Of a stretch of DNA of 64,000 nt, positions 1-64,000 are shown one piece after another. Numbering within the stretch: position 1 is the first letter of the stretch; each line of letters opens with the position of its first letter. The translations under genes were made by a program, and so were the position numbers. The notes below the pieces were generated by a model, which saw only the letters and a program-made list of their open reading frames with translations, was not told where the DNA came from and did no database searches. Where the stretch lies: NCBI GenBank assembly GCA_965203325.1, contig OZ241875.1, forward strand, positions 2,208,001-2,272,000. The letters are read 5' to 3'. The stretch comes from a bacterium. GTDB taxonomy: Bacteria; UBA8248.

Positions 1-206
1 CGTGGGGCACGCTGACCGGACAGACGAACAACCTGCCGAGCGTCACCGGTGCGAATAAGGCGGTATGCCTCGGGAACGTCACGCCGGGGCGGAATTTCGC
101 TTCCCTGATGAGGAGGTTTCACAATTCCGAATGAGGCGGCGCATACCCAAACAACTCAAGATGCGGCATCATTCCCTCTCGATTCTCAAACCTCAGGAGA
201 AATAAC

Positions 207-1394
207 GTGGATGCGGCCATCGAGGCGCAAGCCGTCTCGCTCACCAAGGAGTTGATCGCGATTCCGAGCGAAAACCCCACGGGCGATGAGTTCGCCATGG
301 CGGACCGGATGGAGGCGTTTTTCCGGGCCGTCGGCCTTGAAGCGAAGCGCGAGCGCGTCTCCGAAAGGCGGGAGAACGTGACCGCGGAGATCACCGGCTC
401 GGGAGGCGGCCCCGCCCTCGTCTTTCTCAATCACATGGATACCGTGCCGGCCGGCGAAGGGTGGTCGCGCGACCCGTTTCTCGCCGCCGAAGAAGACGGG
501 AAAATCTGGGGCCGGGGAAGCTGCGACATGAAAGGCGGCATCGCTGCGAGTCTCGCGGCAGTGGAGAACCTAAAAATACGAATCGACGGCGGCGCAAAGG
601 CCAAAGGCACGGTTCGCTGCTGCATGGTGGTGGATGAGGAAAGCGGCCGCATGACCGGCACGGAGGCGGCCATCGCGAGCGGACACATCCATGCGGACGA
701 CATCGTGATTTCCTGCGAGCCGACCGAACTCACCCTGGTGACGGCGCAAAAAGGCGCCATGTGGTTCGAACTCATCTTCAGTGGAAAAAGCGCCCACGCC
801 GCGGCGCCTCACATGGGCGCAGACGCGATTCACGCCGCATCCCACGCCGTGGTGGCGCTTCAGGAGGCGGTGGCGCAAATCCCCTACGAAGATCCCCTGC
901 TGGGGCGATGCACCATGGTCACGAGCATGATCGAAGGAGGCCACAAGACCAACGTGGTCTCCGAGAGATGCGCGCTGCAGATAGACTCGCGTTTCGTCCC
1001 TCCCCTGCGGACAGCCGACATCCAGGGGATCATTCACGAGAAAGCCGCCGGGGCCTGCGCACAAGTGAGCGGGGTCGAATTCTCGCTTCGCGCCACCATT
1101 GCGGACCGTCCGCCCGTGACGGCGGACACCGACAGCGCCGGCGCGAGACTCATTTTCGAGACTTTGGAAGAAGTCCTGGGCGCAGCGCCCAAGCCTGCGG
1201 GGGTGAGCTATTATTCGGACGCGGGCATGGCCGCGGCCCAAACCGGGAGCCGAAACTGCTTTCTCCTGGGACCGGGAAACATCGAGCAAGCCCACACGCC
1301 CGACGAGTTCATCGAAGTCGATTCGCTGAAAAAAGCCGCGCGCGTCTACGGCAGGCTGCTCGAGAAATTCGCGCTGGACGAAAACGCGCCGTAA
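207..1394 (+). CDS. M20 family metallopeptidase (ArgE/DapE-like deacylase)
   Basis: Motifs HMDTVP, GRGSCDMKGG, DEE, GKSAHAA, GGHKTNVV, AHTPDE; GTG start after AGGAGA. Confidence 0.9.
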   Translation: MDAAIEAQAVSLTKELIAIPSENPTGDEFAMADRMEAFFRAVGLEAKRERVSERRENVTAEITGSGGGPALVFLNHMDTVPAGEGWSRDPFLAAEEDGKIWGRGSCDMKGGIAASLAAVENLKIRIDGGAKAKGTVRCCMVVDEESGRMTGTEAAIASGHIHADDIVISCEPTELTLVTAQKGAMWFELIFSGKSAHAAAPHMGADAIHAASHAVVALQEAVAQIPYEDPLLGRCTMVTSMIEGGHKTNVVSERCALQIDSRFVPPLRTADIQGIIHEKAAGACAQVSGVEFSLRATIADRPPVTADTDSAGARLIFETLEEVLGAAPKPAGVSYYSDAGMAAAQTGSRNCFLLGPGNIEQAHTPDEFIEVDSLKKAARVYGRLLEKFALDENAP

Positions 1395-1403
1395 ATATCG
1401 GCA

Positions 1404-3737
1404 TCACTCACCGGCGCGCTGCTCCAGCACCCGGAGCAACTCCATGATGCTGTCGAGCGCTTCCGCCGCGCCGAGTTCCTGAAAGATGAGGCGCGCCTCG
1501 GTCAAACATTCGCGCGAGGCCTCCCATTCGCGCCCCTCGAAATGCACCCGGCCCAGGCTCCCGAGCGCTACTCCCTGAGCGAGAACGCTCCCTTGTTCGC
1601 GGTTGATCTCCAGGGCCGCCTCATACGCCTCGCGCGCTTCGGGCAAATCGCCCCGCGCGTAGTGAATGTTCCCCATGCCGCTCAGGTTCGCCGCCTCGCC
1701 TTTTCTGTTCTCGAGTCCGCGATTCAGCCGCAAGGCGTTCTCGTAATACCGGAGCGCGCGCGTGAATTGCTCCTGCGCCGCAAAGCACACCCCCATTTGA
1801 GAGTACACCAGCGCTTCACCCGCCTTGTCTGCGATTTTCTGGCAGAGGCTCAGCGCATCATCGAGGCTCACCTGCGCCGACTCGTACTCGCCCGCTTCCG
1901 TCAAGACGGAAGCCAGCGCGGTGTGCGCCCGCGCCTCGTTGCGCCTGTTTCCCGACCTGTGGAACAGGTGCGCCGCCTCGGAAAGGTGCTCTCCGGCCTT
2001 TTCCTTGTCCCCCAGACGGCGGAACAACCGGCCGACACGCATGCGCAAGGTGGATAGTTGCTCAAGCCCTCCCTCCGGCCCGATATAGGCGAGCGCCTTC
2101 TCGTAGGATTCCGTCGCCTTCTCGTCATCACCCTTTCGCTGGTAGAAATACCCCATGTTCCGGGAGACTACCGCCAGCACCGAAATATCCCGACCCGCCT
2201 CGCGGAATGCCTCGCGGGAATAGGAAATCGCAGGCTCCACCTTTTCCCGCAGATAAGAAGCCACGGCCAGCGCGTTGAGAACGGGCGCGAGTCGACTCGC
2301 GCGCCGCAGCGATTCCTTGAGGTGTTCCGTCGCATCCTCAGCGCGCCCCAGAATTATCTCGAGAATGGCCAGACGCAGATATTCTTCGGAAGCCGGCGAC
2401 TGCCGGGTTCTCTCGCGTTGACCGAGGTCGATGCCGGCGGCGTTCACGACGCCCGGGGTCCAGGCGGGAAGCTCATGCTCCACGTTTTCCGCCAGGAGCA
2501 AATCTCCCGGATAAATATCCGCCACGAGTTCGCTTATCAATTCAGAGGGCGTGTTCGCCGGAGCCTCATGCGAGGCGGCGGGCGGCAACGCTACGCCGGG
2601 AGCGAATTGCCCCGCATCGTCGTCCGCAGGAAAATCAAGTTCCTCGGGTTCTTCGCCCAAGGCGGCGCCCTGCGAGAAAGCGTCATCATCGACGCGTTCA
2701 CGCTGAATGAGAGAAATGAGATCTACCTCGCCAACACCCGCCGCGGCTTCTTCTTCCGGCTCCGGGGCCGAAGGCGCCTCCTCGGACTCAAGGGCTTGTG
2801 GATGGGGAGAAACCTTATCGGATCCAGCTTCCGCGAGAAGCAGAACTTCGGGCTGAAACGACGGCGGCTCATCTTCTTGCTCTTCGAGTTGTGGTTCCGG
2901 CGGCGATTCGTCCGCGGCTTCCGAAACCTCATCATCCTCTCGCTCCTCACGCACAGAATCTGCGGGAGCATCCGCCACGTCCTCGCCCTCATGCGTGAGG
3001 CGGAGGGCGCCTTCCTCTTCATCATCAGCAGGCACATCGGCGGCGGAAACCGCGTCGTCGCGGACCTCGCTCACAGCGGGAATCCGCATGCGCAGCGGAG
3101 CGTCCGCGCCTTCACTCGTTTCGCCAGTTCCTGAAACCTCTTCCTCATCGGCGAGGGCGCTTTCAGCCTCGAATTGCGTTTCGCGTCGAGGTTCGGCTCC
3201 CGCCGGCAACTCATCCGCCCCGCGAGGGGATTCCGCATCGAGGGGAGCGGGCAATCCCTCCCACCAGGGAGCCTCCGACTCCGGGGCGGACTCTTCATCC
3301 ACGGGGAGCGCAGGCTTTTCGTCATCTTCCGAAATGGCCTCGTCCTGTGTTTTCGGAGGGAGGAACTCATCCTCTTCGAGCACCTCGCGGCCTTCCTGCC
3401 CGATGACCCGCACACCTTCGTCTACGTGATCCAGAGATTCCGGGGAATCCCCGGCTGCCTCACGGAAGCTTCCGCTCTGCGCCGCTTCTTGTTGTTCCTC
3501 TTGGTGGTCCTCATCGACGTCCGGAATGAAATCGTCGATGAAGCGCGAGGAAACATCCTCCCAGCCCGCAGGCGCGCTGCCCCCGGACCCGCCTTCCCAA
3601 ACGCCGCCCCATTCAGGCGCCGAATCTCTTACGCGCCTCAGGGCGCGACGGCGCGTCCATATAACGACGGGAATGCTCAAAAGGGCGAGCACGCCCACGG
3701 CGCCGAACACCGTCTTCCATGTAGCCATTTCAAACAT
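1404..3737 (-). CDS. Membrane-anchored tetratricopeptide-repeat protein with long acidic linker
   Basis: N-terminal hydrophobic helix (VFGAVGVLALLSIPVVIW), long E/D/A/P-rich region, C-terminal TPR repeats; start set at MFEM, overlapping the upstream stop. Confidence 0.8.
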   Translation of the reverse strand: MFEMATWKTVFGAVGVLALLSIPVVIWTRRRALRRVRDSAPEWGGVWEGGSGGSAPAGWEDVSSRFIDDFIPDVDEDHQEEQQEAAQSGSFREAAGDSPESLDHVDEGVRVIGQEGREVLEEDEFLPPKTQDEAISEDDEKPALPVDEESAPESEAPWWEGLPAPLDAESPRGADELPAGAEPRRETQFEAESALADEEEVSGTGETSEGADAPLRMRIPAVSEVRDDAVSAADVPADDEEEGALRLTHEGEDVADAPADSVREEREDDEVSEAADESPPEPQLEEQEDEPPSFQPEVLLLAEAGSDKVSPHPQALESEEAPSAPEPEEEAAAGVGEVDLISLIQRERVDDDAFSQGAALGEEPEELDFPADDDAGQFAPGVALPPAASHEAPANTPSELISELVADIYPGDLLLAENVEHELPAWTPGVVNAAGIDLGQRERTRQSPASEEYLRLAILEIILGRAEDATEHLKESLRRASRLAPVLNALAVASYLREKVEPAISYSREAFREAGRDISVLAVVSRNMGYFYQRKGDDEKATESYEKALAYIGPEGGLEQLSTLRMRVGRLFRRLGDKEKAGEHLSEAAHLFHRSGNRRNEARAHTALASVLTEAGEYESAQVSLDDALSLCQKIADKAGEALVYSQMGVCFAAQEQFTRALRYYENALRLNRGLENRKGEAANLSGMGNIHYARGDLPEAREAYEAALEINREQGSVLAQGVALGSLGRVHFEGREWEASRECLTEARLIFQELGAAEALDSIMELLRVLEQRAGE

Positions 3738-5340
3738 TCGCTCTCTCCCGCCGCGGGAGTTTGCGCAGGGCGCGGCCGGGGCGCGCCCCGGTATGGCTTC
3801 CACCCTCAACGACGACCTCTCCGTTCACGAGAACCATCTCGATTCCCGAGGGATATGCAATGGGGCGTTCATAGGTGCACTCATCGCGTATCTCGTCGGG
3901 ATCGAACAAAACGAGGTCGGCCTTCATTCCGACCGCGAGTCGTCCCCGTTCCGCCATGCCCAACCGCGCGGCGGGAGCGGAGGTCATCTTCCGGATCGCT
4001 TCGGCCATCGGGAAGAGCCCCTCGTCCCGCGCCAGCGCGCCCAAGACGAAGGGAAAGGTGCCGAAATTTCTCGGGTGCGGCCTGCCGGCGCCCAGGGGAG
4101 GCTCGTGCGAGAGCGCGCCCGCGTCCGAACCCACCATGGCGTAGGGTTTCCGAAGAATGCGGCGCATGTTCTCGGGACTCATCATGAAAATGAGAATCTC
4201 GACGTTCATGCGCTCCTCGATCAGCAAATCGAGCATCGCATCCACAGGGGCCGTATTCCGGACATCGCCCAGGCGGGCGAGCGTGAGACCCTCGCAAGGC
4301 TGGTTCGCCTCCGTGAAGACGCGGCTGATCAGGATGTTCTCCCAATAGGAAGATTCGGGGTGCGCTCGTGCGATTTCGTCCCGAATCTTCGCCCTGCTGT
4401 CCGGGTTCACGAGGCGCTCCACCTTCTCACCGAGAGCGCCGTCATGCGCCCAATCGGGCAACAATGCGCTCAGGTGGGTGTTCGAGGCCGTATAGGGATA
4501 GCGATCGCAGGTCACGTCCTCGCCCCTCGCGCGCGCGCGCTCGATGCGCTCGAAGGCCTCATCGAGCTTGTCCCAATTCCGCTCGCCCGCCGTCTTCAAA
4601 TGGCTGATCTGAAGCGGCAGCCCCACCGATGCGGCAGCACTTATCACCTCGTCCATCGCTTCGAGCAAACCGTCTCCCTCGCTGCGCATGTGGGTGGCCA
4701 GTAATCCCCCGCCTCGCGCCGAGACCCGGCAAAGGGCCGTGAGTTCGTCCTTATCCGCGAAACAGGCCGGGGCGTAGACCAATCCGGTGGAGAGGCCGAA
4801 AGCCCCCTGCTCCATTCCCGCGGAGAGCATCCCTTCCATCGCGGCGAGTTCCTCCGCGCGGGCCGGGCGCGCCTCACCCCCCATCACGCTCGCGCGAATC
4901 GTGTTGTGGCCGACCAGATGGGCGTAGTTGATCGATACACCCACCTCGTCCACATGGTCGAGGTGCCCGCCTACGCTCTGAAACGGGAGTTCCAGGTCGA
5001 ATTGCTCCCGATACCATTTCTTGCGCTCCTCGGCCTCGGCCCCGTGAATCGGCGAGGCGGCGTAGCCGCAGTTGCCTCCCACGTCGGTCGTCACCCCCTG
5101 GCGGACCTTCGCGTGCGCCTCGGGATTGATGAGGAGGTAATAATCGGAATGTCCGTGAATGTCGACGAACCCGGGACTCAGGGCCAGGCCCCTCGCGTCG
5201 ACCTCGCGATGAGCGGAGCCGCTCACTTCGGGACCGACCTCCGCGATGACATCACCGCGAACGGCGAGCGCGCCTTCATACGGGAGGTCGCCCAGACCAT
5301 CGAATATCATGGCATGGTGAAATATGACGTCATACATCAT
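3730..5340 (-). CDS. N-acyl-D-amino-acid deacylase (amidohydrolase family)
   Basis: PGFVDIHGHSD, GVTT..GGNCG, HMRSEG, SHLK, GSD, HPRNFGTFP motifs. Confidence 0.9.
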   Translation of the reverse strand: MMYDVIFHHAMIFDGLGDLPYEGALAVRGDVIAEVGPEVSGSAHREVDARGLALSPGFVDIHGHSDYYLLINPEAHAKVRQGVTTDVGGNCGYAASPIHGAEAEERKKWYREQFDLELPFQSVGGHLDHVDEVGVSINYAHLVGHNTIRASVMGGEARPARAEELAAMEGMLSAGMEQGAFGLSTGLVYAPACFADKDELTALCRVSARGGGLLATHMRSEGDGLLEAMDEVISAAASVGLPLQISHLKTAGERNWDKLDEAFERIERARARGEDVTCDRYPYTASNTHLSALLPDWAHDGALGEKVERLVNPDSRAKIRDEIARAHPESSYWENILISRVFTEANQPCEGLTLARLGDVRNTAPVDAMLDLLIEERMNVEILIFMMSPENMRRILRKPYAMVGSDAGALSHEPPLGAGRPHPRNFGTFPFVLGALARDEGLFPMAEAIRKMTSAPAARLGMAERGRLAVGMKADLVLFDPDEIRDECTYERPIAYPSGIEMVLVNGEVVVEGGSHTGARPGRALRKLPRRERANV

Positions 5341-5406
5341 GGACTGCCCAAGGCGGATTCTGCTCGACCGTCTATCATAGCAGGAAAGCGAATTATGGGC
5401 GAATCT

Positions 5407-6624
5407 TCATTCGCCTGCAATCGGCGGCGCGCCCGACGCCCATTTCCCGCCTATCATCGCGGCGATCGGCTCCATGGAACCGGGTTCGAGAACGCAAATA
5501 TCGGCGGGCAGACCCGGGGCGAGACGGCCCTGCCCGGATCCCAAACCCAAGACGCGCGCGGGGTTTCGCGTGGCCGTCGCCAGAGCGCAAGCGGTGTCGA
5601 GCTCACACCAATGCCTGAGCCGGGGGAGCATCCCCGAGAGCGCGAGGCGGCTGCCGGTCAATACGCCCTTGCGCATCACCGCGTCGCCCGGCGTCTCGCC
5701 GCTCGTCCCGTCCAGGCCGGCTCGGGGCCTTAATCCCCCGTCGGCCACCAGGTCCGAGGTGAGGACCGTGCGCTCCCAGCCCCTAGCGCGAACGAACGAC
5801 GCGAGCGATTGCTGTGCCACGTGCACACCGTCCGCAATCAGGCCGGCGGAAAGCCTCCCGTCGTTCTGCACGTAATCCATCGGCGAGGCGCTCCTGTGCG
5901 CGGGCGTCTCCGGTTGGCCGTAGCGATTGAACGCATGGACCGCGAACGCGCCGCCCGCCTCCAGAAACGCCTCCACGCAAGCGGCCGAAGCCCGGGTGTG
6001 GCCAATGGCGGGAACGACGCCCTTCTCCGCCAGCCAGCGTGCGAAATCCGCCGCGCCCGGCACTTCGGGGGATAGCGTCACCATAGCCAGTCCAGGCGCG
6101 CCGTTCACGCCCCACCCCCCGGCGGCTCGCGCGATCGCCTCGACCTCTTCTTTCGAGGGTACGCGAATCTGCTCTCGCGGATGCGCCCCCCTCATCTCCG
6201 GCTCCAGGTACGGCCCCTCCAGGTGAACGCCCAGGATGCGCGCCTCGGCGCAGGCAGCTTCTTGCTGAAGAGCCCACGCTTCGCTCACCACGCAGGCCGC
6301 GTCGATCAACTCGTCCCGGGAAGCCGTGGTGAGTGTGGGCAGAAAAGCGGTCGTTCCGCGCCTCGCCAAGCCCCGGGCGATACGCCGCACGCCGGCGGCG
6401 TCCGCCGCGAGCAGCGCATCCGCGCCCAGGCCGTTCACCTGGAGATCCACGAAGCCGGGGCACACCAGCGCGCCCCCGAGGTCGAGCACCTCGTCCGCGG
6501 GGGCCGATGGACAGGCGCCGCGCGGCCCCACATACGACAAAACGCCCTCCTCGATAACGAGGAGGGCGTCCGCCATTCTCTCGAGCGGCGTATGCGCCGT
6601 CACGCCCACGAGGCGCAGGGCCAT
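5407..6624 (-). CDS. nagA: N-acetylglucosamine-6-phosphate deacetylase
   Basis: PGFVDLQVNG, GTTAFLPT, GVHLEGPY, GAH, TLSPE, GHT, HAFN, IADGVHV. Confidence 0.85.
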   Translation of the reverse strand: MALRLVGVTAHTPLERMADALLVIEEGVLSYVGPRGACPSAPADEVLDLGGALVCPGFVDLQVNGLGADALLAADAAGVRRIARGLARRGTTAFLPTLTTASRDELIDAACVVSEAWALQQEAACAEARILGVHLEGPYLEPEMRGAHPREQIRVPSKEEVEAIARAAGGWGVNGAPGLAMVTLSPEVPGAADFARWLAEKGVVPAIGHTRASAACVEAFLEAGGAFAVHAFNRYGQPETPAHRSASPMDYVQNDGRLSAGLIADGVHVAQQSLASFVRARGWERTVLTSDLVADGGLRPRAGLDGTSGETPGDAVMRKGVLTGSRLALSGMLPRLRHWCELDTACALATATRNPARVLGLGSGQGRLAPGLPADICVLEPGSMEPIAAMIGGKWASGAPPIAGE

Positions 6625-6633
6625 GGCGCGGGC

Positions 6634-7239
6634 CTACTTCTTCTTTGCGCTTTTTTTCAGTTCCTCGCGCACTTTCGCGTTCGCGTCGATGAGCGACTCG
6701 ACGTTCCCTTTCGCCACCTCGTACAGGGAGGATTGCACCCGTTCGAGTATCAGGCGGCCCGCCAGTGTGGTGACGCCCGGGACTTTGGGCGGCATTTCCT
6801 CATTGCTTGCGCCTTTCGCAACCGCCTCGATGTCCTTGAGGATTTCCCGGTTGTCGTAAAGCTCATTCTCCGCATACTGATATGTGAGCTTCACGTAATC
6901 CCTTTCTTTTCTCTCCTGGTCGCGCGTCTCGCGGACGATGTTCTCCATATCGGCCGAGACGGGTTTTTTCGCCGATTTGTTGCGTTTCTCAATCTGTTTG
7001 AAATACTTGGCGTGATCGTAGGAAGCAGGCAGTTCCTCACCGGGTATCTTCGAGCTGATCTCGAAGCGAATCGCCTTGTCCGAATCCACGAATTTCGGCG
7101 GGCCAATCTCGTAGGTGATGCCCTCGACGTTGAACCGATCCCCCTTCTTGGGCTCGAACTCCTTTTGTAAATCTTTCGTTAAGCGGTTCAGCGTGACGGA
7201 AGCGGTTTCCACGAAAAGCTGCGCTTGAAGTGAAGACAT
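6634..7239 (-). CDS. Hypothetical protein (charged, soluble, 201 aa)
   Basis: GGAGG RBS before ATG 7239; protein-like composition; co-oriented just upstream of nagA. Confidence 0.75.
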   Translation of the reverse strand: MSSLQAQLFVETASVTLNRLTKDLQKEFEPKKGDRFNVEGITYEIGPPKFVDSDKAIRFEISSKIPGEELPASYDHAKYFKQIEKRNKSAKKPVSADMENIVRETRDQERKERDYVKLTYQYAENELYDNREILKDIEAVAKGASNEEMPPKVPGVTTLAGRLILERVQSSLYEVAKGNVESLIDANAKVREELKKSAKKK

Positions 7240-7446
7240 TTTCAACCTCCTTGATTCCAAAGACAAATCAGAGGATGGAACATGCCCCAGCGGAACGAAT
7301 GCGTCAAGACCCGAGGCGGTGTTTCGAGAACCCGTATGACGACAAAAAAGCATCCGCCCTTCCATCGGCGAGAGAGGATATATGTGATACGCTCGCGCTG
7401 TTCCAGCGCGCATCATCCTTCAATCTTTGAAAAGGAGCGATTTCCG

Positions 7447-8373
7447 ATGGCAGGGCCCGTCCACATCCGCATCGGGGGCTATTCCCCGCCCGACACCTCC
7501 CACAGCCGCGCGATGGTCCTCTTCCGGGAGAAGATGAGCGAGCGGCTGGGGGAGGAAGTCAAAACAGACATCTTCTGGAACGTGATGGACTTCGGCTACG
7601 GCGCGCCCGACCTCCTCGTCATGGTGGAATGCGGAATGCTCGGCATGTGCTATTTCTCGACGAGCTATCTCGCCGACAGGGTGCCCGAACTCGAGATCGT
7701 CGACCTGCCCTTCACCTTCGAGGATTCCGCCCACGCCTACGGCGCGCTCGACGGTGCGCTCGGCGCGCACCTGAGCGAGCGAATCGAGGCGCAGACCGGC
7801 TACAAGAACCTGGGCTTTTGGGACAACGGCTTCCGCCACCTCTCGAACAGCGTCCGCGACGTGAGGAGGCCCGAAGACTGCCGGGGTCTCAGAATCCGCT
7901 TGCAGCCCAACGAGACGCACGTCAGGACCTTTGAACTCCTGGGAGCCGAGCCCGTGCCGGTGGAGCTCAAGGAAGGAATCGCCATGATCGAATCGGGCCA
8001 AGTGGACGCGCAGGAAAACCCGCTCTCCAACACCGTGACCTACGGCGTCACGAACCACCAAAGGCGCATCACGATGAGCGGGCACTTCTACGGCGCGCGC
8101 GCCCTGCTCGCCCACCGGGAGAGCTTCAATGCCTGGCCCGCGCAGGTCCAGGAGGCGGCGCGCGTGTGCATCCGCGAAGCCATCGACCATCAAAGAGAGG
8201 CCGCACAGGCGGGGGAGATCGCCATTCGCAGGCGCCTCGAAGAAGAGGGCGTTTCCTTCGTGGACCTGAGCGATGCGGAGCGCGCTGCGTTCACGGAGGC
8301 CACCGAACCCATCCGCGCCGAAGCCAGGGAAAGACTCGGGAACGAGCTGTTCGATTTGGCGATGAAGAAATAG
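7447..8373 (+). CDS. dctP: TRAP transporter substrate-binding protein (DctP family)
   Basis: DLPFTF, GFWDNGFRH, GLRIR, VDAQENP motifs; AAGGAG RBS. Confidence 0.9.
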   Translation: MAGPVHIRIGGYSPPDTSHSRAMVLFREKMSERLGEEVKTDIFWNVMDFGYGAPDLLVMVECGMLGMCYFSTSYLADRVPELEIVDLPFTFEDSAHAYGALDGALGAHLSERIEAQTGYKNLGFWDNGFRHLSNSVRDVRRPEDCRGLRIRLQPNETHVRTFELLGAEPVPVELKEGIAMIESGQVDAQENPLSNTVTYGVTNHQRRITMSGHFYGARALLAHRESFNAWPAQVQEAARVCIREAIDHQREAAQAGEIAIRRRLEEEGVSFVDLSDAERAAFTEATEPIRAEARERLGNELFDLAMKK

Positions 8374-8485
8374 GGCGACCCCGATCGCCTCGGACCTCCT
8401 CGCCATCGCGTCCCCACTGCGGTTAAAATCCATGACCGAACAAGTTGAAACGAGAACGGATTATTCATAGAAGGCGCGGAAAACC

Positions 8486-9475
8486 TTGCGTATAGGCTAC
8501 ATTGCCGCATCCCTGCTCGGCATCACCATCGTTGGCACAGCCGGCTATACCCTGATTGAGGGGTGGTCTCTCGTCGAGTCATTCTATATGACGATGATCA
8601 CCGTCACGACCGTAGGCTTCAACGAGGTGCGTGAACTGAGCACGGCAGGGCGCATGTTCACCGTGGCGCTCATCGTCGTGGGCGTAGGCTTGGTGTTCTA
8701 CGGAATCGCCATCATCGCCGAGGTGAGGTTCGAAGAGAGGGTGCGTCAGATTTTCGGGAGGCGAAAACTGGTGAAAGAACTCGACAAACTCGAAAACCAT
8801 CACATCATCTGCGGGTACGGGCGCATCGGCTCCACCGTCGCGGCGGAATACGCCAGAGAGTCGCTGCCCCACGTCATCATCGAGAACGACGCGTCCATCG
8901 CCGCGCACCTCGATCAGGAGGGGCGCCTAGTGCTCCTCGGCGACGCCACGCTGGACGAAACCCTCATAGAGGCGCACGTGGAGAAGGCGAAGAGCCTCGT
9001 CTGCGCACTGGCCACCGACGCGGAAAACGTGTTCGTCACCCTCTCGGCGCGGGCGCTGAACCCCGATCTCTTTATCCTGAGCCGCGCGGCGCTCGAGAGT
9101 TCCATCGGCAAGATGGAGGCGGCGGGCGCGAACCACGTGGTCTCGCCCTACATCATGGGCGGCATGCGCATCGCGCAGTCCGTTCTGAGACCCAAGCTCG
9201 CCGGCTTTCTCGACGAGGTGATCGGCCACGCGACGACGGACCTGGACTTCGACGAAGTGACCGTGCCCGAAGGCTCGGATCTCGTCGGCATGGCGCTCAG
9301 GGAATCGAAGATCAGCCAGGAGACCGGCGTGTACCTGCTCTCCATCCGCCACAACAGCGGGGAGATGCGCTTCAACCCGGGGGCCGATTTTGAAATCCAG
9401 GCGGGAGACCACCTCTACGCCCTGGGCACGCCCGAGCAGGTGGAATCCCTGCGCAGGCGCATCCTCGCGAAATAG
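8486..9475 (+). CDS. Potassium channel protein (2TM pore + TrkA-N/TrkA-C RCK domains)
   Basis: Selectivity filter TTVGFN, IICGYGRIG Rossmann motif, GDAT, AGANHVVSP; start codon uncertain (see findings). Confidence 0.9.
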   Translation: MRIGYIAASLLGITIVGTAGYTLIEGWSLVESFYMTMITVTTVGFNEVRELSTAGRMFTVALIVVGVGLVFYGIAIIAEVRFEERVRQIFGRRKLVKELDKLENHHIICGYGRIGSTVAAEYARESLPHVIIENDASIAAHLDQEGRLVLLGDATLDETLIEAHVEKAKSLVCALATDAENVFVTLSARALNPDLFILSRAALESSIGKMEAAGANHVVSPYIMGGMRIAQSVLRPKLAGFLDEVIGHATTDLDFDEVTVPEGSDLVGMALRESKISQETGVYLLSIRHNSGEMRFNPGADFEIQAGDHLYALGTPEQVESLRRRILAK

Positions 9476-9501
9476 CCAGACTGCCACCTTACTTCGCCCC
9501 G

Positions 9502-10236
9502 CTAATCGAACGCGTCCAAATTCAAGTCCTGCCCCAAGCGAAGGAGCTTATCTGCGGCCTCGGTGCCCGGGGCTGCGCGCGCGACAATCTCTTCTACACC
9601 CGCCAGATAGGGGATCACGCCCAAGAGTGGAGCGTCCACCCCGCAAAGCTCGGCGATGGCGGCCGGGTTGCGCTCCGTCGCCGGCGCCGCCTCTCCCGTC
9701 GTGTCGGAGAGGATGACGCCCAGAATCGTAAGGCCCTGCCTTCTCGCCTCCCGCACGCTCAAGAGCGTGTGGTTGATGGTCCCGAGCCCCAGCGGGGCGA
9801 CTATGACCAAGGCCAGATTCGCGCGGCGCGCCAGATCGCTCATCAAGACGCCTTCGGCCAAAGGGGCGAGAAGACCGCCCGCGCCCTCGACGAGCAGAGG
9901 GCCTCGTTCTTTTTTGAGGGCCTCTACCTGCGCGACGATGCGCCCCGCATCCGGCGGCTCGCCCTCTCGCTCTGCCGCATGAGCGGGCGTGAGTGGAATT
10001 TCGTACCTGTAGGGGCAAATCTCCTCAAGCGGCCTCGGGTCGCCCGCCGCCGTCTTTAAGGCCAGGGCGTCTGTGGGAACGAGGCGTCCGCCCTCGCGCG
10101 AGCAGCCCGATTCAGCGGGCTTCATCACCCTGGGGCTTCTTCCCTCAGCCGCCCAGTGGGCCGCGATGACGCAGCCCGCCACCGTCTTTCCCACGCCGGT
10201 TCCCGTTCCGGTCAAAAAGATGGCAATATCGGACAT
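9502..10236 (-). CDS. bioD: Dethiobiotin synthase
   Basis: TGTGTGVGKT, KPAESG, VEGAGGL, LGTINHTLLS. Confidence 0.93.
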   Translation of the reverse strand: MSDIAIFLTGTGTGVGKTVAGCVIAAHWAAEGRSPRVMKPAESGCSREGGRLVPTDALALKTAAGDPRPLEEICPYRYEIPLTPAHAAEREGEPPDAGRIVAQVEALKKERGPLLVEGAGGLLAPLAEGVLMSDLARRANLALVIVAPLGLGTINHTLLSVREARRQGLTILGVILSDTTGEAAPATERNPAAIAELCGVDAPLLGVIPYLAGVEEIVARAAPGTEAADKLLRLGQDLNLDAFD

Positions 10237-10263
10237 CGGATGAACCTCACAAGGAGCCTGAAA

Positions 10264-10494
10264 ATGAGCCGCGCCAAAACCATCGACCTCACGGGCGAAC
10301 TCTGCCCCATGAACTGGGTGCGAACCAAGCTCGCGCTCGAGGCGATGGCGCCGGGCGATACGCTCGAAGTATGGCTCGACGCGGGTGAGGCCGCCACCAG
10401 CGTCCCCGGAAGCGCCGCCGCCGAGGGCCACACCATCCAGAGTGCAACGCCGGACGATGAGGGCCGCGTGCGGGTTGTGATTCGGAAAAACTAA
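10264..10494 (+). CDS. TusA/SirA family sulfur carrier
   Basis: IDLTGELCPMN..TKLALE..PGD.LEV.LD; AAGGAG RBS; 76 aa. Confidence 0.88.
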   Translation: MSRAKTIDLTGELCPMNWVRTKLALEAMAPGDTLEVWLDAGEAATSVPGSAAAEGHTIQSATPDDEGRVRVVIRKN

Positions 10495-10562
10495 TCAGCA
10501 CCGAATATACTCAGCCTTTCCCATTGCCGCCGCAATTTCGTAGCTAAAGAATACGCCAGGTT

Positions 10563-10595
10563 ATAGTTGACTTAAAGCCAACTATCGGCGATATT
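10563..10595 (+). promoter_or_regulatory. Sigma70-type promoter with overlapping palindromic operator for the TA operon
   Basis: TTGACT(10567)-N17-GATATT(10590); inverted repeat ATAGTTG-N9-CAACTAT at 10563-10585. Confidence 0.65.
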
Positions 10596-10613
10596 CGACA
10601 AGGAGACTGTTGT

Positions 10614-10922
10614 TTGGCTCGGGACAGGCTTTCTCCGAAGCAAGCGAAAGAAAATGCCGCCCTTTTCTGGTCGCGCGGATGGGCGATCATCACGCCGCAT
10701 TGTCAGCGGAGAATGAATGAACGGAATGTCTCCTTTAACGATATTACTTACTTGCTAAATCATGGCGAAGTCGTCGACGACAAATCAGTGTACGACGATG
10801 AAAACATGGCATGGGAATATTTCATCGCGGGCGTGGATATTGATGGCGTAGCGCTAGTAGCCATATTCTCTATCGACTCAGAGGATAGTGAAATCACCCT
10901 GATAACGGTGCGAGATATATGA
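10614..10922 (+). CDS. DUF4258-like putative toxin
   Basis: T.HC..RM.ER.VS..DI...L..G motif, C-terminal LITV; directly upstream of a Zn-finger/HTH antitoxin. Confidence 0.75.
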   Translation: MARDRLSPKQAKENAALFWSRGWAIITPHCQRRMNERNVSFNDITYLLNHGEVVDDKSVYDDENMAWEYFIAGVDIDGVALVAIFSIDSEDSEITLITVRDI

Positions 10923-10941
10923 ACACTCAAAGGGGAAAATC

Positions 10942-11430
10942 ATGAAATGCAGGGAGTGCGGTCAAGACTACGTGGAGTCAACGGGAGACTACCATTTCAA
11001 GTTATCCGGGCTGGACAACGCATACATCGAGGATGCGCATCTCATCAAATGCGGATGCGGCGAGGGTCTGAAAATCAAAAGTATGGTTTTGGTGCTGGAC
11101 GAACTCGGCAACGCCGTCATCAACAAGCCCGGTCCCCTGAACGGGCAGGAAATCCGCTACTTGAGAAAAAACGCCGGCCTGAGCGCCCGGGAATTCGCCA
11201 GATTGCTGGAGGTGGATCACACCACGCTCTCGAAATGGGAAAACGGAAGAGCGCCCGGGCGACCGAACGACCTGTTGATCCGTCTCGCCTATGCGGCATG
11301 GAAAGGGTACGAACACCCGAAACGGATTTTCGATATTTTCGAAAAGGTGCGTAAACAGAGAAAGCGGAATATCGCCATCAAGCTCATTCCTGCCGCCAGG
11401 GAAGGTTTCGAGGTCGAATACGCCGCGTAG
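10942..11430 (+). CDS. MqsA/YgiT-type Zn-finger + XRE HTH antitoxin
   Basis: MKCRECG...CGCGE zinc finger; EIRYLRKNAGLSAREFARLLEVDHTTLSKWENG HTH. Confidence 0.85.
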   Translation: MKCRECGQDYVESTGDYHFKLSGLDNAYIEDAHLIKCGCGEGLKIKSMVLVLDELGNAVINKPGPLNGQEIRYLRKNAGLSAREFARLLEVDHTTLSKWENGRAPGRPNDLLIRLAYAAWKGYEHPKRIFDIFEKVRKQRKRNIAIKLIPAAREGFEVEYAA

Positions 11431-11493
11431 ACCCTCGTGCCGATTGAGCAAAACAACCCCCGGAGAAGCAGGCCGCTCCACCCTACCCACTAA

Positions 11494-11640
11494 TGCCAAA
11501 TAGCGTGTCAAATAGTGCGTCAAATAACGAACGATTAAGAGCTTATTTCCAAAAATAAATTTGACAACTATTTAATAATCATATATTTATGAATTTATAT
11601 TCTTTGCCAAATAGCGTGCCAAATAACGTGTCAAATAAGG
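11494..11640 (+). repeat. Two arrays of three 12-bp direct repeats flanking the Fic promoter
   Basis: Units of consensus YGYCAAATARNG at 11494/11506/11518 and 11605/11617/11629; TTGACA at 11561 between them. Confidence 0.85.
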
Positions 11641-11647
11641 AGATAAA

Positions 11648-12838
11648 TTGGACTGGAAAAAGTTCAGATTCGAATATCGATACGAAAACTCAGGCTTCAG
11701 AAATACCATTGTCTCCATAGAGGCGTCCAAAGAAGCGGCAATGAGCCTCATTCTCCCTCCTGATTGGAAAGAGACATTGAACAAGCTCAACCGCGTCCGC
11801 GCCATTCACGGCACCACGGCCATCGAGGGAAACCCCCTTTCAGAAGCCGAAGTTTCAAGGCAAATCGAGGCCCAGGAACAATCCGCCGATCATCAGGATG
11901 ATACGCAGCTCAGCAAGGAGCAAATTCAGATTAGAAACGCCGGGGCCGCGCAAACATGGGTCCAAGGGAGATTCCAACCCGGCAGCGACCCTTTTACTCT
12001 CTTTGACATTTTAACCATGCACAAAATGATCACCGAGAACGCCGACATGACGGATAACACACCCGGGCAGTTGAGAGCCTTTTCGGTTACCGTCGGAAGC
12101 CCGTCTCTGGGAGGCGTTCACAGGGGTGCGCCGCACGAGGAACTGCCCAGTTTAATGAACGAATACATCGAATTTTTGCACTCCCGCAAAATGGAGGCGG
12201 AACACTCCGCCATACGTGCGTTACTTGCGCATTTTTTCCTGGTGACCATCCACCCGTTCGGCGATGGAAACGGCAGAGCTTCCCGCCTGGTGGAGGCGGG
12301 AATCTTGTTCCGTGGGGGGTATAACGTACACGGGTTCTATGGGCTGTCGAATTATTTCTACCGGAACGACGATGAATACAAAAGACTTCTTCAAAAGTGT
12401 AGAGAAGAACAACCCTTCGATGTTACCCCGTTCATTACTTTTGGCTTACAGGGCTTTATGGAGGAATTGAAAGGAATCAACAATTTCATCAAGACGAAGC
12501 TGAATCGAATCGTCTATCGAAACATGCTGGTGCAAGCGCGCAACAAGAAGATATCCGAAAGGAGATACCTGATTAACGACAGGGAATACAATCTCCTTGA
12601 TTTTTTAATCACAGAAACCGAACCCGTCGATCCATTCTCCGATCAACCCTCAAGGGTGATCGGCGCTACGGAGTTGATCGGATCTCCGTATATACGAGGC
12701 GCATACAGGAACGTAACCACGAGAACTCTCATCAGAGAATTGCTCCGGCTTGAGCAGTTTGGCTTCATCAAAGTCACTGATACACCACCTAATGACCTGA
12801 ATATCGAACTGGACTTCGACGCCATAGGGAAATACTAA
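11648..12838 (+). CDS. Fic family protein with C-terminal winged-helix-like region
   Basis: TTAIEGN, Fic motif HPFGDGNGRASR; TTG start after TAAGGAG; lower GC than flanks. Confidence 0.92.
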   Translation: MDWKKFRFEYRYENSGFRNTIVSIEASKEAAMSLILPPDWKETLNKLNRVRAIHGTTAIEGNPLSEAEVSRQIEAQEQSADHQDDTQLSKEQIQIRNAGAAQTWVQGRFQPGSDPFTLFDILTMHKMITENADMTDNTPGQLRAFSVTVGSPSLGGVHRGAPHEELPSLMNEYIEFLHSRKMEAEHSAIRALLAHFFLVTIHPFGDGNGRASRLVEAGILFRGGYNVHGFYGLSNYFYRNDDEYKRLLQKCREEQPFDVTPFITFGLQGFMEELKGINNFIKTKLNRIVYRNMLVQARNKKISERRYLINDREYNLLDFLITETEPVDPFSDQPSRVIGATELIGSPYIRGAYRNVTTRTLIRELLRLEQFGFIKVTDTPPNDLNIELDFDAIGKY

Positions 12839-12865
12839 TTCACGCCCCACTCGATAAGTGCCCCC

Positions 12866-13345
12866 TCAAGTCAACGGTTCGTCCCTAATCCACCGCGCGA
12901 GGGCCTTTTCGGGGTCTGCGATCTCATCTATCGAGGTGTAGAAGGAGGCCTCCCAGCCGACTTCGGGCAGGCCGGTGAAGATCATGAGGTTCAGCGGATA
13001 GGCTTCGCAATCCGTGGAGCGCCTGAAATCATCGCGGAACAAGAAGACGGGCTTCCCCCAGGCGACCGCCATGCCGAGCTCCACCATCACGCCCTCATCG
13101 GGCGGACAGCCGTTCACCACGCCGAAAAATCCCGCCGCCTCGCGCACGTCGCGCATGTCGTTCTGCCCGACGCGGTACGCCCAGCCGGGCTGCGCGAGCA
13201 TCTCGGGCTGGTTGTTGCGCGTGAACGGCTCCCACACTTCGGCGCCCACGGCTTCCAGCGCCGCCACGAGTTCCTTCAGCGGCCCCTCGCGCTGCTGCAA
13301 TGAAAAGCCGTACGGGCTCGCCAGATACAGGGTCTTATCCGACAT
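12866..13345 (-). CDS. Nucleoside 2-deoxyribosyltransferase family protein
   Basis: YLASPYGFS, DEGVMVELGMAVAWGKP, NLM motifs. Confidence 0.88.
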   Translation of the reverse strand: MSDKTLYLASPYGFSLQQREGPLKELVAALEAVGAEVWEPFTRNNQPEMLAQPGWAYRVGQNDMRDVREAAGFFGVVNGCPPDEGVMVELGMAVAWGKPVFLFRDDFRRSTDCEAYPLNLMIFTGLPEVGWEASFYTSIDEIADPEKALARWIRDEPLT

Positions 13346-13491
13346 GCTCACCCCCTCTCCTCTCTTGTTTCACCTCGCGCCGTCGATAAGGGAGCGCGCG
13401 CCATACTCCCACACGAAGCGAGAGATCGTCCAGCGCGGGCGCGGCCCCTCCCGAAGCGGCGCATCCATCGACGCATGCCTCCCGTTCGTCC

Positions 13492-14646
13492 TCACTTCAC
13501 GTTCTCGCCGAAAGCGGCGAAGGCCAGCCCCGCACACAGCGCGAGTCCCGCGGCGACGTGGAGCAGCGTCACGAACCCCCATACCGGGAGCAGCCAGCCC
13601 GCCAGCAGCGCGCCGAGCGTGGAGCCGACCCCCCAGGTGGCGGCGCTGTAGAGGGATTGCGCTGTGTTCTTCGTCGCCGCACTGCTCAGGCGGTCGACGT
13701 ACTGGATCGCGCCCGCGTGGAAGACGCCGAATGCGACGCCGTGCAGGAGTTGAATGAGGATGAGCAAAACCGCGTCCGTCGTGAGGGCGACGAACTCCCA
13801 ACGGAGCCCGGCGGCGATCATGCCAGCGGCGATCATCCACTTGAGGCCGAATCTTTTCTGGATGGCCTGCGCGTAGATGAGAAAAACGATTTCGCTCACC
13901 ACGCCCACCGTCCACGCGAGGGCGATCAGGTCCGCCGAAAGCCCGAGTTGTTTGAGCCTGATGCTGAAATAAATCCCGAAAGGCCCTGCGGAAATCGAGG
14001 CGAACGTCGTGGTGAGGAGGAAGACGGCGAGCGGGCGGCTTTTGAGCAAAAGGCCCAGGTCGGCCCGGAAGCGCGGGCGCGCGCGGCCCGTCTCTCTCGG
14101 CAGAAAAAAAATCACGAAGACGAGAAGAAGACCCACGCCCGCCACGAACGGAAAGATGGAGGCGACCCCGGTGGTCTCCACCAGACGGCCCGCGCCCATC
14201 GCCGCGACGATGAAGCCCAGCGATCCCCACAGGCGCACCCGGCCGTATTGCGCGCCGGTGGCCTCTATCTCGCGCAGGCAAAGGTTCTCGGCTATCGGCA
14301 CGAGGGGGGCTCTCAAAGCGGAGAAGAGCGTGATCAATATGAGCAGGGCGAGGAAACCGCTCGCGCCCCAAAGGAGAAGAGCTAAAAGAGAACTCGCTAT
14401 CGCGCACGTGAAGGCCACGCTTCGGCCCAGGCGGAACTTGTCCGCGAGCGCGCCGAACAGGGGAGGTGCTACCGCGCTCGAAAGACGCGGCGCCGCGTTC
14501 AACAGGCCGAGCTGGAACCCGCTCACGCCCGCGGAATGATAAAAGATGTTCAGGAACGGGAGCATGACGCCGACGGCGAAAAAATGCAGGAAATAAAACG
14601 CGGGCATCCGCCAGAAGGGGACAGGGCCTGCGGCTTGCGCGCTCAC
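13492..14646 (-). CDS. MFS transporter
   Basis: Multiple TM helices, YGRVRLWGSLGF, LLHGVAFG; start approximate. Confidence 0.88.
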   Translation of the reverse strand: MSAQAAGPVPFWRMPAFYFLHFFAVGVMLPFLNIFYHSAGVSGFQLGLLNAAPRLSSAVAPPLFGALADKFRLGRSVAFTCAIASSLLALLLWGASGFLALLILITLFSALRAPLVPIAENLCLREIEATGAQYGRVRLWGSLGFIVAAMGAGRLVETTGVASIFPFVAGVGLLLVFVIFFLPRETGRARPRFRADLGLLLKSRPLAVFLLTTTFASISAGPFGIYFSIRLKQLGLSADLIALAWTVGVVSEIVFLIYAQAIQKRFGLKWMIAAGMIAAGLRWEFVALTTDAVLLILIQLLHGVAFGVFHAGAIQYVDRLSSAATKNTAQSLYSAATWGVGSTLGALLAGWLLPVWGFVTLLHVAAGLALCAGLAFAAFGENVK

Positions 14647-14955
14647 GGGCGCGCCCAGTGAATACGGGGCACCTGGAACCTCTCCACCCGGGCGGGAAAA
14701 CCCATTCGACCACGATGTGAAAACGATTTCCACCCGCGCGGCGGTTTCTTCTTCGGCACGGTTTTGTTATCCTCCACGCGCGACGGGTTGTTTCGTTCCA
14801 AACCAACAGATCGAACGCCGTGCGGTCCGTTCAGCAGCCCGGATTCAGGGGCCGCAGCGGCGAATCCAAAACCGACGAATCGCGGGTAACTCCCCCGAAT
14901 GGGGGAATTTCATATAACTTCTTCACCTCATGGCAATTCCAGCAGGAGCAAAATC

Positions 14956-15984
14956 ATGAGCACGAACGACCTGGCGAAAATCGCCGAGCAGATGGTGGCG
15001 CCCGGCAAGGGCATCCTCGCGGCGGACGAGAGTTCGGGCACGATCCAAAAGCGCCTCGACAGCATCGGCGTCGAATCCACCGAGGAGAACCGGCGCGCCT
15101 ACCGCGAGCTTCTCTTCACAACGGAGGGAATCGAGGAATACATCAGCGGCGTCATCCTCTTCGACGAGACGCTGCGCCAGAGCGCTGCGGACGGGACGAA
15201 CTTCGGCGCGCTGCTCGACTCGCGCGGCATCCTCCCCGGCATCAAGGTCGACAAGGGCGCCAAGGACCTGGCCTTCGCACCGGGCGAGAAGGTCACCGAG
15301 GGCCTCGACGGCCTGCGCGAGCGGCTTAGCGAGTACGTCTCACTCGGGGCCACGTTCACCAAGTGGCGCGCCGTCATCACCATCGGCGAGGGAATCCCCT
15401 CGGCGTACTGCATCGAGGCCAACGCGCACGGCCTCGCGCGCTACGCCGCGCTCTCCCAGGAAGCGGGCCTCGTGCCCATCGTGGAGCCCGAGGTGCTCAT
15501 GGACGCGGACAACACCATCGAGGTCTGCGAGCAAGTGACGAACGAGACGCTCGAGAGCGTCTTCGGCGCCCTGCACCAACACCGTGTCTCGCTCGAGGGC
15601 ATGATCCTCAAACCCAACATGGTGATCTCGGGCAAGGGGTGCCCGGTCCAGGCGGGCGTGGGGGAAGTGGCCGAGGCCACCGTCCGCTCTCTCACGAGAA
15701 ACGTGCCCGCCGCCGTGCCCGGCATCTGCTTCCTCTCGGGCGGGCAGAGCGACGCCGTCGCCACCGCGCACTTAAACGCGATGAACGCGATGGGCCCCCA
15801 CCCCTGGGAGCTCAGCTTCTCCTACGGCCGCGCGCTGCAGGCGCCGGCGCTCAAGGGCTGGGGCGGCGACGCCGCGAACGTATCCCTTGCCCAGAGGCTC
15901 TTCCTCCACCGGTGCAAGTGCAACGGCGCCGCGCGAACCGGAGCGTATGAGGACGCGATGGAAGAAGAAGTCGCCGCCGCGTAG
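14956..15984 (+). CDS. Class I fructose-bisphosphate aldolase
   Basis: GKGILAADES, KWRAV, PIVEPEV, LKPNMV Schiff-base Lys, FLSGGQS, SFSYGRALQ. Confidence 0.96.
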   Translation: MSTNDLAKIAEQMVAPGKGILAADESSGTIQKRLDSIGVESTEENRRAYRELLFTTEGIEEYISGVILFDETLRQSAADGTNFGALLDSRGILPGIKVDKGAKDLAFAPGEKVTEGLDGLRERLSEYVSLGATFTKWRAVITIGEGIPSAYCIEANAHGLARYAALSQEAGLVPIVEPEVLMDADNTIEVCEQVTNETLESVFGALHQHRVSLEGMILKPNMVISGKGCPVQAGVGEVAEATVRSLTRNVPAAVPGICFLSGGQSDAVATAHLNAMNAMGPHPWELSFSYGRALQAPALKGWGGDAANVSLAQRLFLHRCKCNGAARTGAYEDAMEEEVAAA

Positions 15985-16020
15985 CAGGCAAGCGACCGCC
16001 CGCGAAGGACAGGAGAGAGG

Positions 16021-17061
16021 ATGCAGCAGGAAGCCGCTACCGTCGCCAGCACAAGCTTCAAGGGAATGACGCTCGAGCGCCACATCCGCGAGGAAGAGCG
16101 AAACCACCCGGGCGCGCGGGGGCTCTTCACCCGCCTCGTCACGCAGATCACCCTGGCCGCCAAGATCATCAACGCCGAGGTCAACAAGGCGGGCCTCGTG
16201 GACATCCTCGGGCTGACCGGCGAGATGAACGTGCAAGGCGAGGAAGTCCAGAAGCTCGATGAATACGCGAACGACGTGATGCGAAGGGCCCTCGACCACA
16301 CGGGTTCGGTGGCCGCTCTGGCGAGCGAGGAGATGGAGGAAGTCTATGTCGTCCCCGGCAAATACGTGGAGGGCGGCGAATACGTGGTGCTCTACGACCC
16401 GCTGGACGGCTCCTCGAACATCGACGTGAACGTGAGCATCGGCTCGATCTTCTCCATCCTGCGCCGCAGGGGGGAGAGCGGCCCCACGGAACTCGACGAC
16501 TTCCTCCAGCCGGGCGTCGAGCAGGTCTGCGCGGGCTACGTCATCTACGGCTCCTCCACCATGCTGGTCTACACCACGGGCAACGGCGTCGACGGCTTCA
16601 CCCTCGACCCCTCTGTGGGCGAGTTCTTCCTCTCCCACCCCGACATCCGGATTCCCGAGCGCGGGAAGATATACAGCATCAACGAGGGCAACTCCTCGAA
16701 GTGGGACGAATCCACCTCCCGCTACGTCGCGTATTTGAAAGACGAGGACGCCGATTCGGGCCGCCCCTATTCGGGCCGCTACATCGGCTCGCTGGTGGCC
16801 GATTTCCACAGAAACCTGCTCAAGGGCGGCATCTTCCTCTATCCGGGCGACAGGAAAAACCCGGACGGCAAGCTGCGCCTTCTCTACGAGTGCAACCCGA
16901 TGTCCTTCATCGCGGAACAGGCGGGGGGCGCTGCGAGCGACGGCCGCCGCAGGGTGATGGAGATCCAGCCCGAAAAACTACACCAGCGCATTCCCTTCAT
17001 CGTCGGCAGCAAGCGCGACGTCGCCGACGCCAACCGCTTCATGTCCGGAGGAGGAAACTGA
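16021..17061 (+). CDS. fbp: Class 1 fructose-1,6-bisphosphatase
   Basis: DPLDGSSNIDVN, RYIGSLVADFHR, GKLRLLYECNP. Confidence 0.96.
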   Translation: MQQEAATVASTSFKGMTLERHIREEERNHPGARGLFTRLVTQITLAAKIINAEVNKAGLVDILGLTGEMNVQGEEVQKLDEYANDVMRRALDHTGSVAALASEEMEEVYVVPGKYVEGGEYVVLYDPLDGSSNIDVNVSIGSIFSILRRRGESGPTELDDFLQPGVEQVCAGYVIYGSSTMLVYTTGNGVDGFTLDPSVGEFFLSHPDIRIPERGKIYSINEGNSSKWDESTSRYVAYLKDEDADSGRPYSGRYIGSLVADFHRNLLKGGIFLYPGDRKNPDGKLRLLYECNPMSFIAEQAGGAASDGRRRVMEIQPEKLHQRIPFIVGSKRDVADANRFMSGGGN

Positions 17062-17961
17062 ATGCAGACGCACCGCCCCGTAATTTTATTCCTCGCCGCC
17101 GCCCTGTCCACCGGATGCGTGGGCATCGAAGACTACGAGCGAAAGACGGATGAAGCCGCCGGCCTCAGGAAGGAGCTTTCGGATCAACAGAGCCGGATCG
17201 ACGGGCTTCGCCGGAACATCGAGGAACTCGAAGGACGGATCAAGCAAAAAGACCTGGAAACCCAGGAACTCAGCCAGTCCCTCACCATGGCCAGGCGCCA
17301 CAGCCAGCAGACGGAGACGCGCGTGGCCGACCTGCGCGCGCAGTTGACCGCCCAGCAGTCGCAGCAAACCGAGAGCGCCAAGAAGGCCGGGCGCTTCGAG
17401 CGCGCGTACGAGAACTCGCGCGCACGGGTCCGGGAGCTTCAGAAAAACCTCGTCGCCACACAAAAGAAACTCCTGCGCTTCGAGGACAGGATTCGCTTCC
17501 AGATCCAGCTCGAAAAGGACATGAAGGCGCAGTTCTCGAGAGAACGACGCCGCGGAACCGTGGAGGTGCGGCGCGCCGGCGACCGGGTGATCATCAGCAT
17601 CGCGAGCGCCATCCTCTTCAAGTCGGGAAGCGCCAAGGTCCGCTCCGAGAGCAAGGCCCTGCTCGTGAAGTTCTCGAGCCTTCTGCGCCGCTACTCGAAC
17701 CGCGAGGTGCAGGTGCAGGGCCACACCGACAACGTGCAGATTTCCGATCGCCTGGCGGAGCGCTGGGAGACGAACTGGGAGCTCTCCGCCGCGCGCGCCA
17801 CGCGGGTGCTGCGCTATTTCGTCGAGGTGGGCAACCTCGACCCGCGCCGGGTCTCGGGTGCGGGGATGGGCGAGTTCCGCCCGATCGCCGACAACGACAC
17901 GCGCGAGGGCCGGCGGACGAACCGCAGGATCGAAATCGTCATCTTCCCCCCCGACTCCTAA
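17062..17961 (+). CDS. Lipoprotein with coiled coil and OmpA/MotB peptidoglycan-binding domain
   Basis: Lipobox LSTGC; coiled coil; GHTDN, NWELSAARA, NRRIEI. Confidence 0.88.
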   Translation: MQTHRPVILFLAAALSTGCVGIEDYERKTDEAAGLRKELSDQQSRIDGLRRNIEELEGRIKQKDLETQELSQSLTMARRHSQQTETRVADLRAQLTAQQSQQTESAKKAGRFERAYENSRARVRELQKNLVATQKKLLRFEDRIRFQIQLEKDMKAQFSRERRRGTVEVRRAGDRVIISIASAILFKSGSAKVRSESKALLVKFSSLLRRYSNREVQVQGHTDNVQISDRLAERWETNWELSAARATRVLRYFVEVGNLDPRRVSGAGMGEFRPIADNDTREGRRTNRRIEIVIFPPDS

Positions 17962-18003
17962 GGGGCGAATTCTCTTCACGGCGTTCAGAGAAAGGACACC
18001 TTC

Positions 18004-18666
18004 TTGATCCTCGAGCGGATACCCGTCGGGCCCTTCCAGATGAACAGCTACGTCGTGGGCTGCGAGGAGACGAAAGAGGGCGCCTACGTCGACCCGGGCG
18101 CGGAGGTGGAGCGCGTCATCGCGGCGGCGCGCGGGCGCGGCCTCACCCTCACCAGGATCATCGGCACCCACGCCCATCTCGACCACGCCGAGGGCGCCGC
18201 GGAGGCGAAGGAAAAGCTCGGGATTCCCTACTGGCTCCATGAGGCGGAACTCTTCAACCTGCAAAACATCCCGAACGCGGCGCGCGGCTACGGCTTCCCC
18301 GAGCCGCCCGTCCCGGAGGTGGACGCTTACCTCACGCCCGGCGAGACGATCTCGGTGGGAAACCTCGAATTCGAGATCAGGCTCACCGACGGGCACGCGC
18401 CGGGCAACGTCACCCTCTACCGGCCGGGGGACGGGAACGAGCCGGGGCACGCCATCGTGGGCGACGCGCTCTTCGCGGGTTCGGTCGGGCGGACCGACCT
18501 CTACATGGGCGACGGGAACGTGCTCTTGAACGCCATCCGCACCCAACTGCTGACATTGCCTGACGATACTATCGTGCATCCGGGCCACGGTCCCGAGACC
18601 ACCATCGGCCACGAGAAAGCCACCAACCCCTTCTGCCGGCCCGGAGCCGAACAATTTCTGACTTGA
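18004..18666 (+). CDS. MBL-fold metallo-hydrolase (glyoxalase II-like)
   Basis: THAHLDH, GHAPG, GDALF, PGHG. Confidence 0.92.
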   Translation: MILERIPVGPFQMNSYVVGCEETKEGAYVDPGAEVERVIAAARGRGLTLTRIIGTHAHLDHAEGAAEAKEKLGIPYWLHEAELFNLQNIPNAARGYGFPEPPVPEVDAYLTPGETISVGNLEFEIRLTDGHAPGNVTLYRPGDGNEPGHAIVGDALFAGSVGRTDLYMGDGNVLLNAIRTQLLTLPDDTIVHPGHGPETTIGHEKATNPFCRPGAEQFLT

Positions 18667-19211
18667 ACGCCGACGCCCCGCAGGCCCACCCCCATCTCGG
18701 CGGCGGGGTGAAGTTCTGCGTCGCCTGCGGGAGTCCGCTCGTCTACCGCCCCTGGACGGAGGGAGACGGCACCACCCAGCTTTGCTGCAGCGCGGCGTCC
18801 TGCAACCACGTCCACTTCCTCGACCCCAAAGTCGCGGCGGGCGTCGTCGCGACGGTCGACGGGGAGGCCGTGCTCGTGCGGCGCGCCCACAACCCCGGCA
18901 AGGGGCTCTGGACGTTTCCGGGCGGCTTCGTGAACCGGGGCGAGGTGGTCGCAGAAGCCGCCGCGCGCGAGGCGAAAGAAGAAGCGGGGATCGAGGTGGC
19001 GGTCGATTCTCTTTTGGGCGTGTATTCCTTCGAGGGAAACGCCACCGTGCTCATCGTCTACACGGGCGTCGTGACGGCGGGCGCCCCCCGCGCGCTTTCC
19101 GAGACCACCGAGGTCAAGCTCGTCGCGCCCGATGCGATCGACTTCAGTGAGCTCGCCTTCGATACCACCCGCGCCGCCATGCGCGACTGGCAGGAGAGGG
19201 TGCGGGGGTAG
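18663..19211 (+). CDS. NUDIX hydrolase with N-terminal Zn ribbon
   Basis: FCVACG...C....C; Nudix box PGGFVNRGEVVAEAAAREAKEEAG. Confidence 0.9.
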   Translation: MNADAPQAHPHLGGGVKFCVACGSPLVYRPWTEGDGTTQLCCSAASCNHVHFLDPKVAAGVVATVDGEAVLVRRAHNPGKGLWTFPGGFVNRGEVVAEAAAREAKEEAGIEVAVDSLLGVYSFEGNATVLIVYTGVVTAGAPRALSETTEVKLVAPDAIDFSELAFDTTRAAMRDWQERVRG

Positions 19212-19290
19212 GGACAGGCCCCTGTGCCTGTCCTGAAAAGGAACAACCACGGGAAGCAGGACAACCCACGCAAGTAGACCCCCTGTCCCC

Positions 19291-19626
19291 TCACGACGCT
19301 CCCGCGTATATCAGCGCGCCGGGTTTCAGAGGGGCGTTTTTCTTCGGTTTCTTCACCCGCAACTCCACCGTCATACCGAGTTTGACCATGTAGTCGATCA
19401 GCCGCTCGCGGGAGAAGCGCGAGAGCTTGCCGTTCATGAGATAGGACGCCTCGGGTTGCTTGATGTCGAGAATTCGCATCACATCCTTCTGAGTCAATTT
19501 CCTGGACCTAACCGTATCCAAAACGTCACTCAGAAGCTCAGCCCTCAACTGTATCTCATCCGCTTTCGGATGCCCGAGGTCCTTGAAGACATTGTGGCTT
19601 CCCTTGAAAATTTCAAATTCACTCAT
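19291..19626 (-). CDS. HigA-like XRE-family HTH antitoxin
   Basis: GSHNVFKDLG, LTQK....L.I.QP..S.LM.GK...FS. Confidence 0.88.
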   Translation of the reverse strand: MSEFEIFKGSHNVFKDLGHPKADEIQLRAELLSDVLDTVRSRKLTQKDVMRILDIKQPEASYLMNGKLSRFSRERLIDYMVKLGMTVELRVKKPKKNAPLKPGALIYAGAS

Positions 19627-19658
19627 CTGCTCATCTCCTTTCGTACTCACTCGATACT

Positions 19659-20027
19659 TTATCGGTTTTTCATATATTCAACCAACCTTTTGAAATTCGC
19701 CTCGATGATCCGCATTTCCCGCCCTGGCGTTTGGATTCCCCTTTTCGATTTCTTTTGAAAGGCGTGAAGAACACAGACAGCCTCCTTGAATTTCACCGTG
19801 TAGATTGCCCGATACGCGTTCCCGTCGTGGTTTCTGGTGATCTCCAAAACGCCGGCTCCCCTGAAGCCCTTCAGTGGCTTCGCGGAGGGGGCTTTTCCTC
19901 CCCATTGGGCTTCCTCAAAGGCGAAGTACATATCCTCCTGCACCTCATGGGGAAACTGCTCAAACGCATCCTTGCTCCTGCCTGCCCACCATATGGGTTT
20001 GGGCGTTTTCGACCTGATGCGTTGCAC
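19659..20027 (-). CDS. RelE/ParE-family (HigB/Gp49-like) toxin
   Basis: KPLKGF.GAGVLEI, YRAIYT, VLHAFQKKS; toxin-first gene order. Confidence 0.9.
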   Translation of the reverse strand: MQRIRSKTPKPIWWAGRSKDAFEQFPHEVQEDMYFAFEEAQWGGKAPSAKPLKGFRGAGVLEITRNHDGNAYRAIYTVKFKEAVCVLHAFQKKSKRGIQTPGREMRIIEANFKRLVEYMKNR

Positions 20028-20101
20028 GGATATAATTCATCCTTTCTCCTCGCTGTTTGCTCATTGAAATTTTGTAAGGAAATTTATCCGGGTCATCAAC
20101 C

Positions 20102-20131
20102 AACATATAACATGACTGTTATATTCGTCAA
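20102..20131 (-). promoter_or_regulatory. Promoter and palindromic operator of the higBA-like operon
   Basis: Perfect palindrome ATATAACA-TGAC-TGTTATAT at 20105-20124 adjoining TTGACG (minus strand, 20131-20126). Confidence 0.65.
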
Positions 20132-20271
20132 CATCGAGCCGACTCATTCTGTATCCCCCTCCCCCTACTCTCCTCGCGCGCGCGATCATATAATCGGGCC
20201 ATCCGTTACGACCTTTCCGGTTCACGGGAGGCGCGCGCGGCGCGGCCTCTTACCAGATAAGGAGACGATAG

Positions 20272-20949
20272 ATGACGCTATCCGAAGAAACGCTCGCGAA
20301 GCTGAGAGCGATCGACACGCCCACGGTCTCGAACGCCGTGGAATCCTTCGGCGTGCGCCCGAGGACGCTCGGCCACACCGACGCGAGTATCGAGTGCATG
20401 TTCCCCGAGATGGGCGTGGCGCTCGGCTACGCCGTGACGTTCACGACGGGCGAATACGCCCCGGGCGAGGAGCGAACGCACGCATCGCGCATCGCGCTCT
20501 ACGAAGCCGTGGCGGCCGCGCCCAAGCCCTGCGTGCTCGTGCAGCAGGACGTCGGCCCGAAGCCCCGCTCGGCGTGCCTCTGGGGGGAGATCATGTCGAA
20601 CCTCTTCTCGCGCCTGGGTGCCGAGGGCGTGGTGACGGACGGGGTGGTGCGCGATATCGAAGAGATGCGCAAGGCGGGCTTCAAGACCTGGTGCGCGGGC
20701 ACCACGGTCTCGCGCGGCGACGTGCGCGTGGTGGCGGTGAACACGCCGGTATCGGTCGGCGGGATGGCCGTGGTTCCGGGCGACCTCATCCACGCGGACG
20801 GGGGCGGCGCGCTCGTGGTGCCGAAAGAGATCGCGGCGGAAGTCCCCGACGCCGCCGAGCGCGTACTCGCCAAAGAGGCCGATCTCCTCGACGCCATCCG
20901 CGCGGATGACTTCAGCCTGGAGGAGATCGTGAGGCGGTTTTATTCGTGA
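20272..20949 (+). CDS. RraA/HMG-aldolase family protein
   Basis: DTPTVSNA, WGEIM, VTDGVVRD, PGDLIHAD..G. Confidence 0.9.
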   Translation: MTLSEETLAKLRAIDTPTVSNAVESFGVRPRTLGHTDASIECMFPEMGVALGYAVTFTTGEYAPGEERTHASRIALYEAVAAAPKPCVLVQQDVGPKPRSACLWGEIMSNLFSRLGAEGVVTDGVVRDIEEMRKAGFKTWCAGTTVSRGDVRVVAVNTPVSVGGMAVVPGDLIHADGGGALVVPKEIAAEVPDAAERVLAKEADLLDAIRADDFSLEEIVRRFYS

Positions 20950-20990
20950 GGGGGGAGGGGACCACGCGGCATATCCACTAGCAACCCTGT

Positions 20991-21246
20991 GTAGGGATAG
21001 GTCGCGACCTGTCCTCGTGTTTCGGTCACCATTACCCGTAGGGGTCAGACATATATGTCTGGCTGCGTGTTCTCCCGTTTTTTTCTGTCCGCGCCCGGTC
21101 GATCGGGCGGGCACGGAGGCCCGCCCCTACGGGGAACCAAAACAGAAAAGACGCTGGATTTCGGCATGAGCCGGAATGACGGCGTAAAGGAACGACGAGG
21201 GCAGCTTGTTCGGTCTTCCCCTCCTCGGGGAGACCGACACCCCTAC
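20991..21246. repeat. Cluster of REP-like palindromes (GTAG-type and GTCATTCCGG-type)
   Basis: GTAGGGATAGGTCGCGACCTGTCC, GGGCGGGCACGGAGGCCCGCCCCTAC, TGGATTTCGGCATGAGCCGGAATGAC. Confidence 0.8.
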
Positions 21247-21388
21247 AGAAATTCCCTTTCCGGTCGGAACAATCTCCCCTCATCACCCGTCGGCGGTTTT
21301 GACACTCACGCCGCGGGGTGTGGTATGATCCGCCGCGTTCCGGGATAAAGGCGAAGGGCGCGAATCAAACCAAAGGAGGGGTGACGCC

Positions 21389-21742
21389 ATGAAGGTGATG
21401 AACTACAAGGACGCGGAACTGAAAGCGGAGAAGGCGGCCAAGGGCGCGGGCATCCGCTGGCTGCTCAGCGAGCGCGACGGCGAGACCGGAATGGCGATGC
21501 GGGTCATCGAGATAGAGGCGGGCGGGCAGACGCCCGACCATTCCCACTCCTGGGAGCACCAGGTGTTCATGCTGAAGGGCGAGGGCCGGGTGATAGTCGA
21601 GGGCGAGACGCAGGCCATCGCGCCGGGCTCGGCCATATTCGTCGCGCCGGGCGAGAACCACACCTTCCACAACGATTCGGACGAGACGATGGAGTTCGTC
21701 TGCATGATCCCCGTGAGCGCCACCAAGGCGTACGAGCACTAG
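21389..21742 (+). CDS. Cupin domain protein
   Basis: TPDHSHSWEH, G.AIFVAPGENH. Confidence 0.9.
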   Translation: MKVMNYKDAELKAEKAAKGAGIRWLLSERDGETGMAMRVIEIEAGGQTPDHSHSWEHQVFMLKGEGRVIVEGETQAIAPGSAIFVAPGENHTFHNDSDETMEFVCMIPVSATKAYEH

Positions 21743-21757
21743 GGCGCAGAAGCCACC

Positions 21758-21828
21758 TTGAATTTCTGAAAAATTCTGAAAAATCCGATAAAATAAGATA
21801 AATTCACGACGTTTTTCTGAAAATAAAA
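21758..21828 (+). repeat. AT-rich phased A-tract element, copy 1
   Basis: 55/71 identities, ungapped, to the reverse complement of 38667-38737 (hand alignment). Confidence 0.7.
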
Positions 21829-21946
21829 CCGGTGGAAAACCGGGGCGGGCCGGGGGGTTCTCCCCTGCGCGCGATGATGTATATTAGGCGCATCGCCGCC
21901 CGCATGAAACCGGGAAATGCGACGAAACGAGGGGAGATGCGAGGAA

Positions 21947-22666
21947 ATGCCTGAAATTATCGACCTGTCCATGCCCGTCCACATGTGGATGGAGCGCTAC
22001 CCGGGCACGCCGCAGCCCGTCATCCAGATGATAGAGACGACATATGAGTCCGCCGAGCGCATCGGCACCGACAAGATGGGCTTCCCCGAGCTGTTCGCCC
22101 ACAGCGTGTGCATCTTCAGCGAGCATTGCGGCACCCACATCGACGCGCGAAGCCACGGCGGCCGGAACGATTCGTGGTCCGAGGACATCCCGCTTGAGAA
22201 ATGCTACGGGCCGGGCCTTAGGCTCGACATGCGGGGCAAGAAACCGGGCGAGACGATTGAAATCAAAGACCTGGAAGATGCGCTCGCCAGGGAGAACTAC
22301 ACGATCCGGGGCGGGGAGATCGTCTTCCTCTGGACGGGGGCGGCCGCCTACAACGACGAGCCGCGCTACCTGACGGACCACCCCGGCATGGTGGGCGAGA
22401 GCGCGGAGTGGCTCATCGACCAGGGCGTGAGCGTGATGGGCATCGACGCGCCGGGCTTCGACTTGCCCATCAAGGAGATGCTGGAGCGGCGCGACCCCTG
22501 GCCGTGCCACCGCCTCTTCCAGACGCGCGAATACTGGCACATCGAGAACCTCTGCAACCTGGACGCCATCCCCGCTGCGCACGGGTTCACGGCGAGCGTC
22601 CTGCCGCTTCACTGGCGAGGCGCCACGGGGACGCACATCCGCGCCGTCGCCATCGTGAACGAGTAG
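21947..22666 (+). CDS. Cyclase family (kynurenine formamidase-like) protein
   Basis: IIDLS, EHCGTHIDA..H, GID, HIENLCNL. Confidence 0.92.
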   Translation: MPEIIDLSMPVHMWMERYPGTPQPVIQMIETTYESAERIGTDKMGFPELFAHSVCIFSEHCGTHIDARSHGGRNDSWSEDIPLEKCYGPGLRLDMRGKKPGETIEIKDLEDALARENYTIRGGEIVFLWTGAAAYNDEPRYLTDHPGMVGESAEWLIDQGVSVMGIDAPGFDLPIKEMLERRDPWPCHRLFQTREYWHIENLCNLDAIPAAHGFTASVLPLHWRGATGTHIRAVAIVNE

Positions 22667-22672
22667 ACGAAC

Positions 22673-23722
22673 GTGGCTTCGACGGGCCGCAGCGGAGCCG
22701 TCCGGGCGGGAAAACGGGCGATTCGCCTCATCGTCCTCTCGTTCTCGCTCCTCATCGGGGCGTTCCTGACGGCGGGAATCGCCGATGCCGCGAAACCGCC
22801 TAACGCACTGAAATCGAAGGCGAAGCAAAACCGCGAGGCGCGGGTAAAGCTGTATGAGCGCACGCTGAAGACTCATCTCGCATCCGACCCCTATCCCCTG
22901 ATTGATCTTGAAATCTCGCTCGACCGCTGGAAGAGCGCGGCAGGGCTCATCGAGGGCATGAACCGCGCGGGCGTCGCCTTGGGCGCAGTCACCTCGGCGC
23001 GTGAGGAGGACATCAAAAAGGCGGTAGCGCAATACCCCGGCCGCTTTATTCCGCTCACCACCTCGGCTTCCCAGGGTGACTGGATGCGGACCGGTAGCGG
23101 TTATCTTGCCGGCATCAAACGGCAGCTCGAGGGCGGCGCATTCGGGATCGGGAAGATAACCTGGCGGCCTGTTTCCTCCGATAAAGCACGAATGAAACGG
23201 GCCGGAGAGGCTTTAGGGGCGATGATTCGTCTGGCGGTCGGAAAAAAGAGCTTTCTCATGCTTGATATGCCGCCCGATGACGGTGGCCTTGAGCAACTCG
23301 AGCGGCTAATGAGGGCGGCGCCCGAGGCGAGGGTCGTCTGGACGCAAGCCGGCAGGATATTGAATCCGAACGCATTGCCCGGCTACGGGCACGGCCTCCT
23401 GCGGGCGCTGAGCCTGAGGCACGCGGGCCTCCTCTTCACCCTGACCCAGGATCCGCCCACTTCCGATGCAATCATTCCACGGAAAAACCACCTCTATGAC
23501 CCGGGCGGGGCGTTCTCTCGCGAATGGCGGGCTTTGCTCGAAGCGCGGGTGGGGCATTTCACGGCCGGGAACGATTCCTCCCCGGCCAATCCGGGGACCT
23601 ATGCGGGAAGGACACTCTCTTTCCGTGAAAACGTACTTGGAAACATCAGCCCGCCCGCCAGAAAGCTCATCGCCTACCGGAACGCATGGCGGCTTCTGGT
23701 GAACCGCCGCTGGAAACCTTGA
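22673..23722 (+). CDS. Secreted protein, probably a degenerate amidohydrolase-fold protein
   Basis: Signal peptide ending ADA; amidohydrolase-like segments (PLID, YPGRFIP, GIG, IAYRNAWRL) without the His ligands. Confidence 0.6.
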   Translation: MASTGRSGAVRAGKRAIRLIVLSFSLLIGAFLTAGIADAAKPPNALKSKAKQNREARVKLYERTLKTHLASDPYPLIDLEISLDRWKSAAGLIEGMNRAGVALGAVTSAREEDIKKAVAQYPGRFIPLTTSASQGDWMRTGSGYLAGIKRQLEGGAFGIGKITWRPVSSDKARMKRAGEALGAMIRLAVGKKSFLMLDMPPDDGGLEQLERLMRAAPEARVVWTQAGRILNPNALPGYGHGLLRALSLRHAGLLFTLTQDPPTSDAIIPRKNHLYDPGGAFSREWRALLEARVGHFTAGNDSSPANPGTYAGRTLSFRENVLGNISPPARKLIAYRNAWRLLVNRRWKP

Positions 23723-23849
23723 TTCACGAAATTTCCCCGTATCCGTTGCATCAGGCCCTGCGCATGGGGATAATGCCGGTCTTGCGGTCTGGAGTACCCT
23801 GAACAAATGATTTTCCGACAATAGCGTTTACACGCAAGGAGTTCGCCTC

Positions 23850-24998
23850 ATGTACAGCATACGCCACCCGAAACGAACCTGGTTCGGCCTCGGAACCATC
23901 TCGAAAATCAAGGATGAAGCGGCGTTTTTAGGCGCCCGGAACGCACTTTTCTTCACGGACAAGGGCGTTCGGGGCGCAGGCGTAGCGGATATGGCGCTGG
24001 CTCCCCTTGAGGAAGCCGGAGTGCAAGTCACGATTTACGATGAGTGCCCGCCCGAGCCCGCCATCGGCGATCTGGAACAAGCATATAATGAATTCAAAAA
24101 CAGCGCTTTCGACCTCGTCGTCGGGGTCGGGGGCGGCAGTTCGATGGACATGGCGAAATCCATCGGCGTTCTGCTGGGAAACGACGGCGCGCCCAGGGAT
24201 TATCTGGGCATAGAACTCGTGCCGAAACCGGGCCTCTCCACCATTCTGGTGCCCACGACGAGCGGAACGGGCGCCGAAGCCACGCCCAACGCCATCTTCT
24301 CGGTGCCGGAAGAACAGGTGAAACTGGCCATCGTGAGCACGCACGTCATCCCGTTCGCCGCCATCGTGGATCCTAATCTCACGCTTTCCGCACCGCCGAA
24401 AGTCACCTCCGCCGCCGGGGTGGACGCTTTCACTCATTGCCTGGAAACCTACGTGGCCAGAAACGCCACGCCCCTGAGCGAGATGTACAGCCTGGAGGGC
24501 ATGAAATTCATCGCCCGCTCATTGAGGCGCGTATGTGACGACGGAAGCGACATTGAGGCCAGAACCGACATGGCCCTGGGTTCATACTATGGCGGCGTTG
24601 CGCTCGCAGGAGCCGGGGCGGGCGCCATCCATGCACTGGCGTATCCGCTCGGCTCGCGGTTCCACATTCCCCACGGGGTCAGCAACTCACTGATGTTCTC
24701 CCACGTCATGAAGGAAAACCACGCGGCGGCGCCTGAGAAATTCGCCCGCATCGCCCGAATCCTGGGCGAATCCACGGATGACATGTCCACGGCTGAAGCT
24801 GCCGGGCTTTCCGTTGACGCGGTCGAGAAACTTTGCCGCGATTGCGGGGTGCCTACCCGGCTCGGCGAAGTGGATGTCCCCGCACACGCCATCCCGGAGC
24901 TGGCCGAAGCCGCTTTCAAGCTCGAACGTCTTTTAAGCTGTAATCCCAAAGAGCTCTCGCTCGAGGATATCGAGAGAATCTATCGCGCCGCGGCTTGA
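23850..24998 (+). CDS. Iron-containing alcohol dehydrogenase
   Basis: GGGSSMD, PTTSGTGAE, DAFTHCLE, HALAY, HGVSN. Confidence 0.93.
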   Translation: MYSIRHPKRTWFGLGTISKIKDEAAFLGARNALFFTDKGVRGAGVADMALAPLEEAGVQVTIYDECPPEPAIGDLEQAYNEFKNSAFDLVVGVGGGSSMDMAKSIGVLLGNDGAPRDYLGIELVPKPGLSTILVPTTSGTGAEATPNAIFSVPEEQVKLAIVSTHVIPFAAIVDPNLTLSAPPKVTSAAGVDAFTHCLETYVARNATPLSEMYSLEGMKFIARSLRRVCDDGSDIEARTDMALGSYYGGVALAGAGAGAIHALAYPLGSRFHIPHGVSNSLMFSHVMKENHAAAPEKFARIARILGESTDDMSTAEAAGLSVDAVEKLCRDCGVPTRLGEVDVPAHAIPELAEAAFKLERLLSCNPKELSLEDIERIYRAAA

Positions 24999-25786
24999 AG
25001 ATGCCCATGGAATCATTTTCTTCGAAAAAGCTGCGCCCGCTGATGGACATCGCCCCCGGAGACATGGTCTGCGTCATGGGCGCCGGCGGCAAGGCCACGC
25101 TCATGAAGCGGCTCATCCGGGAGATGCTCGATGAACCGTATCCCGTCATTATCACCAGCACGACGAACCTCCACGCCCTGGGCGGCGAAGACGCCCCGCC
25201 GGTGCTGTTGAGCGAGGAGGGACGCGCTGAACTGCAATCCGTCGCTCAGGATTGGTCGGGGCGCGGCGCCGTCGTCTGGGTGGAGAAAAAACTGCCCCAG
25301 AACATGTTTCGCGGCCTCGAGGCAAGTCAAGTGGAAGCGCTGCATGCTTCGGGTTTTCACGGCGTGATGGTCGTGAAAACCGATGGCGCCAGAAAACGGC
25401 TCATCAAGGCCCCGGGGCCGGGTGAGCCGGTCATACCCCAAGGAGCGACTCATTGCGTACTCGTGCTGGGACTCGCCGCAATCGGGCGAAGAGCGGATGA
25501 GCGAATCGTCCATCGCATGGAAAAAGTTCGCGCCGTCGCAGGCTTGGCGGCCGGGGAAGTTATCGGCGCACATCATCTGGCGAGATTAGCGAGTCATCCG
25601 GAGAGCTACCCGAGTCGGTTTCCGGAAGGCGCAAAGCGGATACTCTACCTGAGCCACTGCACTTCCCAAGAAGCCCTTGAGGAAGCTCAAACGATATTCG
25701 AGGCCGTACCCGACGGCATTTACGATTACCTGCTCACGGGAGATTCCGTGGCGGGAAATTTTTATAGCAGGAGAGTACATAAATGA
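24995..25786 (+). CDS. yqeC: Selenium-dependent hydroxylase accessory protein YqeC-like
   Basis: GAGGKAT, TSTT, DGARKRLIKAP...EPVIP, V.GL.AIG, HR motifs typical of YqeC. Confidence 0.8.
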   Translation: MKMPMESFSSKKLRPLMDIAPGDMVCVMGAGGKATLMKRLIREMLDEPYPVIITSTTNLHALGGEDAPPVLLSEEGRAELQSVAQDWSGRGAVVWVEKKLPQNMFRGLEASQVEALHASGFHGVMVVKTDGARKRLIKAPGPGEPVIPQGATHCVLVLGLAAIGRRADERIVHRMEKVRAVAGLAAGEVIGAHHLARLASHPESYPSRFPEGAKRILYLSHCTSQEALEEAQTIFEAVPDGIYDYLLTGDSVAGNFYSRRVHK

Positions 25787-26940
25787 TCGGCGCGGCCGCC
25801 ATCAGAAAAGCGCTTGAAGCCAGACAAGAGGAAATCATCGAACAAATCGCCCACGTGGTGAACATCGATTCCCCGACGTTTCCCAACAAAGGAACGAACG
25901 CCGTCTCCTCCCATTTCGCTGAAAAATATCGCGCCATGGGAGCTGAGGTAGAGATGATCCCCGGCACGCATGAAACGGGGGATCACCTTCTGGCGACGTT
26001 TCACGGCGGGAGAAAAGACGGCCCTCATATATTCATAATCGGCCATTGCGACACCGTTTTTTCGGAAGGCACCGCCGCGCAAAGACCGTTCACCATAAAA
26101 GACGGGATTGCCTGCGGCCCCGGGGTGGCCGACATGAAGGGGTGTCTCGTGGTTTGTCAATTCACGATGGAGGCGCTACTGGCCGAAGGATTCGAGGAAT
26201 TCGGGAAAATCCGTATCTTATACGACACCGATGAAGAGCGCGGGAATCCCTCTTCCAAGGAAGTGATAGAGCGAATCGGCAAAGACGCCGCCGCAGCATT
26301 GATCATCGAGTCCGGCCGTGCAAACGGCTCGATCGTATCTTCGAGAAAAGGGAGCTGCTACGGGAAATTGCTCGTCAGCGGCGTCTCGGCCCATGCAGGG
26401 GTAGAACCTCAAAAAGGCAGAAGCGCCGTGCACGAACTCGCCCACCAAATGGTGGCCATCCAAAACCTGGAACGGGGAGACGGGACCATCAACATCACCG
26501 GTCTTTCGGGTGGGCACAGGCCGCACATCGTGGCGGACGAGGCTTCCTGCCACATCGAAGTGCGCGCAGACCGGCAAGCGACTCTCGATTCCATGACGGA
26601 TGAGCTACATCGCATTATTTCCGAATCGCACATCGACGGGACACGCTCGATATTCCAAAAAATCAGCGGAAGACCCGCCATGGAATTCAACCATGGGACG
26701 GAACAACTCTTGTCTATCGCGGCAGAAATCGCCCTGGATGCGGGCGTCGAATTCAAGCACGGCCCTACTGGTGGGGGCTCTGACGGAAATTACCTCTCCC
26801 CGCTTGGAGTCGCCGTTCTTGATGGACTAGGACCCGTAGGTGGAAATTTGCATACGGACGAGGAATACCTGGAACTCGATTCGCTCGCCCCGAGAGGCGC
26901 GCTGCTCGGGGGCTTGATAGAAAGGCTGTCTGCAAAATGA
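25783..26940 (+). CDS. M20 family peptidase (carboxypeptidase G2-like)
   Basis: GHCDTVF, GPGVADMKG, DEE.G, AHAG, GGGSDGN, DGLGPVG. Confidence 0.9.
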   Translation: MIGAAAIRKALEARQEEIIEQIAHVVNIDSPTFPNKGTNAVSSHFAEKYRAMGAEVEMIPGTHETGDHLLATFHGGRKDGPHIFIIGHCDTVFSEGTAAQRPFTIKDGIACGPGVADMKGCLVVCQFTMEALLAEGFEEFGKIRILYDTDEERGNPSSKEVIERIGKDAAAALIIESGRANGSIVSSRKGSCYGKLLVSGVSAHAGVEPQKGRSAVHELAHQMVAIQNLERGDGTINITGLSGGHRPHIVADEASCHIEVRADRQATLDSMTDELHRIISESHIDGTRSIFQKISGRPAMEFNHGTEQLLSIAAEIALDAGVEFKHGPTGGGSDGNYLSPLGVAVLDGLGPVGGNLHTDEEYLELDSLAPRGALLGGLIERLSAK

Positions 26941-26958
26941 AGCGCTCATGGAGAGTCC

Positions 26959-28203
26959 TCAATCTTCCAAGGGAATTCCAATCTCCGATCTGGGTTTCGG
27001 ATCTGAGACCACATTATCTCGAATCAACTCTTCTATTGTTTCATCACTCCACCCTAGAATTTCGGACAACACTTCGCGTGTATGCTCCCCGTGCAAGGGG
27101 GCCGGCCCTTGCACCTTCCCCGGCTGCTCGGAAAATTTCGGGGGAACACCGGTAGTGTTCACTCTACCCAGAAGCGAATGGTTCGTTTCCACCACCATCT
27201 CTCTGTGGCGAACCTGCTCATCCTCGAGCGCTTCGCCGACATCATAAACCGGGCCGCAGGGAATCCCTTTTTCCTCCAGTAATTTCAGCCATTCATTCCC
27301 GTCCCGTCTGCAGAGATACCGCTCCAATATGGGGATGAGCTGATCGCGATTTTTCGCCCGGTTGGGTATGTCGACGAACCTCGGGTCATTCGTCAGTTCA
27401 GGGGCCTCGATGATGTCACAGAAATAACCCCAGAACCGATCGCTCGTCACACCGATGATGATTTCCTTATCCTTGGCCTTAAGCGCCTGATAGGGGACGA
27501 TTTGAAAATGGGCCGAACCCCACCGCTCGCTCATACTGCCATCCATGAAATAGCAGCCGCTCAGGTTGGTGAGCAGCGACACGCTGCTGTCGAGAAGAGA
27601 CAGATCGATGTATTGCCCCCTGCCCGTCTTCTCCCTGGCGAACAATGCGCTGCTTACGCTGTAAGCCGCCCACATGCCCGCCGTGAGGTCGCTGAGCGGA
27701 ACCCCGGCCTTGCAAGGTCCGCCGTCCGGTTCGCCCGTTGCGCTCATGATGCCGCTCATCGCCTGTCCGACGATGTCAAAACCCGAGCGTTCCCGATACG
27801 GGCCCGTCTGCCCGAAACCGGAGACGGAAACGTATATCAGTCGGGGGTTCAGGGCGGACAACGCCTCATACCCGACGCCCAGGCGCTCCACGACGCCGGG
27901 GCGAAAATTCTCGACAAACACGTCCACCTTTTTTGCAATGGCGCGGGCGACCTCGAGGCCTTCGCTTTTTTTGAGGTCGACCACGATACTCTTCTTTCCG
28001 TGGTTCACACCCAAAAAATAGGCGCTCTCTCCTTTCTTGAACGGAGGTCCCCAGGTGCGGGTTTCATCGCCGTTTCCGGGAGATTCGAGCTTGATGATTT
28101 CCGCGCCCAGATCGGAGAGCATCGTGGTGCAAAAAGGCCCGGCGAGAATTCGGGACAAGTCCAACACGCGAATTCCCTTCAATGGTCCCTGTGCGTTCAT
28201 CAT
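26959..28203 (-). CDS. CaiB/BaiF family III CoA-transferase
   Basis: GIRVLDLSRILAGP, ENFRPG, SGFGQTGPY; start uncertain by a few codons. Confidence 0.93.
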   Translation of the reverse strand: MMNAQGPLKGIRVLDLSRILAGPFCTTMLSDLGAEIIKLESPGNGDETRTWGPPFKKGESAYFLGVNHGKKSIVVDLKKSEGLEVARAIAKKVDVFVENFRPGVVERLGVGYEALSALNPRLIYVSVSGFGQTGPYRERSGFDIVGQAMSGIMSATGEPDGGPCKAGVPLSDLTAGMWAAYSVSSALFAREKTGRGQYIDLSLLDSSVSLLTNLSGCYFMDGSMSERWGSAHFQIVPYQALKAKDKEIIIGVTSDRFWGYFCDIIEAPELTNDPRFVDIPNRAKNRDQLIPILERYLCRRDGNEWLKLLEEKGIPCGPVYDVGEALEDEQVRHREMVVETNHSLLGRVNTTGVPPKFSEQPGKVQGPAPLHGEHTREVLSEILGWSDETIEELIRDNVVSDPKPRSEIGIPLED

Positions 28204-28464
28204 CCCCATCCTGAGTAAAAGCCAAGAAGATTTTTGCGAATGTATAGAATGTGCAAAGGCGCGGGGCTGTCTGTCAAGGAATCTTGATGAAATTCTACGC
28301 GCTCTTCCCGGCATCGGGACAATGGTTAAAACCGTCTTCGCAAGTTCTCCCGGACGTGGCCGACGTGAAGGGCAAACTCCAGGGCCCCGCTCTCGCGGGG
28401 GATCAATTCTCAAAATGTGAGCGCCTGGCTCATGCGATGCGCCATCCAGTCATGACGAAAATTT

Positions 28465-29493
28465 TCAGGCGGAAAAATGCTCCCAGGCAAGATTTTTCAG
28501 CGCGAAAACCCCGTCTGCGCGTTTGAGAGAAATTCCCTGTGAGGCCGGCAGGATTTCTCCGACGGGCGTAAGCGGCGCCGCGCCCCCCCGCCGGAGGACT
28601 TCCTGAAGCGGACGAACGGATTCAGGGGGCGTCGTGACGAGAAGTTCGTAGTCTTCTCCACCGTGCAGCGCCCACTCACTGGGCTTTTTCTCGGCGAGCG
28701 AGGCTGCTTCGAGCAGGGTATTGGAGACGGGCAATGCGGATTCCCGGAGGAGCGCGCCTGCCCCACTCGCCTCGCACAGATGGCGGATATCGCCCGCCAG
28801 ACCATCGCTGATGTCCATCATGGAGGTCGCCAGCCCTGATTCCGCGATAGCTACCCCCTCCGCAACCCGGGGCTGCGGTTCCAGCTGCGCGCGGGTGAGT
28901 GAGGCATACAAGTCTTCCCGGACTCGGACTTGAGACCCGGATAATAAATGAAGTCCCGCTGCGGCATCTCCCAGATACCCCGTCACCAGAATCCGGTCCC
29001 CCGCTCTGGCGCCGCTTCGGCGAAGCACCTTCTCTTCCATCATCTCGCCGACGAGGAACACGTCGACGAACAAAGGACCACTCGTACGCGTCACGTTTCC
29101 CCCCAAAACCAAAATGTCGTACTGCTCCGAGAGCGCGCGAACCCCGCCATACACGTCATCCAGAAACGAAACGGACGTCTCTTCGGGTATGCCCAGCGAG
29201 ATGAGCGCGAAGCGAGGCTTGCCCCCCATGGCCGCCACATCGCTCACGTTCACCGCCAGCGACTTGTAACCCGCGGCGAAACCGGAAACATCCCCCGTAG
29301 ACGGGAAATGCACGCCGCTTACTTGCGCATCGCACGTCACGACCCAGCATTTTCCATCCCCCGCCTTGATGACGGCCGCATCATCCCCGTTGCCGACGAT
29401 GACGTCCGCGCTGTTCCCCACCAAGCCGAGTTTGTTTCTCAGGCGTTCTATGAGGGCGAACTCGCCAATCTCTCTCGCTGTATCGCCATTCAC
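28465..29493 (-). CDS. thiL: Thiamine-monophosphate kinase
   Basis: GEFALI, GDDAAV, NVSDVAAMGG, MDISDGL, GGEDYEL. Confidence 0.95.
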   Translation of the reverse strand: MNGDTAREIGEFALIERLRNKLGLVGNSADVIVGNGDDAAVIKAGDGKCWVVTCDAQVSGVHFPSTGDVSGFAAGYKSLAVNVSDVAAMGGKPRFALISLGIPEETSVSFLDDVYGGVRALSEQYDILVLGGNVTRTSGPLFVDVFLVGEMMEEKVLRRSGARAGDRILVTGYLGDAAAGLHLLSGSQVRVREDLYASLTRAQLEPQPRVAEGVAIAESGLATSMMDISDGLAGDIRHLCEASGAGALLRESALPVSNTLLEAASLAEKKPSEWALHGGEDYELLVTTPPESVRPLQEVLRRGGAAPLTPVGEILPASQGISLKRADGVFALKNLAWEHFSA

Positions 29494-30134
29494 CCTTTCG
29501 CCCTCTCGATGCGATTGCGCAACTCCCTGGTCGCAACTCCCGGGTCGGACGCTCCCATCACAGCGCCGATAACGGCGACGCCGGAGGCGCCGGCTTCGAT
29601 GACGGGCTCCACGTTCTCGATACCGATTCCCCCGATGGCGACGGCGGGCAAGCCGGGGGCGTGTTCGATAATCCGCCGGAATCCTTCCGGCCCGATCGGC
29701 GTTCTCGCATCAGCCTTACTCCCCGTCGCATATACAGGGCCTACGCCGATATAATCCGCATCCTCGGCGGCGGCCCGCGACGCCCATTCGGATTTTCCGG
29801 CTGTAACGCCATAAAACAACGTATCTCCCGCCATCGCCCTGGCCCTCGAAATCGGAAAATCCTCCTGCCCCAGATGCACCCCGTTCGCGCCACAGGCCAT
29901 GGCGACATCCACCCGATCATTCACCGTAAAAGCGCAGCCGGTTCCTTCCAGAACCTCTCGCATTTCATCCGCCAGGCGAATCATCTCCACGCCGCTCAAG
30001 TTTTTCTCTCTAAGCTGGATCATACCGGCCCCGTTCGTCGCGGCTGCCCGAACCGCGTCCCTCAATTTCCACCCGGAAACCTGGGACAATATCTCCCGGT
30101 CGGTGATGACTGTCAGCGACAGGTCGAATTTCAT
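29490..30134 (-). CDS. thiE: Thiamine-phosphate synthase
   Basis: IQLREK, VNDRVD, GVHLGQED, T.SK, AIGGI. Confidence 0.95.
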   Translation of the reverse strand: MKFDLSLTVITDREILSQVSGWKLRDAVRAAATNGAGMIQLREKNLSGVEMIRLADEMREVLEGTGCAFTVNDRVDVAMACGANGVHLGQEDFPISRARAMAGDTLFYGVTAGKSEWASRAAAEDADYIGVGPVYATGSKADARTPIGPEGFRRIIEHAPGLPAVAIGGIGIENVEPVIEAGASGVAVIGAVMGASDPGVATRELRNRIERAKG

Positions 30135-30325
30135 GGGTCCCCCGATCAATCAAGAGCGAAACTACGATATTGATAATGAAACACTAGCATCATTAGAGGC
30201 AACGGCAATCCATGTCGGGGAATGTGTTCATCGATACGAGAAAACTTCCAAAGTTATGGAGCGTCTCTCTTGCGTAATTCTCCTGTGCTTGAGAACCTCT
30301 TCCCCCATCATCAGAGGAGGACGCC

Positions 30326-30925
30326 ATGAGCTGGATTCAGCCCATTTCCCCGGATGCCGCGGAGGGGGCCGCAAAAGAAATCATCGATGACCTGCGCAAG
30401 GCAGGAAAACCCATTCCCGGGATGTTTCTCGAGATGGGCAGGAGGCCCGATATTCTGGCCGGGCGTGAAACGCTCCGCCGCGCCGTTCATGGCGGCTCGA
30501 GCCTTGGTACTAGACGGGCGGAGCTCCTCGCTTTCTACGTGGCGGCTCACGGGGGGTGATACGGCTGAGCGATGAACCACGGGCAGTTGTTCCGTGACGA
30601 ATGCGATGACGCATCCATCGCCGAAGTAGCCGAGGTACTGGACGACCCGAAGCACGCGGGAATCCTCGACTCAGCGGACCGCACCATGCTCGCCTATGCG
30701 GAGAAGTTCACCCACACGCCTCACTCGATGAAAAAAACGGACATCGAAAGTCTGAGGGCCGCCGGCTTCAGCGAGGAGAGCATCGTGGACATTATCGCGG
30801 CCGTCTCCTACAGAAACTTCGCCAACTCGATCAACTACGCCTTCGGGCACGTGGAGCAAAATCCCGAAGGACCGAAAGAATTGCAGGATGCCATCGAGAG
30901 GTTGAAAAAGAAAATACGTGGCTGA
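30326..30925 (+). CDS. AhpD/CMD-family peroxidase-related protein, predicted selenoprotein with UxxU motif
   Basis: ORFs 30326-30559 and 30572-30925 share one frame; TGA at 30557 and 30566 give E-x11-U-x-x-U-x-x-x-H, matching AhpD E-x11-CxxCxxxH. Confidence 0.85.
30578..30596 (+). promoter_or_regulatory. Candidate bacterial SECIS hairpin
   Basis: CACGGGC-AGTT-GTTCCGTG stem with bulged U and GU-containing loop, 9 nt after the second UGA. Confidence 0.55.
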
Positions 30926-31661
30926 CAAATCACAATCCCTCTCATCAATATCGTATGTGGGTCTATTCATATCGGGTGCTTGCGCGCTGGTCGCCGTGGC
31001 GTCGGGCCTGGGCCATCGCTGGGAACTGTGGCATTTCAGCACGGGGTTCCAGATTTTCAAGTCCGCATCCGTCATCGCTCTCATCTCCGTCGCCGTCTCC
31101 ATGGCGGGTGGCTTGTTCGCTTTGCGAGACGCCTCCAGGCTCAAGACGCTGGCCGCCGCGCTCGGCATCGCACTCGGCTTCATCGTTGCGGGCTTTCTTC
31201 ACGCGCACATGCAGATCGCGAGACGGGTGCCCAAGATTCACGACATCACGACGGACACCCGGAATCCGCCCGCCTTTCAAGCCGTTCTCACGCTCAGGAC
31301 AGGGGCGAAGAACCCGCCCGCCTATGAGGGGGCGCGTATCGCGCGGCTCCAGAAAAAAGCGTATCCGGATATCAAACCACTTATTTTCCAAACTTCAAAA
31401 GAAGAAGTTTTCAAGCGCGCCCAGGATGCCGCGCACGCAATGAGCTGGCATGTGGTGTCGTCCAAACCAACCGAAGGACGCATCGAGGCCTATGACACGA
31501 CCTTCTGGTACGGCTTCATCGACGATATCGTCATACGGATCACGTCGAGCAGCGGAACGACGCGCCTCGACATCCGCTCGAAATCCCGCGTCGGCGTCGG
31601 CGACATCGGTGCGAATGCCAGACGAATTCGCGGATTTTTCGAGAAACTGAAAGTAAGATAG
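30918..31661 (+). CDS. DUF1499 membrane protein
   Basis: Three TM helices, IHDITTD, QKKAYPDI, GFIDDIVIR, RSKSRVG.GD.GANARRI. Confidence 0.9.
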   Translation: MADKSQSLSSISYVGLFISGACALVAVASGLGHRWELWHFSTGFQIFKSASVIALISVAVSMAGGLFALRDASRLKTLAAALGIALGFIVAGFLHAHMQIARRVPKIHDITTDTRNPPAFQAVLTLRTGAKNPPAYEGARIARLQKKAYPDIKPLIFQTSKEEVFKRAQDAAHAMSWHVVSSKPTEGRIEAYDTTFWYGFIDDIVIRITSSSGTTRLDIRSKSRVGVGDIGANARRIRGFFEKLKVR

Positions 31662-31733
31662 ACTCTGGTGTCTAATATTCATCGACGGGATTCACCATGA
31701 GACGATGCCTTGCACAAGGTGATGAGGGGTGAC

Positions 31734-34061
31734 ATGCCCGAATATCAGGTTCTGGGCAAATCCATACCGAGACTCGACTCCGCAGAGAAGGTCTCCGGAT
31801 ACGCCGATTTCGGCGATGATTTGAGAAGATCCGGCTGTCTCACTGCGAAATTGCTCCTGAGCCCGCACTCCCACGCCGAGATCAAGAAAATCGACACCAC
31901 CGATGCCTTGAAGGTTCCCGGCGTACACGCCATCGTCACGGCGGATGATTTTTCCGGTATCCGCCACGGCAGGCTCGTGCGCGATGAACCGCTGCTCGCC
32001 ATCGACAAGGTGCTTTACGTTGGCGAACGCGTGGCCGCCGTGGCCGCCGAAACCCACGAAGCCGCGCAAGCCGCGCTCGAGAAAATTCATGTCGATTACA
32101 AGGTGCTGCCCGCCGTGTTCACGACGGCCGACGCCATGAAGGAAGACGCCCCGCTCCTTCACGACTCACTGGATGATTACGCATCGTTTCCGGGTATCGT
32201 CCGCTACGGAAACGTGGCCGCCGATATTCTCATTCGCTCGGGCGATCCCATCGAAGATGCGCTCGCGCGCGCGGATTTCGTATTCGAGGACGAATACGAA
32301 ACACCCCGCGTTCACCAGAACTATCTCGAACCCCGCGCCATGCTCGCAGAACCCGGACCCGAGGACAGCACGATAGTCTATTCGCCCACCCAGGGGGCTT
32401 TCGTGGTGCGCGCCATCGCCTCGGAAATACTCGAACTCCCCATGAACAAACTGCGCGTCGTGAGCACCCATGTGGGCGGCGCGTTCGGCGGTAAATCCCA
32501 ACATCTGATGGAAGCCCTGGCCGTTCTTTTGAGCAGAAAGTCGAACCGGCCCGTTCAGTTGACTCTCAATCGCGAAGAGGAAACCATCACCGGAAACCCG
32601 AGGCACGCATACCGTATGCGCTATCGCACGGGCGTGACGCGGGAAGGGAAAATCATTGCGCGCCACGTACAAATCACCTCAAACAACGGCGCCTATTGCA
32701 TGACGGGACCGATGGTGCTGGGCAAATCCTGCTACACAAGCGCGGGGCCATATAAGATTCCAAACGTCAGGGTCGATGGTCTGCTCGTGTATACAAACCT
32801 TCCGCCCAGCGGTTCCTACCGGGGATTGGGCGTGGCGCAGGTCGCTTTCGCCTGCGAGCGCCATACCGACCGCATCGCCTCGGAACTGGAAATGGACCCG
32901 CTCGCCTTTCGAATCCTCAACGGGATGGATGAAAACGACGAGGACCCCGCAGGCACGATTCTGCAGAGCGTAAGCATCAAGGAAACGCTCGAGCGCGCGG
33001 GAAAGAAAGCGGGCTGGGGGAAGGGGAAAAAGAAAAACCGGAATAGCAGAATCAGGCGGGGGATGGGCATCGGCTGCGCACGCTATCCCACTGGTGGAGG
33101 GGCGTCGGGCGCCGTCGTGAAGGTGAACGAGGACGGGGGCCTGGCCGTGCTGGCCGGATGCGCCGATCTGGGTACGGGCGCGGCTACCGTGATGGCGCAG
33201 GTGGCGGCGGAGGTTCTTGGAGCCGAGGTCCAAAAGGTGAGCGTACGCATCGCCGACACCGAAACCACGCCCTTCGACGCCATCTCTGCAGGCAGCCGGA
33301 CCACGTTCAACATGGCGCACGCCGTGCGAATGGCGGCGGAAGACGCCCGCGAGCAAATGCTTCGCCAGGCGGCGCGCATGCTCGAATCCTCCCCGGAAGA
33401 CTTAAGCATAGGCGAGGGAAACATATTCGTCCGCGCGGCGCCCTCACGTGCCATCGCGTTCGCCGATGTGGCGTTTTCGGCCGTATGGAAAGGCGACGGC
33501 CCCGTGACCGGGCGCGGCTCCTACCGCGGGGAGAATCCTCCTCATCGCACGGACAACGTGCGCGGCCACCCCGAACCCTCGAGACCCGGGCCGGAATTCG
33601 CCACCCAAATCGCCGAAGTCGAAGTCGACACCGAAACAGGAGAAACCAGGGTGCTGAGAATCACCAGCGCGCAGGATGTGGGCTTCGCTATGAACCCCCT
33701 CACCCTGAACGGACAGATAGAGGGCGGCATCGCACAGGGGCTGGGCTGGGCCCTCGCCGAGCAGATCCACCACGAAGAGGGCATCATCGAGCATGCGGAT
33801 TTCGAGAGCCAACTCAATCCCACCAGTCTGGACGTCTCGGAAATCGAAAGCGTGATCGTGGAATCGCCCGACGTGGAAGGCCCCTACGGGGCGAAGGGAG
33901 CGGGAGAAATGCCGCTCATTCCTGCGGCGCCCGCGATAGCGAACGCGATAGCAGACGCCATCGGGGACCCGGCCAACCCGAACCTCAACACGTTGCCGAT
34001 TGCGCCGGAGGACGTCGTTCGCGCGGTTCGCGAAAGAAACGCCGCCGTATCGATTGATTAG
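31734..34061 (+). CDS. Xanthine dehydrogenase/CoxL family molybdopterin-binding subunit
   Basis: VGGAFGGK, YRGLG, GQIEGG..QG.G, GAKGAGE. Confidence 0.93.
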   Translation: MPEYQVLGKSIPRLDSAEKVSGYADFGDDLRRSGCLTAKLLLSPHSHAEIKKIDTTDALKVPGVHAIVTADDFSGIRHGRLVRDEPLLAIDKVLYVGERVAAVAAETHEAAQAALEKIHVDYKVLPAVFTTADAMKEDAPLLHDSLDDYASFPGIVRYGNVAADILIRSGDPIEDALARADFVFEDEYETPRVHQNYLEPRAMLAEPGPEDSTIVYSPTQGAFVVRAIASEILELPMNKLRVVSTHVGGAFGGKSQHLMEALAVLLSRKSNRPVQLTLNREEETITGNPRHAYRMRYRTGVTREGKIIARHVQITSNNGAYCMTGPMVLGKSCYTSAGPYKIPNVRVDGLLVYTNLPPSGSYRGLGVAQVAFACERHTDRIASELEMDPLAFRILNGMDENDEDPAGTILQSVSIKETLERAGKKAGWGKGKKKNRNSRIRRGMGIGCARYPTGGGASGAVVKVNEDGGLAVLAGCADLGTGAATVMAQVAAEVLGAEVQKVSVRIADTETTPFDAISAGSRTTFNMAHAVRMAAEDAREQMLRQAARMLESSPEDLSIGEGNIFVRAAPSRAIAFADVAFSAVWKGDGPVTGRGSYRGENPPHRTDNVRGHPEPSRPGPEFATQIAEVEVDTETGETRVLRITSAQDVGFAMNPLTLNGQIEGGIAQGLGWALAEQIHHEEGIIEHADFESQLNPTSLDVSEIESVIVESPDVEGPYGAKGAGEMPLIPAAPAIANAIADAIGDPANPNLNTLPIAPEDVVRAVRERNAAVSID

Positions 34062-35338
34062 TTTTTCAACTCGAATTTCTCATCATAAATGTCAAAACTC
34101 GATGACGCCGCGATGTCTCGGGCCTGCATGATGAGCTCCCACGACAAGTTCGAGATGTCGGGATTTTTGAGAAATTCAATGAAGAAATTATAATAAAACG
34201 CATCGGGCCGCACGTGAACGCGCACCCTGAACCTCGCGGCATCCTCTCTTCGTCCCCTTCTGTATCGAAACGTGATGGATTCTTGAGGGGGAATGCGCGT
34301 GTCATGGATTTCACGGCTGAAATCGGACGAGAGTTTCCGCTCTATCACGTTGATTTGCCTTGAACCCGGAATGGTTCGCCCGTTCTTGTCTTCAAGTTCG
34401 GTGATCACGTCCACGGAAGGCGTGATGTAGGTGGGAAAATAATGGCCGGCGCCCGAGTTCGTGAGCTTGATTTCGGCCGTCACGATTTCCCCCTGTGCTT
34501 CTGCTCCCACCCGAACGTCGATTTGCACGGCGCTCTGCGTCATATCCTTGTCATGTATGCCTCGCCAAAGATGCGCCCGGTCGGGCATGTGACAACTCTG
34601 GCAGGCGACGCCCTCCTTGCCCCAAAGCGAGTTTTTCCACTCGTTGTAGGTATTCTGAATCGATTTCCCGTTCGGTCCGGGAAACGTGTGCTGGTGACAA
34701 CTCATGCAAAATTCAGAGCGGCTGAAAAAGGGCGTGCGCTCCACACCGGCGTGCGGGCCTTTTCTTGTCGTATCGTCTACGCCTTCGGGGGTCTCTTTCT
34801 TCCGGGGACCATGCACCCGCCAATCGCGTACATGGCATGCGGCGCAGGCCAGTCCACTCATCTCCAGTTCAGTATTGTGGACCGGATTTTTCCGCCAGTT
34901 CGCCAGAGGGCCAGCGCCAAACTTCGCGCGTTTTTGCTGTTCCGCCAAGGGCGCGTGGCACTCGTTGCAGTTTTGCGCTCCCCCGGGATTCGTCTTCCAC
35001 ATATCGACGAGTTGCCCATATATGCCCGGACTCATCGCCTTGGCGTGAAGCGTGGTTCTCCACTGTTTGTACTGCTCGGGATGACAACTGCCGCAACGCT
35101 CCGGCGAAAGAGAGCGTTCAGCGCCTCTGTATGATTTCGGCGCCTCGCCCATGGGAGGCAATGGATAGCGGAAGTATTCTTTCGCGAAATCCCGCCAGCG
35201 CTTCCATTCTTTGGGAATCCCTTTTTTTTCCGATGCTTGCACGGAGGGAAAGATGAAGTTTTTTGATATCTTCCGGGAAAACGCCGGGAGAGCGAGAAAA
35301 ACAACGGAAACGATACAGATCCCGAGTTTCAAGCGCAT
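34058..35338 (-). CDS. Pentaheme c-type cytochrome (c554-like)
   Basis: Five CxxCH motifs (CGSCH, CNECH, CAACH, CMSCH, CQSCH), N-terminal hydrophobic signal, GAGHYFPT. Confidence 0.88.
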   Translation of the reverse strand: MRLKLGICIVSVVFLALPAFSRKISKNFIFPSVQASEKKGIPKEWKRWRDFAKEYFRYPLPPMGEAPKSYRGAERSLSPERCGSCHPEQYKQWRTTLHAKAMSPGIYGQLVDMWKTNPGGAQNCNECHAPLAEQQKRAKFGAGPLANWRKNPVHNTELEMSGLACAACHVRDWRVHGPRKKETPEGVDDTTRKGPHAGVERTPFFSRSEFCMSCHQHTFPGPNGKSIQNTYNEWKNSLWGKEGVACQSCHMPDRAHLWRGIHDKDMTQSAVQIDVRVGAEAQGEIVTAEIKLTNSGAGHYFPTYITPSVDVITELEDKNGRTIPGSRQINVIERKLSSDFSREIHDTRIPPQESITFRYRRGRREDAARFRVRVHVRPDAFYYNFFIEFLKNPDISNLSWELIMQARDIAASSSFDIYDEKFELKN

Positions 35339-35620
35339 TCCATGCTTCCTGTTACGGCGGCCCGCCTGCCTGACCAGTTTCATTTCACCTGACGACACCC
35401 GTGTAAACAAGTTCCTGAGAAAACCCGAGAAATCGTAGTGCTGCTCCACGCCCGAATCTATTGTGGGCTGAAAGCCCTTTTTTTCTCAACAGGCGTATTC
35501 CACACAAAGTTCATGGCTGAAACCCTGGGAAACGATATCACCCGGTACAGGTTTTACTTGATGAATCGAATTGGATAGGGTCTGTCAGAACAATCGAACC
35601 AGACCCGACAATTCGGAGGC

Positions 35621-36076
35621 ATGATGAATTTCGAGATACGTCCGGCCACTATCGAGGACACGGAAACTATTGTCCAATTCAACATCGAGATGGCCCTGGA
35701 GAGTGAAAACCTTCGTCTGGAGCCCGAAAAAGTCCGCCGGGGCGTGGAAAAATCCCTCGCCGACCCTTCGCTGGGACAATACTATCTCGCGCACCGGGGC
35801 GACGAGATTCTGGGGCAAATCCGGGTCACCCTGGAGTGGAGCGACTGGAACAACGGCCAATACTGGTGGATTCAGAACGTGTATGTCGTTCCGTCTGAGA
35901 GAAACCAGGGCATTTACAAAGCCTTGCACCATCACGTCAAAAATCTCGCCGAACAAGCGGGCGCCTGCGGCCTGCAGCTATACGTCGACGCGCAAAACGC
36001 GGCGGCCCAGGCGGTTTACAAGAACCTGAACATGGAGGAAAGCCACTATCTGATTTTCGAGCAAAGAGGAGATTAA
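35621..36076 (+). CDS. GNAT N-acetyltransferase
   Basis: EWSDW, WIQNVYV, RNQGIY, LYV...NAAAQAVY. Confidence 0.9.
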   Translation: MMNFEIRPATIEDTETIVQFNIEMALESENLRLEPEKVRRGVEKSLADPSLGQYYLAHRGDEILGQIRVTLEWSDWNNGQYWWIQNVYVVPSERNQGIYKALHHHVKNLAEQAGACGLQLYVDAQNAAAQAVYKNLNMEESHYLIFEQRGD

Positions 36077-36561
36077 CGACCCTCTTGATTCCTCTTGAGG
36101 GGGATGACATCCGCAGGCTTTTGCGCGTCATCCCGGCGGCGCCCCCGCCAGGAAGAGGGCCAGACATACCGCACACGCCACAGGGTTCGGGCCGCACCGC
36201 CTACCGCCCACGTGAGCGTGCTGCCCGCGTTTCGCGTTCTTTTGCCGAGCGAGCGAAACGCTTTTTTACCGCCTTCCTCGCCGATGGAGACGAGGCGCGA
36301 GGTCGCCTCTTTCGCCGCGCCGATGGGGCGGAGGGCCTGTGCGATCGCCTGTCGCAAGACCCATTTCAGCATCAGGCAAAACACGACGGAGAGAGCGAAA
36401 AAGACGCCCAGCACCTTGAGGCCCCGCGCGGGCTCGTCCACTATCATCACGCTCGTCTGCGCGATGCCGTAGAACGCCAGGGCCACGATCCCCAGACAGA
36501 CGGCCACGGCGCCCCCTGAACGCACTATCAACCGCATGATGCCGAACATGTTCGTCTCCAT
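36073..36561 (-). CDS. Hypothetical membrane protein (2 TM helices)
   Basis: Two hydrophobic helices, basic tail, AGGGG before ATG. Confidence 0.6.
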   Translation of the reverse strand: METNMFGIMRLIVRSGGAVAVCLGIVALAFYGIAQTSVMIVDEPARGLKVLGVFFALSVVFCLMLKWVLRQAIAQALRPIGAAKEATSRLVSIGEEGGKKAFRSLGKRTRNAGSTLTWAVGGAARTLWRVRYVWPSSWRGRRRDDAQKPADVIPLKRNQEGR

Positions 36562-36694
36562 CCCCTGTCGTTGCCGGAAAACGCATCCGATCCATCAAGA
36601 ATACCCATTTGCGAAGCCAAAATCCAGCGCGGTTATTTCACCTCCGGGAGATATTTCCGTTGACGCGCGAAACCTCTCGTTCTATGTTCACTAG

Positions 36695-38023
<1,329 letters not shown>

Positions 38024-38195
38024 AACCCATATAACGCTTTAAAAACCAACCGTTTGCATTTTCAGTTTCATCCCGGCCGAAAAATCCGGGGTTCCACCCC
38101 CGCCGCTCCCGTCCGGCAATTCCCGAAGGGCGCACGGAGCGGAAACCTTTGCAGAATCTTTACCCACCGCCGCCGCCTTCGCTGATACCATTCAA

Positions 38196-38510
38196 GCCGT
38201 TTGAGCAGCCTCGAAGGGTGTTTGGAGAGGCGACGGATGAATCCGGCGGGGGACGCCGAGTTGCTTCGCCCTCATGGACGAGTCGTCGGCGGGCCGGATA
38301 CGCCGCGCGGGGGTCAAAGGCCCCGCACAAGGGTCTTCCCGCCCCGGAGACGGGAGCGCGGTCCAGTCGCGCGGATGCGCACCCGGATTCCGGCCGGTTG
38401 TCCGCCTTGTTGGCTCGGGCGGCTTCGGTCGATTCCTCCCGAAGCGGAAAGCCCGAACGCGGGGTCTCCCCGCGCGGCCCACCCCACGCCCCGAACACGG
38501 CAATCGCTCA
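38196..38510 (+). ncRNA. Candidate structured non-coding RNA of unknown class
   Basis: End-to-end closing helices plus at least six internal hairpins with G.U pairs on the + strand; upstream extended -10 (TGaTACCAT at 38183-38191). Confidence 0.45.
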
Positions 38511-38666
38511 CTCTTCAATCGCGATTGACCCCGACACGGCTCATCGCGCCCTGAAGGCCCGCAACTCCCCGCATTGCATTTCCCCGCATTTGCTGTCATG
38601 GCGGGACCGGCCGGTCGTGGCAGAATCCTCCTGCGTCGCGGCCTGGCGGCGTCATTTCCCAGGAAA

Positions 38667-38737
38667 TTTAATTTTCAGAAATACCCCGTCAATTTATCGA
38701 TATTTATCGAATTTTACGGGAATTTTCAGGAATTCCA
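38667..38737 (-). repeat. AT-rich phased A-tract element, copy 2
   Basis: Inverted homologue of 21758-21828. Confidence 0.7.
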
Positions 38738-38982
38738 TTTTCTCGAACGAAACCGCCCGGCTTCGCCATCATACGCGCCCGCGCCCCGAGCAGCGCGACG
38801 GCAATTGCGGGCAAATGCGGGTCGTTTCGAACGGGATGCGGAGAATTTCGTCCGGACGCCGGGCGGGAGCGGTGAGCGCTTCGCCGCAAATGCGGGCAAA
38901 TGCGCCCCGGCGCGCGAGGGATGGAGACCCGGACGGAGGATGCGGAATCCGACCCGGCCGTCGCGGGTCAATCGCGACCGAA

Positions 38983-39294
38983 GAGGGGCCGGTGAAAAAG
39001 TCTGGCATGCGACCCCTACGAAGATCGCTCTCCACCGAGGAAAATTTCAAATCAACTCCCCCCTTGAGGGGGAGTCGAAGAGGCCGAGCCTTGGCGAAGG
39101 CCGATTCGGTGGGGGGAGGTTTTTATCTGTGGCTTGTCCCCCCACCGATTCGGTTTCGGGTTTACACCCTCACCTCATCGACTCCCCCTCAAGGGGGGAG
39201 TGAAATTTAGCGCTCTCCTTCTGGGACTTTTCACCAGCCCCCTCCTCAGGGGGCATCGTTTTTACCCCCCTGACAAGGGGGGGTAGGGGGGGGT
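38983..39294. mobile_element. Nested MITE/REP-like element
   Basis: Outer inverted repeats GAGGGGCCGGTGAAAAAGTC/GACTTTTCACCAGCCCC enclose a 147-bp unit (39055-39201) with perfect 24-bp terminal inverted repeats ACTCCCCCCTTGAGGGGGAGTCGA; a further palindrome follows at 39264-39294. Confidence 0.75.
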
Positions 39295-39389
39295 GGTTTT
39301 CCAGTCGAGAGGGGCGCCGCCTCTCCCCGCTCGGGATTGATTAAAAACCCCATCTCGCCATGCTAGAATAATGGGAGCGGCTCTCGCGC

Positions 39390-39475
39390 GGAGGGATGGC
39401 CGAGCGGCCGAAGGCGGTGGTCTTGAAAACCACTGAGCGAAAGCTCCGGGGGTTCGAATCCCTCTCCCTCCGCCA
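39390..39475 (+). tRNA. tRNA-Ser (anticodon TGA)
   Basis: GGAGGGA acceptor stem, GTGGT-CTTGAAA-ACCAC anticodon arm, long variable arm, GGTTCGAATCC, G discriminator + CCA. Confidence 0.96.
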
Positions 39476-39577
39476 GTTCATACGGGCGGGCCTGGAGAAA
39501 GCCTGAGTTTCTCGTAGCCGTTCCATGCGGGCATCGCCGCTCAGCCATTGCCATTCACCGACCCCTTTGCACCGTCC

Positions 39578-39699
39578 GCACGGCACCCCGACCCGCCGCT
39601 ATACTTGCCCGGAACATTTCTGCAAAATAAGACCATGGCATGCAGTCCACCGGAACGGCGACCGATAAGGGCGGTCGAGGAGACCGGATAGCGACATGG
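39578..39699 (+). repeat. 122-bp direct repeat, left island boundary
   Basis: Near-identical to 45460-45581. Confidence 0.95.
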
Positions 39700-39893
39700 G
39701 GACTCCCAAGTTAGGCAAAGGTGATGACAGGACCATAGTGAACGGCTGGTGCGAGGGCGGGCGCACCGTCCATCAAGTAAGCATTTGATATGGGGGAAAC
39801 ACTCCGCCACTACATGAAGACTTCTCGATCAGCCAAGCCAAACAGCTATGTAGGAGATACCTGCTACTTGAAAACTCACACGTCGGAGCGCTT

Positions 39894-41120
39894 ATGATTA
39901 GACCCCCAGATATAAAGGGACTGGCGCGGCGTTGGCGTCGTGCGCCGCGACGATGGGGCCACCCTCTACACTCTTTGTGCTCGTACTTCGCCATGTTTCC
40001 GCCACAGGTTCCGTACGTATTCATTCGATGGCTTACTAAGCCTGGTGATGTCGTCTATGATCCGTTTGCCGGACGCGGCACTACACCTATGGAGGCATGC
40101 CGGATGGGACGCGTTGGCATGGGTTCGGATGCTAATCCCCTGGCGCACCTCCTTACCGCAGGCAAAGTAGACGCTCCAACCACTGATGAGGCACATACTC
40201 GCTTGAGAGTCTTGCGTGAGAATTGTGTCCCGGAGTGCCCGAGTTCAGCCCCTGCTGACATCCAGATGCTCTACTCAGGCCGAGTCCTCGGGCAGCTCAT
40301 ATGGTTGCGAAATGCACTTAAAGTTAGCCAGCGTGATGACCGATTCCTAATGGCACTTCTCTTAGGGGTGATGCATGCCAACTATAGGCCCGGTGGACCG
40401 GTACACGGCTTGTCGATCAGTATGCCGAACACATTTTCGATGTCGGCGGGATATGTCCGGCGATATATTGAGGAGCATAGGCTCGTACCACCCGATGTTG
40501 ACGTCTTCGATCTTCTCGATTGGAAGCTGGGCAGGATGAGCTTGCCTGAGGCTACGGCAACGCGAGGCACCGCTTGGCAGCAGGACGCACGCAACCCCAT
40601 GGCCACGACAATTTGCGACCGGCCTGCGAAGCTCGTGTTCACATCTCCCCCTTACCTTAGCGTCATCAAGTATGGGAAATACAACTGGGTGCGACTCTGG
40701 ATGCTCAAGCAAGAACCGGAAGTGGTTGATCGAGCACTCGTCGCGACTGGGTCTCTGCCGAAATACCTGCAGTTCATCAGTGCCGTCTTGACGCAGATGG
40801 CCTCAGCGATTCGGGAGGATGGATACCTCTGTCTGATGATCGGCGACGTTTATGATCGTTGCAAGGGAAAAACTACGAACCTCGCTGCCCAGGTCTGGGA
40901 GGAAGCTGCGCAACCACTTGGTTGGCGCCTTCATGGCATTGTTACTGACCGACTTCCAACTAAACACAAAGTCAGTCGAATTTGGAAGCAAAGGCGTGGG
41001 GAAGCGACGAAGACGGACCGTGTACTTATATTATCCCGCCCTGGAAACAACCTTACTCAGCTGCCTCCTCTTAGCCCTATACGGTGGGAGCCAGCTTCCG
41101 AGTGGGCTGCAGGAGGATAG
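39894..41120 (+). CDS. Amino-type DNA methyltransferase (probably N4-cytosine, alpha motif order)
   Basis: H...SYFAMFPP, motif I DPFAGRGTT preceding motif IV TSPPY. Confidence 0.88.
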   Translation: MIRPPDIKGLARRWRRAPRRWGHPLHSLCSYFAMFPPQVPYVFIRWLTKPGDVVYDPFAGRGTTPMEACRMGRVGMGSDANPLAHLLTAGKVDAPTTDEAHTRLRVLRENCVPECPSSAPADIQMLYSGRVLGQLIWLRNALKVSQRDDRFLMALLLGVMHANYRPGGPVHGLSISMPNTFSMSAGYVRRYIEEHRLVPPDVDVFDLLDWKLGRMSLPEATATRGTAWQQDARNPMATTICDRPAKLVFTSPPYLSVIKYGKYNWVRLWMLKQEPEVVDRALVATGSLPKYLQFISAVLTQMASAIREDGYLCLMIGDVYDRCKGKTTNLAAQVWEEAAQPLGWRLHGIVTDRLPTKHKVSRIWKQRRGEATKTDRVLILSRPGNNLTQLPPLSPIRWEPASEWAAGG

Positions 41121-41125
41121 AAGTA

Positions 41126-43084
41126 ATGTTGATCAACGAGAGACTTAGGAACTTGGCGACAATAAATGTCTTCGAGGATGTCGCGATTGAGAACTCGTTT
41201 ATCGGGCGACCATTCTACTTCGACTTTAACAAGATGAAGATCTTGTCGAACGACCACTGGAAGGAAATGGTGGGTGGGGTCCCGGCTGGGGCTTTTCTTG
41301 CTGCACTATTCGACAACGACACGGAACATCCAGAGGTCGTACTTCTTCGTGTCCTTGGGCCAACTGCGCTTCCAACTGATTCAGATGTCGTCGCTGCAAT
41401 GGTGGATCACTACAAGGAGAGTGAAGGAACGGAGACGGACTCGGGAACGCTCGACAGCTATACTAGGTACGAGTTTCAGTTCTCAGGCCTAGAGTGTAGA
41501 GTGCTCGGTTCTTTTTATCAGAATGCACAAGGCAATACATGCTTCGGGGCTGATGTCGACAACTTCTACGGCCCCAACAACTACTCGGTCTACAAACCTT
41601 CCGGTAACGTTTTGGAGTACCTAGTGAATTTCCGTGAAGGCGACGGACTTCCCGGAGGACCTGGAGATCAAAGAATCGGTGAAATCCGCTACTCGTCAAG
41701 CCAGCGGCACACTCAGGATGCTTCTGTCCCTCTGTATGTGTCGGCCCTTGACTACTTAGGAAAACGCACAGCGCTCTTCGGAATGAAGCGTACAGGAAAA
41801 TCCAATACCGTCAAAAAGATCATTCAGGCAACTGTAAACTTGGGATCAGCGGGAATTGAGCATGAGGGTGAGCAGCTTGTCCCAATAGGGCAGATCATTT
41901 TCGATGTAGACGGTGAATATGCCAATGCGAATCTACAAGACGAAGGAACCGCGGTTTTTGAGCTTTTTGAGAACGAGACCATCCGATACTCCACCCACCC
42001 AAAAGAAGGCTTCCGTGTGCTCAAGGTGAACTTCTACAACGAGGTTGATCTGGGATTCGAGCTCATATCCAGTGATCCGAGAGTCGCGGACGACACAACG
42101 AGATTTGTGTCGAACTTTAGAAGCGTAGAACTGACGCAGCCTGACCAAGAGAACGTGTCTGAGATAAGGCGCTGGGAGCGACGTAGGGCTGTGTATTTTT
42201 GCATTCTGCACGAGGCAGGTTTCGCTGCGCCTCAGACTTTCCAGGTTCGCTTTTCGGCTAATGCTGAAGTTCGAAACGCTGTGGCTCTTAACTTCGAGGC
42301 AGACCGTAGGGGATATATGCGCCTCACTCTGCAGCAAGCCTCCGCATGGTGGCAACGTTTTTGGGAAGTGTATGCCGCCGACCCCAACGGTTGCTTTGCA
42401 CAATACAAACGCGACCACGATAGCCGACCTTGGGCTGAAGATGATCTTGAGGCCCTGCTCACAATGCTCACAAGACGGCGCACGTCCGGAGGGGCAGTCG
42501 ACTGCAGCGGTTTTCGTGTCTTGCGGGAGATCGCCGAAAAACACACATCGACACTACAGACTTCATTTGAGGATGACATCCTTCAGCAGTTACGTGAGGG
42601 GAGAATCGTAATTGTTGATCTCTCGCTCGGAGATGACATCACGAAGCGTTTCTTCTCCGAGAGAGTATGCCGTCGTATATTCGATGATGCAATGCTCCGC
42701 TTCACTCAGATGCAGACACAAAACTTCATTCAGATGTATTTTGAAGAAGCGCACAATTTATTTCCGAGGAAAGAATCTGCCGACCTAACCCAGATCTACA
42801 ATCGTATTGCAAAGGAGGGTGCGAAGCTCCGACTTGGACTCGTCTACGCCACCCAGGAAGTTAGCTCGATATCAGCGAACGTTCTCAAAAACACACAGAA
42901 CTGGTTCGTGTCGCACCTTAACAATCAAGATGAGCTTCGCGAGATAGCTAAATATTACGACTTCGAGGACTTCGTGGATAGCCTTCGACGAACGACCGAC
43001 AAAGGGTTCATTCGAATGAAGACGTACTCCAACGCGTTCATTGTACCCGTGCAGATCGACCGGTTCACAGTGGCGGAGACATAA
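41126..43084 (+). CDS. HerA-family ATPase/translocase (DUF87)
   Basis: Walker A GMKRTGKSN, IIFDVDGEY, EEAHN, KEGAK, ATQ; AGGAGG RBS. Confidence 0.9.
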   Translation: MLINERLRNLATINVFEDVAIENSFIGRPFYFDFNKMKILSNDHWKEMVGGVPAGAFLAALFDNDTEHPEVVLLRVLGPTALPTDSDVVAAMVDHYKESEGTETDSGTLDSYTRYEFQFSGLECRVLGSFYQNAQGNTCFGADVDNFYGPNNYSVYKPSGNVLEYLVNFREGDGLPGGPGDQRIGEIRYSSSQRHTQDASVPLYVSALDYLGKRTALFGMKRTGKSNTVKKIIQATVNLGSAGIEHEGEQLVPIGQIIFDVDGEYANANLQDEGTAVFELFENETIRYSTHPKEGFRVLKVNFYNEVDLGFELISSDPRVADDTTRFVSNFRSVELTQPDQENVSEIRRWERRRAVYFCILHEAGFAAPQTFQVRFSANAEVRNAVALNFEADRRGYMRLTLQQASAWWQRFWEVYAADPNGCFAQYKRDHDSRPWAEDDLEALLTMLTRRRTSGGAVDCSGFRVLREIAEKHTSTLQTSFEDDILQQLREGRIVIVDLSLGDDITKRFFSERVCRRIFDDAMLRFTQMQTQNFIQMYFEEAHNLFPRKESADLTQIYNRIAKEGAKLRLGLVYATQEVSSISANVLKNTQNWFVSHLNNQDELREIAKYYDFEDFVDSLRRTTDKGFIRMKTYSNAFIVPVQIDRFTVAET

Positions 43085-43087
43085 CTT

Positions 43088-44434
43088 ATGGGATATGGCT
43101 CCAAGGGACGAAAGCCTATAGAGCGCGCCAGTAAGATTGCGCACGCAGAGATTATCAAAAACCCGGAAGTCCAAGCTTATATGAGAGAATGTATAGTCCC
43201 ATCTGCGCCTGGCGTGGAGTCACTCGACTCTATGATTGAGACGCTCGGCGAAGTGGATACCTCAGAAGTGACTGCGGTCGTCGCTGTGGATGGTGGCTAC
43301 ACAGAGACCTATGTGCGTGAGGAGTATCCTTCGGCCTCCATTACGTTTTTCACATTCGGTCCCCTATTGTTTGAACTTGCTGACCTCCGCGCATTGGACA
43401 AAAAGAGGTTCATTGCGCCAGAAGAGCTCGCTCGCCTTAAGAGAATCGAGCGCTACACCCTTGTGTTGCCGACGAAGGGTATTCGGCGTCAGGACCAACA
43501 GTCCCTGTCAGCCACGATCCGGCGCACTGTATACGAGTTCTTCACAAAGCCACGTGGGGAAGACGATAATCTCATGGTCAGCCTCAAGTGGTTTCTATTC
43601 AGGCGTTGGAAGCGGAATCCAGACAATGGTCTAGTTCAGATTGTTGAGCACTGTCCATCAGATTGCGGTCACGGAGCAACGAGTTTCCTTTTTGAGGAGC
43701 AGACTGAGAAAAGCTGTCCTAAGTGCGGGCGACCAGTTTATCTTACGGATGTCTTCCGGCTGCAAGAGCGGATCGATGAGGAGCTAGGTGCGGGAGGAAT
43801 CAGTGCCTATGTAATGACAATGCTGGAACAACTAGTTCTCATACACCTGTTCTACAACATAATAGAGCGCCTCAAGCCCAGCCTGATGCGGAGCATCTTA
43901 TTCATCAAGGATGGACCATTGGCCTTTTTCGGTCTGGTTGCTCCGCTGTGTCGGCCCATGCGGGAGCTCGTGCAGCACCTACTCAGCGAGCCCGGAGGAC
44001 AAATGGGGCCAACGCTCAGGCTCGCCGGATTAGAGAAGAGTGGAGCATTTGTCGAACACGCTGCAGCGATCCAGGACCTTATGGAGCCTAACTCCTACAT
44101 GATTGTTAATGATGGCTATATCCGGCGACATATCGTGCCAGGAGAGGTCGGCGTGGTGTATGGACAAAACACATACTACGGCCAAAAAGTGTTGTTCCGG
44201 GCACCGGGTGGGGAGATGCACGTCGTGACGATCCCGGCCCAAAGCTATATGGCAGATCCGAATCCCTCGGAAATGCCCCACCTCGAAGATGTGCTGACAC
44301 TCATCGCCGAGCTTCGATGCAGTATGCACGATAATTCGTTGATTCCTGTTGCATTGGCAAACAAACTCGTCTCGCTTTCTGACTTCCCGAGCCAGCGCAT
44401 CCTAACGACTTTCGCGAGAGAGAACATCCAGTGA
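43088..44434 (+). CDS. NurA-family nuclease with Zn-ribbon insert
   Basis: VAVDGG, IKDGPL, GLEKSG, P..LANK motifs; CPSDC...CPKC; starts 3 bp after herA. Confidence 0.8.
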   Translation: MGYGSKGRKPIERASKIAHAEIIKNPEVQAYMRECIVPSAPGVESLDSMIETLGEVDTSEVTAVVAVDGGYTETYVREEYPSASITFFTFGPLLFELADLRALDKKRFIAPEELARLKRIERYTLVLPTKGIRRQDQQSLSATIRRTVYEFFTKPRGEDDNLMVSLKWFLFRRWKRNPDNGLVQIVEHCPSDCGHGATSFLFEEQTEKSCPKCGRPVYLTDVFRLQERIDEELGAGGISAYVMTMLEQLVLIHLFYNIIERLKPSLMRSILFIKDGPLAFFGLVAPLCRPMRELVQHLLSEPGGQMGPTLRLAGLEKSGAFVEHAAAIQDLMEPNSYMIVNDGYIRRHIVPGEVGVVYGQNTYYGQKVLFRAPGGEMHVVTIPAQSYMADPNPSEMPHLEDVLTLIAELRCSMHDNSLIPVALANKLVSLSDFPSQRILTTFARENIQ

Positions 44435-44549
44435 ACTAGCCCTGCACTTTCCAACTTCTAGAGTTCTATGGGTCTTGTTTCTTTAATGCAATGGATATTT
44501 AGACTATTGAGTTTGAAAGAGTTTCCGGGACGGAGACAAATTTCGCGAT

Positions 44550-45152
44550 TTGATCGAGGTAGAAAGTGTGGCTAAAAAAAATACTACTGGGCTTGACAAG
44601 GTTCCAAAGCGTTTGTTTTTAGACTCTTCTGTTTTGCAAGTACTTCTAACCTATGGTGAGTTCATCTACGATGGAGGAACAATACCTTCTCAAGCTCGCA
44701 TCTGGTCGATTCCCAAAGGGCTAGAGAATTTAGATGCTCTTAAACAGATCATGTTTGTAGGTAACCGTGCTTTGTTTGAGTTTGCACTGTCCTCTCAAAG
44801 TCTAGAAGAAGTAGCGCAACGGAAGGATGCAAAATATATGGACTGGGCAAGAGATGTCCTCGTGTATTGGAGAAATAAATTGGCTAGTTACGATGAGGTT
44901 GGTATTCCAGCGTTTAGTGGGTATGGCAGCAAAGTTGCCACGAAGCTTGAATCTAAAAAATTCGGTTACCTGAGCAATAAAGATAAGGCATTGTTGGTAG
45001 ATGCCCTGAAGCTAGAATGTGAGGCCTTCATCACGATGGACCGTAGACTTGTCCGGAACACATTCCACCTAGAAGCCCATGTTGCGATTAAAGTTTTAGA
45101 GCCAATAAAATTCTGGGGCCTTTTGCAACCTTGGGCGCCGCTATTTGTTTAA
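44550..45152 (+). CDS. PIN-domain-like protein
   Basis: LFLDSSVL, SLEEV, D.ALLVDA, FITMD acidic pattern; very low GC; alternative GTG start at 44568. Confidence 0.7.
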   Translation: MIEVESVAKKNTTGLDKVPKRLFLDSSVLQVLLTYGEFIYDGGTIPSQARIWSIPKGLENLDALKQIMFVGNRALFEFALSSQSLEEVAQRKDAKYMDWARDVLVYWRNKLASYDEVGIPAFSGYGSKVATKLESKKFGYLSNKDKALLVDALKLECEAFITMDRRLVRNTFHLEAHVAIKVLEPIKFWGLLQPWAPLFV

Positions 45153-45459
45153 ATTGCTGAAGCGAATCACGCTAAACTGTGGGAAAAGAGCCCTGTATGG
45201 CAGCGCACTATGGGCTGAGGAACATCCAAACTTTCAGATTTATCAGCAAGGAGGCCAAGAGAGCGGACACGGGCACCGGATACCGATACTCAAATCGGGA
45301 GCGAGCGATTAGATATCCATCGAACTCTCTTCAATCAACGTAGTGGAAAACAAGCCCTCGTAACGAGAGATTAGGGAACGGATCACAGGAATCTCTAAAG
45401 CCTTTGACCTGAACGATTCTCCATATCCCCTCATCGACACCATCAATACCGATCCATCA

Positions 45460-45581
45460 GCACGGCACCCCGACCCGCCGCTATACTTGCCCGGAACATT
45501 TCTGCACAATAAGACCATGGCATGCAGTCCACCGGGACGGCGACCGACGGGTGCGGTCGAGGGGACCGGAAAGCGACATGG
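45460..45581 (+). repeat. 122-bp direct repeat, right boundary; includes upstream region and ATG of the S8 peptidase
   Basis: Near-identical to 39578-39699. Confidence 0.95.
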
Positions 45582-48007
45582 CGATTGCCGGACGGGAAAA
45601 GGAACGCGGGGCGAAGGGCCAATGCGAGGGCGCGAACGGCGTTCATCCGCGCCGCCGCCTCGTGAATGGGGGGCGCGGCGGCGGCGCCTTCACGCTGAGC
45701 CGGGCCTCCGCTTGCGCCGTCCTCCTTTGCGCGATGCTCATTCTCACGAACTGCGGCGGGGGCGGCTCGGGAGCGCGCCCCCAAGCCGCGGTGACGCCCG
45801 AAACCCCGCAGCCGCAACCACCCCCGCCAGAGCCAGTGCAGCCGCCGCAACAACCGCAGCCGTCGCCGCAACAACCGCAGCCGCAGGAATGCGTTCCGCT
45901 CCAAGACGGGACCTGCCCCTCGGTCGACGATTTCAACAGCCGGGCGCGGCGGCTCGCCGGCACATACGCCGTACACCGGAATTTCAGGAACCAGCCGAGT
46001 CTCGCGGCAATCGGCGCAGACCGAGCCTACGCCCACGTCCACCTGCTCGAGGGCGCGGGCGCCGCGCCGGGCGAGGGCGTGACCATCGGCTTCATCGACA
46101 GCGGCATCGATACCGCACACCGGATGTTCGCGGGAAAGTCGGTTGACGAGGTGTTCATCAGCGGCGCCTCGAACGAGACGGGCGCCAGGTTCTCCCACGG
46201 CACGGCCGTCGCGAGCGTCGCCGCCGGAATCCGGGATCACACCATCGCCCGCGGCCCGCACGGCGTCGCCTGGGGCGCCGACATCGCCATGTTCGCCATT
46301 CCCTTACAAAGCCCGGACGGCCCCTACAACCCCGTCTCTCTCACCAGTTCGGGAGGCGCAGACGACTCGTGGGCGTCGCGGCTCGACCGGGTCCTGGCGT
46401 GGCGAAACGGCCCGAGGCGCGCCGACATCCTGAACCTGAGCATCGGCTATCAGGGCATCATCGACGACTACGACGAGGACGACCTCCGCGCCAGCTTCGA
46501 GCGGACGATCGCCGCGATGGCGCAGGCGGGAGCCATTGATAAGGCGGTTTTCGTCTGGGCGGCCGGCAACGCCCACGGAAGGGAATGCGCTTCGTCGGTG
46601 GCCCACTGCGAGAACGGAAAAATCAACGCCGTTTCGCCCGAGGTGCTGGCGGGCCTCGCCGCGCGGGTCGAGGAACTCCGGGGACATACGGTCACCGTCG
46701 CGGCGCTGGGGCCGGGCGGAACCATCGCGGACTTCTCCAACCGCTGCGGCATCGCGGCGGACTATTGCATCGCGGCGCCCGGAGAAGACGTCCGGGTCGC
46801 CTGGTTCGGACCCCATCCCGACACGTCCGCGCCCATCCGGGGCGTCGGGAGGAGCAGCGGAACATCCGTCGCCGCGCCGATGGTGTCCGGCGGGCTCGCC
46901 ATCATGAAGCAACTCTTCCGGGACCAGCTCTCGAACACCGAACTGGTGACGCGCCTCTTCGAGACCGCCGACGACACCGGCGCCTACGCGAACAGGGCCG
47001 TTTACGGCCGGGGAAAACTCGACTTGGCCGCCGCCACGCACCCCGTGGGCGTCCCGGCGGTCCCCGTCGCCGGGAACGCGAACGGGGCCGGGAGCAATCT
47101 GCGCGCCACGAGCCTGCGTCTCGGGGCGCCGTTCGGGAACGGCCTCACGCGGTCGGTCGGGGACCACGAAATCATGGCGCTCGACGATCTGGGCGCGCCG
47201 TTCTGGTACCGGCTGGGCGATTTCGTGACGACGGCGAAGGTCCCGGCGATGGACGCAAGGGTCAGGCGCTTTCTGGCGGGCGGGACGCTAGGGGTCAGCG
47301 CGCAGGAGACCACGGCGGAAGCCGGCGGCGGCCACCTCTCGCTCGCCGAGGGGGGGATGACGGCGACGTTCACCGGCCGGGCGGGCCTTTCCGCCTCGGT
47401 GTTCGGGACGAACCACGAGCACGACGTGGCGGGCGGGACACTCGGCTGGCGGCCGGAAGGCGCCCCGCTCGGCCTGCGCGTCGGGTGGATAAGCGAGGGC
47501 GGAACCATCCTCGGCGGCGAGGGCCGGGGGGCCTTCGGGTCGCTGGCGGCGGACACCGCCTTCATCCGCCTCGAGGGAGACGTGAGGCTCGGCGCGTGGC
47601 GTCTCGGAGCGGATGCGGAATGGGGGAGCGCGCGCGCCCGGGCCCGGGGCGGGCTCATCGAGGAGGTATCGCCGATCTCGACCAGCGCGTTCGCGCTGCA
47701 CGCACGCGCCGCCGTGACGGATACGGACACCGTGCGGCTCGCCCTCTCACAGCCCCTGCGCGTCGAGGACGGCCAAGCGTCGCTGACTCTCCCTGCTGCG
47801 CGGACCAAATTGGGGCGGGTGCTGCGCACGTCCCTCACCTCGCCGCTCGCGCCCGAGGCGCGCCAGATCGACCTGGCCGCCACCTGGGAGAGGCCGCTGG
47901 CGGAGGGGCGGCTGCGCCTCGGCGTCGTCTGGAGCCAAAACCCCGGCCACAGCGCCTCCGCCAAGCCCCGGCTCACGTTTCTCGCCGGCTGGCAAAGGGC
48001 GTTCTGA
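45578..48007 (+). CDS. S8 subtilisin-like serine peptidase, lipoprotein/autotransporter-like
   Basis: Lipobox LTNC-GGGG, Pro/Gln linker, triad IDSG/HGTAVA/GTSVAAP, AAGN, C-terminal beta-strand region ending in Phe. Confidence 0.9.
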   Translation: MAIAGREKERGAKGQCEGANGVHPRRRLVNGGRGGGAFTLSRASACAVLLCAMLILTNCGGGGSGARPQAAVTPETPQPQPPPPEPVQPPQQPQPSPQQPQPQECVPLQDGTCPSVDDFNSRARRLAGTYAVHRNFRNQPSLAAIGADRAYAHVHLLEGAGAAPGEGVTIGFIDSGIDTAHRMFAGKSVDEVFISGASNETGARFSHGTAVASVAAGIRDHTIARGPHGVAWGADIAMFAIPLQSPDGPYNPVSLTSSGGADDSWASRLDRVLAWRNGPRRADILNLSIGYQGIIDDYDEDDLRASFERTIAAMAQAGAIDKAVFVWAAGNAHGRECASSVAHCENGKINAVSPEVLAGLAARVEELRGHTVTVAALGPGGTIADFSNRCGIAADYCIAAPGEDVRVAWFGPHPDTSAPIRGVGRSSGTSVAAPMVSGGLAIMKQLFRDQLSNTELVTRLFETADDTGAYANRAVYGRGKLDLAAATHPVGVPAVPVAGNANGAGSNLRATSLRLGAPFGNGLTRSVGDHEIMALDDLGAPFWYRLGDFVTTAKVPAMDARVRRFLAGGTLGVSAQETTAEAGGGHLSLAEGGMTATFTGRAGLSASVFGTNHEHDVAGGTLGWRPEGAPLGLRVGWISEGGTILGGEGRGAFGSLAADTAFIRLEGDVRLGAWRLGADAEWGSARARARGGLIEEVSPISTSAFALHARAAVTDTDTVRLALSQPLRVEDGQASLTLPAARTKLGRVLRTSLTSPLAPEARQIDLAATWERPLAEGRLRLGVVWSQNPGHSASAKPRLTFLAGWQRAF

Positions 48008-48063
48008 GCCGCCGGGCGGCGCTTCCCCGGTCGGTTCGATTGTCCTCTCACCTGTTGAAACCA

Positions 48064-48239
48064 ACCCCCCCTACCCCCCCTTGAGGGGGTCGGGCTTCCC
48101 GAGGGGAAAGCCCGACAGAGGCCGAGTCCTTTGGACGAAGGCCGATGTGGTGGGGGGACATGCCACAGAAAAACTCCCCCCACCGAATCGCTTTCGGGCT
48201 TACGCCCTTAGCTCTTCGACTCCCCCTCAAGGGGGGAGT
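48064..48239. repeat. Palindromic MITE/REP-like element (same family as 39055-39201)
   Basis: CCCCCCTTGAGGGGG ... TCGACTCCCCCTCAAGGGGGGAGT with internal GGTGGGGGG/CCCCCCACC arms. Confidence 0.8.
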
Positions 48240-48377
48240 TTATTCATAATCTTATGTCGATTGGGAAATCCATTCTCTGTTTGTGGCAGGGCTTCTCCAA
48301 CAACCCCTCGCGGGGCCGATTTCTCCTGCGCAGGATAGCCGCCGCCCCGTCTTATGATATAGAATGGCGGCCCTCGC

Positions 48378-48469
48378 GGAGAGATGGCCGAGTGGCTGAA
48401 GGCGCTCGCCTGCTAAGCGAGTAGGCTGGGAAACCGGCCTCGAGGGTTCGAATCCCTCTCTCTCCGCCA
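48378..48469 (+). tRNA. tRNA-Ser (anticodon GCT)
   Basis: GGAGAGA acceptor stem, CTCGC-CTGCTAA-GCGAG arm, long variable arm, GGTTCGAATCC, GCCA end. Confidence 0.97.
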
Positions 48470-48586
48470 CGCGCAAACCCGCCTTGTGTTACATTAACTC
48501 CCGGCACATCACCGGCGCCGCCTCGTTCCTCCCGGTGGTTCGGATGAAGACGACCCTTGCCCGGAACCGGCAGGAGGGAGAATACG

Positions 48587-49057
48587 ATGCGGCGCAACTT
48601 CTTTCGCCTGGACGCGACCCAGCAGCTTCCCATCGAACTCGACGCCGCCTGGGCGTTTTTCTCGAACCCGCAGAACCTCGCGGAGATCACGCCGCCCGAG
48701 CTTCACCTGGTCGTCGAGAACGAACTGCCTGAAAGGATGCACCCCGGCGTCCTCATCTGCTACCGGGTGAAGCCCCTTCTCGGGATTCCGGTGCACTGGG
48801 TCACGGAGATCACCCACGTGGAGGAAGGCCGCCTCTTCGTGGACGAGCAGCGCTTCGGCCCCTATCGATTCTGGCACCACCAGCACCATTTTCTGCCGAT
48901 CGAGGGAGGCGTGGAGATGCGCGACATCATCCACTACAAGCTGCCGCTGGGGCCCCTCTCGTTCCTGGCCGACAGCTTCGTGGTGAGCCGCCAACTGCGC
49001 CGCATCTTCTCCTACCGCGAAGAGGCGCTCACGCAGCGCTTCGGGCGGATGAATTGA
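48587..49057 (+). CDS. SRPBCC (START-like) family protein
   Basis: WAFFSNPQNL..ITPP, FVDEQRFGPY.FW.HQH. Confidence 0.88.
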   Translation: MRRNFFRLDATQQLPIELDAAWAFFSNPQNLAEITPPELHLVVENELPERMHPGVLICYRVKPLLGIPVHWVTEITHVEEGRLFVDEQRFGPYRFWHHQHHFLPIEGGVEMRDIIHYKLPLGPLSFLADSFVVSRQLRRIFSYREEALTQRFGRMN

Positions 49058-49189
49058 ATATGCTCCCCTCTATGGACTTGGAGCACGACACGCTATAGAA
49101 CATGAGACACCCGGCGGGACTCGCATCACCCGAGCCGCCCGGGCGGATGGGACACCACACCTCTTCACGCAAGCACCCGGAGACACGCA

Positions 49190-50020
49190 ATGAAAATCAT
49201 ACTCGCAACCGCTCTCTCGCTCCTCGTGGCCTCGGCCTCTTTCGCGCAGGAGATCGCAAAGGAAAAACCCACCAACCCGGTTCTCTTGATGAAGACGAAT
49301 TTCGGCGACGTCTACATCGAGTTGTTCCCCGAAGAAGCGCCCAAGACGGTGGCGAACTTCATGGGCCTCGCCACGGGGGAGCGCGTCTTCACGGACCACA
49401 AGACCAGCAAGAAGGTGAAGCGCCCCTTTTACGACGGGCTCAAGTTTCACCGCGTCATCAAGGAGTTCATGATCCAGGGAGGCGACCCCAAGGGAAACGG
49501 AACCGGAGGGCCGGGCTATAAGTTCGAGGACGAGATCAACGCCGACGCCCTGGGCCTGCACAAAATGAAGGCCGTGAAGGACGGGCGTCCCCACGCCTTC
49601 CTGCCCATCAGGAACCAGAGCGATTTCCAGCGCACCCTGGTGAATCCCCTGTTCCAGAAGATGGGCATCCGCTCCCAGGCCGACCTCGACAAGCGCAGGG
49701 AAGAGGTGAAGAAGCGCATCAACGATCTCACGCTCAAGGACGCGTACGAGAACATGGGCTACCGCTTCAACGGGAAGCTCAAATCGCGCGCGCCCGTGAA
49801 GGGCGTGCTCGCGATGGCGAACTCCGGCCCCGACACGAACGGCTCGCAGTTTTTCATCAACCTGATCGACACCCCCTGGCTCACGGGCAAGCACACCGTC
49901 TTCGGAAAAGTGGTCAAAGGAATGGACATCGTGGAGAAAATCGGCGCAACCCCCGTGGGATCGGGGAGCATGCCCCAGAAAGAGGTGCAGATCATCTCGA
50001 TCCGCCTTTATTCGCCCTGA
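49190..50020 (+). CDS. Periplasmic cyclophilin-type peptidyl-prolyl isomerase
   Basis: Signal peptide; FHRVI..FMIQGGD, AMANSGPDTNGSQFFI, HTVFG. Confidence 0.94.
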   Translation: MKIILATALSLLVASASFAQEIAKEKPTNPVLLMKTNFGDVYIELFPEEAPKTVANFMGLATGERVFTDHKTSKKVKRPFYDGLKFHRVIKEFMIQGGDPKGNGTGGPGYKFEDEINADALGLHKMKAVKDGRPHAFLPIRNQSDFQRTLVNPLFQKMGIRSQADLDKRREEVKKRINDLTLKDAYENMGYRFNGKLKSRAPVKGVLAMANSGPDTNGSQFFINLIDTPWLTGKHTVFGKVVKGMDIVEKIGATPVGSGSMPQKEVQIISIRLYSP

Positions 50021-50087
50021 ACCGGGGTTTTTGGGAAAGGCCCGATTCCGTAATTCGGCGTATGGAACCAACCGGGAATGGGGTACT

Positions 50088-50441
50088 GTAGGGACAGGTC
50101 GCGACCTGTCCCTACGAGACGGTGCGGCTTTGTTCGTCATTCCGGCGAAAGCCGGAATCCATTTTGACTTTTCACCGGACGGGGCGGCCACGACCTTGTT
50201 GTTGCGCGGCGGACAGATGCGGAATCCAGAGAATTCGCCTTTCGTTTTTGTGTTCGATTCCGATCCGCCCCGCCCGGGAATAAAGACGTCCGAACGAGGA
50301 AGCGAAAAGGCAAAGGCGAAAATGGATTCCGGCTTTCGCCGGAATGACGGGTGTTGTGATCTCTACGGAAGGGTGTCGTAGGGGCGCTTCGCGAAGCGCC
50401 CGTTTCTCCGACAAGGGCCGTTCGCGTGAACGGCCCACTAC
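50088..50441. repeat. REP cluster between convergent PPIase and recR
   Basis: GTAGGGACAGGTCGCGACCTGTCCCTAC; inverted pair of CGTCATTCCGGCGAAAGCCGGAATCCA (50135-50161, 50323-50349); GTAG doublet at 50378-50441. Confidence 0.85.
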
Positions 50442-50538
50442 GGAACAAACTCCTCCTTCATCAAGACTTCTTCAACAACCCCGATTTCCGGGAGACAGTT
50501 CGGTGGGACGCGCTCATGGATAACGCCCACGCGCAAGA

Positions 50539-51147
50539 CTACATCTCGCGGCGGCCTTCGAGGGAGCGGGTGAGCGTCATCTCGTCCGCGTATTCGAGAT
50601 GGCTGCCCATGGGAAGGCCGTGCGCCAGCTGGGTGACGCGCACGCCGAGCGGCTTGAGCACCTGTGCGAGATAAAGGGAAGTCCCCTCGCCCGCCATGTT
50701 GGGGTTCAGGGCCAGGATCACCTCTTTCACTTCGCCCGCCTTCACGCGCTCGATGAGCCCGGCTATGGTGAGGTCTTCGGGCTCCACGCCGTCCAGGGGG
50801 GAGATGACGCCCATCAGCACGTGGTAGCGTCCCTTCACGCCCCCCGCGCGCTCCACGGCGAACACGTCGGCGGGTTCTTCCACCACGCAGATGACGCTCG
50901 GGTCGCGCGCGCCGCACACCGAGCAGTCGGCGCCTCCCGCCTCACCCTCCACGAGCATGGAACACGTGCCGCACAGGCCCACCTTTTCATGCAGCGCCTC
51001 GCAGGAGGCGGCGATTTTCCCGGCGGCCTCGGGATCCTTGCCCAGTAGATGGAAGACGATTCGCTGCGCGCTCTTCGGCCCCACCCCCGGAAGACGGCGG
51101 AACGCCTCAATGCACTCTTCGATGGCGGGAAAGCGGCTCAACTGCAT
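50539..51147 (-). CDS. recR: Recombination mediator RecR
   Basis: LPGVGPKSAQR HhH, C4 zinc finger, ICVVE Toprim, YAD..TL. Confidence 0.97.
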   Translation of the reverse strand: MQLSRFPAIEECIEAFRRLPGVGPKSAQRIVFHLLGKDPEAAGKIAASCEALHEKVGLCGTCSMLVEGEAGGADCSVCGARDPSVICVVEEPADVFAVERAGGVKGRYHVLMGVISPLDGVEPEDLTIAGLIERVKAGEVKEVILALNPNMAGEGTSLYLAQVLKPLGVRVTQLAHGLPMGSHLEYADEMTLTRSLEGRREM

Positions 51148-51238
51148 GGCGTTTTCTCACTCGGGTCTCAGGCGGCGGCCCGGAAGCGACGATAATGACG
51201 ATATAAAACGACGCGCGGCGCGGAGGCCGCGCACCTGC

Positions 51239-51556
51239 TCAGAACATGCCGGGAATGGGCAGGCCGCCGGTGAGTTTCTTCATCTCCTCGGACATCATGT
51301 CCTTGCCTTTGCGGGACGCCTCGTTGCACGCGGCGCGCACCAGATCCTCGAGCATCTCCACGTCGTCGGGGTCGACCACCTGCGGGTCTATCTTCACCGA
51401 GACTACCTCGCCCGCCCCGTTGGCGACCACGTTCACCATCCCCCCGCCGGCGGAGGCCTCCACCGTCTTCGCCGCCATCTCCTCCTGAAGCTTGGCCATC
51501 TTGTCCTGGATCTGGCGCGCCTGTTTCATCAGATTGCCGATGCCGCCTTTTAACAT
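51239..51556 (-). CDS. ybaB: YbaB/EbfC nucleoid-associated protein
   Basis: MKQA..Q, AGGGMV, MLEDL; lies between dnaX and recR. Confidence 0.96.
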   Translation of the reverse strand: MLKGGIGNLMKQARQIQDKMAKLQEEMAAKTVEASAGGGMVNVVANGAGEVVSVKIDPQVVDPDDVEMLEDLVRAACNEASRKGKDMMSEEMKKLTGGLPIPGMF

Positions 51557-51587
51557 GAGAATCTCCCCGAGGTAGTTCCCTCACCAC

Positions 51588-53318
51588 TCAAGCGAATGTA
51601 TTTCCACCCGATTTTCGCATCCGCCCCTGGCGAATGTCGACTATCTTTCCGTTGAACAAATCCACGATCTCCTGGATCACGGCCTCTTCACTCTCATCCC
51701 GTTTCCGGCCATGCGCATTGCTCTTCTCTCCGGCCCCCTGCCCGGTTTGCGAACGCGCGCCGTTTTCCGCGCCCGCTATCTCGACCCTGGCGCTCCAGGG
51801 GGAATGCTCCCGGAAAAACTTCTCGATTTCGGGCCGCACCTCCTCCGCCATGTGCAGGCCCTGCGCGTTTCGGTTCTCCCGGGCAAGCACCACGCGGACG
51901 GTTCCTTCCGTTTCCAGATCGAGCTCCACGCCGTGAAAGAGCGGGCGCCTCATCGGGCGCAAGGCCTTCACCGCTCCGGCCCACACGCGCCGCGCCTCTA
52001 CGGAGTTCCACTCCTGCGCTTCGGCTTGGGCGACGGGAGAACCCCCCGAAGCAGGTTCACCCGCAGGCGGCGCAGGCTCGGGCGCCGCGGTTTCCCGGGC
52101 AGCCGGAGGCGGCGCGGCGGCGGGAACCTCCCCTCCCGGCGAGGGGGCGCGCGGGGGATTCGGCGCCGCTCCCCCGCTCATGGATTCGAGCCGTTCCATC
52201 AACGCGCCCAAATCCGTAATCGGCTCAATCTGGCACATGCGGAGAATCGCGACCTCGAGCGTCATGCGGGGATGATCCGATGTCCTGAGTTCGAACTCCG
52301 CACCCTGCAGAATGGAATACGCCTGATGCGCCTCGGCGAAACTCATCTTCGCGGCTACCTGCCTGCGCTCTTCGATCTCGGAAGCCGCCACGTCGAAGAG
52401 CGCCTCATCGTCGCCTGCGGAGAGGAGCACCATGCAGTCGCGCAGATACTCGAGCAGGTTCGAGGAGAAGAGCTTGAGGTCGTGGCCCGCGTCGAAGAGG
52501 TTCTTGAGCTCGGTGAGCGCCTTGTTGCCGTCGCGCGCGACCACCGCCTCGACCAGGGCTTTATAGATGCTGCCCGACGGCACACCGAGCACCTTTTCCA
52601 CTTCTGCGCTCGAAACCGGATCCTCGGCGGCGAAAGCGAGCACCTGATCCAGCAGGGATTGCGCATCGCGGATGCTGCCCTCCCCCATCCGCGCCAGCAG
52701 CTTGACGGCCGCATCGTCCATCTTCCGCTCCTGCGCCTCGACGATCCTCAAAAGATGTTCCGCGATGACAGAAGTCGTGATCCGCCGGAACTCGAACACC
52801 TGGCAGCGGCTCAAAATGGTGTCGGGGACGTTCTTGATCTCCGTGGTGGCCAGAATGAAGACGACGTGGGGCGGGGGTTCCTCGAGCGTCTTGAGCAGCG
52901 CGTTGAACGAGCTTTTGGAGAGCATGTGCACTTCATCGAAAATCACCGTCTTGTAGCGCCCGCGCGCGGGCTGGTAGCGCAGCCCCTCGCGCAACTCGCG
53001 CACGTTGTCCACCCCCGTATAGGTGGCGGCATCGATTTCGAGAATATCGGGATGGCTTCCTGCGGTGATCTCCTCGCACGACGAGCACGCGTTGCACGGT
53101 TCGGGCAGCGGCCCATCCCCCGATTCGCAGTTGAGCGCCTTGGCGAGAATGCGCGCGGTGGTCGTCTTGCCGACCCCGCGCGTCCCGCTGAACAGATAGG
53201 CGGAGGCGACGCGCCCCGAGGCGAGCGCGTTCGATAGCGTTCGCCGGATATGCTCCTGGCCGATGAGTTCCCCGAAGCGCTGCGGACGCCATTTCCTGGC
53301 GCTGCCGATGAAGGACAT
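51588..53318 (-). CDS. dnaX: DNA polymerase III subunit gamma/tau
   Basis: ARKWRPQ.F, GTRGVGKTT, DEVHML, LKTLEEPP, SRCQ. Confidence 0.97.
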   Translation of the reverse strand: MSFIGSARKWRPQRFGELIGQEHIRRTLSNALASGRVASAYLFSGTRGVGKTTTARILAKALNCESGDGPLPEPCNACSSCEEITAGSHPDILEIDAATYTGVDNVRELREGLRYQPARGRYKTVIFDEVHMLSKSSFNALLKTLEEPPPHVVFILATTEIKNVPDTILSRCQVFEFRRITTSVIAEHLLRIVEAQERKMDDAAVKLLARMGEGSIRDAQSLLDQVLAFAAEDPVSSAEVEKVLGVPSGSIYKALVEAVVARDGNKALTELKNLFDAGHDLKLFSSNLLEYLRDCMVLLSAGDDEALFDVAASEIEERRQVAAKMSFAEAHQAYSILQGAEFELRTSDHPRMTLEVAILRMCQIEPITDLGALMERLESMSGGAAPNPPRAPSPGGEVPAAAPPPAARETAAPEPAPPAGEPASGGSPVAQAEAQEWNSVEARRVWAGAVKALRPMRRPLFHGVELDLETEGTVRVVLARENRNAQGLHMAEEVRPEIEKFFREHSPWSARVEIAGAENGARSQTGQGAGEKSNAHGRKRDESEEAVIQEIVDLFNGKIVDIRQGRMRKSGGNTFA

Positions 53319-53339
53319 CAAGAATCCATCCCAAGGATT

Positions 53340-53598
53340 TCCGCCGTTGAAGGGCCCCATACCCCGTGAGCGGCGCGCAGACCCTGCGATGGAGTCGACC
53401 GGTCAGGCGCCCTCGTGGCACCCGGGAGTGTCCACTTACCGCTGCTTCCTTCCGGACCTGACGGGGTTCGCGGGCTCCCGCCGCACGAGACCCAACCGGC
53501 CGAATCCATCGCAGGCTCTTCCATAAATCCTACCCCGTCCCCCGGCCTTTGGGAAGCGGATGCGCCGCCATTTTGGCGACGGCGAACCATGCGGCGGA
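53340..53598 (-). ncRNA. ffs: Signal recognition particle RNA, apparently long form
   Basis: Conserved TCAGGTCCGGAAGGAAGCAGC helix 8 on the minus strand; extended pairing to about 53378-53520; terminal TCCGCCG/CGGCGGA pairing; upstream of dnaX. Core is secure, outer ends are inferred. Confidence 0.9.
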
Positions 53599-53629
53599 TA
53601 ACCATCCATATAACATGGCGTTAGGGGAT

Positions 53630-53949
53630 TGGGGGCGGTTCGCGAACCGCCCCTACGGGATTGTTGAAAAAGTTCCCTGCAAGGGGGTTGGGGGGTTCGA
53701 AGGGAGTCACGCTTCACTCCCCCTTTGAGGGGGAGTCGATGAAGCCGAGCGATTTGTGCGAAGGCTGAATCGGTGGGGGGACGATTCTAAAATAAAAGCT
53801 CCCCCCACCGACTCGCTTGCGGGCTTCGCCCTTACCTCGTCGACTCCCCCTCAAGGGGGGAGTTGATTCGTTTTTTGTGGGCTTTTTCAACAACCCCCTT
53901 CAACAAGGGATTCTCCCGTAGTAGGACAGGTCGCGACCTGTCCCTCTAC
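53630..53949. mobile_element. Nested MITE/REP-like element
   Basis: Outer GGGATTGTTGAAAA/TTTTCAACAACCC inverted repeats (53657-53898) enclose a 148-bp unit (53716-53863); GTAG-type REPs on both sides. Confidence 0.78.
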
Positions 53950-54118
53950 ACAACCGCAATCGCTCCCTCATCGTCCAGAATCGGTTCTAAAGAGAAATGC
54001 TGCGGGCATCGCCAATTCACGCGGAATGGGGTTACAATGGATTTTTAGTCATCTGGTCGCAAATTCCCCCGGCGCAAGTCTTCTGTTCGTCGCCGAACAA
54101 GGAAAGGCCGCCGTACGC

Positions 54119-54982
54119 ATGTCGTATTCCGGGATTGCCGAACTCGCGGAGGGAAAAGTCTACGCCCTCCACAACACGTTCCCGCTGGACGGGCGGATCA
54201 GCGCATACCCCATCAGCGCGCGCGGGCACAGCGTCTCGAACTGCTATCTCCTGAAAGAAGACGCGGGCGCGCTCCTGCTCGATACGGGCTACGCCGCCCA
54301 CGAAGAAGAAATCCTGGCGCAGCTGGAATCCCTCATCGCGCCGGATACGCCGCTGCACCTGCTCCCGCTGCGCATCAACGAATTCATGTCGGTGGGAAAC
54401 GCCATGGCGGTCGCCAAGCGCTTCAACGTGGTGGAGTGCCTCGCCCCCGTGCCGGAAATCAACGAGTGGCTCGAGTTCGAAGCGATCGAGCCGAACGAAG
54501 CGAACAACGGCAACCCCATCCTGCCCACCACGATACTGAAGCCGCTCCACCCGCTTGAAATCGGCGATAGATACATCGAGGTGATGAACGCGCCGATCCG
54601 CCTCATCAGCACCCGCTGGATTTACGATGCGGCCACGCGTATCCTGTTCACCTCGGACATGTTCAGCCACCTCTGGGCGGAGGGGGCGGAAGGCCCCTGG
54701 CTGCTGGATGAAGACAACGCCACGACGACTTCCTTCGTCCGCTCGTTCCTGCTGAACACGCGCTACTGGTGGCTCGAGGGCGCGAGGACGGACTCCATCC
54801 GAAAAGGCATCACGGAAGTATTCGAGCGCTACGACATCGAGACCATCGCTCCGGGATACGGCGCGGTTCTGCGCGGGCGCCGTCTGGTCGAGCAACAATT
54901 CGCCGTGCTGGATGAAGTTCTGGCGGGTCTCGACCGGGGCGTCGTCAAACCCCAATACGTCGCGCTGGGTCTGGAAAGATAG
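54119..54982 (+). CDS. MBL-fold protein, flavodiiron/ODP-like, degenerate metal site
   Basis: NCYLL, LLDTG, ILFTSDMF, IAPGYG; no HxExDH motif. Confidence 0.7.
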   Translation: MSYSGIAELAEGKVYALHNTFPLDGRISAYPISARGHSVSNCYLLKEDAGALLLDTGYAAHEEEILAQLESLIAPDTPLHLLPLRINEFMSVGNAMAVAKRFNVVECLAPVPEINEWLEFEAIEPNEANNGNPILPTTILKPLHPLEIGDRYIEVMNAPIRLISTRWIYDAATRILFTSDMFSHLWAEGAEGPWLLDEDNATTTSFVRSFLLNTRYWWLEGARTDSIRKGITEVFERYDIETIAPGYGAVLRGRRLVEQQFAVLDEVLAGLDRGVVKPQYVALGLER

Positions 54983-54990
54983 GAGCACAC

Positions 54991-55752
54991 ATGAGTCATC
55001 CCCTGCCCCGAGAAATATCGCCCGGCGTCTTCTGGCTCGGCGACTGCCTGGTCCAGCACTCCCAGGGCAAGATATATCACTCCTACAACGCGGCCTTCCT
55101 CGTCATCGGATCAGTTGCCTCCATGCTGATAGAGACGGGACATCCCAAGGATTTCCCGATCATCGAACGCCAGATGAGGGACATCCTGACCCGAGGCGGA
55201 GGCCCGCTCAAACACCTGTTCCTGACCCATCAGGAGACGCCCCACTCGGGCGGTCTGGGCCGCGTGCTCGATAGATACCCCGACCTCACCATCCACGGGG
55301 ACATGTGCGACTACCACCTGGCGTTTCCCCAGCACGAGGGCCGCTTCCGGGAGATGCGCGTGGGAGACGCCATCGACCTGGGCGATACGAAGTTCATGGC
55401 CGTGGAGCCGGTGATCCGGGACTTGCGGAGTTCTCTCTGGGGATTCGAGACCAAAGGGCGCGTGCTGTTTCCGGGAGACGGCTTCGCCTACAGCCACTAC
55501 CACACGGACGGCCACTGCGGGATGTTCGCCGAAGAGGCGACCTCGCTCGATCTCGTCGACGTGCTGGGCGTATTCGCCGAACGCGCCCTGTACTGGACCA
55601 CCTTCACTGACATGAACGTCTACGCCGACAAGCTCGAAGAGTTGATGGATGAACTGGACGTCGAAGTCGTCGCGCCGACGCACGGCCTGCCCATACGCGA
55701 CATCGCGCAAACAATGCCGAAAGTGAGAGAAGGCCTCGTACGGGGCGACTGA
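54991..55752 (+). CDS. MBL-fold protein, flavodiiron/ODP-like
   Basis: YNAAFL, LIETG, THQETPH, LFPGDGF, VAPTHG. Confidence 0.8.
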   Translation: MSHPLPREISPGVFWLGDCLVQHSQGKIYHSYNAAFLVIGSVASMLIETGHPKDFPIIERQMRDILTRGGGPLKHLFLTHQETPHSGGLGRVLDRYPDLTIHGDMCDYHLAFPQHEGRFREMRVGDAIDLGDTKFMAVEPVIRDLRSSLWGFETKGRVLFPGDGFAYSHYHTDGHCGMFAEEATSLDLVDVLGVFAERALYWTTFTDMNVYADKLEELMDELDVEVVAPTHGLPIRDIAQTMPKVREGLVRGD

Positions 55753-55830
55753 GGCGCGAACCCCACGGAGAAGAATTCCAACCGGTGAATGAAGAATCGC
55801 AGGGACAGGGCCTCCTCGGGGTATAAAGGC

Positions 55831-55974
55831 AACCCCCCCTACCCCCCCTTGTCAGGGGTCAAACGCGAGTGATGAACGAGCGTTTGCATAAGCCATTGAC
55901 GAGAAACACATCGTCTTGCAAAACCTCCCTCTTCGGTCGGTTTTGACCCCTGACAAGGGGGGGTAGGGGGGGTT
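55831..55974. repeat. 144-bp element with ~33-bp terminal inverted repeats
   Basis: AACCCCCCCTACCCCCCCTTGTCAGGGGTCAAA ... TTTGACCCCTGACAAGGGGGGGTAGGGGGGGTT. Confidence 0.85.
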
Positions 55975-56021
55975 GGTTCTCAAGGCGAGAGCCTGCGCCG
56001 CCGCCCGGTTTCGGGTTTGAC

Positions 56022-56420
56022 TTAAACGTCCTCCACCAGCTCCCACAGCGTTCCCATCGTGCTCTTGGGCTTGATGAAGGCGATGAGGTGTCCGCCGAAG
56101 CCGGGCCTCGACTTCTCATCAATCAACTCGAAGCCCTGCGCTTTCATCTCGGCCAGCACGCCGTCGATGTTCTTCACGTCGAAGGCCACGTGGTGGAGGC
56201 CCTCGCCGCGCTCCTCGATGAACTTGGCGAGAGGCGAATCCTGCTGGATGGGCGAGATGGGCTCGATGAGGTCGCCGCCCAGGTCCAGCATGGCCAGATC
56301 GGTCGCGCCGTCGGCGGAAGTCTCCCGCGCGAGCAGCTTCGCGCCCATGCCCTCGTACAGGGCGATGGCGGCGTCCATGTCCTTCACCGCGACGCCGATG
56401 TGATGAAATTTGTTGAACAT
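56022..56420 (-). CDS. Methylmalonyl-CoA epimerase / VOC family protein
   Basis: HHIGVAV, GEGLHHVAF, IAFIKPKS..GTLWEL. Confidence 0.85.
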   Translation of the reverse strand: MFNKFHHIGVAVKDMDAAIALYEGMGAKLLARETSADGATDLAMLDLGGDLIEPISPIQQDSPLAKFIEERGEGLHHVAFDVKNIDGVLAEMKAQGFELIDEKSRPGFGGHLIAFIKPKSTMGTLWELVEDV

Positions 56421-56638
56421 ATCCGCATTCCCCCCGACCGGGCGCGGCGGCGGAACGCGGTCCCTTCGCCGCACCGGCCATTCATAGATTTGGTGACCAC
56501 CTGTTTAGCAGGCTCGCCGGAATTCCTCAATCAGGCCCGCCGGTTCCAGTCTCCGGAAACTATACTTGGCGAAGCGTTTGTCGTATCCTGCGCGCATCAA
56601 CGAAATCATGCGAACCATATATTCATGAGGAGAAATCC

Positions 56639-57199
56639 ATGACAGGTCCTGTAGATGGACACAGCACCTCCACCGTGCCGGGCGAGCGCGTCATCGACAA
56701 GCCCGAACTCCCCAAAGGGGGGCTGTATACCGACAACACCGTCCACACCGAGATGCACGAAGGCTCCCTGCAGCTCAAGCGCGGAACGGCGGGCAAGTTC
56801 GAGATTTTCTGCGACGAGGGCGCGAACATCGGCGGCACGGCGCAATACCCCACGCCGATGGCCTATCTCGCCATGGCGACGGGGTTCTGACTGCTCACCC
56901 AGGTGTCGCGGTACGCGCACATGATGAAAATGGAGATCAAGGGAGCGAGCGTCTCCGTCCGGTTCCGAAAGCTGCTGGGCGGCTCGGTGCTCAAAGGCAC
57001 CGTGTTCAACAAGTGGGAGGCCGTGGACACACATCTCAAAGTCGAATCGGACGAACCCGCCGAAAAGCTCGCCCACCTCATCAAGAACGCCAAGAACGGC
57101 TGTTTCGCCGAGGCCCTGATCACCGAGCCGGTGCCGCTCCACTCCACCGTGGAGGTGAACGGCGAACCGTTCGAGATAGAGGGAATCACGGCGGATTAA
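56639..57199 (+). CDS. OsmC/Ohr family protein, predicted selenoprotein
   Basis: In-frame TGA at 56888 in DE....GG....PTP...L......U.LTQ; second Cys in NGCFAE; SECIS-like hairpin at 56903-56920. Confidence 0.88.
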
Positions 57200-57221
57200 C
57201 CCCCATACCTGGAGTTTTTTC

Positions 57222-57674
57222 ATGGAATACTTCCACGCATCTGAGGATATCGCCTTCGGCTCGCAGCCCGAGCCCGCGGATCTGGAGTCCCTCGCCGCAA
57301 GAGGGGTCAAGACCATCATCAACACGCGCTTTCCTGAAGAAGACCAGGGCGACCTCCCGCCCGAGCGCGCAAAGGCCCAAGCCGAGGCGCTGGGAATGCG
57401 CTACGTGAACGTCCCCGTCTCGCCCGCCGAGTTCAGCCCCGCCTCGCTGGCCGAGGTGAGCCGCGCTCTCTCAGAAGCCAAGGCCCACGGAACGACCTTC
57501 GTCCACTGAAAGGCCACGGGGCGGGCCGGGATTTGCTCGCTGAACCATCTGGCGGATGAGAACGACTGGAGCGCGCGGGAGATGGAGGGGGCCGCCGACG
57601 CCACCGGCTTCGACTGGCGCGACGCGCCGTTAGCACCCAAATACCGCGAGTTCTTCGCAAGGAGGCCCGGGTAG
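57222..57674 (+). CDS. DUF442/PTP-fold sulfurtransferase-like protein, predicted selenoprotein
   Basis: GSQP, GVKTIINTR..EE, Y.NVPV; in-frame TGA at 57507 gives FVH-U-KATGRAG in the catalytic loop; frame stays open to TAG at 57672. Confidence 0.85.
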
Positions 57675-57765
57675 GCGCAAAAGGGCCGTCGTATCCCCAT
57701 CCATCAAGGGCTTAATCTTTCCTGCGCCCTGAACGCCATTCGGCGGGGATGCGCGCCGCGCTTCA

Positions 57766-58060
57766 GAGGTTGTTGAAAAAGCCCCTCGATATGGGAAAAC
57801 CACCGTCATTCCGGCGAAAGCCGGAATCCAGAGCCAACGAGGAGAGCAACACCGCCGAACGGCTGGCAAAACCGACAAAGCAAAAAAACCAAAAACAAAT
57901 TCACTGGATTCCGGCTTAAAAACATGCCGGAATGACGGTCGGGTCGGGCGGACACACAGGTCCGCCCCTACACCCCATTGCGTTTTTGCGTAGGGGCGGA
58001 CCTGTGTGTCCGCCCGATCTCGAAACGGTTTTTTTCACCAGACCCTTGTCAGGGGGGAGT
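57766..58060. mobile_element. Nested MITE/REP-like element
   Basis: Outer GAGGTTGTTGAAAAAG/TTTTTCACCAGACC; inner GTCATTCCGG pair at 57802-57939; GTAG doublet at about 57945-58016. Confidence 0.75.
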
Positions 58061-58105
58061 CAACAGCCGCTTCAGTAGGCCGTCTTTCCCGACCCCCCGG
58101 TCCGC

Positions 58106-58885
58106 CTAGCCGGAACCGCGCTTGAGGACGCCGCCGGCGTCGAAGCCGCCGTCCACGGGCAGCGTCACGCCGTTGATGTAGCCCGATTGCGGCAGCGCCA
58201 GATAGAGGGCCGCGGCCGCCACCTCCTCCGGCGCCCCGTAGCGGTTCATCGGAACGCTCTGGAGATAGGCCCGGCGGGTCTCCTCGTCGTGCATTTCCCT
58301 CACCAACGGGGTTTCGACGGGTCCCGGCGCCAGGGTGTTGACCGTCACGCCGGACTCCGCCCACTCGGTCGCCAACACCCTCGTCAACGCCGCGACGCCG
58401 CCCTTGGACGCGCCGTAGGCCGCGCGACCCGTCCCGCCCCGCAAGCCCGCGACCGAGGACATCGACACGATCCGCCCGTATCCCGCCTCGACCATGACGG
58501 CGCCGGCGGCCTGCATCATCAGGAAACTGCCCGTGAGATTGACGGCGATGATGCGGTTCCAATCCTCGAGCGCGGTTTCCAGGGCGAGTATCTCCTGACC
58601 TATGCCCGCGAAGTGCATCAGGATTTCCAGCGAGCCGAACCGCTCCGTCACCGCCTCGATGAGCGCTTCGACGTCACGCGCCTCGGCCACGTCGGTCCTG
58701 ACGAATAGCGCTTCGGCGCCCCCCGCTTTCAACTCTTCCGCTGCCGCAGCACCCGCCTCTTCGTTCAGGTCGGCGATGACGACGGCCGCACCCGCATCCG
58801 CCAGCGTCTGCGCGGTGGCGCGTCCGATGCCGCTCGCACCGCCGGTGACGACCGCCGCCTGTCCTTCAAGTGTGAGCATGCTCAT
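58106..58885 (-). CDS. Short-chain dehydrogenase/reductase
   Basis: TGGASGIG, YGASK, PG, VDGG. Confidence 0.93.
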   Translation of the reverse strand: MSMLTLEGQAAVVTGGASGIGRATAQTLADAGAAVVIADLNEEAGAAAAEELKAGGAEALFVRTDVAEARDVEALIEAVTERFGSLEILMHFAGIGQEILALETALEDWNRIIAVNLTGSFLMMQAAGAVMVEAGYGRIVSMSSVAGLRGGTGRAAYGASKGGVAALTRVLATEWAESGVTVNTLAPGPVETPLVREMHDEETRRAYLQSVPMNRYGAPEEVAAAALYLALPQSGYINGVTLPVDGGFDAGGVLKRGSG

Positions 58886-58895
58886 CTCCCGTGTG

Positions 58896-60086
58896 CTAGG
58901 TGATTACCCCGAGTTTGCGGCCCACCTCGGCGAATGCGCCGATGGCGCGGTCGAGGTCTCCCGTATCGTGGGCCGCCGACATCTGCGTGCGGATCCGGTC
59001 CTGCCCGCGCGGGACGACGGGAAACGAGAACGCGGTGACCAGTACGCCCTCCTCGCGAAGCCCGGCGGCGAAGTTCTGCGCCAGTTTCGGGTCTCGCAGC
59101 ATCAGGGGGATGATGGGGTGCTCGCCCGGCAGCAGTTCGAACCCCAGGGCGGTCATTTCGGCGCGGAAGCGCCTCGTATTGCGCCAGAGCCGATCCCGCA
59201 GCTCCGCCGAGCCGGCGAGAAGGTCCAGCGCCGCCAGGCCGGTCTGGGCGATGACGGGCGCCGGCGTGTTGGAGAAGATGTAGGGGCGCGCGCTCTGGCG
59301 CAGCCACTCCACGATGACGCGCCGGGCCGAGACGTAACCCCCCGCAGCACCTCCCAGCGCCTTGCCGAGCGTCCCCGTCAGGATATCGACCCGCCCTGCG
59401 ACGCCGAAGCGCTCCGGCGTCCCCCGCCCGCTTTTGCCGACGAAGCCGACGGCATGGCTGTCGTCCACCATCACGAGGGCGTCGTGTCTTTCCGCCAGGT
59501 CGCAGATGGCCGGCAGATCGGCCATATAGCCGTCCATCGAAAAGACCCCGTCCGTGGCGATCAGGCGGTAGCGCGCACCGGCCGCTTCTTTCAGTCTGGC
59601 CTCCAGGTCCTTCATGTCGTTGTTGGCGTAACGGAAGCGCTTCGCGCGGCAAAGGCGCACGCCGTCGATGATAGAGGCGTGGTTCAGCGCGTCGGATATG
59701 ATCGCGTCTTCCTCGCCCAGAAGGCTCTCGAACAGCCCCGCGTTGGCGTCGAAACAACTGGGGAAGAGGATCGTGCCCTCGGTTCCCAGAAACGCGCTCA
59801 GGCGCTCCTCCAACTGCTTGTGGGGAACCTGGGTGCCGCAGATGAACCGGACCGACGACATGCCGAAACCGTAGCGGGACAACGCGGCCCTGGCCGCCTC
59901 GACGAGGCGTGGGTGGTTGGAGAGGCCCAGGTAGTTGTTGGCGCACAGATTGATGCAGGCCGCACCCGTCTCGAGGGTGACCTCGCCCTGCTGCGGCGAG
60001 GAGATGACCTGCTCCTGTTTGAACAGGCCGTCGGCCTTGAGCGTTTCGATCCGGCCGGCTAAATCGGCGAGGAATTCCTGGGTCAT
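58896..60086 (-). CDS. kbl: Glycine C-acetyltransferase (2-amino-3-ketobutyrate CoA ligase)
   Basis: [44 protein letters not shown]. Confidence 0.96.
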
Positions 60087-60426
60087 TGGTCGGCCCTCTA
60101 GGTGCGAACACCGGCCGGGGCGGCGCGGGAGTCGGCGAGATACGGCCCATACCGGGATTCACTCCGATGATCTTCCGATTATGCCGCATCACGGCGAAGT
60201 CCACCAGACGCCGCGGGACGGCCCCCGGGGGGAGAGTCGCCGGAAAGCGTTTCAGGCGCGGGTCGGCGCGGGGAAATTTCTTGACATCGATCCGGCGATT
60301 CGTAGGATGAAACAGGCGAATTCCATGCGGCGGCGCGAGCGCCCGGCTGCCGCGCAGCGCCTTATTCATCACCTCCGCGCACGTATCCACTCACGGCCGC
60401 GTCACCGGAGAAAAGGATATACGGGC

Positions 60427-61566
60427 ATGATTGAGCTGCTCGGCATCGGTCACCTCTTCGAGCTTTCCCGGGCGGAAGCGGTTGCGGGGTTTTTCACCCC
60501 GCTCGTGGTCTTCGCCGCCTTTTTCGTGGCGCAACTCGCCTTGCCGGGCAGGTGGGTTCCCGGCTACGTCATCGACTCCGAGACGGGCGAGCCCCGCAAA
60601 TACCGGCTGAACGGCCTCCTGGTTTTCGTGGTCGCGCAGATCGTGTGGGCTTTCGAGCTCACCGGGATGCCGCGCGAGTGGTTCTACCGCTCCACGGTCT
60701 ACGCCGTAGCCGGCGGAACGGTCTTCACCACCATCTTCGCCGTCATCGCGGTGTACAGCCGGCCGCCGGGGGAGGAAAAGAATCCGCTCCTGGCGCTGTG
60801 GGACGGGCGGGCGCAGGAGATATCGTTCTTCAAGAGCCGCTTCGACGTGAAGATGTATTTCTACGTCGTCGGCGGGACGATGCTCTCGCTGAACGCCCTC
60901 TCGGGCGCCGCGTACCACTGGGAGCACTTCGGCGCAGACTTCAACCCGGGCGTTTTCCTGTATGCGGCGTTCTTCACGTTCTACGTACTGGACTACTTCA
61001 TCTTCGAGCGCGTCCAGCTCTATACCTACGATCTGATCCACGAGAACGTCGGCTTCAAGCTGTTCTGGGGCGGCCTCGTGGTCTACGGGTGGATGTTCAT
61101 CCTCCCGCTGTGGGGCATGGCCGCCTACCCCGACCCCCGATTCTCGCCGGGGTGGAAGAAGGTATGGCTCATCGGAACGGCCGCGCTGTTCCTGTTCGGG
61201 TGGGGCATCGGGCGCGGCGCCAACCTGCAGAAATACACGTTCAAAAGGTGGCCCGAGCGCAAGTTTCTGGGCCTCATCGAGCCCGTCTACATCGAGGCGG
61301 GTGAGCGCAAGATACTTTGCAGCGGCCTGTGGGGCGTCGCCCGTCACTTCAACTACATGGGCGAGGGGTTCCTGGCCCTCTCCATCGCCCTGGTGTTCGG
61401 CTACTTCACGAATCCCTGGGCCTGGACCTATTTCGTCTTCATCGTCTCGTTCTTCACCTGCCGTCAGCGTTACGACGACGCCTACTGCGCCGAGAAATAC
61501 GGCGCGGAGAAGTGGGCGGAGTATCAGGCGCGGGTGAAGTACCGGATATTCCCCGGCGTTTATTGA
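60427..61566 (+). CDS. ERG4/ERG24-family sterol reductase-like membrane protein
   Basis: YRLNG, DLIHE..GF, ANLQK..F, SGLWGVARHFNYMGE, R...DD..C.EKYG..W.EY...V.YRI.P..Y. Confidence 0.85.
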   Translation: MIELLGIGHLFELSRAEAVAGFFTPLVVFAAFFVAQLALPGRWVPGYVIDSETGEPRKYRLNGLLVFVVAQIVWAFELTGMPREWFYRSTVYAVAGGTVFTTIFAVIAVYSRPPGEEKNPLLALWDGRAQEISFFKSRFDVKMYFYVVGGTMLSLNALSGAAYHWEHFGADFNPGVFLYAAFFTFYVLDYFIFERVQLYTYDLIHENVGFKLFWGGLVVYGWMFILPLWGMAAYPDPRFSPGWKKVWLIGTAALFLFGWGIGRGANLQKYTFKRWPERKFLGLIEPVYIEAGERKILCSGLWGVARHFNYMGEGFLALSIALVFGYFTNPWAWTYFVFIVSFFTCRQRYDDAYCAEKYGAEKWAEYQARVKYRIFPGVY

Positions 61567-61620
61567 TGGCGCTCCTTCGACAGGCTCCGGACAGGCCCTT
61601 CGATACAAACGCTCCTTTAT

Positions 61621-61888
61621 CGGGGCCGCCCAAAAAGTCCTGCGGGGCAGTAACCCCCCTACCCCCCCTTGTCAGGGGGGTATAAAAAGGCGATGCGCCC
61701 CACCGGTCTGAGGGGGCTTTGATTTTCTTGCCCCCTGACAATAAGGGGACAGAGGTCGCCGGGTGGAGCAGCTGAGGGGGTTTTGATCTTGCCCCCCTGA
61801 CAAGGGGGGTAGGGGGGGTTGCCTTTATGGGATTTCCCTTTCAAGGGGGTTGCCATTACCCTCTCAGGGGCTTCTTCAACAGCTCCCA
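61621..61888. repeat. Palindromic repeat cluster (CCCCCTTGTCAGGGG family)
   Basis: Inverted arms at 61652-61680 and 61792-61820, partial internal copy, degenerate outer inverted repeats. Confidence 0.8.
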
Positions 61889-61971
61889 AGGGGGGAATGA
61901 TTTTCGGGCGCTCGCCACTTCATTCGAAAAACTGGTTGGTGAGGTGTCCAAACCCACCGATAGCCTTCCCC

Positions 61972-62844
61972 TCACTCTCCGATCTTCCAGACGCCCTTCT
62001 CCCGGAAAGCGGGGATGGTCTGGCGGCGGGCGGCGTTGGTCGTGGCGGGGGCCGAGAGGCCTCTCTTCCTGATGTAGTCGGAGAGCCGCACGACCGATTC
62101 GCCCCTGAGGTAGGTCACCCGTTTGTGCAGCGATTCCAGAAGCGCGAGCGAGAAGATGTTCTCCATCGTCCGGGCCGTCCGGCGGTCGCGATAGTCGCCA
62201 AACGCCTGGTAGTAGCGCTCCCTCTCCGAGTATCGGATGATGAGGCGCGGCAGGCCGAGTTGTAGAAGCTGGAAGTTGATGATCACACGACCGATCCGTC
62301 CGTTGCCGTCGCAGAAGGGATGAATCGTCTCGAAATCCAGATGGAACCGGGCGATCTTGTCGAGGCAGTAGGAATCCAGATCGCTCGAATATGTGATGAG
62401 GATGTTCTCCATCATGCGCTCCACGTGCTCGGGCGCGGGCGCGATATGCGTACCCACGCGCACGTACTCTCCCTGTCCCCGAAACCGGCCCGCGATGGCG
62501 TCGTCGATGCCGCCGATGAGCATCTGGTGCAAGAGCAGTATCAACTCCTCATCCAGTTCGCTATCTTCCGCCCGCGCGCGCTTGTATTCGGTGACGCGGG
62601 CCAGATTCCTGGCTTCAAAAACCTCCCGCACCGACACCTCGCGCGCGAGGGATTGCTCCAGCAGGATTCTTTCGGTTTCATCGAGTGTGAGGGTGGAGTT
62701 TTCAATCGCGTTCGAGTTGTAGACGCTCTCGGGGATTTCGACCTCGTCGATCATTGCCAGAAGCGATTCCCTGCCCCGGCGCAAGGCGTCGTATTCCCGC
62801 TTGAGAGCCCCGATGCGATCTTTTATCGGCCCCGGAGTAGTCAT
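61972..62844 (-). CDS. Fic family protein
   Basis: SNAIENST (inhibitory-helix-like motif), HPFCDGNGRIGR. Confidence 0.92.
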   Translation of the reverse strand: MTTPGPIKDRIGALKREYDALRRGRESLLAMIDEVEIPESVYNSNAIENSTLTLDETERILLEQSLAREVSVREVFEARNLARVTEYKRARAEDSELDEELILLLHQMLIGGIDDAIAGRFRGQGEYVRVGTHIAPAPEHVERMMENILITYSSDLDSYCLDKIARFHLDFETIHPFCDGNGRIGRVIINFQLLQLGLPRLIIRYSERERYYQAFGDYRDRRTARTMENIFSLALLESLHKRVTYLRGESVVRLSDYIRKRGLSAPATTNAARRQTIPAFREKGVWKIGE

Positions 62845-62850
62845 GCCGTT

Positions 62851-62943
62851 ACTATAATATATTCACGCTAAAGCATCAATGTCCCGTGAATGAACCTCAT
62901 AAAACGCCCTTTATTCACGCTAAATCGCTTAAATAACGTGAAT
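62851..62943 (-). promoter_or_regulatory. Leaderless-type promoter of fic with two ATTCACG-N17-CGTGAAT operators
   Basis: TTGATG(62879-62874)-N17-TATAGT(62856-62851)-6 nt-ATG; palindromes at 62861-62891 and 62913-62943. Confidence 0.7.
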
Positions 62944-63074
62944 CACTCTTCAGGCCTTTTGCCCGCATCGGGCCGCCCGGATAGTTTTCCTTGACACTCA
63001 TCCTGCCCCTCGCTAGGTTGGTTGGAGACTCCGACACGTCCTCCATAGCACGTCGCTGGTCCGGGAGAGGATTC

Positions 63075-64000
63075 ATGGCCATCGCATCGGATGTGGAAAT
63101 CGCGCAAGCCGCGAAGCTCAAACCCATCACGGAAATCGCCGAAGAACTGGGCCTGGGGCCGGAGGAGATAGAACTCTACGGCGCGCACAAGGCCAAGGTG
63201 AGCCTCGATGCGCTCGAACGCCGCAAGGACGCGCCGGACGGAAAACTCATCCTCGTCACCGCCATGACACCCACCCCGCTGGGCGAGGGCAAGACGCTCA
63301 CCACGGTGGGGCTCGGCCAGGCGCTGGCGCGGCTCGGCAAGAAAAGCGTCATCTGCGTGCGCGAACCCTCCCTCGGCCCCGTGTTCGGCATCAAGGGGGG
63401 CGCGGCCGGCGGCGGCATGTCCCAGGTGCTGCCGATGGAGGACATCAATCTCCACTTCACGGGCGACATCCACGCCGTCACCTCCGCGCACAACCTGCTC
63501 TCCACCCTGCTGGACGCGCACATATTCCACGGAAACGATCTCAGCCTGGACGTGAACCGCGTCACCTGGAAGCGCGTGCTGGACATGAACGACCGCGCGC
63601 TGCGCCACGTGCTCGTGGGTCTCGGCGGCAGGACGCACGGCGTGCCCAGGGAGGAGGGCTTCATGATCACGGCGGCGTCCGAAGTCATGGCCGTGCTGTG
63701 CCTCGCGCGCGACCCGCAGGACATGAAAGAGCGCATCGCGCGGGTCGTCGTCGGCTACACGCGGAAGGGCGCGCCCATCACCGCGGGCGATCTGAACGCC
63801 GCGGGCGCGATGGCCCTGCTCTTAAAAGACGCCATCAAGCCCAATCTGGTGCAGACGCTGGAGGGCTCGCCCGCCTTCGTCCACGGGGGGCCGTTCGGGA
63901 ACATCGCCCACGGCACGAACTCGCTCATCGCGGACAAGCTGGCGTTAAAGCTGGGCGACGTGATGGTGGTGGAGGCGGGATTCGGCTCCGACCTGGGTGC
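63075..64000 (+). CDS. fhs: Formate--tetrahydrofolate ligase (5' part, runs off the window; absent from the ORF track)
   Basis: [63 protein letters not shown]. Confidence 0.97.

Follow-up and report, generated by a model that had tools for sequence, protein, structure and literature searches.

Two conserved in-frame UGA codons in an AhpD-like gene of the bacterial lineage UBA8248: a probable UxxU selenoprotein with a candidate SECIS hairpin

Results

An AhpD-like gene with two in-frame TGA codons

The window was a 64,000-nt stretch of contig OZ241875.1 from a bacterium of the UBA8248 lineage. Within it, positions 30326-30925 of the forward strand form one 199-codon frame that runs from an ATG to a TGA stop and carries two internal in-frame TGA codons. 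Under translation table 11 this frame is broken into two ORFs, one of 77 aa and one of 117 aa. The sequence across the break, read directly, is GGG-TGA-TAC-GGC-TGA-GCG-ATG-AAC-CAC at 30554-30580. When both TGA codons are read through, the centre of the protein becomes E66-x11-U78-Y-G-U81-A-M-N-H85, i.e. E-x11-U-x2-U-x3-H. The initial annotation had joined the two ORFs in this way into a 199-aa protein with the E-x11-CxxC-x3-H spacing of AhpD, and both the length and the spacing are exact in the sequence. The small antioxidant-type gene looks broken by two stops, but it is intact. The features of the locus are collected in Table 1.

Table 1. Positions of the AhpD-like gene, its active-site codons, the candidate SECIS hairpin and the adjoining gene in the window.
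Feature	Position	Strand	Remarks
Shine-Dalgarno-like GAGGAGGA	30314-30321	+	4 nt 5' of the ATG; read directly
AhpD-like selenoprotein CDS (probable), complete	30326-30925	+	199 codons; TGA stop at 30923-30925
Glu66 codon (AhpD-type Glu, 12 residues ahead of the first Sec)	30521-30523	+	E in 75/83 aligned homologues
UGA1 (U78)	30557-30559	+	TGA in 24/24 orthologues; TGC/TGT in 7/7 CYGU paralogues; Cys in other homologues
UGA2 (U81)	30566-30568	+	TGA in 24/24 orthologues and 7/7 CYGU paralogues; Sec position of known CxxU AhpD-like proteins
His85 codon (CxxCxxxH)	30578-30580	+	H in 81/83 homologues; CAC in 24/24 orthologues; first three bases of hairpin A
Candidate SECIS hairpin A	30578-30596	+	Stem of 7 pairs with the U at 30590 bulged out; AGUU forms the apical loop (30585-30588)
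Stretch of low synonymous change, codons 79-105	30560-30640	+	Gene minimum of normalised synonymous entropy
DUF1499 membrane-protein gene	30918-31661	+	Pfam PF07386, 88.7 bits; GTG start overlaps the AhpD-like stop by 8 nt

Upstream of the gene, thiE- and thiL-like genes lie on the opposite strand. The order downstream is the DUF1499 membrane-protein gene followed by the gene for a molybdenum hydroxylase large subunit. The DUF1499 gene follows the AhpD-like gene in 20 of the 24 loci with two TGA codons (UxxU loci, see below) and is absent within 1.5 kb in the four orthologues of one genus. The AhpD-like gene and the DUF1499 gene are probably co-transcribed. Scanning of 29900-31900 for promoters and terminators gave nothing useful.

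Protein family, active site and predicted fold

With C written for U, the read-through protein scored 83.4 bits against TIGR01926 ('peroxidase-related enzyme'), a narrow margin over the cut-off of 81.8, and only 68.4 bits if both stops were left unscored. The Pfam CMD model stayed below its cut-off (20.5 versus 23). A homologue alignment of 83 rows was assembled from 73 full-length sequences, taken from the best 150 of 1124 relatives that a search of 1.8 billion representatives had returned, and from 10 read-throughs with C for U. Cys was found at position 78 in 73 of the 83 rows and at position 81 in 72, ten rows being our own read-throughs; the residues other than Cys at position 78 were Ser or Ala, and the remainder of the Cys columns was mostly Ser. 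Cys thus predominates at both UGA positions, the point on which the initial annotation had suggested that homologues be compared. Glu66 and His85 were kept in most rows as well (Table 1).

A profile made from the 83 homologues matched the solved AhpD-like proteins 6k40, 3c1l and 2oyo with E-values of 3.3e-57, 1.3e-51 and 6.3e-50, respectively. The AlphaFold model (pLDDT 96.5, pTM 0.91) comprised ten helices, with residues 79-92 as the active-site helix. Its best Foldseek match was again 6k40 (TM 0.77/0.82), followed by 2prr, 2oyo and 3c1l, and the TM values ranged from 0.70 to 0.82. The TIGR01926 score, the motif positions and the predicted fold agree with the AhpD-like identity that had been proposed from the letters. 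On this predicted structure and family assignment, the product is a 199-residue AhpD-like thiol-type oxidoreductase of the TIGR01926/COG2128 type with the carboxymuconolactone-decarboxylase fold.

The protein of 6k40 is DR1765 of Deinococcus radiodurans, the best match by both profile and fold at 25% identity. Its CxxC aligns with U78/U81; however, DR1765 has cysteines in place of Sec and comes from an unrelated phylum. AhpD of M. tuberculosis (1knc, 1gu9), whose catalytic residues we take to be Glu118/Cys130/Cys133/His137, shares the layout of Glu, CxxC and His on a CMD-type helical fold. It is a distant relative (profile E 1.6e-06 over residues 51-103; Foldseek TM 0.41-0.46) that differs in oligomer and domain layout.

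It is unlikely, although worth weighing, that a real UxxU selenoprotein performs another job here, either the binding of soft metals or metalloids or a reductive dehalogenation like that of Bmp8. The tetrabromopyrrole debrominase Bmp8 (6ohi/6ohj) has a CMD/AhpD-type fold and can be recognised as a relative (profile E 7.4e-18; Foldseek TM 0.70); it is a Cys enzyme and far more distant than the AhpD-like group, which provides by far the closest solved relatives (E 1e-46 to 1e-57). The catalogued bacterial UxxU proteins include the metal-binding family NF041115 (PMC13188914), the stretch is present in runs labelled sponge metagenome, and no peroxiredoxin partner adjoins the gene. Metal-resistance and halogenase genes are, however, also absent from its immediate neighbourhood, and the protein retains the Glu and His that form the AhpD proton relay. 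Moreover, the AhpD-like DR1765 protects against H2O2 through its CxxC: the mutant is H2O2-sensitive, and complementation requires both cysteines (PMC8945050). A peroxide-related role is the one that we carry forward for the UxxU protein.

Conservation and selection on both TGA codons

An orthologue with two TGA codons was found in 24 genomes when all 51 genomes of the phylum were searched. These orthologues belong to three genera and are 52-92% identical. All 24 translate to HGGUYGUA[MVI]NHG with TGA as the codon for both U residues. The terminal stop, by comparison, is variable, with TAA in 18 and TGA in 6. Synonymous divergence (dS) was near 0.93, and dN/dS was 0.14 over codons 1-77 and 0.23 over the part from codon 106 onwards. 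The 117-aa ORF starts with the ATG of codon 83, but divergent orthologues have GTC, GTA, ATT or GTG there, and therefore no restart for a separately initiated C-terminal protein is conserved.

Matches in a large protein collection were C-terminal pieces of 117-118 aa in 24 of 24 cases. Gene callers cut at these TGA codons, so that selenoproteome counts for the lineage miss the gene or count half of it. We also scanned DNA for the motif U-Y-G-U-x-x-N-H-G, in this exact form, in one genome per prokaryotic species across all phyla; in a less strict U-x-x-U pattern the fixed bases are too few for scanning. The 73 matches consisted of 22 true homologues, all from this lineage, and 51 unrelated chance occurrences. 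While the bare motif arises by chance in 51 of the 73 matches, the two-TGA pattern of this gene is beyond chance because it is kept in all of the 24 orthologues down to 52% identity. Scanning of metagenomes added nine loci, seven of them UxxU and two CxxU.

Reads in which the TGA codons are not supported had been named in the initial annotation as evidence that would count against it. Contigs from an independent DNA run (X3) span both TGA codons with 0 and 2 differences. Contigs from RNA libraries, obtained in three runs of two studies and representing relatives 85-95% alike, bridge the same two TGA codons, and none of the differences listed for them (69 more exist) falls within 30527-30612, with DNA carry-over being possible in RNA libraries. 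Judged from these sequence comparisons, both UGA codons are under selection, and the frame is open and conserved across them.

A CxxU paralogue and the origin of the UxxU motif

The same genome carries a CxxU paralogue (G000:C1:3808702-3809277) that is 48% identical to the UxxU protein and has the sequence GGCYGUTMNHG (CYGU), with Sec at the second position. More distant paralogues are also of the CxxU type, for example the CFYU genes. Genomes G036 and G040 gave further rows marked '2 TGA', 31-32% identical, which were rejected as UxxU candidates; they are CFYU proteins in which the second TGA is the stop. At least 13 matches of the CMD/AhpD superfamily in the genome contain an in-frame TGA, and two such codons occur in this gene only.

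In the maximum-likelihood tree the 24 UxxU sequences formed one clade (100/99) that was sister to the CxxU sequences, and the nearest outgroup was a Cys-Cys protein (CIGC). The simplest history consistent with this tree is that UxxU arose once from a CxxU ancestor, when its first Cys codon changed from TGY to TGA, and has been retained since.

Known AhpD-like selenoproteins of the CxxU type (TIGR01926/COG2128 'AhpD-like 1') share with the protein described here the family model, the fold, the E...CxxC...H spacing and the Sec at the second position. They contain one Sec, whereas in the present gene the first Cys codon is UGA as well. AhpD-like proteins are given as CxxU with one Sec in the 2008 GOS survey (PMC2398784) and in a 2026 review (PMC13188914), and likewise in the table of a 2022 review.

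A candidate SECIS hairpin downstream of the UGA codons

A hairpin with a bulged U and an AGUU loop had been proposed at 30578-30596, 16 and 25 nt from the two UGA codons, and it refolded as described (hairpin A, Table 1). The bacterial SECIS consensus has a loop of 3-9 nt, a stem of 4-16 bp, a G among the first two bases of the loop, a distance of 16-37 nt from UGA to loop and a minimum free energy of no more than -7.5 kcal/mol (PMC13188914). Hairpin A lies within these limits in its loop, its 7-pair stem, the position of its G and its spacing, which holds for both UGA codons. It misses the energy limit when folded alone (-6.1 kcal/mol), and 4 of 200 shuffles folded equally well. A value of -8.7 kcal/mol was reached only with a GCG/UGC lower stem, which is absent from divergent orthologues. 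In its sequence context hairpin A was no stabler than shuffled sequence (70 nt: z = -0.75; 37 nt: z = -0.02). A scan of the whole window with Rfam at gathering thresholds returned the SRP RNA and two tRNAs only, with no match in the AhpD-like gene.

Each of the 21 distinct UxxU sequences in the alignment used for folding (A1) has hairpin A. Twenty of these have an AGUU or GGUC loop, with G as its second base; in the remaining one (L045) the loop is GUC, with G as its first base. In this alignment 92% of the cells were paired, versus 23-46% when the partner strand was slid. Compensatory changes were not seen in alignment A1: no pair was altered on both sides, and the shuffle control was not exceeded (217/500). 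Covariation is missing for hairpin A because the sequences are too conserved. The stem bases double as codons for the conserved His-Gly and Phe-Arg.

Synonymous change was reduced at the same place. Normalised synonymous entropy was 0.21 over codons 79-93 (12 columns) versus 0.49 elsewhere (153 columns); the difference gave p = 2.7e-4 in a Mann-Whitney test, a value that is descriptive only, as the sequences are kin. Phe89 is encoded by TTC in 24/24 and Arg90 by CGT in 23/23 sequences, and three or four codons each are used for Arg63 and Arg64. This suppression at synonymous sites just 3' of the UGA codons suggests independent support, at the level of the sequence, for hairpin A.

The 16-nt spacing between hairpin A and UGA2 is at the extreme edge of the consensus model and below that of most other candidate selenoprotein genes in the genome. 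For this comparison, in-frame TGA codons were sought by codon bias; most of the 1251 candidates were false at 60% GC, 102 had a Cys/Sec motif, and 29 that share motifs with paralogues were folded. Counted from the U of UGA, 20 of the 28 candidate selenoprotein genes other than the present one had the start of the loop at +18-24, two had it at +27 and six at +30 or more, figures that are indicative only, as the folded genes were picked by eye and individual verification covered the 13 CMD/AhpD matches. The best hairpin of these genes often had a GGUC or GUN loop. On the same scale the loop of hairpin A is at +19 from UGA2 and +28 from UGA1, and thus straddles the usual range of the genome.

Other foldings compete with hairpin A. 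RNAalifold preferred a consensus in which UACGG between the two UGA codons (columns 7-11) pairs with CCGUG (columns 39-43), with one compensatory change, C-G to U-A, in one sequence (L047). A hairpin scan from UGA1 selected as the local hairpin of lowest energy (-8.5 kcal/mol) one that starts 4 nt 3' of UGA1, and the minimum-free-energy structures of several orthologues fold in this competing way. Both UGA codons could accordingly encode Sec with separate signals, hairpin A acting for one UGA and alternative, mutually exclusive conformers (the UACGG:CCGUG helix or an ACGGCUG:CAGUUGU hairpin) for the other. We regard such an arrangement as improbable. The 5' strands of these conformers start 0-4 nt after UGA1 and, the size of the ribosomal mRNA channel being established, would presumably lie inside the ribosome during decoding. 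Their apical loops are also without the G[G/U] signature, and the compensatory change is a single one in a single sequence. Hairpin A is retained here as the candidate element for both codons.

A shift of the stable hairpin between CxxU and UxxU genes

In the CxxU genes hairpin B (GCUUUC-CGUGCU-GAAAGC, alignment columns 34-51) takes the place of A as the stable structure; its loop begins 24 nt downstream of the single UGA. Mean folding energies were -6.3 kcal/mol for A and -0.4 kcal/mol for B in the UxxU sequences (n = 21), and -3.0 kcal/mol for A and -4.8 kcal/mol for B in the CxxU sequences (n = 7). The split between A and B was repeated in all nine metagenome loci; one CxxU sequence (L055) is without hairpin B. 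The loop centres of A and B are 9 nt apart, exactly the distance between UGA1 and UGA2. Since the offset of the hairpins equals that of the UGA codons, hairpin A stands to UGA1 (25 nt) much as hairpin B stands to the UGA of the paralogue (24 nt). This comparison of sequences and computed energies suggests an upstream move of the insertion signal together with the new UGA.

Selenocysteine machinery and tRNAs

The host genome is a single contig of 4.39 Mb. It encodes tRNA-Sec (75.9 bits), SelA (571), SelB (393) and SelD (333), all above their cut-offs, so that the selA, selB, selC and selD genes for which the initial annotation had advised a search are all present in the same genome. The selD gene itself has one in-frame TGA.

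The selC-like tRNA known as tRNA-ReC (selC*) reads UGA as Cys. We looked for a second selC-like tRNA because a 2026 study ties tRNA-ReC genes to genomes with UXXU hydrogenases, in which tRNA-ReC-like genes are enriched; the study leaves open how the motifs are decoded (PMC13582414). Among the 150 of 810 first-look candidates that were scored, one RF01852 match was over the cut-off and no second selC-like tRNA was found; the next seven matches were ordinary Leu, Ser and Tyr tRNAs. ARAGORN, run on the whole genome, reported one tRNA-SeC, which has the sole UCA anticodon, and two ordinary 75-nt tRNA-Cys(GCA). It also reported a 95-nt 'tRNA-Cys(aca)', which was rejected as a recoding tRNA; it is a long GC-rich hairpin that matches no tRNA model.

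These results bear on the reading in which only UGA2 encodes Sec and UGA1 yields Cys or Trp, whether through near-cognate read-through, a Cys-tRNASec or a tRNA-ReC-like tRNA, so that the protein is effectively CxxU. The second position is indeed the catalogued Sec of AhpD-like proteins, the enrichment of tRNA-ReC-like genes alongside UXXU hydrogenases (PMC13582414) would fit, and the 25 nt from UGA1 to the loop exceeds the distance in most candidate genes of the genome. This distance is nevertheless within the published window (PMC13188914) and close to that of the paralogue, and the tRNA set just described offers no second selC-like tRNA. UGA1 is also TGA in every orthologue, although TGC or TGT is one step away and functional in the paralogue and synonymous divergence elsewhere is about 0.9. 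We think it improbable, to about the same degree as separate signals, that Sec is inserted at UGA2 only.

Discussion

The best full explanation of the locus is an intact AhpD-like gene in which the two in-frame UGA codons most likely encode Sec78 and Sec81, a reading to which we assign a probability of roughly 0.8. That the gene is dead or ends at UGA1 as a 77-residue fragment, with the rest untranslated or made separately, is extremely improbable: gene callers split it everywhere and every database match is a C-terminal piece, but purifying selection acts in one frame on both halves, the internal TGA codons are invariant while the true stop varies, the restart codon is not conserved, and the active-site helix would be severed from its Glu.

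Eukaryotic SelL has a UxxU redox motif, for which the diselenide has been shown experimentally. Its fold is thioredoxin-like, its eukaryotic SECIS lies in the 3' UTR, and it is unrelated to AhpD. The initial annotation had considered AhpD-like proteins with a single Sec to be known and UxxU motifs to be rare, with SelL as the classic case. The first part stands, as such proteins are catalogued as CxxU; a rarity confined to eukaryotes does not, as several bacterial UxxU families are catalogued. These are a Prx-like oxidoreductase, the metal-binding NF041115 and an FmdB-family protein (PMC13188914; PMC2398784), and the group 4 [NiFeSe] hydrogenases (PMC13582414). They likewise have two UGA codons 9 nt apart in place of the codons of CxxC, whereas their folds and functions differ from those of the AhpD-like protein.

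We found no report of a UxxU AhpD-like protein in literature searches on AhpD-like proteins, Nitrospina selenoproteins and diselenides, the scope of which was published papers; one supplementary file of the BSepDB paper contained no AhpD or UxxU entry. An AhpD-like protein with UxxU thus appears to be new, while AhpD-like proteins with CxxU and the UxxU motif in other bacterial families were already known.

The decoding of two UGA codons 9 nt apart is puzzling because a bacterial signal needs a defined distance from its codon. In the UXXU hydrogenases one downstream SECIS was proposed for both UGA codons, with a SECIS core conserved between the CXXU and UXXU types, and that 2026 study poses the question of two-UGA decoding but leaves it unsettled (PMC13582414). 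The present case differs in that a CxxU sister occurs in the same genome and the position of the hairpin differs between the two types, while the hydrogenase SECIS core is conserved.

In the mechanism that we propose, one stem-loop within the coding sequence (30578-30596) would recruit SelB with Sec-tRNASec. With the ribosome paused at UGA1, hairpin A would be wholly outside it and free. At UGA2, 9 nt on, the base of hairpin A would sit approximately where the E. coli fdhF element sits, the minimal form of which is located 11 nt after the UGA (PMC8659212). The hairpin could then be reused by a reloaded or a second SelB before release factor acts. In evolutionary terms, the stable hairpin would have shifted about 9 nt upstream as TGY changed to TGA. 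On the chemical side, the Sec pair would cycle between diselenol and diselenide on the AhpD active-site helix, and would act as a reductant of peroxides or of a partner peroxiredoxin in its oxidised form, the role that CxxC has in AhpD-like proteins. The redox potential of diselenide centres is far below that of CxxU or CxxC centres. By analogy, the Sec pair of this protein should be much lower in redox potential than its CxxU and CxxC counterparts. The proposal taken as a whole, in which a SECIS was rebuilt about 9 nt upstream as one element between the optima for two UGA codons, SelB inserts two Sec residues in quick succession and the product is the first diselenol/diselenide enzyme of the AhpD fold, is tentative, and we put it at somewhat less than even odds.

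If both UGA codons encode Sec, the AhpD-like selenoprotein family is extended to a two-selenium centre, and this two-TGA centre is kept across a group of uncultured marine bacteria. The system provides a clean test case, with a UxxU clade of single origin and a CxxU sister in the same cell, one tRNA-Sec and one SelB. The CxxU and UxxU sisters would then be a natural matched pair for the reuse of one SECIS by the ribosome, which would be the main value of the finding.

Genomic context and possible partial copies of the UxxU gene

The stop of the UxxU gene is overlapped by a DUF1499 gene, whose product has a membrane region at its N-terminus. This gene lies behind the UxxU gene in 20 of the 24 UxxU loci and was not found within 1.5 kb of it in the four orthologues of one genus. 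The orthologue search of the phylum genomes showed that the full UxxU gene was absent from G024, a genome of the same genus as the window's organism. Two identical fragments there matched only residues 115-199 of the UxxU protein, with 78% identity and no stops. Either a remnant or a duplication of sequence during assembly could account for the pair.

Coordinates of features. G000:C1 is the single-contig genome of the window's organism; L019, L025 and L144 are stretches extracted from it.
Feature	Location	Remark
DUF1499 gene	window 30918-31661	8-nt overlap with UxxU gene stop
85-residue fragments (two)	G024:C4:127136-127390; G024:C5:835962-836216	
CYGU paralogue	L025:1501-2097; G000:C1:3808702-3809277	48% identity to UxxU gene
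CMD/AhpD matches with in-frame TGA (examples)	G000:C1 3261473, 1653494, 1432271, 2009488, 1754520, 2407451, 2629418, 3106811, 370581, 280533, 3728968	outside window
GDUGSCTxWSxHD candidates (five)	G000:C1 2370730, 1614270, 3101967, 3237187, 1129042	outside window
selD	L019; G000:C1:1726679-1727641	one in-frame TGA
'tRNA-Cys(aca)'	L144:540-657; G000:C1:3497434-3497528	95 nt; rejected
'tRNA-Ala(cgc)' (four)	G000:C1 710499, 1257701, 2074666, 2559617	72 nt each

Selenoprotein candidates and tRNA calls

Five candidates with the motif GDUGSCTxWSxHD look like UGSC-type selenoproteins, as judged from their sequences. In their hairpins the loop, which is GUG, GUA or UGUAU, starts 21-22 nt 3' of the TGA. 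Several xHWUPYC / UxxC Prx-like proteins were also among the motif candidates of the genome. Because selD contains an in-frame TGA, its product, selenophosphate synthetase, is probably another selenoprotein. As for the ARAGORN output, the 'tRNA-Cys(aca)' call was rejected as a tRNA, being a long GC-rich hairpin. ARAGORN places the anticodon of the four 'tRNA-Ala(cgc)' calls at position 29; they may be repeat copies and not tRNAs.

CxxU relatives of the UxxU protein

A sister paralogue of the UxxU gene in the same genome encodes CYGU, a CxxU motif, and carries 3' of the UGA a stable hairpin (GCUUUC-CGUGCU-GAAAGC), located about 9 nt downstream of the position held by that of the UxxU gene. In database homologues P0048 and P0082 the CxxC site reads CFYW / CHYW; Trp at the Sec position suggests that TGA was rendered as Trp by their source, and both are thus probably mistranslated CxxU selenoproteins. 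At least 13 CMD/AhpD-superfamily matches with an in-frame TGA were detected in the genome of the window's organism. Many of them have in common both the motif KTSxLNGCxYUxAHNTxLG and a GGUC-loop hairpin starting 24 nt 3' of the UGA. This set is a large paralogous expansion of putative CxxU selenoproteins.

Follow-up and report, generated by a model that had tools for sequence, protein, structure and literature searches.

A candidate structured small RNA gene with a distinctive extended -10 promoter between serS and tRNA-Ser(UGA) in a genus of uncultured Nitrospinota

The raiA and ROOL RNAs are examples of orphan structured non-coding RNAs of bacteria. Comparative genomics has yielded a number of such classes (PMC8632094 and PMC11109978). 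The locus described here resembles them in being a GC-rich, multi-domain, intergenic non-coding unit that is supported by base pairing and has no single fixed downstream gene. It differs in its far narrower range (one genus, 14 copies, about six lineages) and its much weaker covariation. The locus lies in a 64,000-nucleotide stretch of a bacterial genome (the window; positions are counted from its first letter), for which an earlier note had proposed a multi-branched non-coding RNA at 38196-38510. A conserved, single-copy, non-coding and promoter-led unit with held-out covariation is what stands of that proposal; its end at 38510, its closing helices, some of its internal stems and its folding energy do not. 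On balance, the sequence comparisons lead us to lean towards a functional stand-alone structured small RNA gene of about 280 nt on the + strand, belonging to no described family and present in one Nitrospinota genus.

The upstream neighbour of the unit is serS, encoding seryl-tRNA synthetase (36698-38023, + strand, an ORF of 441 aa), and the downstream neighbour is tRNA-Ser(UGA) (39390-39475, + strand, called by ARAGORN and Rfam). The gap between them, given before as 1.37 kb, indeed measures 1366 nt, but most of it consists of two repeat elements. Searches within the genome divide the gap into three parts, namely single-copy sequence from 38024 to about 38543, a low-copy repeat and a high-copy palindromic repeat, and finer tiling shows that 38100-38489 is unique. 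The low-copy element (38558-38958) has three long copies elsewhere at 80-85% identity, as well as shorter fragments; its centre is AT-rich, CCCGCATTTGC / GCAAATGCGGG motifs lie near both of its ends, and in genome G018 it directly follows serS. The high-copy element (about 38964 to 39303) accounts for most of the gap's 104 genome matches, many of which are on both strands at one place. Between serS and the unit lies a poorly conserved spacer (38024-38135), used as the local near-neutral control; in the seven close relatives that share the serS context its identity is 0.765 and 30% of its columns are gapped. Within this spacer, just 3' of serS, a terminator-like hairpin followed by a T run is found on the - strand (38087-38102), with no evident - strand gene nearby to use it.

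As the earlier note had claimed, the candidate belongs to no known family. Within 38024-38560, Rfam 15 gave no match either when the whole window was searched at gathering thresholds or when 37950-39500 was searched at E<=10, and with 38185-38500 alone, again at E<=10, the best E value was 3.7, with no family. The common housekeeping RNAs are accounted for elsewhere: RNase P RNA (RF00010) does not match the candidate and is found at G000:C1:3649534-3649897 of the window's genome (322 bits), 6S RNA (RF00013) does not match it and is found at G000:C1:3212560-3212742 (80.6 bits), ARAGORN detected no tmRNA, an RNA type with tRNA-like ends and a reading frame for a tag peptide, in the window and the genome's tmRNA lies at 3036874-3037234, tRNA-Sec also lies elsewhere in the genome, and SRP RNA occupies 53398-53497 of the window, outside the candidate. 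In form, 6S RNA is a long irregular hairpin with a central bubble, while the candidate is multi-branched. RNAs of the CsrB/Rsm type, which act as protein sponges, carry GGA motifs in hairpin loops; in 38196-38483 about nine GGA triplets were counted by eye, against about six expected by a rough hand estimate from composition, and most of them lie outside hairpin loops. No riboswitch or T-box matched the candidate region in Rfam at E<=10. A leader of either type was rejected on context too, since the downstream feature differs by locus (tRNA-Ser, an RTX-repeat protein, a cadherin/PPC protein or an IS transposase); these features lie 0.36-2.4 kb from the unit, and at least two of them have their own promoters.

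The distribution of the unit is narrow. When 40 related genomes were searched with BLAST, 10 that belong to the genus matched the single-copy part, with identities of 74-92%. With a covariance model built for the core (38234-38456; 223 positions, 73 pairs), the unit was detected in 12 of 23 genomes of the genus, with two copies in G013 and a weak match in G005 (53 bits), and not in the other 11. The model found nothing in 19 genomes from eight other genera of the family or in eight genomes representing two further families of the class; as only a subset of first-look candidates was scored, weak relatives could be missed in these searches. A pattern scan of the genomes of 185,579 species returned 70 matches; only 10 proved genuine, and these belonged to genomes identified before, and the same kind of scan on metagenome contigs gave 10 matches with one true, nearly identical to the G020 copy. 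In viral contigs, four pattern matches were obtained and the covariance model confirmed none of them (best 10.4 bits); the 30 matches there to the promoter pattern, which is AT-rich, are probably due to chance. Within the genomes searched, the unit thus appears confined to one genus of uncultured Nitrospinota. A full-text literature search returned no paper on RNAs of Nitrospinota. In two metatranscriptomes of relatives (word shares 0.10 and 0.05), contigs at 85% likeness cover the serS of a relative and parts of the repeat element, and nothing covers 37990-38521; this gap counts neither way, because contigs from relatives cannot show that a small RNA is absent.

In an alignment of 14 sequences, conservation starts at about 38136 rather than at 38196, and the conserved unit is 38136-38474, in which a promoter precedes about 280 nt of non-coding, single-copy sequence. 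The candidate RNA itself (38196-38474, + strand) is single copy in the genome. Its limits are provisional, the 5' end being placed from the -10 element and the 3' end at the last conserved hairpin, and the RNA most probably extends no further than 38474-38486. An end at 38510, as first proposed, could not be kept: the 3' part of that stretch lies in or beside a repeat and is deleted in G012, the closest relative, which lacks 38463-38542. The repeat concerned is a REP-like palindromic module (38499-38532, + strand) with 80 pattern matches in the genome and 0 in the control, and it lies outside the conserved single-copy unit; tiles over 38490-38539 have seven further copies in the genome. The module ends in ...ATTGACCCC, and many of its copies occur as inverted pairs 75 nt apart, which look like the termini of an element of about 95 bp.

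We take this module of about 80 copies to be of the REP / REPIN type. The two GC hairpins of the unit and its 3' flank are copies of it, as in such repeats, whereas 38136-38454, which holds the promoter, the long hairpin and the junction, occurs once in the genome. A MITE- or REP-type repeat was rejected as an account of the whole unit: 38100-38489 is single copy, and multi-copy sequence is limited to 38490-38539 and the extended hairpins of other species. These hairpin extensions, seen in G007, G022, copy 2 of G013 and G005, are full inverted copies of the module. The extended G007 form of the hairpin at 38307-38326 scores 46 against the module as reverse complement and 15 in the forward direction, and that of the hairpin at 38458-38474 scores 32 and 16. 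Variable length of the GC hairpins was therefore discarded as evidence for an RNA, and the short GC hairpins in the window are truncated remnants of the module. REP-like palindromes in or beside an RNA gene can mimic RNA helices, which is a warning for RNA discovery in repeat-rich, GC-rich genomes.

The consensus structure was computed with RNAalifold on 11 sequences and mapped onto an independent MAFFT alignment of 14 sequences. From 5' to 3' on the + strand it comprises a 5' hairpin GCCUC...GAGGC with a conserved G/U-rich loop (38208-38231; helix 2, paired in 93% of cells), a long hairpin with an invariant asymmetric internal loop GGGGGA (38236-38304; helices 3-5, 90-96% paired, five pairs changed on both sides), a short GC hairpin that is a truncated inverted copy of the REP-like module (38307-38326; no pair changed on both sides), a three-way-junction domain with the invariant stretch GUCGCGCGGAUGCGCACCC (38331-38454; helices 7-11, 88-93% paired, 13 pairs changed on both sides) and a terminal GC hairpin CGCGGGG-UCU-CCCCGCG (38458-38474). 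The last is REP-derived, is deleted in G012 and has no U run after it; it is a possible 3' end. Two features would mark a stand-alone small RNA gene: a promoter of its own appears to be present, and a 3' end defined by an intrinsic terminator was not found, as a terminator scan returned none on the + strand between 38196 and 38560. A search for a closing helix or pseudoknot was also made from the loop of the 5' hairpin; in each sequence its G/U-rich heptamer could pair equally well with two or three partners, the candidate CGAACGC occurring at two or three places, and the search was abandoned with no partner assignable.

All ten helices quoted in the earlier note, and its extended -10, are present in the sequence at or within one base of the places given. 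Taken as a whole, that structure has 78.9% of its cells paired, against 90.0% for the alignment consensus. Its ATCCGGC/GCCGGAT and CGCCGA/TCGGCG stems and the two short GC hairpins are supported. The closing helices fail: across the 14 sequences only 64%, 78% and 71% of their cells are paired, and their 3' arms (38487-38510) lie in or beside the REP-like module. The TTCCCG/CGGGAG and TCGGGC..GCTTCGG/CCGAAGC..GCCCGA stems reach 80.7%, 84.5% and 64.6% and give way to a competing three-way junction at 88-93%; both the stems placed within 38415-38456 and the TTCCCG/CGGGAG stem compete with this junction model.

Across the 14 sequences, the 91 pairs of the consensus are kept in 90.0% of cells, compared with 36-47% when the partners are slid. 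Changes on both sides of a pair occur in 18 of the 91, against 8.4 +/- 2.1 in shuffles (0/500 reach this count), and all 18 lie in the long hairpin and the junction, with none in the two GC hairpins. Because the consensus had been chosen on many of the same sequences, a held-out test was run in which the structure was derived from the seven close relatives only and scored on five distant copies; for the null, 3' partners were permuted 2000 times among pairs of the same type in G000, the window's genome. The five distant copies together had 0.892 of their pairs kept, against 0.841 +/- 0.009 in the null (0/2000). Taken singly, the two G013 copies reached 0.864 (null 0.767, 1/2000) and 0.859 (null 0.800, 7/2000), G020 reached 0.916 (null 0.867, 10/2000) and G007 0.929 (null 0.899, 100/2000). 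The G005 copy showed no signal (0.575, null 0.584). Double changes that keep a pair numbered 16 in the five distant copies taken together, against 5.2 +/- 1.9 in the null (0/2000). Base pairing is thus kept across species beyond partner-permuted controls, and the covariation expected among homologues of a structured RNA is borne out, with moderate support, as the effective diversity is low (14 sequences from about six lineages) and the fold is not unique. The G005 copy is decayed: its pairing is lost and its promoter is kept.

Folding energy gives a different picture. On the + strand, 38196-38510 folds no better than dinucleotide shuffles (z=-1.48, 9/100 shuffles as good), a result that the earlier note had itself named as counting against its proposal. 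The sub-domains do no better (z=-0.35, -0.01 and -0.65), and on the - strand the same stretch gives z=-2.56. The minimum-energy fold of the G000 copy is not conserved (0.722 paired, null 0.712). Long-range pairings proposed by RNAalifold vary with the set of sequences, and when all 14 are used, including G005, a different and poorer fold results (-87 kcal/mol); the consensus fold is therefore not unique and is sensitive to the input.

Watson-Crick covariation is symmetric between strands, and in the held-out test a signal was seen on the - strand as well (0.857, null 0.830, 3/2000). The excess of pairing over the null is 0.051 on the + strand and 0.027 on the - strand, and the consensus energies are -128.4 and -112.3 kcal/mol, respectively. 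Changes on a single side of a pair keep it in 46 cases and break it in 37 on the + strand, compared with 35 and 52 on the - strand. There are 146 G.U cells against 34 A.C cells, and 10 of the 91 pairs are mostly G.U, so that the argument for the + strand from G.U pairs, already made in the earlier note, proved sound. The + strand is favoured as the RNA strand, and the direction of the promoter agrees.

Sequence identity by itself says less. At the four-fold degenerate sites of serS identity to G000 ranges from 0.88 to 0.65, and in the RNA from 0.93 to 0.56; in the distant copies the RNA, at 0.73-0.81, is close to the value for those sites of serS (0.70-0.77). The genus has therefore diverged only slightly, and alignability or conservation alone proves little about function. 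This closeness to synonymous sites favours an account in which the unit has no present function: a copied promoter cassette, neutral DNA and REP-like palindromes, alignable as the genus is young, with an apparent structure made of palindromes and of selecting the best fold. Folding energies no better than those of shuffles, the REP origin of two hairpins, the absence of the unit from 11 of 23 genomes with its decay in G005, and the instability of the consensus fold are all in keeping with it. We nevertheless regard it as unlikely, since the contrast between unit and surroundings is sharp. Among the seven close relatives gaps make up less than 4% of the promoter, junction and long hairpin, against 30% of the adjoining spacer; identity there is 0.938 in the promoter, 0.890 in the 5' hairpin, 0.862 in the long hairpin and 0.906 in the junction, and the coding end of serS is 0.921 identical. 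Moreover, the held-out covariation falls entirely in the non-repeat domains, and DNA palindromes would not give single-side changes that are kept more often on the + than on the - strand. Promoter and body are also kept together in five upstream contexts (serS, a cyclase operon, integrase genes, OsmC/AhpC genes and a YcaO gene).

The unit is discrete, single copy and non-coding. The possibility that the region encodes a small protein arises from one + frame that is stop-free in 12 of 14 copies and from ORFs of 84-353 aa that overlap it. Open frames are expected by chance at 72% G+C, and the remaining frames have almost as few stops; the 84-aa ORF does not keep its start codon, the frame is broken by indels of 1 and 2 nt in distant copies, and substitutions show no 3-base periodicity ([21,25,30], p=0.45; [46,50,53], p=0.78). 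A coding function is accordingly hardly credible, and the view that this part of the gap holds no credible protein stands.

Activator sites of the PhoB/OmpR type consist of direct repeats in 11-bp phase that replace the -35 element of a promoter. The most conserved part of the unit is a promoter-like motif of comparable layout, upstream of the proposed RNA. It consists of two direct repeats CTTTGC / CTTTAC (38147-38163, + strand), 11 bp apart from start to start and with letters invariant in all 14 aligned copies, and an extended -10 element TGATACCAT (38183-38191, + strand) that begins 19 nt after the repeats and keeps the form TG-R-TA-S-Y-AT in 14/14 copies. The motif CTTTRC-N5-CTTTA...CTGRTA is thus present in every aligned copy, the decayed one of G005 included, and the repeats are a probable activator site overlapping the -35 region. 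A consensus promoter scan made no call at 38183-38191, because the spacing between -35 and -10 is too long and only 8/12 positions match. In the 23 genomes of the genus, the combined promoter motif has 15 sites against 0 control matches. Twelve are at genomic copies of the RNA, of which there are 13 (the G012 copy is missed because its spacer is shorter), and three are at other loci. Two of these three are orthologous and precede the gene of a secreted cadherin-like protein with a ribosome-binding site; the third precedes a weak VRR-NUC-like ORF. TGn-type extended -10 elements are apparently also found at the 6S RNA and tRNA-Ser genes of the window's genome. These -10 elements, the 15 sites against none and the reuse at other loci suggest that the motif is probably a real, reusable, activator-dependent promoter. 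As in PhoB/OmpR sites, 6-bp direct repeats at 11-bp spacing stand just upstream of an extended -10, and four tandem CTTTAC repeats are found at one of the two cadherin-like loci. Unlike such sites, the motif shows no enrichment in the genome of the window, with 42 matches and 90 for the control, and the sole exact site there is that of the RNA; we know of no named box that the CTTTAC repeat matches.

At the two cadherin-like loci (L175 in G020, positions 1470-1541, and L176 in G013) the CTTTAC-repeat promoter precedes a secreted protein with a cadherin-like beta-sandwich domain, and a staphylococcal-nuclease homologue lies upstream. A start similar to the 5' hairpin (38208-38231) follows the same promoter at a protein-coding locus, so this hairpin seems to travel with the promoter. 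Separately, another promoter-like stretch (TTCATGAAAATCCCC ... TGTGGTA) is common to L148 of G022 (5860-5930) and L145 of G007 (6135-6200), where it precedes different secreted-protein genes, one for a cadherin/PPC protein in G022 and one for an RTX repeat protein in G007.

If the unit is a stand-alone small RNA gene, transcription would start at about 38196 from the extended -10 promoter, the upstream half of which, with two CTTTAC repeats in 11-bp phase, has the layout of a site for a winged-helix activator. The RNA would fold as a string of domains, from the 5' hairpin through the long hairpin with its GGGGGA loop and the three-way junction to the two REP-derived GC hairpins, and its 3' end is probably formed by the last of these. 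With little certainty, it may act in trans, its invariant loops binding a protein or another RNA, and, equally tentatively, it might be switched on together with the few other units under the same promoter, one of which encodes the secreted cadherin-like protein. A wider version of this reading would make it a new class of regulatory RNA of about 280 nt in an apparently sponge-associated Nitrospinota clade, with an activator that reads the 11-bp-phased CTTTAC repeats and also drives secreted cadherin-like proteins, as part of a regulon for host interaction; we hold this wider version to be rather doubtful. If transcribed, the unit would represent a family of structured RNAs not described before, in a symbiont lineage that is uncultured, and the distinctive promoter that it shares with surface-protein genes offers a handle on its regulation; the wider impact is limited by the narrow range.

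The position of the unit raises the question of whether it serves the tRNA gene instead, as an extra promoter and long structured leader of the tRNA-Ser(UGA) transcript with a role in cis, the RNA being a by-product of tRNA maturation. In keeping with this, 9 of 13 genomic loci have tRNA-Ser(tga) on the same strand 0.36-2.4 kb further downstream, including three without serS upstream (G020, copy 2 of G013 and G007); the window's genome has a single tRNA-Ser(tga) gene; and G005 keeps the promoter though the body has decayed. By comparison, serS is upstream in 8 of the 13 loci by tblastn. The tRNA nonetheless has its own promoter directly upstream, both in G000 (39341-39369, + strand; TTAAAA, 17 nt, TGCTAGAAT; 9/12 positions plus a TG extension in the consensus scan) and in G020, and the 360 to 2400 nt in between consist mostly of repeat elements with terminator-like hairpins. 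Of the four loci that remain, two lack a tRNA within 5 kb, a third lacks one within 1.5 kb and the fourth is at a contig end. Promoter and body are intact at the first two, in G022 and in copy 1 of G013 (180 and 194 bits), and serS-tRNA-Ser spacers are normal in genomes that lack the unit. A leader function is thus improbable, and the stand-alone small RNA gene remains the reading we prefer.

Genes for tRNA, tmRNA and small RNAs are landmarks of variable regions, and the unit resembles them in lying beside tRNA-Ser amid inserted DNA, with integrases adjoining it in two genomes. It differs from them in that no att-type duplication of a 3' end was found for it and that ARAGORN and Rfam detected nothing tRNA- or tmRNA-like in it. 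In G018 (L131, 1788-1877), the last codons and stop of serS are collinear with 38542-38635 of the window, 520 nt downstream of serS here; the serS 3' end itself corresponds to 38542-38556 (+ strand). Relative to G018, therefore, the unit is a block of about 520 bp (38013/38028-38541) that is either present or absent, and an imperfect direct repeat of the end of serS flanks it; this would imply insertion or deletion by recombination between two similar copies of that end. Such a block, the two copies in G013 and the pairs of tyrosine integrase genes next to the unit in G007 and at copy 1 of G013 could also point to the cargo or end piece of a small non-autonomous integrative element, with pairing used for recognition at the DNA level, a reading compatible with a transcribed RNA. 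We consider it very unlikely, as the integrases are on opposite sides and differently oriented in the two genomes, no flanking repeats were found at the integrase loci with a motif that is unspecific, 11 of 12 carriers have one copy per genome, and no viral homologue was found. The att-like repeats tried were dropped, because their motif occurs 136 times in the genome and just once at each locus. The integrase genes are in tandem and encode Arm-DNA-binding domains (L145 of G007, 2196-4552; L146 of G013, 1198-3170), and the G013 pair lies beside an IS transposase.

Genomes that lack the unit have either a spacer made of repeats only, as in G018, or the compact serS-tRNA-tRNA order of G015. In the latter (L141, 1893-2160), tRNA-Ser(tga) and then tRNA-Ser(gct) follow about 90 nt after serS, which may be the ancestral arrangement. 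In the window, unlike in G015, the tRNA-Ser(tga) and tRNA-Ser(gct) genes are 9 kb apart.
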